In this document: piece by piece, positions 1 to 64,000 of the stretch | How the letters are laid out: every line of letters begins with the position of its first letter | Position numbering within the stretch: position 1 is the first letter of the stretch | Virus record (IMG/VR): IMGVR_UViG_3300027742_000001 | Coordinates: 27,914 to 91,913 of that record | DNA: 64,000 nucleotides | DNA from: a virus | Strand: one strand, 5' to 3' | Program-made: the position numbers and the translations under genes | Notes under the pieces: model-generated | Seen by the model: the letters and a program-made list of their open reading frames with translations, nothing else | Database searches by the model: none | Told to the model about the DNA's origin: nothing

Positions 1-1
1 G

Positions 2-187
2 GAAGGATGTTACTTGAGTACTCAAGCATGGGGGAATGCTCACCACGAAGTTGATGAGGAATCTATGGTAGAGATTTGTAGATGTACTCCTAGTCAAGCT
101 AAATATAGACTAAGGGAATTAATGGATAAATATCATTTGAAAAAGGACACTTCTTGTGCATTATGTGGTAGGGATACACTTGAATGA
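2..187 (+). CDS. 3' end of a hypothetical protein (partial)
   Basis: Open frame from base 2 (...KKDTSCALCGRDTLE*); its stop overlaps the next start (ATGA). Confidence 0.6.
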   Translation, partial: EGCYLSTQAWGNAHHEVDEESMVEICRCTPSQAKYRLRELMDKYHLKKDTSCALCGRDTLE

Positions 188-1881
188 TAAAGATTAAGAA
201 AATAGAAGTTCAAGGGTTTTGGCTCTTGAATGATACTGTAATAGATTTTGAAGGGAAAGATGGTTTGATAAATCTTGTAGGGATTAACTCTGATGCTTTT
301 AGTTCAAATGGTTCGGGTAAGAGTACATTGCCTAGCCTTATTTGTCAAGCACTTTACAACAAGAACTTATTAAACAAACCCCAAAAAGAAATATTGAATA
401 AACATACTAATAAAAAGTTCTTCTGTAAAATGTATTTAGATATTACTAAAGATAACATTACAGAAGAAGTCCTTATTGAAAGAGATTATTCAAGAAACTT
501 TTTTGAGTACTACGTTAATGATATTCCTTCGGGATATAATAATAAAGTAGAAAAACAAAATCAGTTAGAAAAGTTATTAGGTTTAAGTTATAATACCTTT
601 AACAAATTGTTCTTTTTAAGCCCTCAAAGGGTTAGTTTATTTAGTACTGCTGAGGATAATGCTCAAAGTAATTTTATTAAAGAGTTATTGAGTTTAGAAT
701 TTATTACAGATATTAATAAAAGAGCTGATTTAGAGTTAAAGTCTTTGAAGTTAGAATTAGAAACAAAACTTAAAGAACAAGATATGTTAATTAAGCAATC
801 TGATTTTATTAAAGAACAATTAAATTTAGTAAAGGTTTCTTCATTTGATACTGCTGAATTAGGTCTTAAAGTAGAAAAACTTGAGGAAATACAATATAAT
901 AAATCTAAAAAAGAAAAAGAGTTCAAAAGTCTTAATAAAGAAGTAAAAGATACTGAAAGTAAAATCAATAACTTAACTTCTTCAATAGACTTTTTGAAAC
1001 AACAACAAACTCAAAACGATAAAGTATTAAATCTTAATAAATGTCCTACTTGTAAACAAGAGATTAAGAATATTGATGATTTAAGAAATGAGTTCAAAGG
1101 TTTTCAAGAACAAATTACAGATTTAGCTACTCAAAGAAAAGAGATTAAAGATAATAACTTAGGAAGATATTCTGTCTTAAAAGGTTTGAAAACAGAGTTA
1201 GAAAAGATTACTAAAGACGAAATCCTTTTAGAGAATGATATTAAAAGACTCCAAGAGTTAAAAGCTCAAGGGGAAACTTCGGATAAAACAACTCTAAGGA
1301 ATAAACTAAGAAAAGATTTAGCTAAAGTTAATGAAGATATAGTTACTAATGAAATATCTTTAACAGAATTTAGGAATAAAGTTTATGTTTATGAACTTAT
1401 TAAGGCTTGTACGGGTGCAAAAGGTTTTGTAAAAGAACGAATAAATCTTTTCATTGAATTATTTAATGGAACACTTGATAGGATTAGCTCTAAGGCACTA
1501 GGAAGAGAGATAAACATTTGGGTAGAGAAAACTACAAAAGATTCTTTCGAGCTTATTTATAAGGAACAGGGGCTTTTACAAAGGTATCAAGATTTAAGTT
1601 CAGGAACGCAACGAAGAGTAGATATTCTTTTATGTTTAGCATTAAACTTATCTATTAAAACTTTAACGGGAGTAGAAGTTAATCTACTATTCTTAGATGA
1701 AGTTTTATCTAATATTGATGATAGTGGAAAAGAGGAAATAGGAAAGTTACTTAGATATATTACTAAAGAGTTTCCTAATAAATCAATTATAACAGTACAC
1801 CATGGAGAAACTATCGAAAGTGATTATACTTTAAATGTTACAAGAGAAGATAATCAATCAATAATATCTTGGGAGGAATAA
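184..1881 (+). CDS. Rad50/SbcC/T4 gp46-like recombination exonuclease ATPase subunit
   Basis: Walker A NGSGKS, coiled coil with CPTC zinc hook, LSSG signature, LFLDE Walker B, TVHH H-loop. Confidence 0.93.
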   Translation: MIKIKKIEVQGFWLLNDTVIDFEGKDGLINLVGINSDAFSSNGSGKSTLPSLICQALYNKNLLNKPQKEILNKHTNKKFFCKMYLDITKDNITEEVLIERDYSRNFFEYYVNDIPSGYNNKVEKQNQLEKLLGLSYNTFNKLFFLSPQRVSLFSTAEDNAQSNFIKELLSLEFITDINKRADLELKSLKLELETKLKEQDMLIKQSDFIKEQLNLVKVSSFDTAELGLKVEKLEEIQYNKSKKEKEFKSLNKEVKDTESKINNLTSSIDFLKQQQTQNDKVLNLNKCPTCKQEIKNIDDLRNEFKGFQEQITDLATQRKEIKDNNLGRYSVLKGLKTELEKITKDEILLENDIKRLQELKAQGETSDKTTLRNKLRKDLAKVNEDIVTNEISLTEFRNKVYVYELIKACTGAKGFVKERINLFIELFNGTLDRISSKALGREINIWVEKTTKDSFELIYKEQGLLQRYQDLSSGTQRRVDILLCLALNLSIKTLTGVEVNLLFLDEVLSNIDDSGKEEIGKLLRYITKEFPNKSIITVHHGETIESDYTLNVTREDNQSIISWEE

Positions 1882-1890
1882 CCTTCTAAG
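1868..1890 (+). terminator. hairpin over the stop codon, probable terminator
   Basis: cttgggagg-aataa-ccttctaag stem with G-U pairs; same style as other hairpins at operon ends. Confidence 0.5.
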
Positions 1891-1960
1891 ATATTTACTA
1901 CAAATACTACTTAAATTAACATAAAAACTACAATAATAACATTTACTTGTTAATAACACA

Positions 1961-1996
1961 TTTTTAAGCAAACTTTAATAAATTCTTTGTTATACT
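1961..1996 (+). promoter_or_regulatory. sigma70-type promoter (TTAAG..TTAA..TGnTATACT)
   Basis: tttaagcaaactttaataaattctttgttatact, followed by an AAGGAGG RBS; the motif recurs about 10 times in the window. Confidence 0.7.
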
Positions 1997-2025
1997 TCTT
2001 TGTAAATAAAATTTAAGGAGGAAAA

Positions 2026-2442
2026 ATGCGTATAACAAAGTTAATGAAACTAAGAGATGAAGTATGCCCTATATGTGGAGAACCTAAAGATATTTGTCCT
2101 AGTGAAGAATCATGTCCATATAGGATTAGGGATATTAATACTAATGATACAATACATGAGCAAAATTTAAAAGAGCCAAAACAAGGAGATATTGTTAAGG
2201 CAACAAGAAACTTAGGTAATTATAATTGGCAAGGAACTTATTTTGGTAAATGTAATGATATTTATTTACTAGATTTTAATGGTACTCATTGTATGGTTGC
2301 TAATAAGGTTGAAATTATACCTACTCTTACTAAAAAAGAAGCTAAACAAAAAATATCTGAAATGTTTGCTAACCCTAAAAATATATCAAGTCAAAAGGTT
2401 AGGGAAATAATTGATTTAATTGAGTTAGATAAGGAGAAATAA
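2026..2442 (+). CDS. hypothetical protein with N-terminal Cys cluster
   Basis: Strong RBS; CPIC-x5-C-x5-C. Confidence 0.75.
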   Translation: MRITKLMKLRDEVCPICGEPKDICPSEESCPYRIRDINTNDTIHEQNLKEPKQGDIVKATRNLGNYNWQGTYFGKCNDIYLLDFNGTHCMVANKVEIIPTLTKKEAKQKISEMFANPKNISSQKVREIIDLIELDKEK

Positions 2443-3966
2443 TTGGCAAAAGCTAAAGCAACAAAGAATAAAAGTAATCTAAGTATATATAATATTAAAG
2501 ATACTTTTATAAAGATTTTTTTAGAGTTCATTATTGAGTTAAATAAAATTCCTAATGCTGAACAAAAATTAAATTATCTTAGAAAGGTTTTATATAGGAA
2601 TAATGATAATAGGGCTGAGTTTAATATTGTTCATGGTTATGTTATTAAAAGAATTTTAACTTCACCAACAATTAAAGAAAGGTTTTTACCTTTAGAGAGT
2701 GATTTAGAAAAAGAAACTATAACAGGAAAACAAATAAACTTTCCTCAATTAGATTTTATGGTAGCATATGGTATTAATGAAAAAGAACTTAGACCTTATT
2801 TTGAGGAATATATTTATTCAGAAAAAGGTTTCTTACAAAAGTTCTTAGTAGATTTTATTAATGGAGAGAATGTTTATAAAATCCCTAAAGATATGCTTAA
2901 AGAACTTTGGGATAATAAAAGACTTAGAGTTCAAGAGTACATGACTTTAGATGATGATTTATCTTTACATTATCATTTTATAGGTATGCCCCCTTATTTA
3001 TATAAGCAACAAGTTTATAAGTACCTTGATTTAAAATCTTTTAATAATACTAAGTTCAAAGGGCTTGTTATTCCAACTGATGTTGAGATACATTCTTATT
3101 TTAAAGAACGAAATAGAAAAGCTAGAAGATTTTATGCTTGGCAAAGAACTCTTGAATGGGATAATAATGATACAAAATATAATATAAGATATCCTTGTGT
3201 ACTTTATAAAGGTTCTTTAGTTAAGAAAAGAAAGTTATTATATTTTGTTAGATTAGGAAGTCTTTTAAGGACTAATATTGAGGGAATGTTATTGAATTAT
3301 TTTGAAACAGTATTTAAGAAAGGTTTTTCTAAAAGGTTACTCTTTGTGGGGTATCTTAATGAGGATAACTCTTTAGATATTATGGTAATGACTGAGAATA
3401 AACAACTTACTAATTGTTTTGTTACGGAAAAAGCCTTTCAAATGAATTACAACTATTCTACTTTAACAAAGGATTATAAGAAAATAAGAAAAAACATGGA
3501 ATTCTATGCAGATGAATTTAATATTAAAAAGTTAAAATTGCATAAGTCCGAGGGTTTTGTATTTCATTCTTTACATTATTTGTTAAATTATATGTTGTTG
3601 AATATTGCTCAAGGAGATAAAAGACCTCTAACAATTATGTTTAGGAACTTTTTAATGATAACTAATGGGTTAAATATTAGAAAAGCTCTTATGACAAGAT
3701 ATGAGTCAAAGATACAAGTAGCACATTTTACATATTTAGATACAAAGGAGGAGTTTAATTTACATAGGTCAAGGTTATCTGAAACAGTAGAGATTATACC
3801 TAACTTTCTTAATCAAGAAGTTCATATATTTGAGTTTGAAAGAGGAGGTAGATTTGGGTTATTAGCACCAATGAAGTCTTTTAAGTTCAGCGAAGAGAGT
3901 TATTCCGAAAAGGTGAGCAAGTTAAGACAGTTTAGTCAAGTATTTGCTGAGAAAGATAAATTTTAA
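2443..3966 (+). CDS. large hypothetical protein (507 aa)
   Basis: Long ORF, AAGGAG RBS, TTG start; no family recognised. Confidence 0.8.
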   Translation: MAKAKATKNKSNLSIYNIKDTFIKIFLEFIIELNKIPNAEQKLNYLRKVLYRNNDNRAEFNIVHGYVIKRILTSPTIKERFLPLESDLEKETITGKQINFPQLDFMVAYGINEKELRPYFEEYIYSEKGFLQKFLVDFINGENVYKIPKDMLKELWDNKRLRVQEYMTLDDDLSLHYHFIGMPPYLYKQQVYKYLDLKSFNNTKFKGLVIPTDVEIHSYFKERNRKARRFYAWQRTLEWDNNDTKYNIRYPCVLYKGSLVKKRKLLYFVRLGSLLRTNIEGMLLNYFETVFKKGFSKRLLFVGYLNEDNSLDIMVMTENKQLTNCFVTEKAFQMNYNYSTLTKDYKKIRKNMEFYADEFNIKKLKLHKSEGFVFHSLHYLLNYMLLNIAQGDKRPLTIMFRNFLMITNGLNIRKALMTRYESKIQVAHFTYLDTKEEFNLHRSRLSETVEIIPNFLNQEVHIFEFERGGRFGLLAPMKSFKFSEESYSEKVSKLRQFSQVFAEKDKF

Positions 3967-3978
3967 AAAGGAGAATAA

Positions 3979-4155
3979 ATGAAAAAGATACAAGGATACG
4001 TTTCAACAGGATATGTTGGTTGTGATGGGGAGTTTGAATTTGAGGTTGAAGAAGATACTCCCGAAGATAAAATTCACGAAATTGCTTTAGATTGTCTATT
4101 TGAAACTATTGAGTGGAGTTGGTGGGAAGTTAAAGATGAGGAAAAAGAATGTTAA
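3979..4155 (+). CDS. small acidic hypothetical protein (58 aa, not in the ORF track)
   Basis: AAGGAG RBS; MKKIQGYVSTGYVGCDGEFEFEVEED...IEWSWWEV, a typical small phage protein. Confidence 0.75.
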   Translation: MKKIQGYVSTGYVGCDGEFEFEVEEDTPEDKIHEIALDCLFETIEWSWWEVKDEEKEC

Positions 4156-4364
4156 AAAAGGAACTCATTGAAAAGTTACAAAATGAGATAAATAAGTTAA
4201 AGGAATTTCCCGATAAAGCAAAGTTCAATGAGATTGTTCTGATAAAGGAAAAGCCTAAATGCCCTCAATGTGGGGAATATGAAGGTAAGAACTTTTCTAG
4301 TGGAGGTTTTATTTATCATCAAGAATATTGTAAATCTTGTGGATATAGTTTTACTGAGGAATAG
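4149..4364 (+). CDS. small zinc-ribbon protein
   Basis: CPQC...CKSC. Confidence 0.7.
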   Translation: MLKKELIEKLQNEINKLKEFPDKAKFNEIVLIKEKPKCPQCGEYEGKNFSSGGFIYHQEYCKSCGYSFTEE

Positions 4365-4498
4365 GTTACAAAAGTATTGCATATAATAATGTGCAAAGAT
4401 AGCTATTGAAGGTTATTTCATGCAATATATGTTACTAAGGATAGTTTAAGCAAAGGTATTATATACTTTTGTTTGTAAAATAAATTTAAAGGAGAAAA

Positions 4499-5800
4499 AT
4501 GAAAACAAAGTTAATAAATGAATTCAGACAAAGGTTTGATTTGAGTGAGGAAGATTGGGGAATGTTCTTAGCAGAGTATCAAGAAAAGGATAAACCTTTA
4601 AGAACTCTTTGTGAGGATTATGATATTGAGTATAATGCTTTTAGATATTGTTCTTATCAATTAGGTTTAGATAATGGTACTAAAGCAAGTCGTGTTGAGA
4701 GTATTCTTAAATTAAATAAAGACTTAATGAGAGAACAAGGTAAAGAGTATAGTGTAGAACATGAACTAGAAAGAGAATTAGAGAGTATTGTTAAGAAAAA
4801 TAGACAATTAGTTAGAGGTATTACCCATGCTCGTGATGAGAATAATCATTTAAGAAAGCTTATGAGGGAAGAGGATAGAGAATATAACTTTTATGAGTCA
4901 ATTTATAATGATATTCAACACTCACTAACTGTTTTTAAAGATACTAATTTTCCTAAAAATAATTTAAAACTTATTGATAGGAAAGATTTAAGAAAAGATA
5001 ATACTAAAGCATTTGTCTTATTATCAGATTTGCATTATAATGAATTAGTTAAAGGTCAATTTATAGAAAACCATAATGAATTTGATACTCAGATTTGTTT
5101 GGATGGTATTGATACAACTTTATTTGAAGTTCAGAAATATGAAGCTGATATTTTAAAGATATACTTAGGTGGAGACTTACTTGCAGGTAAAATTCATGGA
5201 TTAGACTTAAAAGGTCAAGTTCCAGTAACACAATCTGTTATAGAATTAGCAAAGTTTTTAGCAGATAGAATTAATACCCTAGCAACTCAGTATAAACATA
5301 TTGATATTATAGCTGTTAATGGTAATCATAGTAGATTAGGTTTATTACCTGTTAGAGATTTAAAAGCTTTTGACTTTGAACACTTAATGTATGAAATAAT
5401 GTTAAGTCATATTAACCAAGATAATGTTAAATCACATTATAGCAATAGTGGTTATGCCATTGATAATATTGGTACAGAAGATAACCCTAAATATTTAGGA
5501 CTTCATCATATGGATATGAAAAGATTTAATCCAACAAATGAATCAGATGTATTAAAGCAATTTGAAATGTTTGATGAATTATTTAATATTAGGGTTATGT
5601 CTATAATGGGAGGACACCAACATAAACCAGTCTTTACTGCTAATAGTAGAGGAGGTAGTTGTTTTATAAATGGTTGTGTTAGTGGTTCTAGTGAATATGG
5701 ATTTAACTCAGACTTCTTACCTTTATATCCTTTTCAATGGGTTGGTGTATGGAATCCTAATGGTTACGCAGATGAACAAAAATGTGTAAGAATAAGATAA
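4499..5800 (+). CDS. calcineurin-like metallophosphoesterase with N-terminal coiled coil
   Basis: SDLH, GGD, GNH and GHQH motifs in the correct order; own promoter at about 4446-4468. Confidence 0.85.
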   Translation: MKTKLINEFRQRFDLSEEDWGMFLAEYQEKDKPLRTLCEDYDIEYNAFRYCSYQLGLDNGTKASRVESILKLNKDLMREQGKEYSVEHELERELESIVKKNRQLVRGITHARDENNHLRKLMREEDREYNFYESIYNDIQHSLTVFKDTNFPKNNLKLIDRKDLRKDNTKAFVLLSDLHYNELVKGQFIENHNEFDTQICLDGIDTTLFEVQKYEADILKIYLGGDLLAGKIHGLDLKGQVPVTQSVIELAKFLADRINTLATQYKHIDIIAVNGNHSRLGLLPVRDLKAFDFEHLMYEIMLSHINQDNVKSHYSNSGYAIDNIGTEDNPKYLGLHHMDMKRFNPTNESDVLKQFEMFDELFNIRVMSIMGGHQHKPVFTANSRGGSCFINGCVSGSSEYGFNSDFLPLYPFQWVGVWNPNGYADEQKCVRIR

Positions 5801-5828
5801 CTATTAAATATTTATGTAAGGAGAAAAA

Positions 5829-6035
5829 ATGAAAAAACAAGAAGCTCTAGAAAGGATAAAACTTCTAGAGCAAGTTATTAATGAAAAGTCAAGACAAGTA
5901 AACCCCAATATAAGTTACTCTTTAAATGATATAATATCAGGTAAATTATCTAAATGTCCTAATCAGAAACTTCTTAATGAAATATTTACTTGTCAAGATG
6001 AAATAAAAAACTTACAAAAATCTTTGGAGGATTAA
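5829..6035 (+). CDS. hypothetical protein
   Basis: RBS plus ORF, followed by hairpin tggagga-ttaatt-tcctcca. Confidence 0.7.
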   Translation: MKKQEALERIKLLEQVINEKSRQVNPNISYSLNDIISGKLSKCPNQKLLNEIFTCQDEIKNLQKSLED

Positions 6036-6105
6036 TTTCCTCCACCCTTACCTCATAATATCCTTTCAAAAAAACTTTTAAAAACAACCCACAAAAACAA
6101 ACCCA

Positions 6106-6140
6106 TTTAAGCAACTTTTAATAATACTTCTTATATACTT
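6106..6140 (+). promoter_or_regulatory. sigma70-type promoter
   Basis: tttaagcaacttttaataatacttcttatatact, same motif as at 1961. Confidence 0.65.
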
Positions 6141-6188
6141 ATCTTATCGAAACAATTTAAACACATAAACACATAAAAAGGAGAAACA

Positions 6189-6518
6189 ATGTTTTATTTA
6201 GAAGAATATGGACATGATGCAGACAATAATAGATGGATGGAAGTTATTAACTTTGATATTACAGAAGATGATAAAGAGGAAATTCTTGAAGCAATTTATC
6301 CATTATTTATGGATGATAATCTTGGAGAAGTAGTAGTTCCATTGTATTGTTTTATTACAGATGATTTTGTTGATGTAGTTATTAATATTAATGATTACTT
6401 AGAAGATTTAATTGAAATGGGATTATCCGATGAAGAGTATAAAGAAGAACAAGATATTCAAGAATGGTTAAATGATTTAAAAGAAAATCTTAAAGGGGAA
6501 AGTAATGAAAAAGCTTAA
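6189..6518 (+). CDS. acidic hypothetical protein
   Basis: RBS; very D/E-rich ORF. Confidence 0.75.
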   Translation: MFYLEEYGHDADNNRWMEVINFDITEDDKEEILEAIYPLFMDDNLGEVVVPLYCFITDDFVDVVININDYLEDLIEMGLSDEEYKEEQDIQEWLNDLKENLKGESNEKA

Positions 6519-6870
6519 AGGTCTTAGAATAGTTAAGTCTAACAAAAATAGAAAGATTAATTTTAAAAAGTATTTTTATGTATTCCTTAACTCAAATAAT
6601 AAATATGAAGTAACAACGGATAAGTTCTTTATTAATAAAAGAGTTGATATAGTTCCTATCAAGTTATCTCATATAAAGATTTGGGATATATTTAAGGTAG
6701 ACCAATATAGAGATACTCCTTTATATGAATATTATGAAAGAGGTTCTTTTGAGGATTATATGGGATACTTTGTTAGAGTAAATAATTTTGTAAAAGATTA
6801 TAATGAAGAATTTGAGTACAAAATTAAACTAAATGAAGTCAAAAAAGAAAACAAGGAGGAATTATGTTAG
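6505..6870 (+). CDS. hypothetical protein
   Basis: Translationally coupled ORF with RBS. Confidence 0.7.
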   Translation: MKKLKGLRIVKSNKNRKINFKKYFYVFLNSNNKYEVTTDKFFINKRVDIVPIKLSHIKIWDIFKVDQYRDTPLYEYYERGSFEDYMGYFVRVNNFVKDYNEEFEYKIKLNEVKKENKEELC

Positions 6871-7205
6871 AAATGTTATTATTTGGGGTTATTTATTTCA
6901 TATGTATTGGTTGGTTATGTAATATTGTTATAGGCTATATTCAAATGCTTTGGTTAATGTTTGTTACTCATAAAGATATTGAAGGGTGTTATGGAGAAGC
7001 TAGGTTAAAAGAATATTGTAAAGAGTCTACTTATAAATTAATTACTTTTGAGAGGTTTATTACTCCATATTTAGGTTCTTTTAAGGTTATTGAATATATA
7101 ATTATGTATTATTATGTTAAAAGAAATTTATCCTCTTATAGAGTGTTTGACTCTTTTGATATTCTAATACAAGTTGATATTCAATTAAGTAAAAAGGAGA
7201 ATTAA
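6864..7205 (+). CDS. hypothetical membrane protein
   Basis: N-terminal hydrophobic helix; GGAGG RBS. Confidence 0.7.
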   Translation: MLEMLLFGVIYFICIGWLCNIVIGYIQMLWLMFVTHKDIEGCYGEARLKEYCKESTYKLITFERFITPYLGSFKVIEYIIMYYYVKRNLSSYRVFDSFDILIQVDIQLSKKEN

Positions 7206-7522
7206 TGAAAAAATTTACAAGAGAAATGGCTTATGAGTATATATATGATATGATTAAAGAAGGTGACTTAGACTCTTACGGAGAACACTTTGTTGATAAG
7301 ATTTATAATCAACATGAAAGAGAGTTAGAAGATATATTTCATGAAGGTGTTGAAAATGGTAATATATCTATGAAAGTTAAAATGGAAGAAGAGTTAAAAG
7401 AAAGAACTTGTGAGAATTGTAAATATTATACTTCTCCAAAATGTCCTATTGAGCTTTTTTCTGAAACTGCTTTACATTTTGAAAAACACCCTTTTTCATG
7501 TAATAGATGGGAGGATAAATAA
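7205..7522 (+). CDS. hypothetical protein with C-terminal Cys motif
   Basis: TCENCKY...C...FSCNRWE. Confidence 0.7.
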   Translation: MKKFTREMAYEYIYDMIKEGDLDSYGEHFVDKIYNQHERELEDIFHEGVENGNISMKVKMEEELKERTCENCKYYTSPKCPIELFSETALHFEKHPFSCNRWEDK

Positions 7523-7523
7523 A

Positions 7524-7934
7524 ATGAAACAAACAGAAGAAAAGATTTTATTAAAAAATTCTATTATAACACCTGACGGAACAGAATTAACTTCAAACCA
7601 TGTTTATGATTATAAATCTTACAAAGATGCTAACGGAGAGGTTTATATGAATGATGGTGGTAGAGAATATATTAGAAGGTCTGTTAATAAAGAGCCTTAT
7701 ATTGATAATTGTATTTATTCAACAGATTCCTTTGAGAGAATTCGTTCAGAACTTTCTTGGGGAACTTATGGTAAAAAAGGTACAGAAGAGTTACATTATA
7801 TAAAGTTTAAAGATATGTCAAATGCTCATATAGAAGCTATTACAACAAATTTTGTTGAAGGTCTTTTTATAAATATTCTTAAAGAAGAGCTTAAATATAG
7901 AGAATTAAATAATATTTTTGTGGAGGATAATTAA
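7524..7934 (+). CDS. conserved phage hypothetical protein (start revised to 7524)
   Basis: NSIITPDGTELTS...DANGEVYMNDGG..YIRRS...WGTYGK pattern common in phage ORFs; GGAGG lies upstream of 7524. Confidence 0.75.
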   Translation: MKQTEEKILLKNSIITPDGTELTSNHVYDYKSYKDANGEVYMNDGGREYIRRSVNKEPYIDNCIYSTDSFERIRSELSWGTYGKKGTEELHYIKFKDMSNAHIEAITTNFVEGLFINILKEELKYRELNNIFVEDN

Positions 7935-8441
7935 ATGTTTGGTGAGGGAGAGATAGGTAGAGTAAAAAATGTATTTACAAAGTTGCACTTTAGTTTGATT
8001 CCTAATGAGGAGGAGGCATATAATAATAGTTATACTTATGTAACAAACTATGATAATTACAAAGGATATAGTATTGAAGTTTATGAATCGGAAAACTTTG
8101 TAGCAGATACTTGTTATAATTTAGAGGTTGAAGATGACTTCTTTTGTGAGTACGATTTAACATATAGATACTTTAATATAAAAAGATTAGTAAAGGAATA
8201 TGAAATAAAACCTTTAGAAATATGTACTATTTTAGTTAATTATGATATGGTTTATACAAAAGGTTGGACTGATTGTGGATACGAGTATGATATGGAATTA
8301 GATATTAAAGAAGTACAAGTAAATAGACATCAAAACTTAGAATTTAATACAATGTATAAAACAATACTCCCTAAATGGACTAAGTACCCAATTAAAATGG
8401 AGTATAATAAAAATAGATTATGGGAAAAGTTAGTTGATTAA
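7935..8441 (+). CDS. hypothetical protein
   Basis: GGAGG RBS plus ORF. Confidence 0.7.
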   Translation: MFGEGEIGRVKNVFTKLHFSLIPNEEEAYNNSYTYVTNYDNYKGYSIEVYESENFVADTCYNLEVEDDFFCEYDLTYRYFNIKRLVKEYEIKPLEICTILVNYDMVYTKGWTDCGYEYDMELDIKEVQVNRHQNLEFNTMYKTILPKWTKYPIKMEYNKNRLWEKLVD

Positions 8442-8502
8442 GCTTATTTTAATAAAAGGTATTGTACAATTATATTATCAAAACAAACAAAAAGGAGAAT
8501 AT

Positions 8503-8865
8503 ATGAAAGATTTAAATATACCAATTTATAGAGCAAAAAAGATTGATAGTGATGAATATGTAATAGGTTATTATTTAAAAATGGGTAGTACACATTATAT
8601 TTATAGAAATAAAATGTTTGAGGGGGTTATATGTGTTGATAAATTAACCTTAGCAATACATTTTCCTAATATGTTAGATAGTGACTATAATCCAATATTT
8701 GCTAGTTTATCAGAAGATGGGAAAGGTGGTGATATATGTAGTTTTAGTGACCATAAAGATTTAACAGCAATGTGGAATTCATATTCTTTAGATTTTGATT
8801 TTGGTAATGTAAGAGATATGAAAAACTATCACATGGACTGCAAAGTAGTAGGAATACAAGAATAA
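8503..8865 (+). CDS. YopX-like protein (start revised to 8503)
   Basis: IYRAKKIDSDEYVIGY...GGDI...KVVG pattern; promoter at about 8438-8470 and AAGGAG RBS. Confidence 0.6.
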   Translation: MKDLNIPIYRAKKIDSDEYVIGYYLKMGSTHYIYRNKMFEGVICVDKLTLAIHFPNMLDSDYNPIFASLSEDGKGGDICSFSDHKDLTAMWNSYSLDFDFGNVRDMKNYHMDCKVVGIQE

Positions 8866-8882
8866 AATAAAAAGGAGAAAAT

Positions 8883-9278
8883 ATGAAAACAAGTTTAACA
8901 AGTTTAAAAAGAGGCATCAAGATAAGTATTCTAAGTATATTATTTAGTTCAGCATTATTTACAGACACTTTTGCTGAGGGTATTAATCCAAATACTCTTT
9001 CAAATAATTGTGACAAATATAGAGTTTACTTAATAGAGTTCAATAAGACTTTATCTCAAGTTATTTCTGAGTATCAAAAAGGTTTTATAACTTCTGAGGA
9101 TAGTTATAGTTTAGTATCTAAATTATCAGATGATATTAATAAAGTTAAAGTTAAGTTATTCTGTGATGTAAATAATACAACTGATTTAACTGTTATTGAA
9201 GCAAGTATTAATTCAAAAGCCCAAGCAAGAAAACTTAGGTTAATGTTTTTACAAGAGATGGGTTTAAGAGATTATTAA
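8883..9278 (+). CDS. putative exported protein
   Basis: Signal-peptide-like N-terminus ending TFA; two Cys. Confidence 0.65.
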   Translation: MKTSLTSLKRGIKISILSILFSSALFTDTFAEGINPNTLSNNCDKYRVYLIEFNKTLSQVISEYQKGFITSEDSYSLVSKLSDDINKVKVKLFCDVNNTTDLTVIEASINSKAQARKLRLMFLQEMGLRDY

Positions 9279-9301
9279 AGAAAAAATTAAAAGGAGAAAA
9301 T

Positions 9302-9520
9302 ATGAAATTAAAAGTTAAAGTACAAACATTTAAAGATAGTGGAAAATTCTATGATGAATGGGAGCATGAAGTTATTACAGATAATCCTATTGCTTGGTAT
9401 GAAGTTATTGAGGATATTAGGGAGCTGAAAGAAAAAGGTAAACTGCCTCAAAGTAATATGACTTATGTTGTATCAGAAAGTCTTTGTGGTAATTATGGTT
9501 TCCCTCAAATGATTAAATAA
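9302..9520 (+). CDS. hypothetical protein
   Basis: RBS; FKDSGKFY motif seen in small phage proteins. Confidence 0.7.
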   Translation: MKLKVKVQTFKDSGKFYDEWEHEVITDNPIAWYEVIEDIRELKEKGKLPQSNMTYVVSESLCGNYGFPQMIK

Positions 9521-9528
9521 GGAGAAAT

Positions 9529-9840
9529 ATGAAATTACATGGTGTTATAAAAGATTACTTAAAAGAATTAAGAGAGAAAACTAAAGATAAAGGTATTAAA
9601 GGGTACATTATTTTAGATAATACTTATGATTTATACCCTTTAATAAGTATCACTAAAAAGAATGTTTATTATTTAAAAGATAAAGAACTCATAAAGTTAA
9701 GTTCACAGGGTAGAGTAAAAGGGATTTATGAAACAGAAGATGAAGCAATAGTGTTTTTGAAAGAAGCTAAATATAAACTAATTGAATTACATAATAGTAC
9801 AGATTATGCTATAAAAAATATAGAAAGGCAAATTAAATAA
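9529..9840 (+). CDS. hypothetical protein
   Basis: RBS plus ORF. Confidence 0.7.
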   Translation: MKLHGVIKDYLKELREKTKDKGIKGYIILDNTYDLYPLISITKKNVYYLKDKELIKLSSQGRVKGIYETEDEAIVFLKEAKYKLIELHNSTDYAIKNIERQIK

Positions 9841-9914
9841 TGTATAATTTATATAAATTAAAGGTTTCTCAAAAAATTTGGGATAAAATTTAGAAATAAG
9901 AAAAGGAGTTTTAG

Positions 9915-10085
9915 ATGACAGAAGAAGAGTTTGAAGATTTAATAGGAGAGAATTGGTATTTATATGCAAATTTAATGAGTGACTTATCTTCATTATTAGA
10001 TAATATAAGTTTAGAAGTAAAAGATGATGATAAATATGCAACGTTTATTAAAGAGTTAAGAGCAAGACTATTGGAAGAATTATGA
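9915..10085 (+). CDS. small hypothetical protein (56 aa, not in the ORF track)
   Basis: AAGGAG RBS; MTEEEFEDLIGENWY...; ATGA overlap with the next gene. Confidence 0.65.
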   Translation: MTEEEFEDLIGENWYLYANLMSDLSSLLDNISLEVKDDDKYATFIKELRARLLEEL

Positions 10086-10297
10086 AAAATAATGATAGTA
10101 GATACTTTGTAAGAAAAGTTATAGAAAGTAAATTCAAGAATAATTGTACTTATAATCTTGTTTTAGAAACATTTTTAAATACAAATTATTTAACAGTTAA
10201 TATTGAAAAAGGTGATGAAGTTATTAGAACGATAAATAGTTCAGAAGATAAAGATGATATGATAAAATTAGGAATAGTTTTATTTCAAAGTATTTAA
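10082..10297 (+). CDS. hypothetical protein
   Basis: Translationally coupled ORF. Confidence 0.6.
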   Translation: MKNNDSRYFVRKVIESKFKNNCTYNLVLETFLNTNYLTVNIEKGDEVIRTINSSEDKDDMIKLGIVLFQSI

Positions 10298-10306
10298 GGA
10301 GGATTT

Positions 10307-10450
10307 ATGACTAAAGAAGATACTATAATATCACAACGGAAAGATTATTACCTAGATTATACAAAGTGGTGTAGAGAGAATAATATTTTTCCAATGAGTT
10401 TTTGTAATAGTTGGTTATTACATTTGTATAGAGTAATAAGTAAAAGATAA
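10307..10450 (+). CDS. small hypothetical protein (47 aa)
   Basis: AAGGAGG RBS; MTKEDTIISQRKDYYLDYTKWC... Confidence 0.6.
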   Translation: MTKEDTIISQRKDYYLDYTKWCRENNIFPMSFCNSWLLHLYRVISKR

Positions 10451-10468
10451 TTATTTAAACTAAACCAA

Positions 10469-10493
10469 AAGAGAGGTAGCTAAATCCTCTCTT
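10469..10493. terminator. hairpin between convergent operons
   Basis: aagagagg-9nt-cctctctt, with a T-run on the minus strand after the endolysin. Confidence 0.7.
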
Positions 10494-10500
10494 AAAATTG

Positions 10501-11136
10501 TTACCCTTGAAATTTAATTACATTATATAATTTAATAACTCTATTTAACCAACCTTTTTGGAACTTAATATTAGAAGGTTTATATTCCACAGTTTCTAAT
10601 ATATCATCAACCCTTTCAATAAGTAAAGCATAAGCAATCTCTTGTTCAGAAACCTTTGAAAGAACTTTGTCTAAGGCTTTATATGAGTTAGTACCAACAT
10701 AACCATCAACTTCAATATGTTCTTCTTTAGGTAAATTATTATTAATAATTTTTTGTAAGTTCTTACTTATTCTTTTGAAACCAAAAAGAACAGTTCCATC
10801 AGTTATTATTAAACCTAAATTAAAATCAAATCTTTCATAACCATATTTTTTATAATAGTTTGAGTAATAAAAGTCAGTAACTTTATCTTGAAATTCTACA
10901 TTATTAGAGGTTTCTTTATTTATTTCTGCTGTAGAGTATCCTTTATCTAATAAAGAATCTATGTATTCCCAACCTTCCCATTTTGGGTGGAACTTTCTAG
11001 CAATACCTTGTATAGTCATTCCTCCACTATCTTCAGCTATATTAGAATATCCACCTTCAAATTTATTTATAAAAGAGTGTATCTTTTTAAACTTATCTAA
11101 TTGATTTGTGTTTTCAGTATTTTTAGTGTTTTCCAT
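10501..11136 (-). CDS. endolysin, glycoside hydrolase family 108 with peptidoglycan-binding domain
   Basis: EGGYSNIAEDSGGMT catalytic motif, VDGYVGTNS, FQKGWLNRV C-terminus. Confidence 0.92.
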   Translation of the reverse strand: MENTKNTENTNQLDKFKKIHSFINKFEGGYSNIAEDSGGMTIQGIARKFHPKWEGWEYIDSLLDKGYSTAEINKETSNNVEFQDKVTDFYYSNYYKKYGYERFDFNLGLIITDGTVLFGFKRISKNLQKIINNNLPKEEHIEVDGYVGTNSYKALDKVLSKVSEQEIAYALLIERVDDILETVEYKPSNIKFQKGWLNRVIKLYNVIKFQG

Positions 11137-11155
11137 TTATTTCCCTTATTCATTT

Positions 11156-12574
11156 CTATCTGTATTTGAAGTTTAGCCCCACTACTCTTATATATTGAGT
11201 ATCTGAATTAAAATCTACTGCTACATAACTTGTATTATCAATACCATTCATTAAATCTGTTATATCAAATTCATTTAAGTAACTATTATTTACAAAAAGT
11301 TGTTTATTAGAAACTGTGTTTTCAGTATCATTATATTGTAATCCTATTCCCGATATACTTACTTCAATATCTGCTTGAATATATTCTGTATTATCAGGTA
11401 ATACAACTATTGTACAAGAAACAATTTCATTAAAATCATTAGGTATTTTAATTATAAAATGAGTATCATTGTTAGAACCTAATCTTTCAACATTCCAATT
11501 ACCTACTTCATAAGCATTTCCATTTTTAGGATACATAAAGAATTCTTTTATATCATTTCTTAAACATATACTTTGTACCTCAAAAGCATTTCCATCAACA
11601 GCAATATAAGGAACATCTCCATCACCTAATAACTTAACAGTTCCACTTGAAACAAAGTCAATAGTATAATCTATTTGGAAAGGGTCTATCATAAATAACA
11701 TTGGGGAGTTTTCTATGTCAATAGTATTATCTCCAATAGTAAAGTCATAACCATTATCTCCATAAATACCATCTGAAATATTTCTCCAAGTAGCTTCATT
11801 TGGTAAATATTTTACAACAACATTTCCATTATTAACAGACTTTAATCTAACAGCTACATTATTAACTGCTTCAACAACTTTTAACTTAATTTTATTTATA
11901 ATAATGTTTGAAGTTGAAGGTAACTCAAAACAACAATCATCTTCCATTTCCGTACTATAATCAGGTTGTAGCATTGTATCAGATACTTTTGCTTCTGTAA
12001 CTAATGTAAAAGGTCTTTCTGAAGAGCCATTTTCTTTATCATAAAGGTGTAAAGGAATTAAATATCTATTACCACTTACATTAGAGTAAACACTTGGAAT
12101 ACTTCCTACCTCAGAAAGTTTAACAGAGTTTCCTACTTCGATACTTGCACTTTGTGACCTAAAGGTACTAGCACTCATAACAGTACCATCATCTAAAACT
12201 TCCATACCCGAATCTTCAAAAGACTCTCCTAAAGCAGACTTAACTGGAATATGATTATTTCTAACACCTATTAACTCAGTTGTACTTCCATCTTGACCTT
12301 TAACAGCTATTACAGAAGATAATTTAGCCCATTCACTTTCTACTCTTGCTTGACTTTCTACAATATTTTCTGTACTTTCAGTATAAACTAATTGAATACT
12401 TAATGAAGAATTATTATCATAACTTGCTAACCATGAAGCATTAGCTAAAGCATAATCATCTCTTTCTGTTTCAGCCTCTTCCTTTGTAGAGCCAACTCCA
12501 CCAAATGAGTTAGGAGATTGTCCTAGGTTAAAAGTATTTAGTTGTATATTTTCTCTTGTTTTATATAAAGGCAT
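11156..12574 (-). CDS. putative virion accessory/fiber protein
   Basis: Beta-rich acidic 472-aa protein in the late operon; no specific family recognised. Confidence 0.55.
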   Translation of the reverse strand: MPLYKTRENIQLNTFNLGQSPNSFGGVGSTKEEAETERDDYALANASWLASYDNNSSLSIQLVYTESTENIVESQARVESEWAKLSSVIAVKGQDGSTTELIGVRNNHIPVKSALGESFEDSGMEVLDDGTVMSASTFRSQSASIEVGNSVKLSEVGSIPSVYSNVSGNRYLIPLHLYDKENGSSERPFTLVTEAKVSDTMLQPDYSTEMEDDCCFELPSTSNIIINKIKLKVVEAVNNVAVRLKSVNNGNVVVKYLPNEATWRNISDGIYGDNGYDFTIGDNTIDIENSPMLFMIDPFQIDYTIDFVSSGTVKLLGDGDVPYIAVDGNAFEVQSICLRNDIKEFFMYPKNGNAYEVGNWNVERLGSNNDTHFIIKIPNDFNEIVSCTIVVLPDNTEYIQADIEVSISGIGLQYNDTENTVSNKQLFVNNSYLNEFDITDLMNGIDNTSYVAVDFNSDTQYIRVVGLNFKYR

Positions 12575-12575
12575 T

Positions 12576-12863
12576 TTAGTTTCCTTTCACAACTATTGTA
12601 TCTGTTCCTTCAGAATATAACCAAAGACTTTCCCCTGAGTTATTTTCATAAATTCTATCTTCATAGTCTTCATTATCTAAAGCTGTATCACTTAATATCC
12701 AAAATGGTTGATTTGAACTTGTATTAGGTATAGCAGTAGGAATATCTGTTCCTTCATAAGCCCAAATTCTAGTTCTACCTAGTGTTCTTACTTGATAATT
12801 TAAATCTGTTGTTGCTACTAATGTCCAAGTATCTTTTGGAATTTCTAAACTTGTATACGCCAT
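12576..12863 (-). CDS. small putative virion protein
   Basis: Beta-rich 95-aa protein (IPKDTWTLV...LWLYS) coupled to the 472-aa gene. Confidence 0.55.
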   Translation of the reverse strand: MAYTSLEIPKDTWTLVATTDLNYQVRTLGRTRIWAYEGTDIPTAIPNTSSNQPFWILSDTALDNEDYEDRIYENNSGESLWLYSEGTDTIVVKGN

Positions 12864-12889
12864 AATTAATCCTTTACTATCTTACTATA

Positions 12890-13108
12890 CTATTTACCAC
12901 ATTCTTCTAATTGTAATGATAATTTATATTGTTTTATCATCCAATCATTTACCTCTGAATCTTTTAAATCAAGAATCTTATTTGTAACTTCACTTGAAGG
13001 AATGGGATAAGTAGGGCATATACTATTTATTTTCACCCCACACCCTACTAACATCATCAATACTGATATTAGACTCAGATATTTTATTATATTCTTTAAG
13101 CTTTTCAT
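12890..13108 (-). CDS. o-spanin (Rz1-like lipoprotein)
   Basis: Signal peptide with lipobox LVGC and Pro-rich segment; overlaps the i-spanin in another frame. Confidence 0.8.
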   Translation of the reverse strand: MKSLKNIIKYLSLISVLMMLVGCGVKINSICPTYPIPSSEVTNKILDLKDSEVNDWMIKQYKLSLQLEECGK

Positions 13109-13226
13109 TATCTTCCCTTAATTGTTCGTTTTCGGTATCTTGTTTAGCACTTCTCCAAACAAACAAAAAGGGTAAAACCTCTTTAAGTATATCAAACATT
13201 GTACTTATTAATTTTACCCAATCCAT
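13023..13226 (-). CDS. i-spanin (Rz-like)
   Basis: N-terminal hydrophobic segment plus coiled coil; 3' end overlaps the o-spanin. Confidence 0.7.
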   Translation of the reverse strand: MDWVKLISTMFDILKEVLPFLFVWRSAKQDTENEQLREDNEKLKEYNKISESNISIDDVSRVWGENK

Positions 13227-13235
13227 ATTTTTCCT

Positions 13236-13427
13236 TTATATAGCTAATATATTCTCCAGCTCTTTTACTTTTTCTAAATCTTTTTCAGAAAATTTATAAT
13301 CATTTTCCTTACCTTTAGAGTATTCATTTAAAGCCCATTTAGCATATAACTTTTGGTCTTTGATACTAAAAAAATTTAAGTTCTTTCCATTAGCTAAATC
13401 ATATATTATAGCAGTTAATCTATCCAT
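13236..13427 (-). CDS. hypothetical protein
   Basis: AAGGA RBS; ORF inside the lysis cassette. Confidence 0.65.
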   Translation of the reverse strand: MDRLTAIIYDLANGKNLNFFSIKDQKLYAKWALNEYSKGKENDYKFSEKDLEKVKELENILAI

Positions 13428-13442
13428 AATTTTCCTTTATAT

Positions 13443-13901
13443 TTAATCACACCAAGTTTTAACTTTCTTACCACCGTAGTATTCTATTGCTAAGTTATTC
13501 TTTATTAACTCTTTTGTTAAAGAAACTTTTCCACAATAAGGTTCGGCAACTATTCTAAAATACTTACCTCTTTGGACTTTCTTTAAAATAATACTTTCTT
13601 TACATTGTTTTAAAAAGTTATATGTAAAGTGCATAGCTACTAAAGACATTTCTTTTTCATAAGAGCATTTAGCACCTCTCTTTTCGGGAGTATCTACACC
13701 AAACACTCTTATTGAAATATTATTACCAATTAAGTTAGGGAAAGAGTTTATATTAACTCTAAAAGTATCTCCGTCATATACAGATAAGATTTTATTTACT
13801 TTAATATCTTTATATATTTGTTTCCCTAAAGTGTTGCTTGGTAAGAATATCAATAGTAATATAATTAATATACTACTTAACAGCTTTCTCAGCACTTGCA
13901 C
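13443..13901 (-). CDS. thermonuclease (SNase-like) with signal peptide/membrane anchor
   Basis: VYDGDTF, IRVFGVDTPE, GKYFRIVA, LIKNNLA motifs; hydrophobic N-terminus. Confidence 0.92.
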   Translation of the reverse strand: MQVLRKLLSSILIILLLIFLPSNTLGKQIYKDIKVNKILSVYDGDTFRVNINSFPNLIGNNISIRVFGVDTPEKRGAKCSYEKEMSLVAMHFTYNFLKQCKESIILKKVQRGKYFRIVAEPYCGKVSLTKELIKNNLAIEYYGGKKVKTWCD

Positions 13902-14205
13902 CTACATTCTCAATTTGACCAAGTTTACTTTGAATAAGAGTTTCGATTGAATCACCATATTTTTCAATAACTTTTGGGTCAATTTTATCAATGTATTCTT
14001 TTGCTGTTGCCATTTTTCCTGAGTACTCTATATTCTCAATTTTATTTTTAGCATAAGCCTCTGCAATTTCCTCTGCATAAGATATAGCATTAACAATTAA
14101 TTTCTCAATATCTTCATTTTCAATTTTATCTTTAGCTAATATAACTAAATATCCAAACCCTACACTAAATAGTATTCCAACTATTGTTAATAATAATACT
14201 TCCAT
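13873..14205 (-). CDS. holin, LL-H-like
   Basis: One N-terminal TM, then AISYAEE..GKMATAKEYI...IETLIQS, the LL-H holin pattern. Confidence 0.65.
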   Translation of the reverse strand: MEVLLLTIVGILFSVGFGYLVILAKDKIENEDIEKLIVNAISYAEEIAEAYAKNKIENIEYSGKMATAKEYIDKIDPKVIEKYGDSIETLIQSKLGQIENVGASAEKAVK

Positions 14206-14239
14206 TTTATTTCCTTTTATTTTATTTGTTTAATATTTT

Positions 14240-14965
14240 TTAATACTGTAACTTATTTTTGTCACTTTCCTCAAGAACCTTTTGAAAATCTCTTATGAAC
14301 TCGGTTTCATAATCACTTAATAAAACTTTTAAAGAATCCATTTTAATATTCTTTCTTAAATTAGAAAACAATATTGTACTTACATCTTCAATAAATTTAT
14401 CTTCTAAATAACTTTTCCTAAAATAATTACTTAGAACACCAATCTTTGAGCTAAACTTACTTAGTTTACTATTGAAGTAAAGTACTCTTCTTTGTACATC
14501 TGATTTAATCTTCTTTTTACAGTTAGTTATGTTTTTATCTTTAATACATTCTTGGGGATACCTTGCTGTTAAGAGTTTTTCATAATAAGATAATTCAACA
14601 GAATGGTGTACCTTTAACATATCTGTCATAATAATTACTGCTTGTTCATTATCTAAAGTAACTTTACCTACACTATCTCTTATAAGTTCTATTCTATTAT
14701 CAATGTACTCAAAACTTCTTTCATAATTCTCTTGTAAATTATTTAAAGACCACCAAAGCACAGCTACTATGACAGACATTTCAGCAGTTTTTCTAGCACC
14801 CCACCATATTTGAGACTGTTTTTTATCTTTTTCTTTTTTCTTTTCAACTTGCTCAATTATATTATTTAACATATCTTCTAATAATATATGGTGGTCTTCT
14901 TTTTTCTCTTGGGCTTTTGATAAGTTGAATTTTTCATATTCTGTTATGTTATCTATTTCAGTCAT
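14240..14965 (-). CDS. single-pass membrane protein (T4 T-holin-like topology)
   Basis: Charged N-terminal segment of about 60 aa, one hydrophobic segment (MSVIVAVLWWSL), ~165-aa C-terminal domain with two Cys. Confidence 0.5.
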   Translation of the reverse strand: MTEIDNITEYEKFNLSKAQEKKEDHHILLEDMLNNIIEQVEKKKEKDKKQSQIWWGARKTAEMSVIVAVLWWSLNNLQENYERSFEYIDNRIELIRDSVGKVTLDNEQAVIIMTDMLKVHHSVELSYYEKLLTARYPQECIKDKNITNCKKKIKSDVQRRVLYFNSKLSKFSSKIGVLSNYFRKSYLEDKFIEDVSTILFSNLRKNIKMDSLKVLLSDYETEFIRDFQKVLEESDKNKLQY

Positions 14966-14977
14966 ATTAAGCCTTAA

Positions 14978-15463
14978 TTATATTATTTTTAGTAAGATTT
15001 GTTGAATTGCCTCATATGCTTGTCTATGTATGACTGTTTCTTTTAAAGTTTTTGTTTCAATAAGTTCCCATTCTCTATTAGTAAATATTGTAATTAAGTC
15101 TTGAATAATGTTTCTTATTTCAAGGGGTTTAATATGAATTCTTCTTATACAAGGAAACTTTTCTAATTCATCTTTAAGTTGTTCATATGCACTACATACT
15201 ATAAAAGCTGTTTGCATTTGTAACTTAGATATTTCTTTTATAAGCTCTATTCCATTGACATTAGGCATTTTCATGTCTGTTACAACAACCTTTATAGGTT
15301 TATTACTATTAAGTCTTTCCTTAAAAATATCTAATGCAACTTTTCCATCCTCAGCAGTAACTACATTAAAACCTATTGTTCTAAGTTGCTCTGCTGTTTT
15401 CTCTCTTATTAATACTTCATCTTCAACTAAAAGGATTTCAGTACTTGTTGTTTCTATAATCAT
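14978..15463 (-). CDS. stand-alone response regulator receiver (CheY-like REC) protein
   Basis: ILLVEDE acidic pocket, VTDMKMPNVNG (D63), CSAY (S91), IKP (K112); no output domain. Confidence 0.93.
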   Translation of the reverse strand: MIIETTSTEILLVEDEVLIREKTAEQLRTIGFNVVTAEDGKVALDIFKERLNSNKPIKVVVTDMKMPNVNGIELIKEISKLQMQTAFIVCSAYEQLKDELEKFPCIRRIHIKPLEIRNIIQDLITIFTNREWELIETKTLKETVIHRQAYEAIQQILLKII

Positions 15464-15487
15464 TAGGAATTCCTTATAAAGTAGCTC

Positions 15488-15700
15488 TTACTCAGAAGGT
15501 TCAACATAATCTAATCCTTTAACATCAATATCCCAATATATTAAGTCAAACTCTCCTGCTGGATTAGGTGTATCAGAAATACAAGTACAAGCACTCCCAT
15601 TAAATAAAACCACTTCAGGGGTATAGTATCTTTTACCTGAATCACATCTACCTTTTATTGTACAATCTTTTCTTGCTCTAACATGATTTGCATAAGACAT
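15488..15700 (-). CDS. small Cys-containing hypothetical protein
   Basis: 70 aa, coupled to the fiber chaperone; resembles small carbohydrate-binding-type modules (Y...VV.FNG...C.....GEFD...W). Confidence 0.55.
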   Translation of the reverse strand: MSYANHVRARKDCTIKGRCDSGKRYYTPEVVLFNGSACTCISDTPNPAGEFDLIYWDIDVKGLDYVEPSE

Positions 15701-15703
15701 TTA

Positions 15704-16252
15704 TTACTCCTCTAGTCCAAATATTTCTTCAAATTTTTCTTGCTTAAGTGTTTCTGCATATGTCAATATCTCTTGGAGTTTAATTTTTGTTAACTGAATC
15801 CAATTATCCCCCTCTTTCCAAGGAATATATTCATTTGTTTCATTCCAACCATTCATTTTTTGATTAAGTTTTAGAAGATTTTCTGTTGTAACTTCTATGT
15901 TTACTGTATCACTAAATGGATAGTCTTCTATATCTTCGTTACAATATTTATCATAAGTTATATACTTGTCAGATTTTCCTTTCTGAGTTTTTATAATTTT
16001 TTCTCTTTTTGTCTCATTAAAAATAATAGAATTTGTTTCATCATCCCATTCCCAAGATTCTCTATATTCTGTTGGTATTTCAGTATGTTCTACTATGTGA
16101 TATTTTACATACTCAGGCTGTTTATAAGTCAAAGCTAAATCATCTAATGTTTCAAAGTAATCATTCCAATTACTATTTGGAGTTGAGATTGAAACTGACT
16201 TATTTATTTCTCCATTAATTACTTCTTCGTTTACATATACTATTACTTGCAT
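15704..16252 (-). CDS. tail fiber assembly chaperone-like protein
   Basis: Directly downstream of the fiber; IP.EYRESWEWD and IPWK..DNWIQLT (DUF4376-like) patterns. Confidence 0.65.
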   Translation of the reverse strand: MQVIVYVNEEVINGEINKSVSISTPNSNWNDYFETLDDLALTYKQPEYVKYHIVEHTEIPTEYRESWEWDDETNSIIFNETKREKIIKTQKGKSDKYITYDKYCNEDIEDYPFSDTVNIEVTTENLLKLNQKMNGWNETNEYIPWKEGDNWIQLTKIKLQEILTYAETLKQEKFEEIFGLEE

Positions 16253-16261
16253 TTTATCTCC

Positions 16262-17092
16262 TTAACACACAAACATTACGTTTATATTATTAGCATCACC
16301 AGCTCCTGATGATTGACCTGTTACAATTCTACATTGTGTAGTTGTTTTTAAAGATGGAGCATTCCCTAGTCCTGTACTTTTTAGCCCAAACGATGAAGGA
16401 GAATCATCTTCATTACAACCCGATACAGCATAATCAGCAGTAGGTAAAGCTGTTGCCATATTTATTGTATAATCTCCTGTTCCATTATCTGTAATACTTG
16501 CTACGTTTCCATTATTTCTGATAGCAACTACACCTATACCATTAAAGTTTACCCATGCTCTAATTGCATATATTGGTGCTGTTCCACTTGCATTTAAGGC
16601 TGTTTTTGCTCTTTCATCATTTGTAGTCCATGTAGTCTCTTCGGGTTTATCTTCATATTCTAGTTTACCACTAGATGTCTTATATACTAATATCCTATCA
16701 TTTGCAATATTAGTATCATCTATCTCTTTATCTTTTACTCCCCCTAAAATAATAGAATAGTTTGGTACTGTTGCTATAATATTAGAACCACTTGTTATAC
16801 TTGAAGTTGAAAATTGAATACTAGCCCCATTTAAAGAATCATCTATTATCTTGAAGTTTGTGTCTATAAATTCTGAAGATGAGGATTCTGCTAATTCATC
16901 AATAGCACTTTTTATATTATTACTTGACAACCCACTTGTTGTATTATCATATTCAATATTACTTGCAACTGTGGTACTATCAGTACCTAAACTATCTTCA
17001 ATATATTGTCTAAAATCCTCAATATATGTTTTAAATTGACCTTGGGTTACATCATCTCTCCCAAGGTTATCTGCTTCTATTAATGTACTCAT
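16262..17092 (-). CDS. tail fiber / receptor-binding protein
   Basis: ASNIEYDNTTSGL..NIKSAIDELA repeat; C-terminal RAWVNFNG...NVASITDNGTGDYTINM...ADYAV fiber domain. Confidence 0.8.
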   Translation of the reverse strand: MSTLIEADNLGRDDVTQGQFKTYIEDFRQYIEDSLGTDSTTVASNIEYDNTTSGLSSNNIKSAIDELAESSSSEFIDTNFKIIDDSLNGASIQFSTSSITSGSNIIATVPNYSIILGGVKDKEIDDTNIANDRILVYKTSSGKLEYEDKPEETTWTTNDERAKTALNASGTAPIYAIRAWVNFNGIGVVAIRNNGNVASITDNGTGDYTINMATALPTADYAVSGCNEDDSPSSFGLKSTGLGNAPSLKTTTQCRIVTGQSSGAGDANNINVMFVC

Positions 17093-17132
17093 ATATTTCC
17101 TTTCATTAATACTTTTTAATTACTTAATTAAA

Positions 17133-20100
17133 CTAATTATTAATATACCCTTTTAATCGTATATCTACTAAACCTTCTACTTCACTACCTAAATCATCAA
17201 AACATTTTAAAGTAGCACTTGTATTGGTTTTACTTATTACTTCTACTCGTGTAGCTGTACTTCCTATAAAACTTTGTAGAGTTGCTACTACATTTTTTAA
17301 ATTAGTTATATACTTAGTGTTTATGGTAGTACCTCCTATTAAGATATTTATATCCTCTAAACTTTCATCAATATCTTCTACATCTACAATAATTTTTAAT
17401 GCAGTTATACTTGGTCTAACTGTTCCCTCAATATAACTAACTCTAACTTCATATTGTCTAGTATATTGAACAGGGAAACCTCCTGTATATAAATTCCAAC
17501 CACTTTCTTCATACATCATATCTGAATCTGAACCATAAAAATTAAATACATCATTAGTATACATTGATAAAGGATAATACTCTCGATACTCTATTTTTTG
17601 ACTTGCTGTACCTGAATACTCTATTAAAGCTGTTCCACTTCCATCAGGTATAAAAGAACCAATATAATACATAGGCTCAAATAATCCTTGATAAAAGTTC
17701 TCTCCATTATTTTTATCATAAAAAATATCTGAATCTAAATTATAATAAAAATATGCTGTTGAAGCTTCTGCTAATAAATCATTATTTGGTTGAACAACCC
17801 CTCCATAGATTTCTCCAATAAAACCTTCAGCATGATAATCTTTTTCATAAATAAGATTATCAATAAGAGTTTCTCCTTGGTTAAACTTAATATATTTTAC
17901 ATTTAAACTTTCATTTCCATATACATCAACAGCTTTTATAAGTAAGTTATACTGACCTTGAACTTTTGTAATATCGGCTTTATAAGGTGAGGTTTTAAGT
18001 ATTCCTTCATGTATTTTAGTAGCAGTATTCCAATTTAAAGAATCCCCTACTTGATATTTAATAATATAACCACTTAAGTCAGGTGGCTTATTAATAATAT
18101 CAAATACTAAAGTTTTAACCTCATTAGGTCTTCCACTAATTGTAAATATATCTACATCAGGAGGTAAAATATCATTGCCACTAACTGTATAACTTTGTTC
18201 AATAAAGTTACTTGGATTACCTATTTCTTGAATAAATATTCTATACCTATTTTCAATAAGTCCTGTATTTTCTGATATATAAGAACTCCCTTTTACATTT
18301 TTTCCTAAGTAAATTCTATTATCAGGAATATTAGGTAAAGGAGTTTCATCTTCACTAACAAAATCAGGGATAGCATAGATATTATAGGTACTTGTAGTAA
18401 TTGCTGTCCAAGTAAATGTTAAAGTAATATTTGGGATACCAGCACTTGAAATATTCACATCTTCTGATATATTAAAAGTAAGCAACTCATTTGCAACTTC
18501 TAAAGAAGGAGTTATTGAGGTAATTAAATCATTATTATAATTAAAGTCTAAAATACTTGGGTTATAATCTGTTCCAGTAAACTTTGTACTTAATTCTTTT
18601 CCAGTTCTTTTTACTTCAGTTAATCTTACTAAAAGAGCTTCATTATTATTCTCTCCAAAGATATAACTATTATAAACTTCTATATCAGAAGTATTAGGTA
18701 AAGGTATTGTATAAGTATCTGTTAAATCAGTATCCTCAATATAATAATCTGTAAAAGTATTATCTTGACTTTGTATCTTTAAAACATATACCTTATCAGA
18801 AGTTAAAGTAACAGGTTCTTCTAAAGTAACTTCTGAAGTATCTACTTCTTGAATTCTACCACCATTACCCCATAAAGGAACATCATTTTGAATAGCAACT
18901 ATATCACCTACTTCACAAGTAACTCCTTTAATATCACTTTCCCAAGTGACTGTTCTTCTTTGGTACTTTGTAGTAGCTAACATATATCTACCAAATACAA
19001 TAGCTTCTGCTTTAGTAGTAATACCAACAGCATCTACTGTTGAGGTTTTAGGTGTAACTTTAGTATCATTTAAATCTTTATCAAGAATGGTTACAGCATT
19101 AAGTTCATTTCTAATATCTTCATCAGGATATTGTATTTCTAACTCAGTTGCTAAATCTGATAAAGGAGTATAGCTTATTTGGAAACTTTCTTTTTTAATA
19201 TCTCCAACATTAAACATATTTGTAATAGTTTGTATTCCATCAAAAACACATGTATACTTATTACCCCTAAGTAGTATTTGACCTCTACCTAACTTACCTA
19301 CCTTTTGACAAGCATCCCAAGGATTTGTTAGAGTATCAAAAGTTCCATTAAAGTTTAATTGTAAAGGATGTCCTAACTCTGTTAAGGTAATAAAATCTAT
19401 ACTAGCAAAATCTAATAAGAAATATATGTTAGTAATATTTGTGTCATTAAAATCTGAATTATAATCTTCAAAGGTGAATAAATAAAACTCTCCACCAACA
19501 TCTACACTATCAGTAATATCAATCAACCCATTATAAGAATATAATTCTCCATCATCCTTAGTTAGAGTAATTTGTGATAAACCTCTATTATATGTAGATA
19601 CTTCAATAGAAGTAATTTCTTGAATTATCTCAGATTTATAAACTTTTAATATATTCTCACTAGAATTATAAGTAAGTCTATCTGTACTAAAGGTCTCATC
19701 AGAACTGATAATAGTTTCTTCTCTTATATGTTCTAAATCACAGAAACTAGCCCATTCAACAAATCTATCATAATCAATTTGAGAAGGTTTTATTTTAGCC
19801 CCATAGAAAGGATTAGTTAAAATATCATAACATACCCATGCTGGGTTATTATTTCTCGCTGTTATACTTTCAGTATAAATATCATTAGTATATAATGTCA
19901 AATCTTTTCTAGTTACTTTTGTAGTAATAGTTGGTATAGAACCCTCAATATGCTCAGTTGCTTTTAATTTTAAACCTAACTGTGCGATACCTCCATAATT
20001 AATATCTGTTGTATTTATCTCCTCAATAAAGGAAACTTGCATAGTGGATTTAATATATATTGAACTAGGTATAGAACTCAATCTAGTGACTTTTACTTCA

Positions 20101-21515
20101 TATTGCCCTAATTGTAAGGTTTCGTTTGAAAATATAGAACTTACATTAGGCTCTATACTAAAACTTATTGCTGAAGTTGAATTTCCTGAGTAGCTTAAAA
20201 CTTCAGAATCCCCTATAAATATAGTTCTATAACTAATTCTATTTTCACTTTGTAACTCACCTTCAGTATATATAGGTTGATACTCACAGGTATCGTCTGT
20301 ACCACACATATTTGGAGTAGGGTTACTTATAGGAAAGGTGGAAGAATTATACTCTTTCCAATCTGTCCAATAAGAAATATATCTTGAGTTCCAATATGTA
20401 TCTGTTGCATCCCTCTCATATATAGGATAACTAACAAAAACACTATATTGTTTTTGATATTTAGGTTCTTTAATATAAGTCCACTCAGTTTCTCCAACTA
20501 ATCTATATCCTATACTATAATTTACTGAGTAAGTATTATAATTACCATTTGTAGTACTATAACTATAGAGACCATTTGGAAAAGAAAAATGTAATTTAAA
20601 GCTATCAATATTATCTGATTCAGTAGTAAATATATAAGGTTCATTATAATCTAAATTTCTGATAATATTCCCATTATTAAAAGTTGTATCATCAAATCCA
20701 TTCATAACTTCTTGTTCAAAAGTACCCCTAACTTGTTTAAAATATCCATCGCTTGTATCACTAATAAAACTATTATAAGGTTGCCCATTTACATAAATAT
20801 CAGCAGAATTTATTTCCTCAATTTCTCCGTAACATAAAGCTATTTGTAAAGATAACCAATCATCACTATTCTCATAATATTGTGATTTATTAATTTCTGT
20901 CCCACCTAGAACATGAGTACCATATAATACTGGTGTAGGTGAATTTACATCTCTATTAGTAGATATTCCGTCCCAAGAATATGTTTTAGAATCTGTCATA
21001 TTATTAGACATATTTGCATCAGCATTTGGGTCACTTGGTGCTAACATTCTACTTATTAGCATCATACCACCAACAACAACTGCAAAAGCTACTACATAAG
21101 CTAAAGCTATGGCAATAGCTGAGGTTGCGGCGAAATAAGATATAATAGCACTAGCAATATACCCTACTGCCTCCCACTCTTGGTAAGGAAAATAAACTAT
21201 AATATCTTTTTCTTGAACAATAATACTTTCTTGTTCTTCTTTTTCTTTAATAAGTTTACCATTATAAATAATACAATAATTAGTTTCATCATATTCACTT
21301 GTCTGAACATATTCTATTAAAGGTTTCCCATGTAAAGCTGTTCTTTTTTTATTTATACTTAGTTTAAATGGATTAGGAATTTCTGTTATAAAAACTGTAC
21401 CAAAAGAAACTTTGTTAATATTTAAGTTTTTAATACTTTCTTTATAAGTATCTCTTATTTCAACAAAAGCTATTGAAGAAGGTACTACTTGTTTAGCTTC
21501 TTTGTCTTTACTCAT
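17133..21515 (-). CDS. tail tip / central fiber protein (lambda gpI-gpJ-like, TipJ)
   Basis: TYSWDG..PTPVLYGT..GGT, ALCYGEI, NNPAWVCYDILT..YG, LNFNG.FD, CEVGDIV, fibronectin-like C-terminal region. Confidence 0.9.
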   Translation of the reverse strand: MSKDKEAKQVVPSSIAFVEIRDTYKESIKNLNINKVSFGTVFITEIPNPFKLSINKKRTALHGKPLIEYVQTSEYDETNYCIIYNGKLIKEKEEQESIIVQEKDIIVYFPYQEWEAVGYIASAIISYFAATSAIAIALAYVVAFAVVVGGMMLISRMLAPSDPNADANMSNNMTDSKTYSWDGISTNRDVNSPTPVLYGTHVLGGTEINKSQYYENSDDWLSLQIALCYGEIEEINSADIYVNGQPYNSFISDTSDGYFKQVRGTFEQEVMNGFDDTTFNNGNIIRNLDYNEPYIFTTESDNIDSFKLHFSFPNGLYSYSTTNGNYNTYSVNYSIGYRLVGETEWTYIKEPKYQKQYSVFVSYPIYERDATDTYWNSRYISYWTDWKEYNSSTFPISNPTPNMCGTDDTCEYQPIYTEGELQSENRISYRTIFIGDSEVLSYSGNSTSAISFSIEPNVSSIFSNETLQLGQYEVKVTRLSSIPSSIYIKSTMQVSFIEEINTTDINYGGIAQLGLKLKATEHIEGSIPTITTKVTRKDLTLYTNDIYTESITARNNNPAWVCYDILTNPFYGAKIKPSQIDYDRFVEWASFCDLEHIREETIISSDETFSTDRLTYNSSENILKVYKSEIIQEITSIEVSTYNRGLSQITLTKDDGELYSYNGLIDITDSVDVGGEFYLFTFEDYNSDFNDTNITNIYFLLDFASIDFITLTELGHPLQLNFNGTFDTLTNPWDACQKVGKLGRGQILLRGNKYTCVFDGIQTITNMFNVGDIKKESFQISYTPLSDLATELEIQYPDEDIRNELNAVTILDKDLNDTKVTPKTSTVDAVGITTKAEAIVFGRYMLATTKYQRRTVTWESDIKGVTCEVGDIVAIQNDVPLWGNGGRIQEVDTSEVTLEEPVTLTSDKVYVLKIQSQDNTFTDYYIEDTDLTDTYTIPLPNTSDIEVYNSYIFGENNNEALLVRLTEVKRTGKELSTKFTGTDYNPSILDFNYNNDLITSITPSLEVANELLTFNISEDVNISSAGIPNITLTFTWTAITTSTYNIYAIPDFVSEDETPLPNIPDNRIYLGKNVKGSSYISENTGLIENRYRIFIQEIGNPSNFIEQSYTVSGNDILPPDVDIFTISGRPNEVKTLVFDIINKPPDLSGYIIKYQVGDSLNWNTATKIHEGILKTSPYKADITKVQGQYNLLIKAVDVYGNESLNVKYIKFNQGETLIDNLIYEKDYHAEGFIGEIYGGVVQPNNDLLAEASTAYFYYNLDSDIFYDKNNGENFYQGLFEPMYYIGSFIPDGSGTALIEYSGTASQKIEYREYYPLSMYTNDVFNFYGSDSDMMYEESGWNLYTGGFPVQYTRQYEVRVSYIEGTVRPSITALKIIVDVEDIDESLEDINILIGGTTINTKYITNLKNVVATLQSFIGSTATRVEVISKTNTSATLKCFDDLGSEVEGLVDIRLKGYINN

Positions 21516-21526
21516 ATAATTCCTTT

Positions 21527-21955
21527 CTATGTTTCTTTTGGTAAGTAAAACCCTACAATTTTATTTTTATAAACTCTATCAATAACTCTTGTTACCTGAA
21601 CACCATAATCTTTAGTCATATGTATAAAGCTATTTTTATCAAGCATATACCCTACATGACCTATTACCCCAAAAGGGTTTTTCATTAAGACTAAAGTATC
21701 TTTATCTTTTTTAACTTCTTCAAATAAATCAAAGTGTTCCTTAACTTTAAATAAAGAGGAACTTTCTTCTAAAGTAATCCCAACATGATTTATATTAGGT
21801 ATTTTTATACCTCTTCTTTTTCCCATTTCTATTATAAAGGTCATACAATCAAAACCTTCTTCAATACTTGTCCCATTAAATTTAAACTTACAACTAAGTA
21901 AATCTAAATAATCTAATTCTTGTTTTTTTTGCTTTTCTTGTTTTTTATTTAACAT
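21527..21955 (-). CDS. NlpC/P60 tail tip protein (gpK-like)
   Basis: GFDCMTF catalytic Cys, GHVGYM..FIH. Confidence 0.85.
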   Translation of the reverse strand: MLNKKQEKQKKQELDYLDLLSCKFKFNGTSIEEGFDCMTFIIEMGKRRGIKIPNINHVGITLEESSSLFKVKEHFDLFEEVKKDKDTLVLMKNPFGVIGHVGYMLDKNSFIHMTKDYGVQVTRVIDRVYKNKIVGFYLPKET

Positions 21956-21976
21956 ATATTCCCTTTTGTATTAAAT

Positions 21977-22672
21977 TTAAACCTTTATAATAGCTCTTCT
22001 TGCAAGTCCTTGATAAGCTAGAAAGGGTAACCCTACTTTCTTACCTTCATCGTTTAATCTAGTTTCACTAAATCTTGCTTGACAATCTTCTAAAGTTTTA
22101 TTACAGTAATCAAAATCTGTACCTTCTTTACCCTTTGTAGAATAAGGGCATCCCGTAAATTCATTATCAAATGTTCTTTGACAAGTTGCTGGATTATATT
22201 TCAAAGCAGGAAATTGTGTTCGCATTGGATTTTGACCGACACTTAAATTAAATGTTACAAAGTTATGAGTTGTAATAACATCCATAACAATCATTTCTTC
22301 ATAAAGAGTATCTTCAGGGTCTAATGTAGGAGAGGAACCTAAGTGATTTTCGTGTACAACTCTTATACCAATAACCCACTCACTCCCAAAGTTATCATCA
22401 GCTTCAACTAATTGACCAATTATTCTATCAACATTTTGTACTTTAAGAGGTACTTTAGGTAATGTTCCAGTAGTTGCTTGTGGAATTTCTCCTATCTCAA
22501 CATTTGTCATAGAGTAAACTTCTCCATTAAATGTTACATCTTCTGTATTAACACATAAGTTTGATATTAGATTTCCACTTGGGTCTTTTATTGTAAGTAA
22601 TGTTATCCAAGCTTTATCTTGAAAGAATTTATTAATCTCTTCTTGTGTTTCATCTGTTAAATCTATTGCCAT
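21977..22672 (-). CDS. tail tip protein L-like (Cys cluster)
   Basis: NTEDVTFNGEVY, LKVQNVDR, four C-terminal Cys (C..CPY..CNKTLEDC). Confidence 0.8.
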   Translation of the reverse strand: MAIDLTDETQEEINKFFQDKAWITLLTIKDPSGNLISNLCVNTEDVTFNGEVYSMTNVEIGEIPQATTGTLPKVPLKVQNVDRIIGQLVEADDNFGSEWVIGIRVVHENHLGSSPTLDPEDTLYEEMIVMDVITTHNFVTFNLSVGQNPMRTQFPALKYNPATCQRTFDNEFTGCPYSTKGKEGTDFDYCNKTLEDCQARFSETRLNDEGKKVGLPFLAYQGLARRAIIKV

Positions 22673-23056
22673 TTATATCTCCTCTAATACCATTGAGATA
22701 TTCTTTATGAAAGGTTTACTTCCGTCTTGTTCTACTGTAATTGGCTCTTTAAATCTTACTGCATATTGCAGAAAATCTCCAAGAAGGTCTTTATCAGTAG
22801 GGTGTGTCCAAGTAAAAGGTGTATACATTTGAACATCATTATAAAAATCCTCTAAAACACTTGCTTCTGTAAAAGTCCTTAAAGGAAAATCTAAATTAAA
22901 AGTTTTTCTTGTTTTTGTACTCCAAGGTCTAACTTTAACTGTACCATTTTGCATATCTGTTCGTATGCTATTATCTTCCCTTTCAACATCTAGGGAAGAG
23001 GGATAATTACAATCTTCATATGAAGGAAACTCTAAAACTGGTAATGCCATATACAC
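22673..23056 (-). CDS. distal tail protein (gpM-like)
   Basis: IRTDMQNGTVKVRP...FY...PFTWTHP...VRF; position after the tape measure gene. Confidence 0.8.
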   Translation of the reverse strand: MYMALPVLEFPSYEDCNYPSSLDVEREDNSIRTDMQNGTVKVRPWSTKTRKTFNLDFPLRTFTEASVLEDFYNDVQMYTPFTWTHPTDKDLLGDFLQYAVRFKEPITVEQDGSKPFIKNISMVLEEI

Positions 23057-23070
23057 CCTCCTTTCTTATT

Positions 23071-26000
23071 TTAATATAAACTTCTTATTCTTGAATCTTC
23101 GTTTTTAGCTCTTAACATAATATTAATTACTTTTTCGTATTCATCATTTTCATTATTCTTAGTAAGCTCTTCAATCATATCTGCTTCAATAGGTGTTCCC
23201 GTACTATTTTCAATATTAATTGTTGTAGGGGTATTTACAATAGTTGCTCCTGTAACACCCATTTGAGGAACTGTTCCATTTTTATTAATATAATCAAGCA
23301 TTGGTCTTGTATCAGAATTAACGGAGTCTTTTTTAGTGAAATATTCTCCTCCCATTGCAAATACATGGGAGCCACTAGCAGAGCCTAAATATAAATCATC
23401 CCTAACACCTGAACCTCCACTAAGTATTCCTCCATTAGCAAATTTCTTAGTAGATAAAAATCCTCCATTTGCTTTAGCAGTTATTGGTAATTCTCCCCCC
23501 TCACTAAATCCAAATAAACTTCCTATTCCTGAAACAGCTTGTTTAACAATTAATGTTCTAATAAGTTCTTGGTAAATAGATTTAATAACACCTTTTGCTA
23601 GGGTTTCTAAATCCCCGAACCCCTCAGAAGTAACATCAAAGAAATCCATCATACCATTCTCTAATGATTGAAGTCCTACATTACCTACTTGTTCAAGGGC
23701 TTCATTTAAGGTAGGAACTTCTTTAGCATAATCTGTAAAGGCTTTATTTAATCCTTGATATGCTTTCTCTTGTGCTATAATATTTTCTAAAGCTTTTGTT
23801 TGATTTTGTTGTTCTTCTTCTGATAACTTTTGAAAGTCTTTTGAAGCTCTTAAATCTCTTAAAGCTTTCTCTGAAGCTAGTTCTTCTTTCTTCTTACCAA
23901 TTAATTCATCTACTCTTATTTGTTGAGTCTTTATTTTATTCTCAACTCTACCATAAGCTAAATCAATAGCATTTGCTTCTTTAGTTTGTGCTTTTTGGTA
24001 TTCATTTCCTAATTTTAATAATTTAGTTATTGCTAATTGTTTTGCTTCTTCTGAAACTAACTTAGCATAGTTTTCCCCTCTAACATTTAATTCTAATAAA
24101 AGTAAATCTGAGGTTTCTCTATTAAGAGAGTTTATCTTAGCTTGTTCAACAAGTTGTGTTATCATTTTATTTGTTTTAGAATCTTGTTGTTTAAGTTGTT
24201 TTTCTGTTTCTGAGGTTTGAGCTTTTTGTTTGGTTTCTATCTTCTCTTGTGATTTTAAGATAGAATTTTGAGCTTCATTTATTCTAGTTAATTGTTCAAA
24301 GGCTTTTGTATATGCGTTAACTTGTAAATCAATATTTAAAACCTCTTGTTTTGATTTACCTTCTTTACTTTGTTGTAACTTATAAATTTCTTCTTGAATT
24401 CTAATAGCCTCAGAAGATACATCCCCAAAGGTAGTAACTCCTGATAAATCTAATTTAATACCACTTGCTTCTAAGTCACTTTGAATTTTAGTTACAAATG
24501 TAGGTATCTCTTTTTGTATTCTATTAAGTCTATCTAAGTTTAAACCTTTTAGAATATCTAAGTCTTTACCTTTTGCTATATCAACACTTTTGTTTATTTT
24601 AGTTATAGAAGCATTTACATTGTCTAAATCTGCTGAACTAAAAAACTTTAAAGTATTTTTAAAAGGGATAGTTTCCAAATCCCCTAAACTACCTTTTAAA
24701 GATTTAATATTGTTTTCATAAGTTATTATTAGATTATTAATACTTTCCCATTGTTTAGAACCCTCTTTAATAGAATCACTATTTAGTAACTCTTTGTTCT
24801 TTTCAATAAGGGCTGTATAACTTTTTATCTGAGAATCAACTTGATTTTTGTTTAATGAACTTAGAATATTTGATTTATTCTTTGTTATATCTTGATTTAA
24901 AGTATTAGTTTTTTTAAGTAATTCATTAATTTTTGAAATACTAGCATAATCATTGTCATCTTTAGCTTGAGTCTTTAATGTATATAAAGTAGTTCTTATT
25001 AAGTCTAATCTATTAGTAACTTCTTCAAATTCCTTTGTATCACCTAATCCCTTTTTGAACTTATTAAAAGAAGTTGAGGTTGTATCAATAGCATTTGTAA
25101 GAGTACTTAATTGAACATCTTTACTAACAGCTACTCCAAAGAATTTAAACTCATCAACAGTATTATTCATAGCTCTTGCTAATTCTGTTGCTTTATCAAT
25201 GAAAGGGTCAAAAACACTTTGAGCAATACCTTTAGCATTTTCTCCAAATTTAGCCCATGTCTTTCTATAATCTTCTGTAATATTTTTAGCTTTATCTAGT
25301 TCCTCAGAAGTAACATTTAAACTTTCTCTTAAGTTTACTTGTATCTCACCAGCATTATTTTGAATAGCTTGTAAAACATTCTTTGTAAGAACTTCTACTC
25401 CACTTAATGCTTCATTATAACTTTCTCTATTAAAACTTTTTATTTTCTCTAAGAATTCTAATAAGGCTTTATTACTTTCTTCTCCACCTTGAGATATTCT
25501 TTTAGCTAAATTTGCTTGATTAACTCCAATAGTTTCAAAATACTTTTGAACAGCCCCACTATTACTACTTAAGGCTATTGTAAGTTTTCTAATTTGTGTA
25601 CCTATTGTTGATGCATTAAAGGATGCATTTGATAATGCACTTGCTAAACCATTTACAGCATCAATAGTTAATCCAGTAGCTTTTGCAGAGGCTAAGGCAA
25701 AGTTGGCAAAGGTATTAATATCTTGTGTACCTAATCTAGATTTATTTGCTAAGTATGCTAATTTAGCACCTAATTCATCAACACTTGATATAACTTGTCC
25801 AAATTGGTCTTTTCCAAATACTTGTACGAAAGAGATAATAGAACTAGCTGATTGCTCAATAGAATCCCCTGTCAATAATGCTAATTTAATAACTACCTCA
25901 GAAGCTTCTGCTACTTGTTCTAATGCTAAACCAGCTCTTGATAGTTCTAATGCAACTTTATTAATATCTCCGAGTTGTTCACCATAAGTTTTTCCTAGTT

Positions 26001-26832
26001 CAGCTAAATTACCTTCTAGTCTTTCGGCACTAGCTGAAGATATATCTAGAATAGTTTCTAATCTTTTTATTCCCGATTCATATTCTAAGGTATACTCTAT
26101 ACCAGCCCTCATTGATTGAGTAACTCCAGCAATAGTAGCAAATAAAGCAGTATATCCTAAACTTCTTCCTACAATTCCTTTTGCTAATCCACTTAAAGGA
26201 ATATCACTTAATTCAGCTTTTGTATCGGCTACTTGATTTTTTAATTGTTGATACTTGGCTTTTGCTGAGTCTATTGTTTTTAAATCAGATGATGTTAAGT
26301 TAACTATACCTTTTGAGCTTAGTGTTCCAATAATTTCTTGTTGTTTTCTAATCTCAGACATTTGAGAAGAAAGCTTACTTAATCCACTACTTGAACCAAT
26401 AGTTTTGTAATGACCTTGTAATGTTTGAGCTTCTCTATTTAGAGCATTAAATTTATCTTGTATTTTGCTAAGTTCAGTTGATTGTGATTGTAATCCCGTA
26501 GTAGTTTTTAAATTAAGACTATTTACATCTTTTACATATTGTTTTATTTGAGTATATTGTTTTACACTATTTGCTAGTTGTTCGTTATTCTTTATTGTTC
26601 CTGTTATATCACCACTTTTATACTTCGATATATCTGAACTAATTTGTTTTAGAATATTACTCTTTCTAATTAAATCTTCATAAACTCCACTTTCTTTACT
26701 TAATGAAGCTAATGTTTTCTCTGTTTCAGTAGTTAGTGAGGTTATGTTCTTTTCTAATTTAGTTAACCCACTTTGAATGTCATTAACATTAAGTTTTATT
26801 ATGGTTTCTATTACTTGTTCTTCACTTGGCAT
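23071..26832 (-). CDS. tape measure protein
   Basis: 1253-aa helical protein with TP901-type core (ELSRAGL, ASTIGTQIR) and C-terminal FANGG...GVRDD..GGEY motifs. Confidence 0.93.
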   Translation of the reverse strand: MPSEEQVIETIIKLNVNDIQSGLTKLEKNITSLTTETEKTLASLSKESGVYEDLIRKSNILKQISSDISKYKSGDITGTIKNNEQLANSVKQYTQIKQYVKDVNSLNLKTTTGLQSQSTELSKIQDKFNALNREAQTLQGHYKTIGSSSGLSKLSSQMSEIRKQQEIIGTLSSKGIVNLTSSDLKTIDSAKAKYQQLKNQVADTKAELSDIPLSGLAKGIVGRSLGYTALFATIAGVTQSMRAGIEYTLEYESGIKRLETILDISSASAERLEGNLAELGKTYGEQLGDINKVALELSRAGLALEQVAEASEVVIKLALLTGDSIEQSASSIISFVQVFGKDQFGQVISSVDELGAKLAYLANKSRLGTQDINTFANFALASAKATGLTIDAVNGLASALSNASFNASTIGTQIRKLTIALSSNSGAVQKYFETIGVNQANLAKRISQGGEESNKALLEFLEKIKSFNRESYNEALSGVEVLTKNVLQAIQNNAGEIQVNLRESLNVTSEELDKAKNITEDYRKTWAKFGENAKGIAQSVFDPFIDKATELARAMNNTVDEFKFFGVAVSKDVQLSTLTNAIDTTSTSFNKFKKGLGDTKEFEEVTNRLDLIRTTLYTLKTQAKDDNDYASISKINELLKKTNTLNQDITKNKSNILSSLNKNQVDSQIKSYTALIEKNKELLNSDSIKEGSKQWESINNLIITYENNIKSLKGSLGDLETIPFKNTLKFFSSADLDNVNASITKINKSVDIAKGKDLDILKGLNLDRLNRIQKEIPTFVTKIQSDLEASGIKLDLSGVTTFGDVSSEAIRIQEEIYKLQQSKEGKSKQEVLNIDLQVNAYTKAFEQLTRINEAQNSILKSQEKIETKQKAQTSETEKQLKQQDSKTNKMITQLVEQAKINSLNRETSDLLLLELNVRGENYAKLVSEEAKQLAITKLLKLGNEYQKAQTKEANAIDLAYGRVENKIKTQQIRVDELIGKKKEELASEKALRDLRASKDFQKLSEEEQQNQTKALENIIAQEKAYQGLNKAFTDYAKEVPTLNEALEQVGNVGLQSLENGMMDFFDVTSEGFGDLETLAKGVIKSIYQELIRTLIVKQAVSGIGSLFGFSEGGELPITAKANGGFLSTKKFANGGILSGGSGVRDDLYLGSASGSHVFAMGGEYFTKKDSVNSDTRPMLDYINKNGTVPQMGVTGATIVNTPTTINIENSTGTPIEADMIEELTKNNENDEYEKVINIMLRAKNEDSRIRSLY

Positions 26833-27068
26833 TAAATACTCCTAAAATATCTTTTGTATTCATATTATTAATAAAACTAAATTCTGTATTTAACTTAATT
26901 AATAATATTACCTTAACTTGTTCCAAGAGGATTATACCTCTTGAACACCTTTTATAATAGTTTTCATATTACCACTCCATTCCACTTATAACACCATACA
27001 TAGTAATACCTCCTTTTAGTTTGAAGTAATATTATATCAAAATAAACCTTAATAATAAGTTAAATAAA

Positions 27069-27422
27069 TTATTTATCCATTCTTTCTCTCTCAGATTTCT
27101 TTATTGCACTTTTTACTAATTTAGAAGCCACAATGAAAAAGTTAGATTGGTCTAATATTGTACCTTTATTCGGTAAATAACCCTCTGAATAATACTCATA
27201 AGATTCATAAGCTTCGTTGAGGTATTCCCAATTAATATTACTTAAAGGGCAACCCTCAAATTCATATTCATCAATAGTAAACTTCTGAGAAGGTAAATGT
27301 TTACTTCTTTTTATTGTACAATCTTTCTTTCTACAATCCCTTGCAATTTTATCCCTATCAGTACAACTTGAGCAGTCGAACTCTTTAAATTTATCATCAA
27401 ATTGTACTGCTAAGGCTTTTTT
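27069..27422 (-). CDS. tail assembly chaperone T segment (GT, expressed by -1 frameshift)
   Basis: The -1 frame is open from the slippery site to TAA at 27069-27071 (ALAVQFDD...CSSC...GCP...GYLPNKGTILDQ...MDK) and has no start of its own. Confidence 0.85.
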   Translation of the reverse strand, partial: KKALAVQFDDKFKEFDCSSCTDRDKIARDCRKKDCTIKRSKHLPSQKFTIDEYEFEGCPLSNINWEYLNEAYESYEYYSEGYLPNKGTILDQSNFFIVASKLVKSAIKKSERERMDK

Positions 27423-27799
27423 AAACTTTCTATATCTTTACCTTTTAACATTGAAGTTACTCTGATAGAACTTGCTAAATCAGAAATCCAATCTAAAGGT
27501 AATATATCCATAAATTTATCATCAATATCTTCTTCTTTAATTGTTTTAATTGAGTTATCTATTTCAATGTTTTCTACTCTAACAAGTTTTGCTTTAGACA
27601 TATCATAATCAACTATTCCTTGTTCAGAAATTAATTTACCTTCTTCATTTTTAAATAACTGTGAATTATACTTTTCAAATTCCCTATTAGATAGTGCTTT
27701 ATAATAAAACTTAGTAGGTTTTTCTTCATCAATTTCCTCAGTAGGAATCCACTCGAACTCTTTCTCTAAGTCTAGTGTCACTAATTTTCTCTTTGCCAT
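27410..27799 (-). CDS. tail assembly chaperone G
   Basis: Lies between tail tube and tape measure; ends in the slippery T TTA AAA AAG. Confidence 0.85.
   Translation of the reverse strand: MAKRKLVTLDLEKEFEWIPTEEIDEEKPTKFYYKALSNREFEKYNSQLFKNEEGKLISEQGIVDYDMSKAKLVRVENIEIDNSIKTIKEEDIDDKFMDILPLDWISDLASSIRVTSMLKGKDIESLKKP
27416..27425 (-). other. programmed -1 ribosomal frameshift site
   Basis: Minus strand TTTAAAAAAG contains the A AAA AAG heptamer just before the G stop codon. Confidence 0.85.
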
Positions 27800-27816
27800 A
27801 TTTTTCCCTTTCTTTT

Positions 27817-28761
27817 TTAATTTAATTTATCTATGTTAAAAACATCTTTGTTAAATACTTCTGTATTGCCATTTGGTAAAAAACATTCTTTTCTTTTTAC
27901 CTTATATTCTTTATAAAGATTTAAGTACCTTAGTTCTTCTTTGTAAGCATCTTCCCCTTTTAAGTATTTAGTAGATAGTAGTAAAAGAGGCTCATGCTCT
28001 CTAAACTCCTTAGCTCTAAATCTTTCTTTAATAGTGTTATCTTTAGTCGTTATTCCTATCTTGTAATAGTATTTCCCTTTATTTGTAAATCTGATATAAT
28101 ATAACCAAGTTGGTTTATCATAATAAGCTATAAATGTATTATCTGAGCTTCCCCTTTTCTCTTGTTTACATTCCTTACAAGATATATGTCCTTTATATAA
28201 ATGACTGATATGGCAGTCAAATATTGTATTATGCTCTAAACATTTTACACTATGTCTTCTTAATATTCTATCATGTTTTAATACTTCAAATTTATTAGGA
28301 AAAATAGAATCTACTTTATTTTGATAATATTCAAGGTCTTTTATTTGTTTATCTGAAGCATTTTTAGAGGCACACTCTTTACAAGTATGCTTACCTTGTA
28401 ATACTTCATAAGCGATTTGTTCAAACCATTTATTATGAATATTACATTTTAAGGTTACTTTATCATCTATTGTTTTATAGACTACTTTAGATAAATCTAA
28501 TTTGTCACCCCATACCTCTTTAACTTTTTCTAAAAATCCTTTAGTAGTATGTTTATGTATCCTACCTTCACATTGAGGACACTTATTACTTCTTTTATAG
28601 TTACCAAGTGTTCTATAAAACACATGATTACAATTTTTACAAGTAAATTTTATATTACTTTTAGCATTTTTATAATCTTTTTCATCAAAATAGAACTTAC
28701 CATTTACAAGTTGAATCAATAACTTCTTAGTTTGTTCTACAGTTCTTTTCTTTTTTATCAT
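27817..28761 (-). CDS. putative homing endonuclease: repeated zinc-ribbon units plus C-terminal GIY-YIG/T5orf172-like domain
   Basis: Three CxxC/CxxH...CxxC repeats; LYYIRF...YYKIGIT...ERF...NGNTEVF. Confidence 0.75.
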   Translation of the reverse strand: MIKKKRTVEQTKKLLIQLVNGKFYFDEKDYKNAKSNIKFTCKNCNHVFYRTLGNYKRSNKCPQCEGRIHKHTTKGFLEKVKEVWGDKLDLSKVVYKTIDDKVTLKCNIHNKWFEQIAYEVLQGKHTCKECASKNASDKQIKDLEYYQNKVDSIFPNKFEVLKHDRILRRHSVKCLEHNTIFDCHISHLYKGHISCKECKQEKRGSSDNTFIAYYDKPTWLYYIRFTNKGKYYYKIGITTKDNTIKERFRAKEFREHEPLLLLSTKYLKGEDAYKEELRYLNLYKEYKVKRKECFLPNGNTEVFNKDVFNIDKLN

Positions 28762-28776
28762 CCATTAGCCTTTCTT

Positions 28777-28866
28777 ACTAAGTGTCAGCTTAGTTTATTA
28801 ATTTAAAGTAAGACCTCCTCTGACACAAAGTAGGCTATACTTTAGGAGGTCTTACTTTAAATTAAT
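28777..28866 (-). promoter_or_regulatory. structured 5' leader of the endonuclease gene
   Basis: Perfect 23-bp inverted repeat (28797-28819 / 28844-28866) plus a 6-bp hairpin (28777-28794) with complementary loops; -10 TATAAT at 28869-28874. Confidence 0.7.
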
Positions 28867-28906
28867 CTATTATATCTAAAGAGAAAGAACCTAGAAGAAT
28901 TAACTT

Positions 28907-30103
28907 CTAAGCCTTTTTACTTGCTAAATACATAGCATTTCCACTTGAATCATTATTTGCCATAAATGTTAAATTTTGAGCAACTACACCCTCTGAGTCT
29001 GCTCTTTCAACAGAGGTTCTTGAAATATCTGCAAAGTACATAACAGCAGTATCACCATTACCATTTATCATTTCAATAAATAAAGTAGCACTTGCATTTT
29101 GTTTGAATTTAATTAGCTCTTGTAAATTTTCTAAATCTTTAGAGAAAGAGATTTCAACAGACTTAGATGTAACTAATTTTTGATAAATACCAGTTGTATT
29201 AATACTTTCTCTATCTGCTACTGTGTTATTAATTGCAATAGAAACATCTCTTACTTGTGTAACTGTACTATCAAGACTAAATAAGATATTCTTTACAATA
29301 AATACATTATTAGCATCTCCACAAGTTAAGTTAGGTGGAGTAGGTTGCGATTGAGTATTAATAAATGTTTGTGTTCCATTTGCACTTGAAGAAGTAGTTA
29401 ATAATTCACCTTGTGATAGGTTAAAAGTTAATGAATCAAAAACAATACCTCCAAAGTCAAGTACGGAGTCTGTATCCCCACCTTCATACTGTCTTACAGC
29501 TAAAGGAGCAACATCTTCTCCTAACTTTTGTAATCTATATAAATCATAAGAACCTGTTCCAGTAGTTACTTCAGTAACACTTGTTCCAGCAGTTACATTA
29601 GCCCCTTTTTCGATATAAGTTCCCATAGCATTTTTTATAACTAAATGAGGGTTTAATTTCCCAGCTTCTGTACCAGTTATAGGCAATACTGCAAGTTCAG
29701 CATCAATAGTACCACTATTTCCCTCTTGCCCCGATAAATTTTTACAAGCAACAAGGGATGGACTGAGATTATTTCTCTCTAATGACTCAATAGACATATT
29801 TAAACCTGAAGTTGTTTGAATAAGAACTGCATCAGCATCAACCCAAGCAGAACCAATATCAGCCCATCTATTTGTATCACTAAAATCTTCTGCTGTTAGG
29901 TCAACTCCTGTTTCATCTGCTGTACCTAAGAATCTATAAAGACTCCCACCATCACTAACAATAGTAGCAAGTGTACCTTCAGTTCTAGCTAATAAATCTG
30001 CTGAAATCTCTGTTGAAGCATAATCAGCTGTGCTAGCTTTTGCTTGACCAACAGTAGTTTCTTCACCTATTAGAACAACCGTCTGTTTAATTAATTTTGC
30101 CAT
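28907..30103 (-). CDS. major tail tube protein
   Basis: VLIGEETTVG N-terminus, FGGIVFDSLTFNLSQGE, VSIAINN; position before the chaperones. Confidence 0.85.
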   Translation of the reverse strand: MAKLIKQTVVLIGEETTVGQAKASTADYASTEISADLLARTEGTLATIVSDGGSLYRFLGTADETGVDLTAEDFSDTNRWADIGSAWVDADAVLIQTTSGLNMSIESLERNNLSPSLVACKNLSGQEGNSGTIDAELAVLPITGTEAGKLNPHLVIKNAMGTYIEKGANVTAGTSVTEVTTGTGSYDLYRLQKLGEDVAPLAVRQYEGGDTDSVLDFGGIVFDSLTFNLSQGELLTTSSSANGTQTFINTQSQPTPPNLTCGDANNVFIVKNILFSLDSTVTQVRDVSIAINNTVADRESINTTGIYQKLVTSKSVEISFSKDLENLQELIKFKQNASATLFIEMINGNGDTAVMYFADISRTSVERADSEGVVAQNLTFMANNDSSGNAMYLASKKA

Positions 30104-30144
30104 TAATTTTTCCTTTTAATTTAATTTTAACCCTATTTTTTGTT

Positions 30145-30570
30145 TTAAACATTACTTCTCCACTTCATTAGAAAAGCAAGTTCTCCCTCTTTTTTTGGAT
30201 AACTTGTATCACTATCCCATTCACTTCCGATAAAATCTCTATCTAAAATAATCTTCCAAAGAGGATTATCACTTAAAATAGCTTTTTCAACTTTATCTTG
30301 ATAATCTAAAAATTCTAACTCATCTTTCATATCAAGAAATATTAAAACTCTTATAACCATAACCCTATCATATTCACAACCAACATCAGTTCCCATATTA
30401 CCATTTAATTCAGCACTTGTACCTTCAATCTTTAAATAACAACTTGGAAAAGTATCTTCTTGTGTAAGTGATTTCTTATTACCTATATCTACTTTTTTAA
30501 ATATTTTAGAATACTCTAATATAGATTTTATCTCATTAGCAATATCCCTTGTAGGTATTGTTCTACTCAT
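30145..30570 (-). CDS. tail terminator protein
   Basis: Size, position and FPSCYL motif. Confidence 0.65.
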   Translation of the reverse strand: MSRTIPTRDIANEIKSILEYSKIFKKVDIGNKKSLTQEDTFPSCYLKIEGTSAELNGNMGTDVGCEYDRVMVIRVLIFLDMKDELEFLDYQDKVEKAILSDNPLWKIILDRDFIGSEWDSDTSYPKKEGELAFLMKWRSNV

Positions 30571-30583
30571 ATTTTCCCTTTAA

Positions 30584-31069
30584 TTAATATCTTCTAAGTA
30601 TTTGGTTAACACTAATGTAATATTGGTGTTTAAATATACTTTGTAGTCTTTCAAAATATCCGTTCCACTTACTTAACTTATTACTATTTTGAAGTATCTC
30701 TGCATAGTTATATCTTTTACCTTTATATACTTTATAAACAGTATTTCCATTCTTACCACCATCTAACATATTTGTAGAAGTATGAGTGTAAGTAACTGTA
30801 TTACCTTTTGTTATAAATTTAGCTTCACTAAATGATTCCATTTTAAGGTCTATTAAATTATTTAATAAGTTACCAGTTCTTTTATGTGGATAAGTAGTAA
30901 TGCCATCATTTATATTAGTATTACTTAATCTTCTCTTTTGTTCATTAATAAGTTTACTTTTAAGATTATTAATTGAGTTAACTATATTTTTAACTTTTAC
31001 TTTAAAAACTTTTACCGAAGTATCTTGAATACGTTTTTTTAATTGAGTAAATCCCGTAACCTTTGCCAT
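30584..31069 (-). CDS. tail completion/neck protein (HK97 gp10-like)
   Basis: Basic protein; KVTGFTQLKKR, P.KRTGNL, NYA. Confidence 0.65.
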   Translation of the reverse strand: MAKVTGFTQLKKRIQDTSVKVFKVKVKNIVNSINNLKSKLINEQKRRLSNTNINDGITTYPHKRTGNLLNNLIDLKMESFSEAKFITKGNTVTYTHTSTNMLDGGKNGNTVYKVYKGKRYNYAEILQNSNKLSKWNGYFERLQSIFKHQYYISVNQILRRY

Positions 31070-31077
31070 GTTAAATC

Positions 31078-31842
31078 CTAATAAGTAGTAGCTAAACTAA
31101 TACCTGCATAAGCATAAAATACTGTTAAAAGGTGTTTAGGTATTTCTGAATCTCGGTAAGTTGTTTCTGAACCTTCTTTATCTTGTACTCTTGAAATTAA
31201 ATCTGCTTTAGCTTTTCTTCTATCATATCTTAATTTAATAAGTTCATAAAAAGCCATCTTTAAATCATTCGGTAAAGTATCATATCCTACGTTTAAGTTT
31301 ATAAGAAAAGGTTTCCTTAAATTACTTGGTGTAGTTTCTAGTTCAAATTTGTTGTTATAAATATAATAATCAGTATCTTCTGTAAGTGTTTCTCCTAAAT
31401 ATGTTACTGAATTAACAGTATAAGGATTAATACCAATTCTATAATCTAGTTTATCTTTTCGGGGGAATATTTCAAGGGTAAGTGTATCAGACTCATTAAT
31501 AAAAACATAGTACTTGTAGTTTATTGTAAGTGTTGTATTGTTAGGTATTGAGCCTGAGCTTAAACTTGTAATAGTTCCATCTTCATAATTAACTGTATAA
31601 TCAGTATCTTCAACATAAGTATCAATAGTTAATGATTGTATGTTCTTATGAATGAGTTGAGTTTCGGTATCGTGTACTAATAGTAATGATTCAGAAGTTG
31701 ATTCGGTATCTCTTAACAAAGCTATTCCAAAAGTTGTATATAATTCTCGTAAAACACCTAACATTATACTAGCATACTCAGTATCATTTTTAGATTCATC
31801 AATACTAAAGCTTAATTTAAAATCTGTAAAAGAAGTTTGCAT
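31078..31842 (-). CDS. head-tail adaptor with inserted beta-domains
   Basis: GYDTLPNDLKMA C-terminal motif; two EDTDY inserts. Confidence 0.75.
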   Translation of the reverse strand: MQTSFTDFKLSFSIDESKNDTEYASIMLGVLRELYTTFGIALLRDTESTSESLLLVHDTETQLIHKNIQSLTIDTYVEDTDYTVNYEDGTITSLSSGSIPNNTTLTINYKYYVFINESDTLTLEIFPRKDKLDYRIGINPYTVNSVTYLGETLTEDTDYYIYNNKFELETTPSNLRKPFLINLNVGYDTLPNDLKMAFYELIKLRYDRRKAKADLISRVQDKEGSETTYRDSEIPKHLLTVFYAYAGISLATTY

Positions 31843-31852
31843 TTAATCTCCT

Positions 31853-32122
31853 TTATTTAGCCTCTGTTTTAGCTTTAGTTCTTGGTGTTCTTTTTCTAGT
31901 AGTTTTTGGTTTAGGAGTTTCTTTTTTAGGTTCTTCAATTTTTGTTTCTTGTTTTTCTATCTGTTTTGTTTCTTTGACTTTATCTTCTTTAATTTCTATA
32001 AAAAGATTTGGTTGTTTTAAAAGTTCTTTACCAAGTTCCTCTGAAACTTCTACTTCACAAAATTTCTCGAAGTGAAGTCCATCAGTAATTGTAAGACCTT
32101 TATGTCTATACTTTATCTTCAT
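31853..32122 (-). CDS. small head-associated protein
   Basis: EVEVSEELGKELL followed by a K/E/T/P-rich tail, typical of genes downstream of an MCP. Confidence 0.6.
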   Translation of the reverse strand: MKIKYRHKGLTITDGLHFEKFCEVEVSEELGKELLKQPNLFIEIKEDKVKETKQIEKQETKIEEPKKETPKPKTTRKRTPRTKAKTEAK

Positions 32123-32152
32123 TGCAATCCTTTCGACTGTACTCTATATGTT

Positions 32153-33637
32153 CTATTTTATGTGTTTAATATATACTTTGTTACCACAATCCCAATATCT
32201 TAAGTAATCATTATTCAACATATTTTCATATTCAGTTAGATTAGAATCATATACTTCTAGTTTATCTTTTAACTTATGCTTCATAAACTTTTGTCTATTA
32301 AGTACCTCTAAAGAGCCTTCTTTAAAATAATAATAATTAGGTTTACTTTCATGTGTAAAATAAAAACCTAATGATTCATATAAAGAACCATCAAATATGC
32401 TCTTATCACAATAACTAACTAAAGTTCCTTTAAAGTTTCTTTCAAAGTATTTTAATAACTTACTCGCTCCTCCAATAACTGAAGTGCCTAATTTGTTACA
32501 AAATCTTATAAGTTCATAATCATGTTTATTACTAAATCTAGATTTTCCAAAAGTCATTATTGATACTAAATCATTATTATAAATTAACCCATACTTTAAT
32601 GTGCTTGAAGAATATCCTTGTAAATGATTATCATTAATAAAATCTTTTGCTTCCTTTGTGCTTAACTCAACTAAAGTACATTTTCTAGCATATATTTTAT
32701 TAGTAACAATTCCTAATCTCTTTTTGATTAAATCTTTTATTATGTCTTGTTTATTAATCCATTGGTGTTCAAAGATATGTAATAATTGAATCCCTTTTTG
32801 ATTTGCTACGTTTGTCTTGTTTAAGTGATAATCTTTTGTTTTACCTCTTATACCTTCTGAGTGCCAATACAATCCATTATATTCAAACCCTATTGCTAAA
32901 TCTTCAATATAAACATCTATTTCTTTTAAATCTAAAATTCTACTATTTTGAGTTATCTCTTTATCTGTTAAAGATTGAATAAATTCATATAGTACTATTT
33001 CACCTTTAGATTTAACATTTTGACATCCACAAGAAGTTTTAGAGCCATTTCTTATATAAGTATTTTGCCATTCAAAAACTTCATCACAAAAAGGACATTT
33101 AAACTTAGAGATATATCTATCAAAATCTTTGTGCTTTTTTATATTAGGTTCAACTACCTCAATATTATTTAAAGTTTGACCTTTTTTTGGTTTTTGTTTT
33201 CTTAATGTACACCCACATGATTTTCTACCTTTTTTACTAACCTCTTTAATAGTAGTAATAAAAGAATCTCCACAGTCTACACATTTAAACTTAGCTTTTC
33301 TATCTTTATGACTTGATTCAGTTTTTTCAATAGGAAATAATTCAAGTATCTCTACATTATATTTACCAATCTTTTGTCCTACTTTATACTTATTGTAAGG
33401 TAATTGACACCCACAAGATATTTTAGCATTAGTTCTCCCTCGTATAACGTGGTCTAAACTAGCTTCAAAAGGTTCTTTACAAAAAGGACATTCAAAAATA
33501 GCTCTCTTTTGACTTCTATTTTTACCTTCAGGAATCCAATAATCAGTAAGCATTTTAACTTTCTGAGTTCCTACGTAATCACCTTTATTATATTTTCTAT
33601 TTCTTAGTTTATTTTGCTTATTTTTTTCTGTATCCAA
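32153..33637 (-). CDS. Hef-like homing endonuclease with N-terminal CxxC...SCGC repeats
   Basis: EIDVYI..LAIGFEYNGLYWHS, KIYARKC, NHLQG, ELIRFC..VIGGASKL, WDCG; TTG start; own promoter at about 33659-33693. Confidence 0.85.
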   Translation of the reverse strand: MDTEKNKQNKLRNRKYNKGDYVGTQKVKMLTDYWIPEGKNRSQKRAIFECPFCKEPFEASLDHVIRGRTNAKISCGCQLPYNKYKVGQKIGKYNVEILELFPIEKTESSHKDRKAKFKCVDCGDSFITTIKEVSKKGRKSCGCTLRKQKPKKGQTLNNIEVVEPNIKKHKDFDRYISKFKCPFCDEVFEWQNTYIRNGSKTSCGCQNVKSKGEIVLYEFIQSLTDKEITQNSRILDLKEIDVYIEDLAIGFEYNGLYWHSEGIRGKTKDYHLNKTNVANQKGIQLLHIFEHQWINKQDIIKDLIKKRLGIVTNKIYARKCTLVELSTKEAKDFINDNHLQGYSSSTLKYGLIYNNDLVSIMTFGKSRFSNKHDYELIRFCNKLGTSVIGGASKLLKYFERNFKGTLVSYCDKSIFDGSLYESLGFYFTHESKPNYYYFKEGSLEVLNRQKFMKHKLKDKLEVYDSNLTEYENMLNNDYLRYWDCGNKVYIKHIK

Positions 33638-33726
33638 CTATTAACTCCTTTTTGTTTTACTATAACATAAGGTAGCTTAATAATTACTTAATACAAATAC
33701 TAAGATATTGGGATTGTGGTAACTAA

Positions 33727-33750
33727 ACTAGAAGAAATTAATCTTCTAGT
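33727..33750 (-). terminator. terminator after the major capsid gene
   Basis: actagaaga-6nt-tcttctagt stem. Confidence 0.65.
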
Positions 33751-33756
33751 CTTTTA

Positions 33757-34998
33757 CTAAGCTATATTATATCCTAATACAACATATTTTCTATCTGTAT
33801 CAACTGGGAAGTTAGTTTCAGTACTATCATATAAACCACCAAACCCAACTCTACTTCTCATAGCCCAAGCTTGAGTATCATTTTTGATATTTTCATCAGT
33901 TTTAACAGTTGTAGAACCAGCTTTCATATATGCTTTTAAGAAATCAACATTAGCCATGATTAATGAACCAAATGTATTTGAAGAAGTTTCAATGATTCCA
34001 GTAGCACCAACTTGAGGCATAAAGTCTAGTTGATATAGAGGCATACCATTAAATCTAGTTACAATATCACCATTACTAATGATTTGTCTTTCAAATACAT
34101 CAGTAAATCTTGACATTCTTTGATAAGTTTTAAGGTCAGCAAATAAAGCAACTTTTCCTAAAGAAATTTGAGTATTAGTCATATATTTCCCACCTGAAGT
34201 TTGCATTTCAAATACTTTATCAAGGAATTGTGTATCAGATAGAGTTGAACCCCCAAAGTTTACTTTAGCTTTTTCAAAACCTAATCTTCTGATTCCTTTG
34301 AATTGAGTGATAGGGTTAGAAGCAGTTACAGCATTTCCATCAATATCAGTTTTATCCCAATCAGTACCATCAAATTCAGCTACAACATTGTGTCCATTAG
34401 TAATTGCGTTTTCAAATGCTTCAGCGAAACCTTGTTGCATATCTCTAATAACACCAACAGCTAAATCAATCATAGAATCTTCTAAAGACTCAGTTGAGAT
34501 AACAGCATAAGACATTACTTTATCAACAACATATCTGAAGTGAGTGAAAGTTTGGTCAGAAGCAGTTGCGTCATCACCTTCTCCAACTCTAAATACATTT
34601 AATCTAGTGTCTTGTAATGCTCTAGTAATAGATACATCCATAACTTCTTCCATTGGAATTAATGAAGAAAGTTTAATTGAATTCCAAGCATCTAAAATTA
34701 GTTGCCCTGAAGGTCCTGAAGGAATTAAATCACTAATATCAGAAGTTAAAAGTGATTTAGTAACACCTTTTGTTTCAGCATATGCTAAAATATCTTCTAC
34801 ATCTTCTTGTCCAAAAGACAACCCATTTTTTTCTTTAATAGACTTAACAGCCCAAGCAACATCTAATACTCTCATATCTTCTTTAGTTGCTCTTTTAACA
34901 TTATAAGATGTATAATCTTTTGGAGCATTTGCTTTTGGCATTTTAGTTTCAGCTTTTTGTGAAACTTTCTTTTCAATCATTTTGTCAAATTTAGACAT
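33757..34998 (-). CDS. major capsid protein (HK97 fold)
   Basis: LIPS, RVGEG, ISTESLEDS, FAEAFENAITNG, FKGI, RVGF; follows the protease. Confidence 0.9.
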   Translation of the reverse strand: MSKFDKMIEKKVSQKAETKMPKANAPKDYTSYNVKRATKEDMRVLDVAWAVKSIKEKNGLSFGQEDVEDILAYAETKGVTKSLLTSDISDLIPSGPSGQLILDAWNSIKLSSLIPMEEVMDVSITRALQDTRLNVFRVGEGDDATASDQTFTHFRYVVDKVMSYAVISTESLEDSMIDLAVGVIRDMQQGFAEAFENAITNGHNVVAEFDGTDWDKTDIDGNAVTASNPITQFKGIRRLGFEKAKVNFGGSTLSDTQFLDKVFEMQTSGGKYMTNTQISLGKVALFADLKTYQRMSRFTDVFERQIISNGDIVTRFNGMPLYQLDFMPQVGATGIIETSSNTFGSLIMANVDFLKAYMKAGSTTVKTDENIKNDTQAWAMRSRVGFGGLYDSTETNFPVDTDRKYVVLGYNIA

Positions 34999-35024
34999 TT
35001 ATCTTTCCTTGTTTTAATTTTGTT

Positions 35025-36467
35025 TTAATCTTCTTTTGATAACTCAGCTTCAACATAAGCTTCAATTTCTTCTAACTTAGTTGCTAATTTATCATATGCT
35101 TCTTTTATTTCTTCTGCTGAAGCTTCTTCTAACTTAATATCTAAGATACTAGGTTTTTGAGGAGCAGATTCAACTTTTTGTTCAACATCTTCCTTTGGAG
35201 TTTCCTCTTTTGGAGTGTTATCAGTTGGTTGTTCTGATTGGTTTGTGGAAGTTGGTTCTTCTGAAGTTTTAGCTAAATCTTCTTTTGGTTCTTTCTCTGA
35301 TTGGTTCTCTTTTGAGCTAACTTCTTCTTTCGATTCAGTTGTAGAGGTATTTGTTTCAGATACTTCATTTTCAGATTTAGTTTCTTCATTAGGTTTAGTA
35401 GTTTCACTATTTTCAGTAGGTTTTGTTTCTTCTGTATTTTCCTTTGTTTCAACTTCTTTAGTTTTTGTTTCTTTTCCCATTTCTTTTGTATTCCCTTTTG
35501 TTTCTATTGCTTTTTCTTTAACTTCTGTTATTCTTGCAGATTCTACTTCAACAGTTTGTCTAAATGTTTCCATAGCAGAATTAATATTAGCTAACATTTC
35601 TTCTTTATCAAAACTTTCAGACCATTTAAATTCATAAATATTATCTTGAATAGTTTCTATAAAGTAATTAAACATTTGCCATAAGTTATCATCTATATGC
35701 CAAAACTCATTTTGAGTATCTTCAATAGTAAGACCTTTTATAATCTTTTCTTGAATCTCTTTTAGTTGTTCTTCTTTATTCATTTCTTTCCCTTTTGTTT
35801 CTTTTTCACAAGAACACTCTGAACTTGGATTAGCTTGTTTTAATTGTTCTATTTCACAACTAAATCCTATGCATTTCCCTTTATCATCTATAATTGATTT
35901 GAGTTCTGTTTCTTCTTTTAGTTTTGGAGTATCTACTTGTTCTAACCATTTAGCTACTTCAAGAGCTTCTTTATTAGTTTTAAGACTTTTACTAGTATTT
36001 ATTTTAGCTAAAGGATTGGCTCCGATAACATTACAAATAGATGTTTCATAAATAAAACCTTTTGTAAAAGAAAATATTTCATTTCCATTAATAGTTTTAT
36101 ATTCTGCATCTGTTGCTACAAAACCAATACTCATATCTGTCATAATACCATTCTTAACTGCATAATATACTTTTGGGTTTAATTCTTTATGAATTTCACC
36201 TTTAAGATATGCCCCATCTTTCCTATGTTCTAATGTACATTTACCAACTGCATACTCTTCTTGGTTATGATTAAATAAAAGAGTAGTACAAGTAGATAGG
36301 TCAAAATTAGTTACATCTACCCACTCGTTATCAAAGTCTACTACTGGTTGTCCATTGTGATATGCTTTTGAAGCATAACCTTCAATATAAATTATTTCAT
36401 TATCTACATCTTCCTTTAAGTTTTTAAAGGAAGAGTAAGTTTTGAATTTTACTTCATTTTTACTCAT
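35025..36467 (-). CDS. prohead protease (HK97-type) fused to an acidic scaffold-like region
   Basis: IEGYAS, LLFNH, DMSIGF, YETSIC..GANP; E/K/T-rich C-terminal half; the Met at 36467 follows an AAGGA RBS. Confidence 0.88.
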   Translation of the reverse strand: MSKNEVKFKTYSSFKNLKEDVDNEIIYIEGYASKAYHNGQPVVDFDNEWVDVTNFDLSTCTTLLFNHNQEEYAVGKCTLEHRKDGAYLKGEIHKELNPKVYYAVKNGIMTDMSIGFVATDAEYKTINGNEIFSFTKGFIYETSICNVIGANPLAKINTSKSLKTNKEALEVAKWLEQVDTPKLKEETELKSIIDDKGKCIGFSCEIEQLKQANPSSECSCEKETKGKEMNKEEQLKEIQEKIIKGLTIEDTQNEFWHIDDNLWQMFNYFIETIQDNIYEFKWSESFDKEEMLANINSAMETFRQTVEVESARITEVKEKAIETKGNTKEMGKETKTKEVETKENTEETKPTENSETTKPNEETKSENEVSETNTSTTESKEEVSSKENQSEKEPKEDLAKTSEEPTSTNQSEQPTDNTPKEETPKEDVEQKVESAPQKPSILDIKLEEASAEEIKEAYDKLATKLEEIEAYVEAELSKED

Positions 36468-37389
36468 ATAAACTTTCCTTGTAATTTTGTTTTTCATACT
36501 CTAGAAATTCTTCCCAAGTCATATTACAACCTAGTAACTCAAATATTATCTTAGGATTTTCTCTTTGAGTTAATTCTTTATATAAACTAGTAATATTTTC
36601 TTGTTCTTTATACTCTTCTCCAATTAAATTATTTTTATAGAGATTGTATTCAGCTGTAACTATTTGCATATTTCTTGATATATCTAGCCCACATAAAAAT
36701 AAAGAATTTAAAGGGTAAATATGGTCTACATGGAACTCAATACCTAAAGAAGAGGTTCTTTCCTTCGCCGTTGAGTATAACTCTCTTAAGATAAATTCCT
36801 CTAGCTCTATATATTTAACATATTTTCTTTTATGCTTCCTTCTCTTTCTATTTCTAACAGCATTTCTAGTATTCTCCGTAATTCTAAACTCTTCATCCCT
36901 GAGTCTTCTCTTTTTTATTTGTTCTCTCTTACAGAAATAGCATAAATTCTTCCTACCATGTAATGCTTTAGAGGATTTAACCATATTACTGAGGTCTTCT
37001 TTTGTCTTAGCTTCGTAACCACAACATTTACATTTTCTTAAATATAACCTTATATCACATGATAAGTCTTTATTTTTTCTTTTTAGGAAACATACTTTAC
37101 AAAGATTCCTTCTTCCAAAGATAGTATCATTATTTTCTATGAAAAGAATAAGGGATTTTTCACTTTTAGCCTCTAACCCACAATCACTACATTTTCTTAA
37201 ATAGTCATACTCCTCTAACCATTTTATTTCCTTTCTTTGTAAGCTCTCTTTAATTCTTATATAAGAACATTTTCTACAAAGGTTAACTCTACCATGTTTT
37301 AATTTTTTATTTATTACAAATAAATCTAAATCCTCTTTTGTATAAGCCTCTAATTCACAATCTTTACATTTTCTTAAAGGTTCATACAT
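36460..37389 (-). CDS. HNH homing endonuclease with three Zn-finger repeats
   Basis: Three LRKCxxC.LEA...GRxNLCxxC units; HVDHIYPL...CGL...NMQIV...N..K.N. Confidence 0.85.
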   Translation of the reverse strand: MYEPLRKCKDCELEAYTKEDLDLFVINKKLKHGRVNLCRKCSYIRIKESLQRKEIKWLEEYDYLRKCSDCGLEAKSEKSLILFIENNDTIFGRRNLCKVCFLKRKNKDLSCDIRLYLRKCKCCGYEAKTKEDLSNMVKSSKALHGRKNLCYFCKREQIKKRRLRDEEFRITENTRNAVRNRKRRKHKRKYVKYIELEEFILRELYSTAKERTSSLGIEFHVDHIYPLNSLFLCGLDISRNMQIVTAEYNLYKNNLIGEEYKEQENITSLYKELTQRENPKIIFELLGCNMTWEEFLEYEKQNYKESLYE

Positions 37390-38741
37390 TAACTTACTCC
37401 ATTTTCATCGGGATTATTATTTGCACCACCCATACCTGAAATTTGCTCTACTTCATTTTCAAGGGCTTGTCTTCTATTAATATCTTCTTCAAAATTCTCA
37501 AATCTTATAGGTTGTGAACTTGTAATATAAGTTCCAACATAGTGTTTATCCATAGCTTCTAAATCAATAGTTTCATAACCATTTTGTTCTCTAAATTCAT
37601 TATGAGATATTGCACCAAGTTTGAGTTGTTCTGAAGTAATTTCCATAGTTTCTTTAGCACTTCTTTCAAGTAAACTTAATCCACTAAAATCAATCTCTAT
37701 TGATAGGTTTTTAATATTAAGTATATCTCTTGCATATCTTGTTAAATGTCTACCTAGTCTTAAATACTCAGGTTTTATAGCACATTCAAAAAATATTCTT
37801 GTAGAAAGTCTAACTAACTCTGCGTTACTTGTGTCTGAATAATCACCATTAAAAAACTTAGGCATATTATAAGCTTCTAAAACAGTTTTATTAAGTTTTA
37901 CTAAAAAATTAACAACATCTGTTGAAGCTAAACTCTCAGATATTTCTTTAATAGAAAGTTTCTCAGCATTTAACATTAAAGCTTTCTGTTTAGGATTATA
38001 TAAGAACTTATTCAAAGCCTCTAATATATCATCTTGTTGTGATGGACTCATTGGTTCATCAGTTCCTACAACAACAGCTTTTTTAGCACCACTTGCAATA
38101 TAGCCATCAACATAGTCACCCATATTAAGTATTCTTGAAATTTCTTCATTTAAGGATTGTAATCTTGAAACACCGTATAGTAAGTTACTTGAAGTTAAAG
38201 GCTTTCTAATAAATATAACATCATCATAATTATAAGTAGTTTCTGTTCCTTGTGTACTTGTATAAGTAAAGGTTTCAATAGTTTGTTTACCTGTTGTATT
38301 AGGGTTAGCTTTCCATGATTTATTATCTGCAATAAAGAAATCTACTTTACCTTGTCTATAAGGGTATTTACTTTCTTCGGGAATTATTAAAACATTATCA
38401 TAAGCTTTAATTTGACCAAAATAATTATATAAAAAAGAACTAACATCATCAATATCATTCATAAACATTGTATCAAATTGTTTAGGATTAAGTATTAATT
38501 TCTTTTTTCCTTTTGAATCTACTTTATAGAACTTAATGTTTGCACCACTAGCTAATTCAGCAGTTGTAGCTAATACGTTCCGTAAAGAAGATACTTGATT
38601 AATCCATTTACTATAAACATGATAACCAATAGGTTTATTTTGTCCGTTTGTATAACTATTATAATCAGTAGCCATTAAGGGATTTTTTGTTACTTTAGGT
38701 TTAGCTGATTTACTTGAATTAAATGCTTGTTTAAGTATCAT
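37389..38741 (-). CDS. portal protein (HK97-like)
   Basis: DVIFIR...LYGVSRL, VLEAYNMP, IKP, GAISHNEFREQNGY. Confidence 0.88.
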   Translation of the reverse strand: MILKQAFNSSKSAKPKVTKNPLMATDYNSYTNGQNKPIGYHVYSKWINQVSSLRNVLATTAELASGANIKFYKVDSKGKKKLILNPKQFDTMFMNDIDDVSSFLYNYFGQIKAYDNVLIIPEESKYPYRQGKVDFFIADNKSWKANPNTTGKQTIETFTYTSTQGTETTYNYDDVIFIRKPLTSSNLLYGVSRLQSLNEEISRILNMGDYVDGYIASGAKKAVVVGTDEPMSPSQQDDILEALNKFLYNPKQKALMLNAEKLSIKEISESLASTDVVNFLVKLNKTVLEAYNMPKFFNGDYSDTSNAELVRLSTRIFFECAIKPEYLRLGRHLTRYARDILNIKNLSIEIDFSGLSLLERSAKETMEITSEQLKLGAISHNEFREQNGYETIDLEAMDKHYVGTYITSSQPIRFENFEEDINRRQALENEVEQISGMGGANNNPDENGVS

Positions 38742-39103
38742 TATAAAACCTTTGTTTCATAACTATCATAATGATTATAATAAACATTACCATTTGTATC
38801 TGTTATTTTTATAAGTGCTTGTACTTGTTCATATTCCTCAGTAAATTCTAAAGTAACACTTTCTTCATAAATATTTATGTTATCAGAATCTTGTGTTAAA
38901 GTTGTCCAATCTAATAAAGTAACTGGGTCTCCTCCTCTTTCCTCTGAAGGTGCTTCAATCTTAATTTCTACTGTTGAAACTTCTGTTGCTGAAATAGTAT
39001 CTGCAACTAAAAACTTAAGTAGGTTTTGTGTACTTCCTCCTACCAAAAACTTATCGCTTAGTAGCTCTGAGGAAAAATACACTTTATCAAATAATCTTTT
39101 CAT
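38741..39103 (-). CDS. hypothetical virion-related protein
   Basis: Beta-rich 120-aa protein between TerL and portal. Confidence 0.65.
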   Translation of the reverse strand: MKRLFDKVYFSSELLSDKFLVGGSTQNLLKFLVADTISATEVSTVEIKIEAPSEERGGDPVTLLDWTTLTQDSDNINIYEESVTLEFTEEYEQVQALIKITDTNGNVYYNHYDSYETKVL

Positions 39104-39123
39104 ATATTTCCTTTCTCGTAGCC

Positions 39124-40578
39124 CTAAGCTACTATAATTGTATTTTTTCTTATATATCTATCGAATGTATATACAATGTATCTTGCTGTATCTACATACT
39201 CGAAGTGTGTTTCTAAAATATCTCTGTCATAGTTAACTGTAACAGTTCCATTTATTTCTTTAAATTGTGCGAAGTCCCATTGTCTAATAACTTCTGTTAG
39301 TTTGTGGTCAATGTAAACTGTTGAAGCAACTTCAGGAGTTCCCTCTAAATGTTCATTTAATCTATCAAACCCTTCTTTTCTAGCATTTTTAGCTTTCATA
39401 ATAGGCATACCATAATCAATATATCCTATTTTAAGAAGTTCGGGTGAGGTTGGGTCTCCAAGATAAATTATATTAGATTCACTTATGTTAAATTCTTTTA
39501 TAAGTTTATCTCTTATCTTAATACCTTCTTCATATAAGTCCCTAGTAAGTCTATTCTTAGCATATGTCCCATCAATAAAATAATAAGTACTAATTCTTTC
39601 ATCATATAAAGCAAATAAACCAGCATTACCATCTGACTGTCCATAATCATATGCTATAACTAAGTATAAGTCATCTCTATTTTTAAGATGTTCTATATTT
39701 CTAACATTTATAACGTGCTTTTGTTCATAGAAATTACTTAATACTTTTGTTCCACCATTATCAAACTCAAGTAAATATTCCCTTCGGAATTTACTATCAG
39801 ACATTTTCTTTCTATCTGATTCAACAATATCAGGTGATACAAGTGGATTTGAGTAAACATCATATCTTGAATAAACATAAGAATTAAACTCAGGGTCTTT
39901 ATTTTCAGCTTTAGCATAAATAACACCAGCTGGGGATTGTAGTTTACCGAGTCGAGGTGTACTAAATATTGCTATTTTACCATATTTAACTAAACTATCT
40001 TGGTAAGTTCCATAAGTAGCCATAGTAGGTATAATAGCATCAAGTAATTCTTGTTGAATAATAGGATTAATAAGAAAGAACTCATCAAGAATAAGTAAAG
40101 TAAGTTCAGTCCCTACAACCCTTGCTTCATAAGTTGTTTCTGAAGAAATTATTAAGGTGCTAATTTTACCATTGATTTCTATTTCAATAGTTTGTTCTTG
40201 TTTTAACCCTTTAACTTTACCTTTTAAAGCTGGTATTGAGTTAAGACCATTAAGTATTGTTTTGAAATGTTCTTTTGCCCTTTTAAGTCCCATTGTAATA
40301 ATAGCAACTCTAGCATTAGGTGTAAGTAACTCTGCGATAGCAACATCATCAGCCACAAATGACTTTCCCCATCTTCTAGAACAAAGAGCTACATAAATAT
40401 CCCACTTGTGTCTATTTTCTGCAAGAAAGTAACTAGCAAGTTCTTGTTGTCCTTCGTGTAAAGTATGTCCTAACATTTCAGCAACTTGTTTTGGATTAAT
40501 TAGCCCACAAGTTTCTTGATATTCAAGAACATTCTTAGGGACTAATCTTTCAAAGGCTTTCGTATCTTTTGTTTCCAT
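39124..40578 (-). CDS. terL: terminase large subunit
   Basis: CSRRWGKS Walker A, LLILDE Walker B, STP coupling motif, FRREYLLEF, AYDYG nuclease Asp, DTARY. Confidence 0.93.
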   Translation of the reverse strand: METKDTKAFERLVPKNVLEYQETCGLINPKQVAEMLGHTLHEGQQELASYFLAENRHKWDIYVALCSRRWGKSFVADDVAIAELLTPNARVAIITMGLKRAKEHFKTILNGLNSIPALKGKVKGLKQEQTIEIEINGKISTLIISSETTYEARVVGTELTLLILDEFFLINPIIQQELLDAIIPTMATYGTYQDSLVKYGKIAIFSTPRLGKLQSPAGVIYAKAENKDPEFNSYVYSRYDVYSNPLVSPDIVESDRKKMSDSKFRREYLLEFDNGGTKVLSNFYEQKHVINVRNIEHLKNRDDLYLVIAYDYGQSDGNAGLFALYDERISTYYFIDGTYAKNRLTRDLYEEGIKIRDKLIKEFNISESNIIYLGDPTSPELLKIGYIDYGMPIMKAKNARKEGFDRLNEHLEGTPEVASTVYIDHKLTEVIRQWDFAQFKEINGTVTVNYDRDILETHFEYVDTARYIVYTFDRYIRKNTIIVA

Positions 40579-40581
40579 AAC

Positions 40582-41160
40582 TTACCTTTGTTGTAAATTA
40601 AGAAATAGATTTTGAATAGGAGCAGTAGAATCATCTTCTTCATCAGAATACATTTTAGCAAGTTTTTCTTGTACTTCAACCATACTTAGTTTTCCAAAGT
40701 ATTCTCTAAAAGCTAATTCATCTTTATCTTCTGCAAATAATTTTGCTAAGTATTTATTTTTTCTATCTAATGCTTCAGCAATTCCACCCATACCTTTAGC
40801 GATTACTTTTTGTTGTAATGTTTTAGTATACTTATCTAAAAAAGATGAAGAGTTACTATTTCTAAGTAAACTATTTATATAACCTTTTGAAACCTTATAC
40901 TGTTCAGCAATAACTTCTTCACTAGTTCCTAAACAATGTTGCTCTAAAATTAAATAATCAGTTTCAGTTAAAGGCTTACTATTAGTAGCATTTGCTGAAG
41001 TTAAATCTTTTAATTCTTCAACTGTGGAACTTGGTTTAGTTAAAACCATTTCTTTAGTTTCTGTATCTTCTTTTAAATCTTCTTGTTTCTTATTAGTAAG
41101 TTCAAGAAGTAAATCATCTGTTGTTTTTGTTGTTTTAATTTTTTGTGTATCTTTAGCCAT
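40582..41160 (-). CDS. probable terminase small subunit
   Basis: First gene of the late operon, directly upstream of terL; HTH-like EEVIAEQYKVSKGYINSLL. Confidence 0.6.
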   Translation of the reverse strand: MAKDTQKIKTTKTTDDLLLELTNKKQEDLKEDTETKEMVLTKPSSTVEELKDLTSANATNSKPLTETDYLILEQHCLGTSEEVIAEQYKVSKGYINSLLRNSNSSSFLDKYTKTLQQKVIAKGMGGIAEALDRKNKYLAKLFAEDKDELAFREYFGKLSMVEVQEKLAKMYSDEEDDSTAPIQNLFLNLQQR

Positions 41161-41396
41161 TTTATTCCTTTTTCCATATTTTTACGTAGGAGGTTATTTT
41201 ATTTATTTTTTAAAGGAGAACAAATGAAATTATTAAATTTAAGTCAAAGAAACAAAACAGATAAAGATTCAAAAGGTTATTTGTTAACCCTCTCTACTTA
41301 TATATGGGATTTTTTTAGCATTTTTTTACCCTAAGTTTTTATAAATTTTGAAATTTGTTTATTTTAGGGTTATTTTTTATTAAGTTTTCTTTAATT

Positions 41397-41431
41397 TTAA
41401 CCTAACTTTAAGGTATATTTTTGTACCATTT
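41397..41431 (+). promoter_or_regulatory. sigma70-type promoter of the rightward operon
   Basis: ttaacctaactttaaggtatatttttgtaccat; near-identical upstream element at 44190 and 50172. Confidence 0.6.
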
Positions 41432-41600
41432 TGTCACGTAAGAATTTTGAAAAAGTTGGGCAGGGTTTTTTCTCCCATTTTATGGTAGCTAGAGTATACT
41501 TTTTTACCTAAAATCATTAAAAACCTACACAATATATGGTAAGGGGGTACCCTTCCTATTCTTCTTACTAATATCTTACAAACAAAAAGGAGGTAAAAGA

Positions 41601-43157
41601 ATGTTTAAAGAAGAGTTTAATTCTAATATAGATTTTAATAATCTTATTGCTACTGAAGAGTCTTTTCAATATGATATTAAAGAAACATATCCAGTATGTT
41701 ATCTAATAGATTTATATCTTAATAATAGTTTTAGTATTCATAAGAAAGAAACTAATCTAAGAAACAATAGAAATATAAATGGTTTTAATTTTGTTAGTAT
41801 TAAAGCAAGAACTATTGAAAATATATTAGGAAGAACTATTTTAACAAGATTAGATAAAGAGCATTTATTTTTTAAAGTATTTGAAGTAGATAATAACTAT
41901 AAGTTTTATAAAGATAATGTAAAAGAATCTGAAAGAGAAGAATCTTATACTAAAGCTTATAAACTTTCTACAATATTTATATGTAAAATGTTATTACATA
42001 AACTAACTTTAAGGAAAAGTATGATATACTCTTTTAACAAGTTTAAGATTAAAGAGCATTATTTGATAAAAGGTTTTAGCTTCAATAATCGTAATGAGAT
42101 ATTAAAATCAAAAATAATTACTAGAAAGGAGTTCGATTTGAATAAAGAAAAATATAAAGGTTATTATAATTCTATTGTTGCTAAGAAATATAATGAAGAA
42201 ACCTTTAGTCATGTAAATACTGAAACAACTAAAATAGATTATTTCCATGAGCCTAATATTGATACAGAATATGTTTTAAGTAAAGTTGAGGATATATCTG
42301 CTGAGGATATTAATAATTTAAGTGAATATCAAATGTTAGAATATGTCAGAATGACAATGAAAGCAAAGATTAATGATAGTGGTTCTAAAAGACAATTATA
42401 TACAAGACATGGAAGTGGGAGATTAATTGGAGTACAAATTCCTCACCAAAATGTTAATTTTCAAGTTTTACCTAAATGGGAAAGAGAAATCTTTTTTACG
42501 GGTAAATTTGAGTATGATATGTCTAATGCTGTAATTACTCTCTTTACAAATATTTTTGAGAAATTGGGTGGAAAAAGAGAGCTTAAAACCATTAAAGATT
42601 ATATGCTTGATAAAAATAAGTACAGAAACTATTTAGTTAAGTTAGGATTTAGTGAAAAACTTGCTAAACAATATTTTATTACAATACTTTATGGGAAAGA
42701 TTTAAGTAATAATATTCAGGAGAGCTATAAGAATACAGATTGGATGCAAGAAGTTAATGAAGAGTTATTTTATAAAGCACTTGAAAATGAAAATGTTGAG
42801 AATTTACTTAAAGAGTTAGATTACTTAAAAGATTTTTTAGTAAATCATTACAAAGAGGTTAGTTCTAAAGATGGTTTAAAATATATTATTAGAAATGCTA
42901 ATAATTGTTATAAATCTTTTACAAAGTTTGAAATGGAAAAAAATAAAGGAAAAGTATTAGCACATATATTCTTTGGAATGGAGAGTTTAATAATGGACTT
43001 TATTAAGAACAATTTTGAAACTAATTTATTGATTTATGATGGGTTTATATCTGAGGAAGATATTGATACTAAATATTTAGAGTTATTAATAGAACATGAG
43101 TTAGGTTATAAAATAAAATTTACAAAAAGAAAGATAGGAGGAATAAATGAAAATTAA
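41601..43157 (+). CDS. family-A polymerase-like protein (palm/fingers only)
   Basis: GRL..Q.LPK..R, EYDMSNA (motif A), K.YF..ILYG (motif B), IYDGFI (motif C); no exonuclease motifs seen. Confidence 0.6.
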   Translation: MFKEEFNSNIDFNNLIATEESFQYDIKETYPVCYLIDLYLNNSFSIHKKETNLRNNRNINGFNFVSIKARTIENILGRTILTRLDKEHLFFKVFEVDNNYKFYKDNVKESEREESYTKAYKLSTIFICKMLLHKLTLRKSMIYSFNKFKIKEHYLIKGFSFNNRNEILKSKIITRKEFDLNKEKYKGYYNSIVAKKYNEETFSHVNTETTKIDYFHEPNIDTEYVLSKVEDISAEDINNLSEYQMLEYVRMTMKAKINDSGSKRQLYTRHGSGRLIGVQIPHQNVNFQVLPKWEREIFFTGKFEYDMSNAVITLFTNIFEKLGGKRELKTIKDYMLDKNKYRNYLVKLGFSEKLAKQYFITILYGKDLSNNIQESYKNTDWMQEVNEELFYKALENENVENLLKELDYLKDFLVNHYKEVSSKDGLKYIIRNANNCYKSFTKFEMEKNKGKVLAHIFFGMESLIMDFIKNNFETNLLIYDGFISEEDIDTKYLELLIEHELGYKIKFTKRKIGGINEN

Positions 43158-43359
43158 ATATATAATAGTATACGATAATAAATTTTATAATGGGACAGAC
43201 CTTAAAATTAATGAAGTATCGATTGAAGACTTTGGTGGTATTGAATTTGCTACACACTTTAGTAATGAATTTAAGGCATTAGATTTTGTTGAAGAAATAA
43301 TAACTCAAGAATACCCCTTAAATAATTTAGAAATTAGAAGAATATTCTGTGAAGATTAA
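43147..43359 (+). CDS. hypothetical protein
   Basis: GGAGG RBS; coupled ORF. Confidence 0.65.
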   Translation: MKIKYIIVYDNKFYNGTDLKINEVSIEDFGGIEFATHFSNEFKALDFVEEIITQEYPLNNLEIRRIFCED

Positions 43360-43378
43360 TAAACAAGGAGGTAAACAA

Positions 43379-43579
43379 ATGAAAATACAAACAACATTTA
43401 GTCAAATAATTGATGTAATAATTACTGATGAAGATGAATATATAGAGTATACTAGGTATAATAGGGATTGTTGGTTTATGAGTATGGGAGAATCTACGGA
43501 GAGGCTTTATGATTGTGAAGAGATAGAAAAGTTATATCAAGATTATTTAAAGGAGAAAGTTAATGAAAGAGATTTATGA
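43379..43579 (+). CDS. hypothetical protein (start revised to 43379)
   Basis: AAGGAGGT RBS before ATG 43379. Confidence 0.7.
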   Translation: MKIQTTFSQIIDVIITDEDEYIEYTRYNRDCWFMSMGESTERLYDCEEIEKLYQDYLKEKVNERDL

Positions 43580-43751
43580 AGATTTAACACCTAGGTTTTT
43601 ACCTATAAAATGGTTTGGTTGGCAATTAATTATGACAAAAGGTTCTTATGCTTATTATGAAAATAAATATACAACTAAAAGAGGTTATAAGAAAATACAC
43701 TTAGGGTTTAGTGCTTTAGATATTGTTTGGTTAAATGGGGATAAAAAATAA
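43563..43751 (+). CDS. hypothetical protein
   Basis: RBS; coupled ORF. Confidence 0.65.
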   Translation: MKEIYEDLTPRFLPIKWFGWQLIMTKGSYAYYENKYTTKRGYKKIHLGFSALDIVWLNGDKK

Positions 43752-43927
43752 TGATTACTATTAGTATTATTTGGGTTTTTTGTTGGTTACTTATTGAGGT
43801 GCTTACCTTTACAGAGTTTACAAGGTTTGGAATATATTGGGAAGATAAAGATATTAGACAGATTATGTTTCTTACTCCTTTTTTAGTATTAATACTTTTA
43901 TGTATTATATGGGTGGGTAGAAGATAA
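43751..43927 (+). CDS. small membrane protein (58 aa, not in the ORF track)
   Basis: TAATG coupling at both ends; two hydrophobic segments. Confidence 0.6.
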   Translation: MITISIIWVFCWLLIEVLTFTEFTRFGIYWEDKDIRQIMFLTPFLVLILLCIIWVGRR

Positions 43928-44154
43928 TGAATAAAGAACAAGCATTACAAGAGTTATACTCTTATATGACACCTGAAGATGGGGCTATGGTACCAATTGG
44001 TTATGTTGATAATTTAATAAATAAAATTTATGAAGAAGCTCTAGATATAGTACCTAAATTATTAGAAGATAAATATAAGTTAGGATATTGTCAAGGATAT
44101 TCTGATAAGAGTGTAGATATGGAACCTATATATAATATAAAAGATTTAGAGTAA
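43927..44154 (+). CDS. hypothetical protein
   Basis: Coupled ORF. Confidence 0.65.
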   Translation: MNKEQALQELYSYMTPEDGAMVPIGYVDNLINKIYEEALDIVPKLLEDKYKLGYCQGYSDKSVDMEPIYNIKDLE

Positions 44155-44246
44155 ACAAATTTCAAAATTTAATAAAAAATATTAAAAAATTAACCTAAGT
44201 TTAAGGTTATATAATATATAATACACTCATAAAACAAAGGAGGTAA

Positions 44247-45227
44247 ATGTTGAATGAAGTAAAAGTTAAAAAGGACAATAAAAGTATAGAACTTTCAGAA
44301 AAAGACTTCGAGGTACTTTTTGGAAAGGTTGCTTATGTAGATAATGAGTTAAAAAGGAAAAGTAAAGGTTTTTCAGCTAAACTAGCTCAGAAATGTTATC
44401 ATATGTATAATGTTCCTAAAGATACTACTGAAAATTATGTTTCTGAAATTGTAGCTAAAGAGAAAGGTACAATAAAAGAGTTATTAGATTTAGATAAAGG
44501 TAAAGCTTATAATTATATTTTTGATAGATTAAGGTCTCAAGATTATTTATATGTAAGAAGACTTAAAACAAAAAATGCTAATGAGTTTAAGTACAAAGTT
44601 TATGTAAATGTAAAAGTTAAAAAAAGTACAGATAAATATAATCTTTTAAATGATATAATTGAAGAAATTAGTCACTTTTTTGATATTGAAAGTAAAAACA
44701 TTTATGATATTAATACTAAAGAAGATGAAATCATAAATAAAGACTTCTTTTTCGATATAAAAAACGATGAAATCATTTATAAGGTAATGTTTTATGGAAA
44801 ACCTACTAAAGCATTTATTTATACCGAAGAACTAGAACAAGAAATTGAAAAAAGTATTAATAATCAAGTTAATCTTAATATAGATTTTTGTAAAGTACAA
44901 GATATAGATATAAAAGTTATTAAGAATTTTAGAAAAAGTATGTTCTATGATATTGAAAGTGTAGATTTTAGTGATGATACTATTGATATTACTGATAAAA
45001 AGACTTTATATTATGCTTATATTGATGAATTTAATCTTAGAGATTGTGAGGAAGCTTTTATTAATTTAAGTTTTCAAGGGTATAATGTTTATAAAGAAGA
45101 AGATATTCCATATTTTAAGGAAGTTCTTAAGAAAAAAGATAACCAAGAATTTAGTAAAAACTATTTAAGAACTAAATTTTTAAATAAACTTTGTGATAAA
45201 TTATCTGATAATAGCCCTTTTAGTTAA
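44247..45227 (+). CDS. hypothetical protein, possibly a divergent sigma-factor-like regulator
   Basis: Own promoter at about 44190-44222; DLDKGKAYNYIFDRLR resembles sigma region 2; helical C-terminus. Confidence 0.4.
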   Translation: MLNEVKVKKDNKSIELSEKDFEVLFGKVAYVDNELKRKSKGFSAKLAQKCYHMYNVPKDTTENYVSEIVAKEKGTIKELLDLDKGKAYNYIFDRLRSQDYLYVRRLKTKNANEFKYKVYVNVKVKKSTDKYNLLNDIIEEISHFFDIESKNIYDINTKEDEIINKDFFFDIKNDEIIYKVMFYGKPTKAFIYTEELEQEIEKSINNQVNLNIDFCKVQDIDIKVIKNFRKSMFYDIESVDFSDDTIDITDKKTLYYAYIDEFNLRDCEEAFINLSFQGYNVYKEEDIPYFKEVLKKKDNQEFSKNYLRTKFLNKLCDKLSDNSPFS

Positions 45228-45238
45228 AAGGAAATACT

Positions 45239-45604
45239 TTGGAAAATACTATTAAAGTAAGTTCTCCAACAAAAAGAACTAAAAGAGGACAATATCTTTA
45301 TGATTTAGTTAGTAAACATGAACATAAAGAAACATTAAATAAAGTAAAAGAGTTCTTGAACAAATATTATCAAGAGTTAACTTTTAATCAGATTGTTACA
45401 ACAGTAAAAGCTTTATATAATGTTAATTTAACACAAGGTGAAATAAAGAATTTATGTTTAAGCATTAATTTATTACCTAAGAATATAAGTGCTAGTACAA
45501 GGAAGTTTGAGAAAAAAGAGTTCGATAAAAGAGTTGCAAGAGGGCTTTGGTTAGAATATTTTAACTATTGGGAAGTGAAACCTATTAAGTTAAAACCTGA
45601 ATAA
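45239..45604 (+). CDS. hypothetical protein
   Basis: TTG start with RBS. Confidence 0.65.
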   Translation: MENTIKVSSPTKRTKRGQYLYDLVSKHEHKETLNKVKEFLNKYYQELTFNQIVTTVKALYNVNLTQGEIKNLCLSINLLPKNISASTRKFEKKEFDKRVARGLWLEYFNYWEVKPIKLKPE

Positions 45605-45622
45605 AATTTATAAGGAGGATTA

Positions 45623-46444
45623 TTGGATAAAATTAAAGAAGAAAATTATAAAAAACCTAAAGCTACTTTACTTCATGCTTCTCCATTAAGTATAGGAGAA
45701 ATTGCTGGAAGAATATGTTATGATAGTTTTAGTTTAAGTGAACATGAATTAGTAAGAAACTTTGAAGAAAATCCTAAAGAATTTATTAATAACTTATCTA
45801 CTTTAGGGGACATTGAAAGTTCAAAATTACTAGATAAACTTTTTAATGTTTATTTTCACGAAAGTGTTGCTGAACATATTAACTTAACTTATCATGTTGA
45901 GAGAGTTAGTAGAGAAATAATTATTGAATGGAATAGAACAAGAATAGGTATGCCTACAAGCCAAAAGTCAACAAGATATACCATTGAAGATTTAGTTAAT
46001 GCTTTTGTTGATTGGTATGATAATAGTAATGGGGCTATTGGAGAAGAACATTATAATGCTTTTGAAAAAGTTGTTGATGATAACATTGTACATAAAAATA
46101 ATACAAGAGTTACTATAACTACTAATTATTTATTAGATATGTTATCTACATACCATGAAGAAGAACCTCTTAAAAAAGGTTTAACAGGTGGGGCTAAAAA
46201 GAAACAAAATGATAGAGTTAAAAGATGTTTACCTGAGAGTTGGATGTTAGAAGGTATTTGGACATTTAACTTAAGGAGTCTAAAACACTTTGTAAATTTA
46301 AGAAGTAGTGGTTCTGCATATTATGGTATTAGAGAAGTTGTTGAAACAGTTATGGAGCAAACACCTCATAAGTATAGAATTCTTGTAGATAAAAAATATA
46401 AAGAATTACTATTAAAACAAAATAAAGGAGAAATTAATGAATAA
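45623..46444 (+). CDS. thyX: flavin-dependent thymidylate synthase
   Basis: AGRICYDS, HESVAEH, VSR..E.NRTR..SQKSTRY, LPES, NLRSLKHFVNLR. Confidence 0.92.
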   Translation: MDKIKEENYKKPKATLLHASPLSIGEIAGRICYDSFSLSEHELVRNFEENPKEFINNLSTLGDIESSKLLDKLFNVYFHESVAEHINLTYHVERVSREIIIEWNRTRIGMPTSQKSTRYTIEDLVNAFVDWYDNSNGAIGEEHYNAFEKVVDDNIVHKNNTRVTITTNYLLDMLSTYHEEEPLKKGLTGGAKKKQNDRVKRCLPESWMLEGIWTFNLRSLKHFVNLRSSGSAYYGIREVVETVMEQTPHKYRILVDKKYKELLLKQNKGEINE

Positions 46445-46682
46445 AGAACAAAAGAAAATACATTCAAAAGAAATTGAGAATAGAAAAGCTAAACAAAAAG
46501 AACGAATAGGTAATTATTACATACAATATTCTAATAAAAGTGCTAACGGAGTTGAGTACACCAATATGGCTTCACTAGATACTTTTGGTAAACTTAGATT
46601 TAGAAGTATTGATAATCAAGGTTGGTTTTATTTAGTTAATCTTGCAAAGGATAAGTTAGTGAATGGTGTTGGTGGTATTTAA
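46437..46682 (+). CDS. hypothetical protein
   Basis: RBS; coupled ORF. Confidence 0.65.
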   Translation: MNKEQKKIHSKEIENRKAKQKERIGNYYIQYSNKSANGVEYTNMASLDTFGKLRFRSIDNQGWFYLVNLAKDKLVNGVGGI

Positions 46683-47281
46683 TGGAAGATTTTGACTTAA
46701 ATACATATGTAGTTGAATCCTCTGAGAGTAATGTTTATAAATTTGATATAGATAAAGATTTTGAAAATCCTAGTCAAGTTAGGGATTTAACTAGATTATT
46801 AGATACTCAAACTGAATATGATACTACTATTCTTAGGGTAAATCATTGGGGTGGATGCAAATTCACGTTATTATCAGTAATGGATGCTATTCAGAATAGT
46901 AAAGGACAAGTTATTGCTCAAGTAATCCATGCTAGTAGTGCTGGTTCATTATTGAGTTTAGTTTGTGATGATTGTTTTACGGTTAAGTTTGGAGAATGGT
47001 ATATACACCAAGAGCAAAGTTATAATTTTGGAGATACTTCGTATCAAAAACAAAATATTGAATTTACAGATAAAACACAAAGACACTTATTTGAGGAAGT
47101 TTATAAAGGATTTTTAACGGATAAAGAGATAGATGATTTATGTAAAGGTACTATTAGAGATTTTACTTTTGATTATATAGAAGCTAATGAAAGATTAGTT
47201 AAATGGAGAGAGTATAGAGATTCTTTAGTTGAGAATGCTGAAGATACAAATGAACAAGAAATTGTTGAGAAAGGAGAGTAA
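46682..47281 (+). CDS. ClpP/crotonase-like serine protease
   Basis: LRVNHWGG, ASSAGSLL (nucleophile Ser), YIH. Confidence 0.8.
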   Translation: MEDFDLNTYVVESSESNVYKFDIDKDFENPSQVRDLTRLLDTQTEYDTTILRVNHWGGCKFTLLSVMDAIQNSKGQVIAQVIHASSAGSLLSLVCDDCFTVKFGEWYIHQEQSYNFGDTSYQKQNIEFTDKTQRHLFEEVYKGFLTDKEIDDLCKGTIRDFTFDYIEANERLVKWREYRDSLVENAEDTNEQEIVEKGE

Positions 47282-49057
47282 TTGGAAAGAGAATTGTTAG
47301 TTAATGATTTTGCTAAAGCTATGTTTGAAGATTCATACCTTTTACCAAATGAAACAATACACGACCTTTATCATAGGGTTGCTTATGATAATTGTAGAGA
47401 TAACCCTAAGAGGGCAGAGAGAATAAAAGACTATTTATATAAACAATGGGCTAGTGGAGCAACTCCTGTTTTATCTAACTCAGGTACAGATAGAGGCTAT
47501 CCTATATCCTGCTTTAAAAGTATTACAAATGATGATATGGGAAGTATTGCTTTTGGATTTATGGAAGATTTAGTTCTAGGCTCAGGAGGTGGAGGAATTG
47601 GTAGGATGAAAAATGTTAGAGGTGTAGGTAGACCTATTTTTAATGTTGGAAATTCTAGTGGTAAAATTCCTTTTTATAAGGTAGATGATGCTATGGTTAA
47701 TGCAGTATCACAAGGTGGGTTAAGGAGAGCAAGTAAAGCAGAATACTTACACATTTCAGATATAGAAATTGAAGAGTTTATTAAATTAAGAAAACCTACT
47801 GGAGGAGATACTAATAGAAAATGCTTTAATTTACATCAAGGAGTAGTTTTATCAGATGATTTTATGGAAGCAGTTATAAATAAAAAAGCATGGGGCTTAA
47901 AATCTGTGGATACTGAATCTGTTGAAAAGTATGTTGATGCTTATAAACTATTTACCGAAATTTTAACAATTAGAATTGAAACAGGTGAACCCTATATACT
48001 ATTTGAAGGAAATGTTAATAAAAATTTATGTGAATTATACCAAAAAGAAGGGTTAAGTGTTACTTTTAGTAACCTTTGTAGTGAGATTCTACTAAATGTT
48101 ACGGAAGATAAAACAGCAGTATGTTGTTTAAGTAGTGTTAATTTAGAGAAATATGATGAATGGAAAGATGATTCATTATTTATTGAAGATATGATGTACT
48201 TTTTAGACGGTGTTTTAATTCAATATGAAGAAAAGTTACAAAAAAGTCCCGAATGGAAAAAACCCTTCCTAAGAAGAGTTATCAACTTTGTTAGAGAAGA
48301 GAGAGCAGTTGGGTTAGGTGTAATGGGTTGGCACAGTTTATTACAATTAAAACATATTCCTTTTGAAAGCCCAATGGCTAAAGGTTTAAATATAAAAATA
48401 TTTAGTTCTTTAAAAGAGCAAGTAGATAAAGCAAGTATAAAAATAGCTAAAGAAAGAGGTTCTTGTGAGTTAGGTAAAAAACATGGTGTTCTTGAAAGAT
48501 TTACAAATAAAATGGCTATTGCTCCTACAAGTTCAATATCTATTCTATGTGGAGGAGTTAGTGCTGGAATAGAACCTTGGCAAAGTAATGCTTATGTTCA
48601 TAAAAATAAGACTAAAGCACATACAGTTAAGAATAAGTATTTAACTAAATTAATAGAAGATAAGGCTAAAGAATTAAATAAAGATGGTAGATGGATTCAA
48701 TCGCAATGGAAATCTATATTAGCCCATGAAGGTTCTGTTCAACATTTAGAGTGGCTAGATGATTTTAGTAAAGAAGTATTTAAGACTGCTTTTGAGATAG
48801 ACCAAAGATACATAATTGAACAAGTAGCAGATAGAACTCCATATATTGACCAAGGGCAAAGTACTAATATATTCTTACCCCATGATGTTAATAAGAAAGA
48901 CTTATTAGGTTTACATTTAATGGCTTGGAAATTAGGAGCAAAAACTCTATATTATTGTAGAAGTACAAGTCCTAAAAGAGCAACTGTGGGTGGTAATGTT
49001 GAAAGACATAAAATCGAAGAAGATACTAGGTATGATGAGTGCTTGGTTTGTCAGTAA
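47282..49057 (+). CDS. nrdA: ribonucleotide reductase class I alpha subunit (no ATP cone)
   Basis: ATPVLSN, PISCF, SQGGLRR, SNLCSEI, AIAPT, KTLYY, C-terminal CLVCQ. Confidence 0.96.
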   Translation: MERELLVNDFAKAMFEDSYLLPNETIHDLYHRVAYDNCRDNPKRAERIKDYLYKQWASGATPVLSNSGTDRGYPISCFKSITNDDMGSIAFGFMEDLVLGSGGGGIGRMKNVRGVGRPIFNVGNSSGKIPFYKVDDAMVNAVSQGGLRRASKAEYLHISDIEIEEFIKLRKPTGGDTNRKCFNLHQGVVLSDDFMEAVINKKAWGLKSVDTESVEKYVDAYKLFTEILTIRIETGEPYILFEGNVNKNLCELYQKEGLSVTFSNLCSEILLNVTEDKTAVCCLSSVNLEKYDEWKDDSLFIEDMMYFLDGVLIQYEEKLQKSPEWKKPFLRRVINFVREERAVGLGVMGWHSLLQLKHIPFESPMAKGLNIKIFSSLKEQVDKASIKIAKERGSCELGKKHGVLERFTNKMAIAPTSSISILCGGVSAGIEPWQSNAYVHKNKTKAHTVKNKYLTKLIEDKAKELNKDGRWIQSQWKSILAHEGSVQHLEWLDDFSKEVFKTAFEIDQRYIIEQVADRTPYIDQGQSTNIFLPHDVNKKDLLGLHLMAWKLGAKTLYYCRSTSPKRATVGGNVERHKIEEDTRYDECLVCQ

Positions 49058-49066
49058 AGGAGAGAA

Positions 49067-50149
49067 ATGAAAAATAATTTATTAAAAGTTAAAGATGAAT
49101 ACAGTTATAAGCCTTTTATATACCCTGAGGCTTATAACTTCTACTCGGTACATGAAGATTTACATTGGACAAAGAAAGAAATTGATTTAAACCCTGATGT
49201 AAAAGATTGGAGTACAAAAGCAACCGATGTTGATAAGTTTCTTATTACTAATATACTTAGAACATTTACAACAAATGAGGTAGCTGTTGGTAGTGGTTAT
49301 GATGCTGAGTTAAGAATATTTAAACCTCAGGAAGTAAAAATGATGTTAAGATGCTTTGCTAATAGAGAGAACATCCACATTGATGCTTATGCTAACTTTA
49401 CTGATACAGTAGGGGAGTTTAATGAAGATACATTCTACAATGAGTGGAGAGAGTATGAATGTATGGAAGAAAAATTAGAATATATACACAAAGCTAGGGT
49501 TAAACACTTTTATCAATATATTGATGAAGTTAGGGAAACTTGTGGAGAGGATAATTTAACCGAAGAAGAGATTAGAGATAAAGCTAATTTTAGATTTAGA
49601 CAAGATGTGGCTAGAATGTTAGCTGTTTATGGAGGAGGTACTGAAGGAGTATTACTATTTAGTCAATTTGCTATTTTAATGAATTTCCAAAGACATGGTA
49701 TGTTCTCAGGACTCTCTACAACAGTTGATTGGTCAATTAGAGATGAAAATCAACATTGTGAGGGACATTCTTGGTTATTCAGAACCTTAATAAAAGAAAA
49801 CTATGATATATGGACAGATGAATTAAAATTTGATATTTATGAAGCTTTTAGAGAAATAGTAAGGCTAGAAGATAACTTTTTAGACTTTGCCTTTAGTTTA
49901 GGTGAAATAAAAGGACTAACTTTATCTGAAATGAAACAGTATATTAGATATATTGCAGATAGAAGATTACTTGAATTAGGTATGAAACCCAACTTTAAAG
50001 TTAAAGACAACCCATTACCTTGGATGGAGGAGATGATTAATGCAAGTTCTTTCAGTAATTTCTTTGATGTTAAAGTTACTGAGTACGGAAAAGGCACAAC
50101 TAAAGGTGATTGGGAAGAAGCAAGTTCAATATTAGAACAATTTAGGTAA
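49067..50149 (+). CDS. nrdB: ribonucleotide reductase beta subunit
   Basis: HW, RENIHIDAY, EGVLLFSQF, RDENQH, YIADRRL, NFF....EY. Confidence 0.96.
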   Translation: MKNNLLKVKDEYSYKPFIYPEAYNFYSVHEDLHWTKKEIDLNPDVKDWSTKATDVDKFLITNILRTFTTNEVAVGSGYDAELRIFKPQEVKMMLRCFANRENIHIDAYANFTDTVGEFNEDTFYNEWREYECMEEKLEYIHKARVKHFYQYIDEVRETCGEDNLTEEEIRDKANFRFRQDVARMLAVYGGGTEGVLLFSQFAILMNFQRHGMFSGLSTTVDWSIRDENQHCEGHSWLFRTLIKENYDIWTDELKFDIYEAFREIVRLEDNFLDFAFSLGEIKGLTLSEMKQYIRYIADRRLLELGMKPNFKVKDNPLPWMEEMINASSFSNFFDVKVTEYGKGTTKGDWEEASSILEQFR

Positions 50150-50171
50150 AATATTATATTCCTTAAAGTAT

Positions 50172-50204
50172 TTAACCTAACTTTAAGGAATAGTTGTATA
50201 TAAT
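50172..50204 (+). promoter_or_regulatory. sigma70-type promoter
   Basis: tttaacctaactttaaggaatagttgtatataat. Confidence 0.7.
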
Positions 50205-50278
50205 TACAATGTTTAAAAAGAAATGTTGCCAAAAATAACCAAAAGGCTAATCAATTTAAAATAAAAAGGAGAAAATAT

Positions 50279-51259
50279 ATGGCAAGAGAATTGCACACAC
50301 TAAATGCTGAGGAAACTAACTTAGTAAATGAATTTGTTGAGGGGGGTATTGCTGAAACACCTGAAGAAGCTTTACAATTATTAATTGATGCTGGAGAGAT
50401 TACTGATACAGAATCTAGTGGTGGAGCTTCATCATTTATGCCTGAAGGGTTTTTGGAATTAAAATTTAGTTCAGGACATCAAAGGTCAGGATTTACAGTT
50501 GCTAATAGACAAGCTAAAAAAGAAAAAAATAAAGAATTTGTTTTTGAGAGTGGTGTTTACTACTATGGTACTAAACTTGTTAAAGATAAAGATACTGGAA
50601 GTATTAACTTTGAAGAAAGTTTGGTTGGAGAAAATTTAGGAGATAATCCTGAGATAGTTATTACAGGTATTCAATATGGTGGTTCTAGATATATTCCAAA
50701 TGCTAAAGATAACGTTTCAACAACTTTTGCACCTAATATGTTTACAGAAGGTCAAAAATCAATGATTGACTTTAATTCTAAGAAATCTTTTTATCAAATT
50801 AGACAAGATTTATTTACTGAATATGAAGTTGACCCTAAAAAACCTGAAACAAGAAAGAATATTCCTGATAATAGAAAAGTAAGTTTTGAAGCTCATGTAT
50901 TTGGTTTAGTTAAAATCAATGATGAATGGAAACCTTTTATGACAACTGAAAAAGTAAAATCTAATGATAGAGATTTCTTATATGATTTTAATGAAGCAAA
51001 TAAAGGTAAACAAAAGTCTAAAATTATTGCTAAAATTGATGTTGAAGAAGATGCTGATGGAAACTTTATTAAGAAAGCTGTTTTCTCAGAAGATATTTCA
51101 GCAGAAGATTATAAGAGTACTTTTTCTAAACTTGTAATGGAAAACATGAAAGCTGTTTCAAAATTCTTAGCAGAACAAAAGCAAGGAATTAAAGCTAATA
51201 AAGAAGATTCTAAGGATTCCGATACTGAAACAGAAGATGAACAAATTGATTGGGATTAA
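50279..51259 (+). CDS. probable single-stranded DNA-binding protein
   Basis: Own promoter; acidic C-terminal tail ending EDEQIDWD; followed by a hairpin. Confidence 0.55.
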   Translation: MARELHTLNAEETNLVNEFVEGGIAETPEEALQLLIDAGEITDTESSGGASSFMPEGFLELKFSSGHQRSGFTVANRQAKKEKNKEFVFESGVYYYGTKLVKDKDTGSINFEESLVGENLGDNPEIVITGIQYGGSRYIPNAKDNVSTTFAPNMFTEGQKSMIDFNSKKSFYQIRQDLFTEYEVDPKKPETRKNIPDNRKVSFEAHVFGLVKINDEWKPFMTTEKVKSNDRDFLYDFNEANKGKQKSKIIAKIDVEEDADGNFIKKAVFSEDISAEDYKSTFSKLVMENMKAVSKFLAEQKQGIKANKEDSKDSDTETEDEQIDWD

Positions 51260-51294
51260 TTTCCCTTTCAAATATCTTATTATAAAGGGGATAT

Positions 51295-51702
51295 ATGAAA
51301 TTTGTTAACACATTAGAATATTTTGATTTTGAAGATTATATTAAAACAAATGGTACTAATTATGCTAGAAATTTTGACTTATATACTTTATTTACTAATG
51401 AAGGACATGAGTTTACTCAAAATCAATTTGCAGAATTATTCTTTGCTAGAAGAAATGGTAAGACTTATTTAGCTTGTTATGAGTTATTTATTAAAATGTA
51501 TAGAGAACTAAAAGTTCCAAATACTAAGGGTAATTCAATTGAAAATACTTTCAGAGATACTAAAAGATTTACTTTTTTTGTAAGACAATTTAGAGATATT
51601 TTTGGTAATGGTTTTGAGGGTATTGTATCTTTGGAATATAAGAATCCTCATTCTATAAAAATGATAAGATTAGAAAATTATGGAAAGGAGATATATGAAT
51701 AA
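51295..51702 (+). CDS. hypothetical protein with terminase-type P-loop
   Basis: FARRNGKTY. Confidence 0.6.
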   Translation: MKFVNTLEYFDFEDYIKTNGTNYARNFDLYTLFTNEGHEFTQNQFAELFFARRNGKTYLACYELFIKMYRELKVPNTKGNSIENTFRDTKRFTFFVRQFRDIFGNGFEGIVSLEYKNPHSIKMIRLENYGKEIYE

Positions 51703-51931
51703 AGATGAATTAAAAATACTACAACAAGGTTTTTTACAATTAGGTATTAGTGCCTTTATTTATTTACTTTGGGTTATTTTAGGATTTATTTCAGTAATAA
51801 GTATTGGATTTATTATTCAATATAGTCTTGTTTTAATGTGGGTTCAAGGAGCAATTCTTTTATTTACTAACTTAACTGGGATATATTTTAGTTATAATTT
51901 CTTGAAAAATGATATTGAAGGAGAGAATTAA
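51680..51931 (+). CDS. membrane protein
   Basis: Two TM segments; the true start is probably the Met near 51695, after AAGGAG. Confidence 0.65.
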   Translation: MERRYMNKDELKILQQGFLQLGISAFIYLLWVILGFISVISIGFIIQYSLVLMWVQGAILLFTNLTGIYFSYNFLKNDIEGEN

Positions 51932-52173
51932 TGAATAAAAGAAAATTAGCAGTAGTTGAATTAGATTCAGGTTATGAAGGGTTATACCTTTTTGATAAAT
52001 TAGTTAATGAAGGTAATCCCTTAAATGAGGGTAATGAAAGATTTTTATACTTCATTGATTTATTAGATAATTATGAGTTAGATATATCTGATATACATTT
52101 TGGTTTTGCTTCTGATTTAGAGGAATTTCCCATGTTTTTATCTGAAATAGAAGGTATATTATGGGAGAATTAA
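51931..52173 (+). CDS. hypothetical protein
   Basis: RBS; coupled ORF. Confidence 0.7.
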   Translation: MNKRKLAVVELDSGYEGLYLFDKLVNEGNPLNEGNERFLYFIDLLDNYELDISDIHFGFASDLEEFPMFLSEIEGILWEN

Positions 52174-52355
52174 TGAATAAGTTTATTAATTGGTTTTATA
52201 AAAATTTAGTTCATTTATTTGGTGTCTTAGGAGTAGTTTTATCAGTATTATCTGTTATAACTACTTTCTTAGGTAGTTTTTTATTAACATTTTGTTTATT
52301 AAGTATTGCTCTTGGGAGTTTATATTTAGATTCATTTGTTAAAAGTAAAGTTTAA
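52173..52355 (+). CDS. small membrane protein
   Basis: Two TM segments; TAATG coupling. Confidence 0.6.
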   Translation: MNKFINWFYKNLVHLFGVLGVVLSVLSVITTFLGSFLLTFCLLSIALGSLYLDSFVKSKV

Positions 52356-52364
52356 AGGGGATTA

Positions 52365-52529
52365 ATGAACAAAAATAGTATAATTAAATTTATATTTTTA
52401 GTTTTAATTGGAGGATTTGCATTTTATAGTGGTTATATAAGATTCTCAAATCCTGAATTAACTGAAACACAGATTTTTTTAAAAAGTTTACATTTGGATA
52501 CTTTTAGTTTAAAGGAGATTAATGAATAA
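52365..52529 (+). CDS. small membrane protein (54 aa, not in the ORF track)
   Basis: AAGGGG RBS; MNKNSIIKFIFLVLIGG...NPELTETQIFL. Confidence 0.6.
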   Translation: MNKNSIIKFIFLVLIGGFAFYSGYIRFSNPELTETQIFLKSLHLDTFSLKEINE

Positions 52530-53004
52530 AGAAAAAGAAGAAAAGTTTATATTAACAGATTCTCTAAGAGAATGGAGAAAAGAACGAAACATTAATAATA
52601 TTAGTAGAGAAACTTACGTTAAGCAAGTTCTTGAAGAGTTACTTGAATTATATTTAACTGATAAAAAAGCTATTGATAAAAATACTTTAGCATTGTATGA
52701 TTCTTGGTTTAAACATTTAGAGGGTAATATGTTAAGTGTTGACTCCTTTATAGATGTAACACAAGATATACAAGTTTTTAGTGTAAATGCTAGTGAGATT
52801 TTAGGTTATGATAATAACAAATGTAATGAAGAAGTTTTTAAACATATTTCTTGTAGAAAACAAGACCCTCAACAAAAAGCTGAATGGGATACCTTTGGAA
52901 GTAAAGGTCAGAAGTGGCAAAAATGGAGAGAGCAACCTTTAAATGAACTTTATGAGCCTAACTATGAAGTTTGTAAATTAAATAGTAATGAATACCTTTA
53001 TTAA
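52522..53004 (+). CDS. MazG-like all-alpha nucleotide pyrophosphohydrolase
   Basis: WRKERNI, LEELLE, D..QDIQVF, EVFKHI.CRKQ...KW...YEPNY. Confidence 0.6.
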   Translation: MNKEKEEKFILTDSLREWRKERNINNISRETYVKQVLEELLELYLTDKKAIDKNTLALYDSWFKHLEGNMLSVDSFIDVTQDIQVFSVNASEILGYDNNKCNEEVFKHISCRKQDPQQKAEWDTFGSKGQKWQKWREQPLNELYEPNYEVCKLNSNEYLY

Positions 53005-53521
53005 AAGTCTTATTCCTAAAGGGGAATTAATTCAATTAAAACACTCTGATATAAAACCTCTTAGAGATAAGTTATTATCTGAAATAAATAATACTTGTCC
53101 TCTTTGTGGTAAAGAAATACAAGATGGAAAGGCTATCTTAGAACATTCCCATATAAAGGGGGTTGGTGGAACTGGATTAATAAGGGGTGTTTGTTGTAGT
53201 TCATGCAATATTCTACTTGGTAAGGTTGAAAATAACTGTAAAAGGTATAATATTTCTTTACAAGAACTTCCTAATGTTTTAGTACAGATGGCTACTTGGT
53301 TAAGTAAAGAACATTTACCTTTTGTACACCCAAATGAGAAACCTAAAGAGCCTATTTTAACAAAGAGTTCTTATAATGAGCTTAAAAAGGTTATTTTAGA
53401 AAATAATTTTACAAAAGATATGAAAAAGTTACCTAAATATCGAGATAAAAAACAAAAATTAACAAAAGTTTTGCAAGAAATGTTTACAAAATACAATGTA
53501 GAGCCTAAATTTTATAAATAA
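52988..53521 (+). CDS. recombination endonuclease VII-like Holliday junction resolvase
   Basis: CPLC..LEHSH..GLIRGVCCSSCNILLGKVEN. Confidence 0.85.
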   Translation: MNTFIKSLIPKGELIQLKHSDIKPLRDKLLSEINNTCPLCGKEIQDGKAILEHSHIKGVGGTGLIRGVCCSSCNILLGKVENNCKRYNISLQELPNVLVQMATWLSKEHLPFVHPNEKPKEPILTKSSYNELKKVILENNFTKDMKKLPKYRDKKQKLTKVLQEMFTKYNVEPKFYK

Positions 53522-53560
53522 TTTAAAGATTATTTTACTTAGGTTTTACTATAAAGGAGA

Positions 53561-54988
53561 TTGGTGAAAAAATACAAACATATTGATACTAATATATTAT
53601 TATTAGATAGTCAAAATTTAAAAATATTAGCTGAAGTTGATAATTCAGAAGATGATATTACTTTAGTTATTTCAGAAACTGTTATTGATGAGTTAGACTC
53701 TAAAAAGTCTTTATTATCCGAACTAGGATATAATGCAAGAGAGTTTGGAAGAACAATATCTAAAGCAGAAGTTATATCAACAAATGATTATGGTAGTTTC
53801 TCAGTTGTGAAGATAAACCTAAATGGTATTTCTATTGAGATAGTTTCAAAAAAAGAATATAAATTATGTAATTCAGAAAGTGGTTCTATAAGTAATGACT
53901 TAAAGATATTAGAAATTGTACAAGTTTATTCCGATACTTTTTTAGGACAACAGATATTTATATCTAATGATGTTATGGCTAGGATAAGAGCAACCTCGTT
54001 AGGGTTAGAGACTACTTCTTTAATTGAGGTAGATAATGTTGATTTAGATTTTTCAAAAGAATTAAAGGTTAGTTCAGATATTTTTTCTAAGATTAGAAAT
54101 AACTCAAATTTAACTATTTATGATATTGATAAAGATTATTGTACTAGAAATTATAATTATACTATTACTTGTGAGGAAACTAATCAACAAAAATTAATTA
54201 GTGTACTTCCTGAAGGTAAAATTGATTATATTTCAAAGGAAAAGGAAACAGATTTACGAAGACAAGAAGCTAGTCCTATTAATAAAGGTCAATTATTCTT
54301 TAGTAATGCTATTCAGAGTCAATTATATGATATAATAATTTGTGAAAGTTTAAGTGGTTCAGGTAAAACTGTAAGTGCTTTATCAAATGCTATGAAGCTT
54401 ATAAAAGCTAAAAAGTATGAATGTATCTATTATATTAGAAACAGTGTAGATGATGTTGATAAAGCCGAACAACAGGGTTTCAGAAAGGGCGGGGATTCTG
54501 AAAAAAATGGTATATTCTTTTTACCTTTAGATGATACCTTAGATTTTATTGCTAGAAAGAAACATAGTAATTCGAAATTAAAAGCAAATGAATTAGAAGA
54601 AAAAATTAATGCTGAAAAAGAGGATATGATGAAAAAATATAATATTATTCCTTTAACTGCATTAGGTTTAAGAGGTAGAACTTTAAGACCTAACTCTATT
54701 ATAATTTTTGAGGAAATTCAAAATGCTAGTTCTAGTTCTTTTCAAAAAATGTTAACAAGAGTTGGTAAAAACTCAATGATTATATGTATTGGTTCACAAA
54801 ATCAGATTGATAATCCTTATTTAACTAAATATAATAATGGATTAAGTATTTTATTAGACTCTTGTACTAAGAAAATGGAAACAGATATTAATTTATATGG
54901 AGTTACCTTACATAAAGTAGCTAGGTCTTCCGTTTCAGAGTTTGCTGAAAAACTTTTTACAAACAAATTACAACTAAAAGAGGGCTAA
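53561..54988 (+). CDS. phoH: PIN-PhoH family protein
   Basis: IDTNILL, VIDELD, NDLKI, SND PIN motifs; SGSGKT, LRGRT, EEIQN, TRVG, QIDNPYL. Confidence 0.92.
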   Translation: MVKKYKHIDTNILLLDSQNLKILAEVDNSEDDITLVISETVIDELDSKKSLLSELGYNAREFGRTISKAEVISTNDYGSFSVVKINLNGISIEIVSKKEYKLCNSESGSISNDLKILEIVQVYSDTFLGQQIFISNDVMARIRATSLGLETTSLIEVDNVDLDFSKELKVSSDIFSKIRNNSNLTIYDIDKDYCTRNYNYTITCEETNQQKLISVLPEGKIDYISKEKETDLRRQEASPINKGQLFFSNAIQSQLYDIIICESLSGSGKTVSALSNAMKLIKAKKYECIYYIRNSVDDVDKAEQQGFRKGGDSEKNGIFFLPLDDTLDFIARKKHSNSKLKANELEEKINAEKEDMMKKYNIIPLTALGLRGRTLRPNSIIIFEEIQNASSSSFQKMLTRVGKNSMIICIGSQNQIDNPYLTKYNNGLSILLDSCTKKMETDINLYGVTLHKVARSSVSEFAEKLFTNKLQLKEG

Positions 54989-54998
54989 TAACCCTCTT
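54978..54998 (+). terminator. hairpin over the phoH stop codon
   Basis: aagaggg-ctaataa-ccctctt. Confidence 0.6.
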
Positions 54999-55070
54999 CT
55001 TACACAAAAAAACTTATAAAACTACAAATTAATAAAAAATCAAACAAAATATCTTATTATTGTTACTTAA

Positions 55071-55103
55071 TTAAGCAAACTTTTATAAACTATCTGATAT
55101 AAT
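55071..55103 (+). promoter_or_regulatory. sigma70-type promoter
   Basis: ttaagcaaac...ctgatataat with extended -10. Confidence 0.7.
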
Positions 55104-55135
55104 ACTTTCTATAAAACAAAAATAAAGGAGAAATA

Positions 55136-55357
55136 TTGAATAATATTGATAGAGATAAAATAAGAGAGATTATACTTAAATATGAGAACACATATCCTAC
55201 TGAGACATTAGAATATAGTTTTAGTAACTGTATGGATATTGTTGAAGAAGTGTTATCTTATTTAGATTATGAAGAGAAAAACAAAGGCATGATAACTAGA
55301 TATATGGATAGTTATATGAAAAGAGAGAACATTTTATTTAAAAAGGAGAAATATTGA
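55136..55357 (+). CDS. hypothetical protein
   Basis: RBS; TTG start. Confidence 0.65.
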   Translation: MNNIDRDKIREIILKYENTYPTETLEYSFSNCMDIVEEVLSYLDYEEKNKGMITRYMDSYMKRENILFKKEKY

Positions 55358-55433
55358 AAAACAGTTATTACAAAGCAAAAACAAATGGGGATTCTAAAAA
55401 CCCTTATCTAAAAACAAAGGAAGGAGAATAATT

Positions 55434-55649
55434 ATGACAAAAGAAAGTATAGCAAAGATATTATTTGAGGAGTTAACTTATCTATATTGTGATAGTTGTA
55501 GATTTCAAGATATATCGGAAGAAGAAGCAAATGAATTATATGGACATTATGGTTGTGAAGATTGTTATAGAAAACATATGGAATGGGAAATTAGTGAAGG
55601 AACAGCTAATATATTAGCAAGTAAAATTTTAGAAAGTAAAGGAGAATGA
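55434..55649 (+). CDS. small Cys-cluster protein
   Basis: CDSC...CEDC. Confidence 0.7.
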   Translation: MTKESIAKILFEELTYLYCDSCRFQDISEEEANELYGHYGCEDCYRKHMEWEISEGTANILASKILESKGE

Positions 55650-55994
55650 ATGCAAAAAGAATACATAGGAAGTTTAGGAGTAAGACATAATCTTACAAAG
55701 TATACACTAACAAATGGTGTTGAGGTTATTCTTAATAAACAAGAAGAAGAAGAATTATTTAAAGATACAGAATTATTTGAAGATACTTTAGGGGATTATC
55801 TGTTATTACAGAATGACCACCAATATTTAGTAGAGGAAGCTAATGAGTTAGAAGAGTTACTAGCCAAAAGTGAGAGAGCTAATGAGAAATACCAAAACCA
55901 TATAGAAGTTTTAGAAACAAGACTTGAAAAGTATAAAGATATTGTAAAAACTTTCAAAGATTTTCAAGAACAAGTATCTAAAGTAAAAGTTTAA
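55650..55994 (+). CDS. coiled-coil hypothetical protein
   Basis: RBS; heptad pattern. Confidence 0.7.
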   Translation: MQKEYIGSLGVRHNLTKYTLTNGVEVILNKQEEEELFKDTELFEDTLGDYLLLQNDHQYLVEEANELEELLAKSERANEKYQNHIEVLETRLEKYKDIVKTFKDFQEQVSKVKV

Positions 55995-56003
55995 GGAGAA
56001 TAT

Positions 56004-56330
56004 ATGAAAACAATTAGAACAGATAGAACAAATAGATTTAAAAAAGAACATAAAACAATTTGTAAGATTTCATTAGGAAATTCTTTCAGTATTTATTCAG
56101 AAGAAACTCTTGAAAAGGTTACTCAATTAGATATTAAGGAAAATGACTTTGTTGTACTTTATAATATAGCTTTCGGTGGTAAATTTGTAGGTAAAATTAC
56201 TCAAAAGAACCCTTTTCTTAACTTGAATGAAAATAAGATAAGAAATATTAAACCAAATGTTCAAAAAGGTATTATTTGTAGAAAAGCAACTTTAATGGAT
56301 AGATTTTTAGATAAAATGGGGTGGCTATAA
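56004..56330 (+). CDS. hypothetical protein
   Basis: RBS plus ORF. Confidence 0.7.
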   Translation: MKTIRTDRTNRFKKEHKTICKISLGNSFSIYSEETLEKVTQLDIKENDFVVLYNIAFGGKFVGKITQKNPFLNLNENKIRNIKPNVQKGIICRKATLMDRFLDKMGWL

Positions 56331-56863
56331 TGGTTATTTTTCTTGGTGTATTTCTAATTTCTATAATATTTTTTATGTTGATATGGATGATATTAGCTTT
56401 ACTTAATGTTGTTAGTAATAATGAAGAAAAAATTATAATACCTATCTTTGTTACAGCAATAATTATAGGTTCCCTTTTTGTTTATAATAATTATAAAAAT
56501 AGAGAACTTAGAGAAAGGTCTTTTAATACAACTGAATTTAATATTTATAGTATTGAAAGAATATCTTCAATAGAGGGTAACTTTGTATTAGGTACAGGTG
56601 GTATTTCTGAAAAACAAAATTATATATTCTATATCCAAAAAGAAAATAAAGCAAAAGTATTAAGTAAAATTGAAGCTTATGGAACAGAGGTTTTCGAAGG
56701 GGATTATTCACCAAAGATTGTAAAAACAGAATGTATACCTAGTATAGAATTTGATTGGGGCATAGGAACAACTTTACCTAATTATTCTAGTTGTTGGGAT
56801 TATAAAGATAAGTATCAAATATATGTTCCTAAAAATACAATTATAAAAAATATGAAATTATAA
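56330..56863 (+). CDS. membrane protein (2 TM plus soluble domain)
   Basis: GNFVLGTGGI...YQIYVPKNTI pattern common in phage membrane proteins; TAATG-coupled start at 56330. Confidence 0.7.
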   Translation: MVIFLGVFLISIIFFMLIWMILALLNVVSNNEEKIIIPIFVTAIIIGSLFVYNNYKNRELRERSFNTTEFNIYSIERISSIEGNFVLGTGGISEKQNYIFYIQKENKAKVLSKIEAYGTEVFEGDYSPKIVKTECIPSIEFDWGIGTTLPNYSSCWDYKDKYQIYVPKNTIIKNMKL

Positions 56864-56872
56864 GGAGAAATA

Positions 56873-57124
56873 ATGAAAAAGAAAATTAAAGCAATTAAAG
56901 AAATAGATTCAAGTAAAGAGTTCTTATTAAAGAAAGGTTATTACAAAATTACTTTTAATGAAACTATTGAAAAAGAGTATATAGTTGTTAGTATCAAAGA
57001 GAATATTTGGTCAAGTATATTAGAGAAATATATTGATGATAATTATTCATTATATGAGGCTTGGTCATTAAAGAAACTTGACTATATTCTTGACCACCGA
57101 GACTTTGAGGGGTATGACTTATGA
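56873..57124 (+). CDS. hypothetical protein
   Basis: RBS plus ORF. Confidence 0.65.
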   Translation: MKKKIKAIKEIDSSKEFLLKKGYYKITFNETIEKEYIVVSIKENIWSSILEKYIDDNYSLYEAWSLKKLDYILDHRDFEGYDL

Positions 57125-57206
57125 ATATAATTAAAGATATAGGTTTTCAAGCAATAGTATTAGTAATAGCATTTTTAGTATTAGGTTTACTTATAGGAGG
57201 TGTTGA

Positions 57207-57521
57207 ATGAAAAAGTTTTATAAAGCAATTTTAATGAGTCTTATTTTTATAAGTACATTACAAGCAGATTTTAAAGAAAAAGATTATTATGAAATAGTTT
57301 ATGTAGAGGGTTGTTTAAATAGTATAAAAGGTAAATCTAGTAATATTCTTATATGTATTGATACTTGGCAATGTCTTAACAATAAGCATAGCAAATACAT
57401 TTTAAGAGATATTGATAAAGAGAGTAAAACCTCAATAGAGTTTTTTGGTAAAGTAAATATTTTTAATGATAGTTATTGTAAAGAAACTTACTTAGATTAT
57501 TGGGTTAAGGAGAATAAATGA
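57207..57521 (+). CDS. putative exported protein with four Cys
   Basis: Signal peptide ending LQA; GGAGG RBS. Confidence 0.65.
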   Translation: MKKFYKAILMSLIFISTLQADFKEKDYYEIVYVEGCLNSIKGKSSNILICIDTWQCLNNKHSKYILRDIDKESKTSIEFFGKVNIFNDSYCKETYLDYWVKENK

Positions 57522-58009
57522 ATGATATTTTAAAAGTTCATGTAAAGAGTGGTTATAAAGTTAATGATATTAATTCAGCATCATTTAATACAATTACTAT
57601 TGAACCTGAAGTGCTTAATTATTATGTATTTGAGGATTTTCGTAGTAACTTTGATGTACCAATAGATGTTATTAAAGAAATGGCTTCAGAGGAAATTGCA
57701 AAAAATATTGTAAATAAACTTACATATAGAAAAGATGAAAAGTACGATGGCACTATTGTACATTATTTTAGTATAAAAGATTATACAATAAAAGAAAGTG
57801 CTGAAAAAGAACAAATTATTAATAATTTAACAAATGATTACAATAATTTAACAAAGGATTATAGTGAGTTAACTACAATGTACTATAAGTTAATTGATAG
57901 ATATGACATATTAAATGAAGTTTATAGATATAATTCAAGAAATATATTTGAAAAAATAATTGATTGGGTGCTATATGATAAAGTATTTAATAAGAAAAAG
58001 GAGATATAA
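57518..58009 (+). CDS. hypothetical protein
   Basis: RBS; coiled-coil C-terminus. Confidence 0.7.
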   Translation: MNDILKVHVKSGYKVNDINSASFNTITIEPEVLNYYVFEDFRSNFDVPIDVIKEMASEEIAKNIVNKLTYRKDEKYDGTIVHYFSIKDYTIKESAEKEQIINNLTNDYNNLTKDYSELTTMYYKLIDRYDILNEVYRYNSRNIFEKIIDWVLYDKVFNKKKEI

Positions 58010-58010
58010 T

Positions 58011-58415
58011 ATGAAACACAAAGAATACATAAAACACACAAATTTATTAAAGTTCATTAAAAAAACAAATAAAAAAGAAAAAGAGTTCAAAGAAAACTTA
58101 ATAAGAATTCTTGTAAGGGATTACTCAGATGCTCCTTTTAATTGTAGTTCTAAAGAAATTCAAGAAGGAACAATTCTTGTACCTAATTCTTTTTTAGAAA
58201 AATATAAAGAGTTTAGTTTACTTAAAGATTATTCTTGGGTAAAATTTAATGAACATTGTGATAGTATTATTTTTATTAAGAAAATTGGTTGGGATAATTT
58301 AATAGATAGTCTTAAGTTAATGAGTTTAAAGGAAGATATTACTGAGGATAATTTTAGACAACAGTACTTGTTAGAGCTAAACGGAAATGAATCTTATGAG
58401 TTAAGTAAAGATTAA
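58011..58415 (+). CDS. hypothetical protein (start revised to 58011)
   Basis: AAGGAG RBS before 58011; C-terminal FRQQYLLEL. Confidence 0.7.
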   Translation: MKHKEYIKHTNLLKFIKKTNKKEKEFKENLIRILVRDYSDAPFNCSSKEIQEGTILVPNSFLEKYKEFSLLKDYSWVKFNEHCDSIIFIKKIGWDNLIDSLKLMSLKEDITEDNFRQQYLLELNGNESYELSKD

Positions 58416-58585
58416 AGGAAAAGATATGAAAAGTGAAGACTTTGATAAAGAATTATTTATAGATTGTAAGTAAAAAGAAAGTAAGTGTTAAACATATATA
58501 ATATAAATTATATCAAAAAGGGTAAATTATATATGTTTTTGATACTTAACTTATACTAAAAGGGAAAATTAAAAAAGGAGGATTA

Positions 58586-58858
58586 ATGAAAAAGTCTTAT
58601 ACAAAAGAAGTTATTTCATGTAATGTTAAAGAAGGAAGATTTGACTTAGTGATTGAAGATGCTTCTTTTAGAATAATTGATATTAGTGAAAGTGCTAAAA
58701 GAGGTTTTATTATTTATGATAAACTTTATGGTATTGACTTTACAGAGTCTTCTTTTAGGTTATGGGATTTTACAAAAGATTTTGCATATGGTACTTCTAG
58801 ACAAACAACTTTAGAAGATTTAATAAATTATTGCGAGAGAAATCTTGCTATATACTAA
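58586..58858 (+). CDS. hypothetical protein
   Basis: AAGGAGG RBS. Confidence 0.7.
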   Translation: MKKSYTKEVISCNVKEGRFDLVIEDASFRIIDISESAKRGFIIYDKLYGIDFTESSFRLWDFTKDFAYGTSRQTTLEDLINYCERNLAIY

Positions 58859-58874
58859 TTTAAAAGGAGAATAA

Positions 58875-59186
58875 ATGCTAAGCACAAAAGAATTAAATAA
58901 AGAAGCTAATAATATTTCAGTAAACCACCTAAAAGAATACTTCAAAGAGTTACCTATTAAGATTCTATCCGTCAATGATACAGTATATTCTCATGAGATA
59001 ACTACGTATACTTATGTTTATGGGGTATTTGATAAAAAAGAGGCTCAAGGAAATTATATTATATCAAATTACTTAATGAGGTTTTCTTTTAAAGGGGAAA
59101 CTAAAGAAATACTTCTTAATGAGGATTTACTTCGAGATAAAGAACCTTTAATAAATTCTCTTAAATGGGATTTAGGGTTAAGGTAA
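58875..59186 (+). CDS. hypothetical protein
   Basis: RBS; last gene before the non-coding G/T-rich tract. Confidence 0.7.
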   Translation: MLSTKELNKEANNISVNHLKEYFKELPIKILSVNDTVYSHEITTYTYVYGVFDKKEAQGNYIISNYLMRFSFKGETKEILLNEDLLRDKEPLINSLKWDLGLR

Positions 59187-59421
59187 GGTCTTTTTAGTCC
59201 TTTTTTAATTTTTTATTCTAGTGAGTTTTAAAAAGAGGGGGCTTTTTGGGTGAGGTTAGTGGGGTATTCTTTTTTGAGTATCCTTTGTGAGAAGGTTTCA
59301 AATGGGTTTGTTAAACGTGGTTTGTTTGATAATTGTGTAGGGGGTTGTTTGATTGGTGTATTTCTTAAAGTTAGCTTAAATAGGTATTTGGGTTTAATAG
59401 TTATATTTGGGTCGGTACAGA

Positions 59422-59536
59422 TGATAACAATTATCAATATCCGTGTATCCTCCCCCTATGATAACAAAACTAATTATCAAAACCAATAAAACAAAACTTA
59501 TTATTAACCAATTTAATAAACGATACTTATTATCAA
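59422..59536. promoter_or_regulatory. cluster of Fur-box-like operators
   Basis: TGATAACAATTATCA (59422-59436), TGATAACAAAACTAATTATCA (59459-59479), CGATACTTATTATCA (59521-59535). Confidence 0.6.
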
Positions 59537-59620
59537 TACTAATTAAACAATCTATCATAACATAATCATACAGTACATCTAAAAAATATTATAATTTAAG
59601 CTTTATTTTATTAAAAAGCC

Positions 59621-59649
59621 TTGCAATTTTATCTAAAAGAGAGTATAAT
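59621..59649 (+). promoter_or_regulatory. canonical strong sigma70 promoter
   Basis: TTGCAA-17 bp-TATAAT. Confidence 0.8.
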
Positions 59650-59678
59650 AAATAAAAAACAAAAAAGGAAAAAACAAA

Positions 59679-59969
59679 ATGAAAAGTTATCTACTAAGAA
59701 AAAATGATTTATATATCAAAACTGAATTGAAATATGGAGATATAGGATTTATAATAAATATAGAAAAAGTAAATTTAAGTGATGTTAAATTAAGTAAGTA
59801 TCAATTAAACAAGCTTAGTAATAAAGATTATTTTATATCTTTAAATAAAGTAAGTACAATATTATTAAATAAAGAAAATGTACTAAGTGAAATTATTTAT
59901 AATAATTCAAAAGATAAAAAAGAATCAATAGAAAATTTTAAAAAAGATAATAAAATCTTATTTATTTAA
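59679..59969 (+). CDS. hypothetical early protein
   Basis: Follows the strong promoter; AAGGA RBS. Confidence 0.65.
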   Translation: MKSYLLRKNDLYIKTELKYGDIGFIINIEKVNLSDVKLSKYQLNKLSNKDYFISLNKVSTILLNKENVLSEIIYNNSKDKKESIENFKKDNKILFI

Positions 59970-60017
59970 GTTAACTTTAGATATAATTAACAAACAAAAA
60001 CATTAAAAGGAAACAAA

Positions 60018-60623
60018 ATGAAAATAGAATTAACATACAGCGAAACAAAAGAGCTTTTAAACAATGGAGTATCTAAAGAAGATATTAATTACTTTACTAA
60101 TGGAACTAAATTCAGCACAGATGCGATGGATGACTTTATAGAGTTAATTAAAAATAGAATTGATAACGATAATTTTACAAATGTTACTGAGATGATTAAC
60201 ACTTTAAACGATATCTCTATTGATGACTTCTTTGAGTTAACTTCAGATGGTTTTGCCGAATCAATTAATAATGTAGATGATATTATAGTATTATCTGATT
60301 ATATAGACACTATAAGAGATAATATCCAAAAAGAGTTTGGAGGTATTTATAATGATTATACATTTCAGCCTTCAGAAGATGGAGGGATATATACAGAGAG
60401 TAACATTTTAAAAGAGTTTGATTTTGGTTTACTAACAGATTTTATTAATTGTACAGCAGTAATAGAAATTAGAATAGACTTAAGACCTTCTTGTTATTCA
60501 TATGTAGGACTTCATGTTATTAACGATAATAACAAACAAAGTATGTTAGGAGAATATAACTATCTACATTTTGAAGTTTTAAGTGATGGTAGTTTAGACA
60601 CTCCAACTTTAGAAAGTATGTAA
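60018..60623 (+). CDS. acidic hypothetical early protein
   Basis: Own promoter (tttaagttaactttagatataat) and RBS. Confidence 0.75.
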   Translation: MKIELTYSETKELLNNGVSKEDINYFTNGTKFSTDAMDDFIELIKNRIDNDNFTNVTEMINTLNDISIDDFFELTSDGFAESINNVDDIIVLSDYIDTIRDNIQKEFGGIYNDYTFQPSEDGGIYTESNILKEFDFGLLTDFINCTAVIEIRIDLRPSCYSYVGLHVINDNNKQSMLGEYNYLHFEVLSDGSLDTPTLESM

Positions 60624-60711
60624 GAAACAAACATGAAAAGAAAAGTTTTAAAAACAATAGCTAAATTAGATTTATTAGTTATAAAATATGGTAAAAAGTT
60701 TTTATAAAACA

Positions 60712-61087
60712 AATTAAACAAAAACAAATAAAAAGGATAAAACAAAATGGAAGATTTATTTAGTATAACAGGATATGAGGAAATCAATCATATAAAGTTA
60801 AACGATGAAATATTTGATAATGGATTATATGAGTATAGAATTGAAAATAGAGTTGACTTTATTGATACTTTAATAGATTGGATTAGCGAGGCTACACAAT
60901 GCAAAGAAATTATGAAGGAAGATTTAAAGTACCTTATATGTCTGGAGGATGAGTTTATTTTTTCTTCAATTAGTACAAATGAGTATATTGCAAAAAGTGA
61001 GGACTTAGAACAATTTAATGGTATATGTAAAGAGTTGTTAGAATTAAACAAAAACAAATAAAAGGATAAAACAAAATGGAAGATTTA
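60712..61087 (+). repeat. 46-47-bp direct repeat of a translation-initiation region
   Basis: aattaaacaaaaacaaataaa(a)aggataaaacaaaatggaagattta at 60712-60758 and 61042-61087. Confidence 0.85.
60747..61061 (+). CDS. hypothetical early protein
   Basis: RBS; acidic ORF. Confidence 0.75.
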   Translation: MEDLFSITGYEEINHIKLNDEIFDNGLYEYRIENRVDFIDTLIDWISEATQCKEIMKEDLKYLICLEDEFIFSSISTNEYIAKSEDLEQFNGICKELLELNKNK

Positions 61088-61252
61088 ACAAAAGAACAAA
61101 TTTGGAATTACATAGTTGAGTATAACATCGCAACAGAAGAGGAATTACAGTTAATAACACAAATAAATGGTTATAATGAAAATAGTTTAAATGATGTTAT
61201 TTATGCTAGAACAGGTTATAATGATATTGCACAATTAATGGAGGAAAATTAA
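61076..61252 (+). CDS. small conserved phage early protein (58 aa, not in the ORF track)
   Basis: IATEEELQLIT.INGY...LNDVIYARTGY. Confidence 0.75.
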   Translation: MEDLTKEQIWNYIVEYNIATEEELQLITQINGYNENSLNDVIYARTGYNDIAQLMEEN

Positions 61253-61254
61253 TC

Positions 61255-61365
61255 ATGAAAAAAATTAAAGAAAGTAATTATCAAAGAGAGCTTAGAAAGA
61301 AAGCTTTAAAAAAAGAAGTTAAAGAAAAAAGATTAAAAGTAAGATTAAAATATAAAGGATATTAA
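61255..61365 (+). CDS. small basic peptide (36 aa)
   Basis: GGAGG RBS; K/R-rich ORF. Confidence 0.45.
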   Translation: MKKIKESNYQRELRKKALKKEVKEKRLKVRLKYKGY

Positions 61366-61366
61366 A

Positions 61367-61636
61367 ATGGATACTAAAGTATTATTAATTAAAAAAGGGC
61401 ATATTAACTCAACAGGTGCAACACTGCCTATGATTGAGGATAATTTAAAAACAACTTTTAAAAGCCTTGATTATATGGAGGGTTTTTTAGATGGGTATTT
61501 ATTCGATAATTATTCTTTATTGTCCTTAAGTGAATATGAAAAAAATATAAATAATTTCAATAATGAAGATTTAAGAAATAAGTATTATATTAAATTTGTT
61601 TATATCGAGGTTATTTATAATTATGATGGAGACTAA
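61367..61636 (+). CDS. hypothetical protein
   Basis: RBS; followed by hairpin ggaata...tattcc. Confidence 0.65.
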   Translation: MDTKVLLIKKGHINSTGATLPMIEDNLKTTFKSLDYMEGFLDGYLFDNYSLLSLSEYEKNINNFNNEDLRNKYYIKFVYIEVIYNYDGD

Positions 61637-61736
61637 ATATCTAAGTATCTTTATAGGGAATATTTTTATAAGTATTCCTTGTTAAGGATATATTCCTTAA
61701 ACAATTTAAACAAACAACAATTTAAAAGGGTAAAAC

Positions 61737-62240
61737 ATGAAAAGAGAAACTATAACAACAGTAAATTTTGGGGGCTTTTATGAATCAAGTCATAGCTATA
61801 ATATAGATAATTATATTGAAGATAGAAATTTAGAGTTAAGTGATACAGAATATAAAGCCTTAGAGATAGAGTACTGTAAAGAGTACATTAATAAACTTAA
61901 TTATTATATTGATACTAATTTACAATTTAAAAAACTTAATAGTCCATCTTATTATAATTTTAGTACAGATGTAATAGATGTAATTGTTTCAAATAAAGAT
62001 TTATTAGCAATAAGCAAATATATTGAAGAATTTATCACTAAAGAATATAAAAAAGAAATGTTAAGAGATATTATCAAAGAATATACAACTCAAAGGGACG
62101 GATATATTCCTTATTACTCTTATAAAGATTTTTTCAAAAAAGATAATAAAGCTTTGTTGTTTGAGTGTTATTTAGATTTATTGTTAAAAGAGACAGATAT
62201 CGAAGATAATATCTTGTATGATATTGATTTAAATTACTAA
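61737..62240 (+). CDS. conserved phage early protein
   Basis: FGGFYES...LNSPSYYNFSTDVI...RDGYIPYYS pattern. Confidence 0.75.
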   Translation: MKRETITTVNFGGFYESSHSYNIDNYIEDRNLELSDTEYKALEIEYCKEYINKLNYYIDTNLQFKKLNSPSYYNFSTDVIDVIVSNKDLLAISKYIEEFITKEYKKEMLRDIIKEYTTQRDGYIPYYSYKDFFKKDNKALLFECYLDLLLKETDIEDNILYDIDLNY

Positions 62241-62262
62241 AATTAAAAATAAAGGAAATAAA

Positions 62263-62472
62263 ATGGAAAAATTAACAGATAATAGAATTAATGAAATTTT
62301 AGATAGTATGAGTAAAGAAGAGTTATTGATTTTAATAGAATACTTTGAGTATTATCCAGCAGTAACAATTGAGGATGATAAATATTATATTATAGCTTAT
62401 TTAAATGATGAAGCATGTTCTATATCTAAATATGAGTTAAGTAAATATTTAACAAATAAAGAAAAAGATTAA
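62263..62472 (+). CDS. hypothetical protein
   Basis: RBS plus ORF. Confidence 0.65.
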   Translation: MEKLTDNRINEILDSMSKEELLILIEYFEYYPAVTIEDDKYYIIAYLNDEACSISKYELSKYLTNKEKD

Positions 62473-62823
62473 AAGGCTTAAGATGAAAATAACAAAAAGA
62501 AACATTAAAGAGATGAACAAAAGAGTATCTTATATTAAAACTATTGATATAAAGAGTTTAAGAAGTGGTTCTATTAGAGTTAATAAAAGTAATACATTAA
62601 CAAATAAAACATTAAATAAAACAATTTAAAGGGGTAAATTATGAAAAAATACTTAAAATATAAAGTTTGGGATAAAAATTATCATAGACCATATTATAGA
62701 TACAATAATAAAATATTTCATAACTGGATAGATTTGCATAATTTTATCAATAATAAAGTAAAATAAAAACAATAAAAACAAATACTTAAAAATCATACTG
62801 TTAAAAATCTCTTTTAAAGGGTG

Positions 62824-62929
62824 CCAAAAATAAAGGCTATTACAAAAAGTTAAATAATAAATATTGTACAAATTAATTGTATAAGATAATTTTATTTAAT
62901 GATTTATTTGTAATAGCCTTTATTTTTGG
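62824..62929. repeat. long inverted repeat (23-bp perfect arms)
   Basis: ccaaaaataaaggctattacaaa ... tttgtaatagcctttatttttgg with a 60-nt AT-rich spacer. Confidence 0.85.
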
Positions 62930-63515
62930 TTAATTTTTATTTGAGTTCTAAAGAGTTCTAAGAGTAGTAAATATATTAAAGAGTTATTTATTAAGCAATA
63001 TATTAAAAGGCTATTTATAGCTAATTATTGCTTAATAATGTACTTATATTTTATTTGTACATATAAAGGGTATAAAAGAGTTAAATAAGATATTTATATA
63101 CATATAGAGTGTATAGACTATATTTACAGTATATATTGCTTACAAAGGCTTTTATATACTAAATTTTATTAAAAGGATATGGAGCATGGAATTTATCAAA
63201 GATAACTTAATAGAGTTTATACAGTTAGTTATGTATATAGGAACTATTATTTTAATACTTGTTTTGTTATTGAATAGTAATAAGGATTAAGTAACTAAAT
63301 AATATATCTATACTAAGCTTATAAGGGCTTTTAACTGTAAAGGTATATAAACATAGCTTAAGAGGTTATTTTGCTTATATTTGCTTAGTATAGGCTTTTA
63401 AAAGGGTATTGTAATAAGATAGCTTAGTTAAATAGTTATAAATAAAATATAAAGGATAGAATATTTGTGAAAAGATTTTTAAGAAGTTCAAAAAAAGAAA
63501 AATATTATATAAAAT

Positions 63516-63563
63516 GATAATGATAATTAGTCTCAAAAAGAAATGATAATGATAATAATTCTC
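63516..63563. promoter_or_regulatory. tandem Fur boxes
   Basis: GATAATGATAATTAGTCTC (16/19) and GATAATGATAATAATTCTC (17/19) against the consensus GATAATGATAATCATTATC. Confidence 0.7.
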
Positions 63564-63759
63564 AATAATATATAGAGAAAATATATAAAACATAGTAAAT
63601 TACACAATTTGGGGAGATTTGGGAACTTTTTTGAAAAATCAGAAATCCGTTTTCAGAAATATTTTATTTAGAGATAAGTTTCAAAAAGATTTTTAGTTAA
63701 GAAAGTTTTAAGAAAAAGTATAATATAATAAATTTACAAAACAATTCAAGGAGGAAAGC

Positions 63760-64000
63760 ATGAAAGAGAACATTACAAAAGGAAAAGGTACAATAAAGTT
63801 TAAATTAAAACATTGGGAAGGGGTAACATTATTCAAGGTTATTGAACAAACAGGTTTTGAGAGAGGTTGTGGAGAGATTTTTAAAGGTAGTAATGGTTGG
63901 GGTATTATAAGTAAGGATGCTACTGAAATTTATGAATCTAGGGATAGGGTATATATTCAAGGTTTAAACCCTATATACGATAATTCTACTGCTTCAGTAG
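63760..64000 (+). CDS. hypothetical protein (5' part, runs off the window)
   Basis: Promoter ttaagaaagttttaag...tataat and AAGGAGG RBS; frame open to the window end. Confidence 0.7.
   Translation, partial: MKENITKGKGTIKFKLKHWEGVTLFKVIEQTGFERGCGEIFKGSNGWGIISKDATEIYESRDRVYIQGLNPIYDNSTASV

What the first reader, a model, noticed from the sequence alone, without database searches (positions are those of the whole stretch)
13873..15463. Orphan phosphorylatable response regulator wired into the lysis cassette (candidate host-signal-controlled lysis switch)
Seen: between the tail fiber genes and the holin, the late operon encodes a 161-aa receiver domain. All phosphorylation residues are intact (E14-D15-E16, D63, S91, K112-P113), and there is only a ~35-aa tail with no DNA-binding output. 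It lies 12 bp upstream of a 241-aa single-pass membrane protein, followed by an LL-H-like holin, nuclease, spanins and endolysin. No histidine kinase is present in the window. Established: single-domain receivers (CheY, DivK, Spo0F) act by protein-protein contact or as phosphate sinks, and holin timing is set by protein partners (T4 T with RI/RIII). Inference: the phage may read a host kinase or acetyl-phosphate signal and couple it to lysis timing through the cytoplasmic N-terminus of the neighbouring membrane protein, or may jam host signalling or motility late in infection.
Basis: partly seen in the sequence, partly recalled or inferred. Interest (0 to 1): 0.88.

Follow-up and report, generated by a model that had tools for sequence, protein, structure and literature searches.

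The report
Phage receiver domain beside lysis genes
A complete, uncultured 92-kb phage carries an intact bacterial-type phospho-receiver protein with no kinase of its own, inherited together with a helical partner protein and a holin-like gene. This fits host phospho-signalling feeding into cell bursting, but nothing here proves it.

Summary
The 161-aa ORF at 14978-15463(-) is a real receiver (REC) domain: Pfam PF00072 at 62.6 bits, an AlphaFold (βα)5 model, and all five active-site residues present and invariant in five homologues. The whole 91.9-kb phage has no histidine kinase or Hpt. REC lies 12 nt upstream of a 241-aa all-helical protein and a 110-aa LL-H-like holin candidate. All three genes are found only in a small clade, and they co-occur in every relative with enough sequence, although the upstream flank differs.

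- The 241-aa protein's hydrophobic segment is weak (hydropathy 0.85), though remote relatives have a strong TM at that place.
- The LL-H assignment is below Pfam's threshold.
- The lysis genes are interrupted by other genes.

Co-folding REC with the 241-aa protein gave only weak support (0.42; best control 0.00).

I checked three cultured Alteromonas phages (V22, A5, PB15). They carry unrelated stand-alone RECs between membrane-tethered coiled-coil proteins, holin-like genes and endolysins. One uncultured siphovirus has a REC outside any lysis context. Earlier notes of this scan report the same pattern on other DNA. Published papers annotate such genes only as 'CheY-like/PhoB AMGs'.

A lysis-linked role is plausible (about 0.35) but untested.

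The parts
14978..15463 (-). Stand-alone receiver (REC) domain protein, 161 aa. It has a (βα)5 core (residues 9-129) plus a C-terminal helix (residues 140-160). The active-site quintet is E14/D15, D63, S91, K112.
   Evidence: Pfam PF00072 at 62.6 bits. AF2 pLDDT 79. Foldseek top hits are receiver domains, with 3jte at E 2.7e-9. The quintet is invariant in 6 sequences.
14240..14965 (-). 241-aa all-helical partner protein. It has a charged N-terminal part of about 55 aa, a short weakly hydrophobic segment (about residues 53-75), and a helical domain of about 165 aa.
   Evidence: No Pfam or PHROG hit. Hydropathy maximum 0.85. AF2 pLDDT 48, all helices. Close homologues occur only on REC-bearing contigs. 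About 20 remote homologues have an N-terminal TM plus the helical domain.
13873..14205 (-). 110-aa holin candidate of LL-H type, with an N-terminal TM helix and a hydrophilic helical C-terminal part.
   Evidence: Hydropathy 2.46 at residues 4-24. Atlas score 0.92 to PF09682 clusters. Weak PF09682 hits in 4 of 6 members. It is the only small TM protein in the late operon apart from the nuclease and the lipoprotein.
13443..13901 (-). Staphylococcal-nuclease-like endonuclease with an N-terminal signal or anchor sequence.
   Evidence: PF00565 at 28.8 bits and phrog_452. Hydropathy 2.31 at the N-terminus.
13023..13226 (-). 67-aa i-spanin candidate (weak).
   Evidence: It overlaps the lipoprotein gene by 86 nt in another frame. 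Hydropathy 1.47 at the N-terminus. No family hit.
12890..13108 (-). 72-aa lipoprotein, an o-spanin candidate.
   Evidence: Lipobox LVGC after a hydrophobic leader. Weak lipoprotein-signal hits.
10501..11136 (-). Endolysin (GH108 plus a peptidoglycan-binding domain), the last gene of the leftward late operon.
   Evidence: PF05838 at 50 bits, PF09374 at 26.4 bits, and phrog_315 endolysin.
15488..16252 (-). Two ORFs of unknown function (70 and 182 aa) between the tail fibre and REC.
   Evidence: No hit in Pfam, PHROGs, NCBIfam or PADLOC.
16262..21515 (-). Tail fibre (276 aa) and central tail fibre J-like protein (1460 aa), upstream in the same operon.
   Evidence: phrog_11355 and phrog_31.

Best explanation
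The phage makes, late in infection and from the same transcript as its lysis genes, a true single-domain response regulator.

Proposed mechanism:
- Having no kinase of its own, the receiver is phosphorylated on D63 by a host donor (a host histidine kinase or Hpt, or acetyl phosphate).
- In one phosphorylation state it binds the co-translated 241-aa helical, membrane-associated protein. The binding uses the strongly conserved β4-α4-β5 face and the C-terminal helix.
- That pair modulates when the LL-H-type holin fires, like an antiholin or holin accessory. Lysis timing then depends on the host's phospho-signalling or energy state.

Shown: the REC fold and active site, the absence of a phage kinase, tight gene coupling, and co-inheritance of the three genes.

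Inferred: phosphorylation, binding, and any effect on the holin.
For: - REC identity and intact quintet. The five-residue definition of a true receiver is from PMC12632262.
- No HK or Hpt in the complete genome.
- There is a 12-nt gap with its own RBS, and no leftward terminator was found between 28000 and 9500.
- REC, the 241-aa protein and the 110-aa protein co-occur on the 27,320-, 45,071- and 2,675-bp contigs, and REC with the 241-aa protein on the 3,345-bp contig. The order REC, 253-aa, 111-aa is seen directly in L006, and REC followed by the partner in L005.
- The upstream neighbours in L005-L007 (DUF7338- and DUF1353-like genes) are absent from this phage, so the block is kept across a variable junction.
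- Invariant residues cluster in residues 84-113 (21 of 30) against 3 of 14 in α1. This is my count.
- Co-fold of REC with the 241-aa protein: weak support, score 0.42, best of 3 controls 0.00. Marks of 0.60 or under were reached by 7 of 80 solved complexes and by both mismatches that passed. The runs share at least 58% of contacts and the partner's pLDDT is at least 66.
- Independent analogues, checked here. V22 has amidase, weak-TM/coil protein, REC, TM/coil protein, 2-TM protein. A5 (a different phage family) has the same four-gene block followed by an endolysin. PB15 has a 4-TM protein, a coil with a C-terminal TM, REC, and an M15 peptidase overlapping REC.
- Precedents. A single-domain regulator acts by binding a membrane enzyme (PMC12802240, abstract). 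The LytSR two-component system is tied to antiholin-like lrgAB and to acetyl phosphate (PMC4830213).
Against: - All close homologues are 48-75% identical members of one small clade. Conserved order may therefore be simple relatedness.
- The lysis genes are not a compact cassette: a nuclease, a 63-aa ORF, and ORFs of 95 and 472 aa are interspersed.
- The holin assignment is below Pfam's threshold.
- The partner's membrane segment is weak, and its model is poor at pLDDT 48.
- The Alteromonas-phage partners show no sequence similarity to the 241-aa or 110-aa families. V22, A5 and PB15 RECs are related to one another, so they are one lineage and not three independent cases.
- A REC-only gene in siphovirus MW202601 lies between the terminase and DNA-polymerase genes, not among lysis genes.
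- Two-TM small proteins in the early regions could be the real holin.
Confidence: 0.35

Rival explanations
1. Host-signalling interference. The receiver is a decoy or phosphate sink that drains or blocks a host histidine kinase or phosphorelay late in infection (for example envelope stress, motility or a defence-linked pathway). Its place next to lysis genes is incidental, because the region after tail-fibre genes collects accessory genes.
For: - No phage kinase or Hpt.
- The intact quintet is what a sink or decoy needs.
- Helix α1, the usual kinase-specificity helix, varies among relatives (3 of 14 positions invariant), as expected if hosts differ.
- The flank upstream of REC is variable.
- A REC-only gene exists outside lysis genes in MW202601.
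- Papers treat the Alteromonas phage genes as signalling AMGs (PMC7289586; PMC8228385).
Against: - It does not explain strict co-inheritance and near-coupled translation with the 241-aa protein.
- It does not explain the repeated pairing of phage RECs with membrane-tethered coiled-coil proteins and holin-like genes.
- Late expression is an odd time for host takeover.
- No bacterial REC is closer than about 38% identity, so no specific host pathway is mimicked.
Confidence: 0.28
2. REC and the 241-aa protein form a split response regulator whose output is a late envelope function other than holin timing. Examples are superinfection exclusion, control of the exported nuclease, or the spanin step.
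For: - The pair is kept together, and the co-fold gave a weak pass (0.42 against 0.00).
- The remote relatives of the 241-aa domain are small TM-anchored proteins of unknown role.
- A secreted or anchored nuclease and a lipoprotein lie directly downstream.
Against: - No family, fold or context information exists for the 241-aa domain.
- No specific link to the nuclease or the lipoprotein was found.
- The Alteromonas-phage blocks pair REC with holin-like and endolysin genes, not nucleases.
Confidence: 0.2
3. Phosphorylation-independent scaffold. The receiver fold serves only as a binding module, and D63 is never phosphorylated in infection.
For: [quoted passage not shown]
- No cognate kinase is encoded.
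Against: All five catalytic residues and the K-P motif are invariant over 34-42% sequence divergence (58-66% identity). This argues for selection on phosphoryl chemistry.
Confidence: 0.1
4. Promoter switch. The phage's own promoters carry direct repeats, TTAAG-N6-TTAA(T/G), placed 11 nt before the -10 element. This geometry recalls binding sites of OmpR/PhoB/CtrA-type regulators. A late receiver could drain phosphate from the host regulator that drives them and so shut early or middle transcription.
For: - Five sites in the window share the repeat and a -10 at fixed spacing: 1964, 6107, 8438, 33691(-) and 63697.
- TTAA-N7-TTAA is the CtrA box, which other phages use to follow host state (PMC9437464).
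Against: - The bare repeat is not enriched over shuffles (7 found against 3.9 expected; 13 of 100 shuffles reach 7).
- The host is unknown.
- Nothing links REC to these sites.
- This is a thought, not a result.
Confidence: 0.05

Closest known systems
Single-domain response regulators (CheY, Spo0F, DivK, CpdR, Myxococcus EpsW)
   Same: It is a REC domain alone, with a complete active-site quintet and a short C-terminal extension but no DNA-binding or enzymatic output. Such proteins act by protein contact or phosphotransfer. EpsW binds a membrane enzyme (PMC12802240, seen).
   Different: It is encoded by a virulent-type phage that has no kinase or Hpt, and it is expressed with the tail and lysis genes. 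There is no equivalog match: the best NCBIfam hits (RssB, AtoC, CckA-REC, CpdR) are far below their cut-offs. The nearest bacterial RECs are at most about 38% identical.
Stand-alone receivers of Alteromonas phages V22 (ORF30), A5 (gp11) and PB15 ('response regulator'). Published annotations call them 'CheY-like' or 'hybrid HK-RR', and R8W G48 'PhoB AMG'.
   Same: These are REC-only phage genes downstream of tail-fibre genes. They sit between membrane-tethered coiled-coil proteins, holin-like TM proteins and an endolysin. None has been characterised (PMC7289586; PMC8228385).
   Different: The similarity to the window's REC is only at fold level (Foldseek E 1.9e-6, 18% identity to the V22 protein; family HMM 6.5 bits). 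Their partner genes are not homologous to the 241-aa or 110-aa proteins. There the small coiled-coil partner precedes REC; here the partner follows it. R8W's context was read only in the paper and not checked on DNA.
T4 lysis inhibition (holin T with antiholins RI and RIII)
   Same: The idea is the same: soluble or tethered partners bind a holin's non-membrane domains and postpone firing in response to a signal. The 241-aa protein has a T-like layout of a charged N-terminal part, one hydrophobic segment and a large C-terminal domain.
   Different: There is no sequence or profile similarity to any solved structure or Pfam family. The hydrophobic segment is weak. The T4 signal is superinfection, not phosphorylation (from general knowledge).
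Bacterial LytSR with LrgAB/CidAB (two-component control of holin- and antiholin-like proteins)
   Same: It links phosphotransfer, including acetyl phosphate, to holin/antiholin-like membrane proteins (PMC4830213).
   Different: LytR is a DNA-binding regulator that acts on transcription. The phage protein has no DNA-binding domain, so it would have to act after translation.
REC domains of REC-PP2C (SpoIIE-type) regulators and RssB. These are the closest by sequence and structure.
   Same: The best PDB matches are 3jte (E 2.5e-14) and P. aeruginosa RssB 3eq2/3f7a. The alignment runs into the post-REC linker helix. The metagenomic hits that cover residues 9-161 are REC-PP2C and NtrC-type proteins.
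   Different: The phage protein stops after the linker-like helix. No phosphatase, AAA+ or other output follows.

Membership tests
Response-regulator receiver domain (PF00072), true receiver as opposed to pseudo-receiver | Profile match above the curated threshold | tested here: met
   62.6 bits against a cut-off of 30.2, E 4.6e-17. The whole-genome scan gave 62.9 bits.
Response-regulator receiver domain (PF00072), true receiver as opposed to pseudo-receiver | (βα)5 fold | tested here: met
   The AF2 model has pLDDT 79 with β1-α1 through β5-α5 in order. Foldseek to solved receivers gives TM by target 0.8-0.89 and E down to 2.7e-9.
Response-regulator receiver domain (PF00072), true receiver as opposed to pseudo-receiver | All five active-site residues present: two acidic (DD), the phospho-acceptor D, T/S, and K (definition in PMC12632262) | tested here: met
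   E14/D15, D63, S91 and K112 (plus P113) are present. They are invariant in 6 family members. They lie at the ends of β1, β3, β4 and β5 of the model. The definition was read.
Response-regulator receiver domain (PF00072), true receiver as opposed to pseudo-receiver | Actual phosphorylation on the conserved Asp | not testable with these tools
   This needs Phos-tag or radiolabelling with acetyl phosphate, phosphoramidate or host kinases.
Single-domain (stand-alone) response regulator | No output domain after REC | tested here: met
   The protein has 161 aa, and Pfam finds only REC. All close homologues have 158-166 aa. Residues 130-161 form one predicted helix. Longer fused forms were not searched for.
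Classical two-component system | Cognate histidine kinase or Hpt encoded with the regulator | tested here: not met
   There is no HATPase_c, HisKA or Hpt in the complete 91,913-bp genome, and the control genomes rang.
Holin_LLH (PF09682), for the 110-aa neighbour | Profile match | tested here: inconclusive
   The window protein has no hit. Four of six members match only weakly, with best E 0.032. The atlas feature score is 0.92 with 195 shared features, and 23 of 30 nearest clusters carry PF09682.
Holin_LLH (PF09682), for the 110-aa neighbour | About 100-120 aa with one N-terminal TM helix and a hydrophilic C-terminal part | tested here: met
   110 aa, with hydropathy 2.46 at residues 4-24 and the rest hydrophilic.
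Holin_LLH (PF09682), for the 110-aa neighbour | Holin activity (membrane permeabilisation that releases the endolysin) | not testable with these tools
   This needs complementation of a holin-defective lysis cassette.
T4 holin T-like protein, for the 241-aa neighbour | Sequence or profile similarity to holin T | tested here: not met
   No Pfam hit at E <= 0.1. The profile finds nothing relevant in the PDB.
T4 holin T-like protein, for the 241-aa neighbour | One clear TM helix between a cytoplasmic N-terminal part and a large C-terminal domain | tested here: inconclusive
   Hydropathy is only 0.85. Remote homologues have a strong TM at the aligned position.
Two-component spanin (i-spanin and o-spanin) | A small lipoprotein gene overlapping or embedded in a gene for a TM-anchored protein | tested here: inconclusive
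   There is an LVGC lipobox and an 86-nt out-of-frame overlap. The 67-aa partner is short, and its N-terminal hydropathy is borderline at 1.47.

The most novel reading that the evidence does not exclude
Stand-alone receiver domains paired with membrane-tethered helical proteins are a recurrent, undescribed regulatory layer of phage lysis. The phage reads the host's phosphoryl-donor pool or a host kinase, and REC~P holds or releases the holin through its partner. On this reading the window shows a new, sequence-unrelated lineage of the device (REC, a 241-aa partner and an LL-H-type holin) in a distant T5-like siphovirus.
Probability: 0.25. Interest if true: 0.85.

Novelty: new variant of a known kind. 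Interest (0 to 1): 0.62.

Why it matters
Known controls of lysis timing are holin-intrinsic clocks, antiholins and superinfection signals. No phage is known to gate lysis by phosphotransfer.

If these receivers do so, phages would be tuning burst time to host physiology through the host's own signalling currency. The cultured Alteromonas phages V22, A5 and PB15 would then offer a direct experimental system.

If instead the receiver is a decoy for host kinases, it is a compact, kinase-less tool by which phages silence two-component signalling. Either outcome gives a function to genes that are now annotated only as 'CheY-like/PhoB AMGs'.

Tried and rejected

**Searches that found nothing**
- Megablast of 12 kb against GenBank phages: no match.
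- IMG/VR scans with the REC, 241-aa and 110-aa alignments and with two remote homologues: no relatives. The profile of remote homologues was too divergent for a pattern scan.
- tblastn of the 241-aa protein and of remote homologue P0030 against phages: nothing.
- GTDB genomes: only generic RECs at 38% identity or less, with no prophage relative and no host clue. There are no tRNAs in the window.
- The 241-aa domain has no PHROG, Pfam, NCBIfam, PADLOC or PDB relative. Its AF2 model was too poor (pLDDT 48) for a fold search.

**Results that carry no weight**
- PADLOC hits of REC (PD-T4-6, PDC-M60B; 18.5 bits) are just REC-to-REC similarity.
- Most 'phage' tblastn hits to REC are host DNA in fragmentary records or full two-component regulators, for example Burkholderia vB_E427.
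- The co-fold of REC with the 241-aa protein returned only 'weak support'.

**Literature**
- Searches found no paper on a phage receiver that controls lysis.
Full report
**Setting.** The window is bases 27914-91913 of a 91,913-bp IMG/VR virus record with direct terminal repeats, rated 100% complete. GC content is about 27% throughout, and the three genes of interest do not deviate. Leftward genes from about 41 kb to 10.5 kb form the late block: terminase, portal, head genes, tape measure, minor tail proteins, a J-like central fibre and a tail fibre. The large terminase is only 22-24% identical to those of T5-like phages, so this is a distant T5-like siphovirus. A lipobox lipoprotein suggests a Gram-negative host, but the host is unknown. 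No tRNA, close phage relative or prophage relative was found.

**The observation.**
- The ORF at 14978-15463(-) encodes 161 aa with a Pfam Response_reg match of 62.6 bits, E 4.6e-17.
E14/D15 is the acidic pair, D63 the phospho-acceptor, S91 the T/S position and K112-P113 the lysine.
- In an AlphaFold model built on six family sequences (pLDDT 79), these residues follow β1, β3, β4 and β5 of a canonical (βα)5 fold. One further helix spans residues 140-160 at lower confidence.
- Foldseek places the model among solved receivers. The best match is 3jte, followed by CpxR and RssB. A profile search of PDB sequences agrees.
- By the published definition, a receiver is a 'pseudo-receiver' if any of the five residues is missing (PMC12632262). 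This one is a true receiver.
- There is no HATPase_c, HisKA or Hpt anywhere in the phage.
- The gap to the next gene is 12 nt, and that gene has its own RBS. The consensus scan found no leftward terminator between 28000 and 9500.

**Corrections to the observation.**
- The 241-aa neighbour reaches only 0.85 on a 19-residue Kyte-Doolittle scan. The holin candidate reaches 2.46 and the nuclease leader 2.31. It is therefore not a confident single-pass membrane protein on its own sequence.
- A profile search of 1.8 billion representatives found about 20 remote homologues of its C-terminal 165 aa or so (E 1e-9 to 1e-3). These are 170-212 aa long, and each has a strongly hydrophobic N-terminal helix where the window protein has its weak one. 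Membrane association is therefore plausible but the topology is open.
- The AF2 model of the 241-aa protein is all-helical but poor, at pLDDT 48. No family, defence model or solved structure matches it.
- The 110-aa protein has no Pfam hit itself. Four of six family members touch PF09682 (Holin_LLH) at E 0.032 or worse. The language-model atlas puts it next to PF09682 clusters, with score 0.92 and 195 shared features. It is the only small TM protein of the late operon besides the nuclease and the lipoprotein, so it is the best holin candidate. Two-TM miniproteins in the early regions cannot be excluded.
- The cassette is loose. In order it reads: holin candidate, SNase-like nuclease with a leader, a 63-aa ORF, an overlapped 67-aa and 72-aa lipoprotein pair (spanin candidates), a 95-aa ORF, a 472-aa ORF, and then the GH108 endolysin.
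- Two unknown ORFs (182 and 70 aa) separate REC from the tail fibre.

**Relatives.**
- Among 5.8 billion clustered proteins, REC has five full-length homologues at 58-66% identity and 158-166 aa. The next hits are generic receivers at E > 1e-7.
- The quintet and K-P are invariant. By my count, invariance is densest in residues 84-113 (β4-α4-β5, 21 of 30). It is lowest in α1 (3 of 14).
- In the metagenome loci I could read, L006 shows REC, a 253-aa protein and a 111-aa protein in that order. L005 shows REC followed by the partner.
- Upstream of REC these relatives carry DUF7338- or DUF1353-like genes that do not exist in this phage. The three-gene block therefore persists across a variable junction.
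- This is some evidence for a unit, but the clade is narrow and shared order may be plain ancestry.
- No bacterial genome of GTDB holds a REC closer than about 38% identity. The metagenomic hits that align over residues 9-161 are REC-PP2C and NtrC-type regulators. The C-terminal helix therefore looks like the linker of a multidomain regulator whose output has been lost.

**Direct test of binding.** Co-folding REC with the 241-aa protein, using both alignments, gave 'weak support'. The median score was 0.42 and the best of three controls 0.00. The runs shared at least 58% of contacts, and the partner's pLDDT was at least 66. In the tool's calibration, passes at 0.60 or under came from 7 of 80 solved complexes and from both mismatched pairs that passed. 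This raises my odds a little and no more.

**Does the association with lysis genes recur elsewhere?** Earlier notes of this scan say that receiver genes paired with small membrane-tethered helical proteins occur in the lysis cassettes of many phages, and they name Alteromonas phages. I treated these as leads and checked three records.
- V22 (myovirus, MN877442) reads: tail fibre, chaperone, papain-like amidase, ORF29 (125 aa, glycine-rich weak hydrophobic N-terminus plus coil), REC ORF30 (149 aa), ORF31 (TM plus coil), ORF32 (87 aa, two TM).
- A5 (Schitoviridae, OP481051) has the same four-gene block at 27-45% identity, followed by an endolysin.
- PB15 (siphovirus, KX982260) reads: a four-TM 155-aa protein, a coil with a C-terminal TM, REC, and then an M15 peptidase overlapping the REC stop.
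- These RECs are related to each other but only at fold level to the window's REC. Their partners do not match the 241-aa or 110-aa profiles.
- The window thus shows a second, sequence-unrelated case of the same arrangement.
- As a counter-example, the REC-only gene of siphovirus MW202601 sits between the terminase and the DNA polymerase, away from its M15 peptidase.
- Another hit, Burkholderia vB_E427, is a full regulator beside an efflux gene and is probably host cargo.
- The literature annotates the V22 gene as a 'class II AMG, signaling' (PMC7289586) and the R8W gene as 'PhoB' (PMC8228385). Neither paper tests it or comments on the lysis context. I found no paper on a receiver that controls phage lysis.

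**Mechanism.**
- My best reading (about 0.35) is that REC takes a phosphoryl group from a host donor and, depending on its state, binds the 241-aa partner, which modulates the holin candidate.
- From memory and unchecked here: the residues two positions after D63 (K65; K, V or L in relatives) and two after S91 (Y93, invariant) match Spo0F. That combination is associated with a long-lived phosphoryl group, which would suit a switch better than a fast sink.
- The main rival (about 0.28) is interference with host two-component signalling, with the position being incidental.
- A third reading (about 0.2) keeps the REC-partner module but gives it another late envelope role.
- A phosphorylation-independent scaffold (about 0.1) is disfavoured by the invariant quintet.
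- A speculative link to the phage's own direct-repeat promoters (about 0.05) is noted only as a thought.

**Verdict.** The feature is real and the description largely right. The lysis-switch idea is reasonable and now has comparative backing, but it rests on position, co-inheritance in a small clade and a weak co-fold. It is a new variant of a known kind: a single-domain response regulator, phage-borne and lysis-adjacent. This scan found the same pattern before on other DNA.

Noticed in passing
window 1964, 6107, 8438, 33691(-), 63697 (also 41380): A shared promoter-like motif, TTAAG-N6-TTAA(T/G)-N11-TAtAnT, stands in front of gene blocks. The repeat has a one-helical-turn period and lies where a -35 element would be, like sites of OmpR/PhoB/CtrA-type activators. 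The bare repeat is not enriched over shuffles (7 found against 3.9 expected).
   Followed up: partly
window 13443-13901(-): A staphylococcal-nuclease-like endonuclease with a hydrophobic N-terminal leader lies inside the lysis gene run. Its GTG start overlaps the holin candidate by 29 nt. It may be an exported nuclease released or activated at lysis.
   Followed up: no
window 11156-12863(-): ORFs of 95 and 472 aa (the latter with a weak phrog_20050 hit only) sit between the spanin candidates and the endolysin. They may be a receptor-binding or other virion protein. The 72-aa lipoprotein upstream could then be a T5 Llp-like exclusion lipoprotein instead of an o-spanin.
   Followed up: no
L004:7118-10357 (IMGVR_UViG_3300025715_000009, a 388-kb contig): A huge phage contig encodes a 1079-aa hybrid sensor kinase. 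It has a periplasmic solute-binding-like domain, a TM helix, PAS repeats, a kinase core and a C-terminal receiver.
   Followed up: no
L169:227-613 (MW202601): A REC-only gene (128 aa) of a 46-kb circular siphovirus lies between the terminase and DNA-polymerase genes, outside any lysis context.
   Followed up: partly
L005-L007 upstream of REC: Relatives carry DUF7338-like (221-278 aa, N-terminal TM) and DUF1353-like genes directly upstream of REC. Neither exists in this phage's genome.
   Followed up: partly
window 43751-43927(+), 52161-52355(+), 51680-51931(+): Small proteins with one or two strong TM helices lie in the rightward early or middle regions. They are alternative holin or membrane-effector candidates away from the endolysin.
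   Followed up: no
window 39124-40578(-): The large terminase is only 22-24% identical to those of T5-like phages of Vibrio, Proteus, Salmonella and Escherichia. This is a deep-branching T5-like lineage with a 27% GC genome.
   Followed up: partly

Follow-up and report, generated by a model that had tools for sequence, protein, structure and literature searches.

What are boxes of the Fur type doing on both sides of a block of small, putatively early genes in a virulent phage, with no iron gene nearby? The phage is uncultured; its genome is 91.8 kb long, has a GC content of 27% and is distantly T5-like. The window analysed here is a 64,000-nucleotide stretch of it (IMG/VR record IMGVR_UViG_3300027742_000001, positions 27,914 to 91,913), and all coordinates follow the numbering of that stretch. 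Judged by sequence, and with a probability that we put at about 0.4, the palindrome at 59422 and the pair of boxes at 63516/63545 may be where a dimeric repressor of the host, a member of the Fur family, docks at the borders of the early block.

Candidate sites were scored against the 19-mer GATAATGATAATCATTATC and the 7-1-7 form TGATAATnATTATCA; the host's own Fur motif may differ from both, and the Fur motif was picked post hoc from many known consensus sequences. The left-hand site, site A, has a core, AGATGATAACAATTATCAATATC (59419..59441), that contains the 15-bp palindrome TGATAACAATTATCA (59422-59436), which matches the 7-1-7 form at 13 of 14 positions and, on the minus strand, the 19-mer at 16 of 19. 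The right-hand site, site B (63512..63569, plus strand), is made of two tandem 29-nt units, R1 and R2 (AAATGATAATGATAAT-A-TCTCAA). Their 19-mers, with starts 29 bp apart, score 16/19 (63516-63534) and 17/19 (63545-63563), and their 7-1-7 sites match TGAKAAT-N-ATTMTCA at 13/14 (63521) and 14/14 (63550), with a TGAGAAT half-site. The two units are identical at 23 of their first 25 positions and 86% identical over the whole unit; together they represent a single 29-nt tandem duplication, so that the independent events number two, not five.

A scan of the whole 91.8 kb with the 19-mer finds only three matches of at least 16/19, at 59423, 63516 and 63545, against a mean of 0.18 in 300 dinucleotide shuffles, none of which reaches three. 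When each non-coding region is shuffled on its own, the probability of any match of at least 16/19 is at most 0.003. Nowhere in the genome do TGATAAT/ATTATCA cluster as densely as at sites A and B, and the consensus match is above background, as in a Fur operator (17/19, 16/19, 16/19 and 13/14). Matches of at least 14/19 number 39 genome-wide, with 14.7 expected. The first-pass annotation had reported the palindrome and the pair of boxes with these coordinates and match counts, all of which were reproduced, and it was right that no comparable boxes lie at the other promoters of this genome, as judged by genome-wide motif scans. Its picture of boxes bracketing the small genes also holds: the strong sites occur at either border of the block and nowhere else, in two non-coding spots about 4.1 kb apart. 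Among the three Fur-like operators that it placed at 59422-59535, only the 13/14 palindrome stands out. Boxes 2 and 3 (59459..59535, plus strand), namely TGATAAC-N7-ATTATCA at 59459-59479 (14/19) and CGATACTTATTATCA at 59521-59535 (12/14), are individually unremarkable; they have TTATCAA-type half-sites in the same direction, 30-35 nt apart, and their TTATCAAAAC is the leader common to the TTAAG-type promoters of this phage.

To the left of site A lies a GT-rich, C-poor non-coding stretch (59187..59421, plus strand; 65 G and 14 C), within which a motif scan finds an inverted TTAAG-N6-TTAAG pair at about 59365-59385. Directly after the palindrome comes a C-run, CCTCCCCC (59449..59456, plus strand), at which the strand composition switches to AC-rich and G-poor. 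A long hairpin centred on the palindrome is ruled out by fold z-scores of +0.5 and +1.5, and no extended symmetry was found at site A. The early promoter, TTGCAA-17-TATAAT (59621..59649, plus strand), stands ahead of the first small gene, whose ATG is at 59679. It had been described as the most canonical promoter; eleven matches elsewhere in the genome score higher (11/12, against its 10/12), none of them obviously gene-proximal, and it is the only gene-proximal one with a TTGACA-type -35. The block itself (59679..62766, plus strand) is a 3.1-kb run of about 11 small ORFan genes, putatively early or pre-early. Neither these nor the flanking genes have a Pfam or PHROG family or a DNA-binding family; the same searches detected no homologs of A1, A2 or dmp, and, as noted before us, no neighbour is iron-related.

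The block is followed by a gene-poor, repeat-rich region (62767..63759; 994 nt, GC 20%) that harbours site B, seven direct-repeat families and, immediately 3' of the last small gene, a long inverted repeat (62824..62929; 42-nt arms, 81% complementary, 22-nt spacer). In this respect the arrangement is of the T5 type, with a large untranslated repeat region after the small genes. A phage-type promoter, TTAAG-N6-TTAAG-N11-TATAAT (63697..63729, plus strand), precedes the gene that starts at 63760, and site B is followed 1 kb downstream by a P-loop YonV-like gene. IHF, DnaA-box and CodY readings of the repeats were rejected by eye, each of them needing at least two mismatches.

The "direct terminal repeat" of the contig is a 99-bp assembly overlap: its ends overlap exactly and make an assembly circle. 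The best cultured-phage matches of the large terminase are T5-like phages, at 22-25% identity only, and blastn of the region against GenBank phages gave no match. The closest cellular homologs of the RNR are alphaproteobacterial (about 50% identity), a weak pointer to Alphaproteobacteria; the endolysin (GH108 + PG_binding_3) has its best match in a Helicobacter prophage (29% identity), which is a weak host hint as well. The Campylobacterota named in the first-pass annotation are a conjectural host. The phage genome has no tRNA genes, and a phage-encoded Fur is ruled out, the genome being without a Fur homolog. A contig of 98,051 bp encodes a 177-aa protein identical to one of this phage.

Protein searches brought up two relatives, G001 (large terminase 90% identical) and G002 (43%), the others being very distant contigs. 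The core of site A is kept at 22 of 23 nt in G001, in surrounding DNA that is otherwise unalignable; it is the best of four weak blastn matches of a 5.5-kb query (E = 6.6e-7), and among 12 matches to the core in IMG/VR, G001 alone is related. The genes flanking site A on both sides are not homologous in G001. The stretch to the left is G-rich there too, the C-run reads CCTCCCCCCCCCC, the positional equivalent of the 59621 promoter is TTGACA-17-TATAAT (12/12), and at the same place G001 has a small-gene block of its own, without protein homologs of the block described here. The G001 palindrome shifts from the Fur consensus, A to G, to 12/14 and 15/19; the conserved flanks (AGA..., ...ATATC) extend past a Fur site, only the ATTATCAAAA half of the weak boxes is conserved, and the sole G001 site of at least 13/14 falls within its own early block. 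Site positions in G002 differ from those in our phage: G002 has one perfect TGATAATTATTATCA, which overlaps the -10 element of a promoter of the phage type that lies upstream of terS/terL.

If the docking reading is right, the genes between the sites would be small genes first read by the host RNA polymerase, and the predicted sites would be fixed protein landing pads on this early DNA, which may be what enters the cell first and may be a terminal repeat. Such pads could act as a boundary or roadblock delimiting the early unit or, alternatively, serve to anchor or to pause, in the manner of the injection-stop region of T5; soaking up, or responding to, iron-loaded Fur might be a side effect. 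Against Fur docking stand the count of two independent events, the drift of G001 from the consensus, the lack of promoter overlap and the lack of an iron gene.

Boxes of this type are found on other viral DNA. A box like those of site B occurs at 30 IMG/VR loci, mostly non-coding, against 4 for the reversed control, and arrays of 8-10 sites are present in viral lineages unrelated to this phage; the phages that share the motif are unrelated and range from 24 to 53% GC. Two spaced GATAAT repeats occur in at least 120 unrelated IMG/VR contigs, many from giant-virus bins. Like our phage, contigs L268/L269/L272, L254, L267/L270 and L282 have non-coding hubs with Fur-type palindromes. A hub of this kind frequently comes with a G/C run close by and, 50-250 nt further downstream, a consensus sigma-70 promoter, and many adjoin terminase or the first genes; these arrays have up to 8-12 sites, whereas our phage, with one palindrome and one tandem pair, is a weaker example. 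Several unrelated viral contigs have rare G/C runs next to their Fur-type boxes, and a scan of JGI metagenomes for site A plus the C-run returned five unrelated high-GC matches, among which L164, L166 and L168 resemble bacterial Fur-box-type palindromes. The recurrence of the same boxes and arrays in unrelated viral contigs argues for a conserved host factor, and a conserved host protein is the simplest explanation of one motif across unrelated phages.

It is possible, though we think it doubtful, that the resemblance to Fur sites is incidental, and that a protein of the phage itself binds the sites or that they serve in cis in the handling of DNA, for instance as origin iterons of the YonV-like protein or as sequences recognized by terminase or at a terminal-repeat boundary. 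Just upstream of terminase genes is where cos and pac sites are usually found and where the boxes of G002, L268 and L282 are placed, and the G/C runs by the boxes in several lineages could be cohesive-end-like. Site A sits exactly at the flip from GT-rich to AC-rich sequence, beside the C-run and where conserved genes give way to non-conserved ones, and its conserved core exceeds a Fur site in length; however, it has neither a hairpin nor extended symmetry. The kilobase that contains R1 and R2, themselves tandem direct repeats, is AT-rich, gene-free and repeat-laden and adjoins a P-loop ATPase gene. Iterons were taken to number at least three, phased and directly repeated, with an AT-rich unwinding element and an initiator gene alongside; site B has AT-rich flanks but two copies, and the 29 bp between their starts does not correspond to a whole number of helical turns. 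Moreover, the same motif is met in unrelated phages with unrelated proteins, and the neighbouring phage genes have no DNA-binding family detectable with Pfam or PHROG.

We regard as unlikely that the sites are functionless, being chance AT-rich palindromes and one local tandem duplication. Chance would be helped by the 27% GC of the genome, by there being only two strong independent events, by the post hoc choice of the motif and by boxes 2 and 3 lying at background; with the looser half-site TGAKAAT, 3 are observed against 0.58 expected, and 1 of 60 random genomes reached 3. It sits poorly with the retention of site A in G001 amid unalignable DNA, with the presence of all strong sites in two non-coding spots, with the local shuffles, and with the shared placement in T5 and Ceto (see below).

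That host Fur gates early transcription, as the first-pass annotation proposed, by classical iron-dependent repression, with holo-Fur occluding the early promoters, is very improbable. The sequence match equals that of bona fide operators, the perfect palindrome of G002 overlaps a -10, and a weak promoter-like element at 63479-63511 would set R1 at about +1; however, promoter-like matches in this AT-rich DNA are no commoner than in shuffles (51 against 43.6 +/- 5.8). The palindrome is about 185 bp and the closest weak box about 85 bp upstream of the early -35, R1 and R2 precede the next real promoter by 135-180 bp, and no box in this genome overlaps a -35 or -10 element, whereas 83% of predicted Fur clusters in E. 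coli overlap a promoter (PMC2189734). Since no box does so here, classical repression of early transcription is unlikely, and with sites 90-200 bp from promoters an ordinary promoter-occluding operator role is most likely absent. Shielding of the injected DNA ends by Fur, also suggested earlier, is not supported.

Among known systems, chromosomal Fur operators resemble the predicted sites in their match (17/19, 16/19, 13/14 and 14/14 here, with the common TGAGAAT half-site), and inside R1 and R2 overlapping sites are 6 nt apart, as in footprinted Fur clusters (PMC2189734). Chromosomal operators sit over promoters and belong to iron genes, whereas the predicted sites do neither and are found on a virulent phage. 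To our knowledge, Fur boxes on phage DNA are otherwise known only before iron or toxin cargo genes. One phage cargo gene with a Fur box is stx1. Lambdoid phages have Fur boxes before their sitABCD cargo genes (PMC6969025). The sitABCD and stx1 phages, like ours if the prediction holds, carry host Fur sites on phage DNA; their boxes regulate iron or toxin cargo at its promoter, whereas here no such gene is present and the boxes flank an early block instead. The layout itself would be a modest new instance of Fur-type boxes on phage DNA outside cargo promoters.

In T5, the sites with at most one mismatch, at 233, 9579 and 9614, all belong to the terminal repeat, where the pre-early DNA is found (none in the reversed control). 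The first is inside a gene, 233 nt from the left end, whereas site A is non-coding; the other two fall within copies 3-4 of direct repeat C and palindromes G-I, immediately left of the 7.9% nick, in the injection-stop region (Repeat Region 3; direct repeat C copies 1-4, palindromes E-J). This region has been attributed to DnaA boxes (10.1101/866236), and in the searchable T5 literature, that paper included, we did not find Fur named for it. In Vibrio phage Ceto, both unique near-perfect sites are within the terminal repeat of about 8.3 kb, which likewise contains pre-early DNA. The recurrence at terminal repeats of related phages that had been suggested as a check is seen in T5 and Ceto. As evidence against Fur docking, the T5-like PM135 and pVp-1 have only one 1-mismatch site each, and the PM135 control has one too. 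The left terminal repeat of T5, like the putative early DNA of our phage, has small, fast-evolving genes read by the host polymerase, then about 1 kb without genes and rich in repeats, and near-perfect Fur-type sites only at the two sides of the block (233 and 9579/9614; 59422 and 63521/63550); the large terminase of our phage may be distantly T5-like as well. The T5 repeat is proven and 10.1 kb long, whereas that of our phage is putative, the contig ends being the 99-bp overlap; T5 has A1, A2 and dmp, none of them detected here; and the sites span 9.4 kb in T5 against 4.1 kb. It is improbable, in our view, that T5-like phages, and possibly many others, generally have Fur docking on either side of the DNA that is first to enter and first to be expressed, with metal-loaded Fur as the long-sought brake or anchor of two-step injection or as a pre-early insulator, coupling infection to host iron. 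Nearer to the data, in T5, in Ceto and putatively here, virulent phages have Fur-type boxes on both sides of the DNA that they express earliest, and no iron gene is nearby; to this pattern our phage adds an independent, distant lineage, a thin example when taken alone, with three sites. If Fur binds, lytic phages would read or exploit the iron sensor of the host, and the injection-stop repeats of T5 would gain a concrete candidate host factor.

Only three matches of at least 16/19 to GATAATGATAATCATTATC, a Fur-type consensus that may differ from that of the host, are found in the whole genome. They lie at 59423 (site A, a Fur-type palindrome at 59422-59436) and at 63516 and 63545 (site B, the tandem 29-nt units R1 and R2). 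The first-pass annotation placed such sites on both sides of a run of small genes, the putative early block, and the strong matches are indeed confined to these two borders. Dinucleotide shuffles predict 0.18 such matches and 0/300 reach three; when non-coding regions are shuffled one by one, P <= 0.003, so that local AT-richness does not explain the matches. Sites A and B are also the two densest TGATAAT/ATTATCA clusters in the genome. With the relaxed half-site TGAKAAT the excess is smaller, three sites vs 0.58 expected. The sequences and match counts first reported were all correct on recheck. Of the three operators proposed at 59422-59535, the palindrome is strong, whereas the boxes at 59459-59479 and 59521-59535 (14/19 and 12/14) are at background level; the two boxes of site B, with match counts as claimed, represent a single 29-nt tandem duplication (23/25 first positions identical) and not independent events, which reduces the independent strong events to two. 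Another sequence, TTATAATAATTATAA at 56482-56496, fits the Bacillus-type PerR 7-1-7 box at every position, but it falls within very AT-rich coding DNA and probably arose by chance.

Strand composition flips sharply (59187-59650) right at the site-A palindrome, and the same flip is seen in G001, the closer of two relatives. A GT-rich stretch (59187-59421; G 65, C 14) runs directly into the 15-bp palindrome, which is followed by CCTCCCCC and then by a G-poor, AC-rich tract of ~200 nt (G 10, C 33) in which TTATCAA-type half-sites all point in one direction; the promoter TTGCAA-17-TATAAT at 59621 separates this tract from the first small gene, which starts at 59679. A hairpin between the arms flanking the palindrome was tested and is not formed, which leaves the flip unexplained by such a structure; the flip may instead correspond to a physical end, to the boundary of a terminal repeat or to an origin. 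A TTAAG-N6-TTAAG pair without a usable -10 lies 40-55 nt to the left of the palindrome, in opposite orientations in the genome under study and in G001.

The early block consists of ~11 small plus-strand genes (59679-62766), for none of which a Pfam or PHROG family was found. Directly after the last gene there is an inverted repeat (62824-62929; 42-nt arms, 81% complementary), which may be a terminator or a structural palindrome of the kind found in T5 Repeat Region 3, and after it a gene-poor region of 994 nt, which holds seven direct-repeat families as well as R1 and R2. A third repeat region near sites A and B is found just past the window end, directly after a YonV-like P-loop gene: this 560-nt G-poor stretch (L008:1770-2330 in genome coordinates; G 32, C 124) carries degenerate repeats that follow the patterns CTCTAAAC, TCTCAYWAA and CCTTTTAA. 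The gene starting at 63760 is preceded by a phage-class promoter, TTAAG-N6-TTAAG-N11-TATAAT, at 63697. Promoters of this class, TTAAG-N6-TTAA(T/G)-N11-TATAAT, head many other operons, e.g. at 1964, 6107 and 8438, also occur in G001 and in the more distant relative G002, and have the look of middle promoters that depend on an activator, by analogy with T4 MotA. The early block is therefore the sole unit whose promoter has a real -35, which would fit early transcription by unmodified host polymerase. The leaders of TTAAG-type promoters have TATCTTATCAAAACAA in common, and the two weak boxes of site A resemble it, so that they probably represent a motif of the phage itself and not Fur sites.

The IMG/VR viral contig is 91,913 bp long, with 27% GC, and its final 64 kb make up the window. 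The "direct terminal repeat" of the contig consists of 99 bp shared exactly by its two ends, as is characteristic of a circular assembly, and position 64000 is thus not a physical end. A minus-strand arm of ~31 kb contains the late genes (lysis, tail, head, terminase), and the other ~60 kb are on the plus strand. Among cultured phages, the large terminase matches only T5-like ones (Demerecviridae), at 22-25% identity, and no close cultured relatives were found for the DNA polymerase or the capsid protein. The nearest cellular RNR homologs are alphaproteobacterial (~50% identity), and the endolysin domains, GH108 and PG_binding_3, presumably hint at a Gram-negative host, so that the Campylobacterota host assumed in the first-pass annotation stays conjectural. 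Searches of the genome for tRNAs and for a phage-encoded Fur homolog found none. An identical copy of the protein encoded at 56321-56863 (P0001) is recorded in the protein database on another contig. At 98,051 bp, this contig exceeds the present genome minus its overlap by ~6.2 kb, which would be the length of the terminal repeat if the phage is the same and both its repeats were assembled there.

Two relatives were usable for comparison. G001 (72 kb), whose large terminase is 90% identical, has the same gene order, and nucleotide identity is 70-78%. When a 5.5-kb query is compared with it, the site-A core, AGATGATA[A/G]CAATTATCAATATC, is the sole significant DNA match besides short leader and promoter pieces; the core is 22/23 identical, with a longer C-run after it in G001, and the genes directly on either side are not homologous. 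The layout is the same in both: G-rich stretch, palindrome, C-run, half-site repeats, promoter (TTGACA-17-TATAAT in G001) and small genes. An A-to-G change takes the G001 palindrome away from the Fur consensus, to 12/14 and 15/19, and the only G001 site of at least 13/14 is 730 nt deeper into its own early block, where the contig stops, so that this comparison covers site A and not site B. In G002 (41.6 kb), whose large terminase is 43% identical, there is one strong site, a perfect TGATAATTATTATCA. The left half of this site doubles as the -10 of a promoter of the TTAAG type directed at terS/terL, and a second such promoter reads through the site on the opposite strand; the equivalent region of the genome under study has no box.

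When IMG/VR was searched for exact matches to the site-B-type box ATGATAATGATAATNANTCTCA, 30 loci were obtained, grouped by eye into ~14 lineages, vs 4 loci for the reversed control pattern. By blastn, none of the 30 is related to the present genome, and a related terminase was found in 0/5 tested. Most flanks look non-coding, and some loci are arrays. Contigs L268 (3310-3525), L269 and L272 have 9-10 Fur-type palindromes per ~230 nt of non-coding DNA, followed in L268 by a C-run, an A-rich tract, TTGACA-17-TATAAT and the large terminase gene; L254 (5710-5945) has eight sites, then a promoter-like element and a downstream ORF; in L282, boxes and a G-run are ~200 nt upstream of a terminase-family gene; and in L267 and L270 a C-run and two boxes precede a TTGACA promoter by ~250 nt. 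G/C runs (>=8/10 nt) are rare, 0.03-0.4 per kb, yet at least five lineages have one no more than 150 nt from a box. That one motif recurs in one type of non-coding hub, across phages whose proteins are unrelated and whose GC content is 24-53%, points most simply to a conserved host protein, for which Fur would be the obvious candidate.

Judged from sequence, putative Fur docking at the borders of early DNA is the best explanation of sites A and B: host Fur-family dimers would dock at both borders, where they would serve as a boundary, pause or anchor element; titration of Fur or sensing of iron could follow from this. The chief rival reading, in which the boxes belong to a phage protein or to a DNA-handling element (origin, packaging or terminal-repeat boundary), draws on the composition flip and the C-run at site A, on the over-long conserved core, and on the frequent proximity of boxes to terminase genes; recurrence of the motif among phages with unrelated proteins points instead to the host. 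Chance may also account for the sites, because the independent events are just two, and has the shuffles against it. Gating of early transcription, as initially proposed, is disfavored by geometry, at least as promoter occlusion, since all strong boxes lie clear of promoters: ~185 bp separate the palindrome from the -35 downstream of it, and 135-180 bp lie between R1/R2 and the promoter that follows them. The present genome is a rather thin instance of the putative docking pattern, and its value is in extending this pattern to a very distant T5-like lineage.

In phage T5 (AY587007.1), scanned over its whole 121,752 bp with at most one mismatch to TGAKAATNATTMTCA, the only sites are at 233, 9579 and 9614 and in their right-repeat copies; there are 0 in ~101 kb of unique DNA, and 0 with the reversed control. 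The first (233-247) matches the strict consensus at every position and falls within dmp, 233 nt from the left end. The other two fall on copies 3-4 of direct repeat C and palindromes G-I, immediately to the left of the 7.9% nick; the cluster of Fur-type sites at 9468-9640 is within the injection-stop repeats. This region has been analyzed in 25 phages in a preprint and ascribed to DnaA boxes, with Fur and iron never named (10.1101/866236), and the phage Fur boxes that we found in the literature are only those before cargo genes such as sitABCD (PMC6969025). In PM135 the site count is not above control; the single site of pVp-1 lies in a gap of 0.9 kb that is free of genes and adjoins small ones, and both unique sites of Vibrio phage Ceto are within its ~8.3 kb terminal repeat. 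In T5, Fur-type sites bracket the pre-early terminal repeat, and in the genome under study they likewise bracket the early block.
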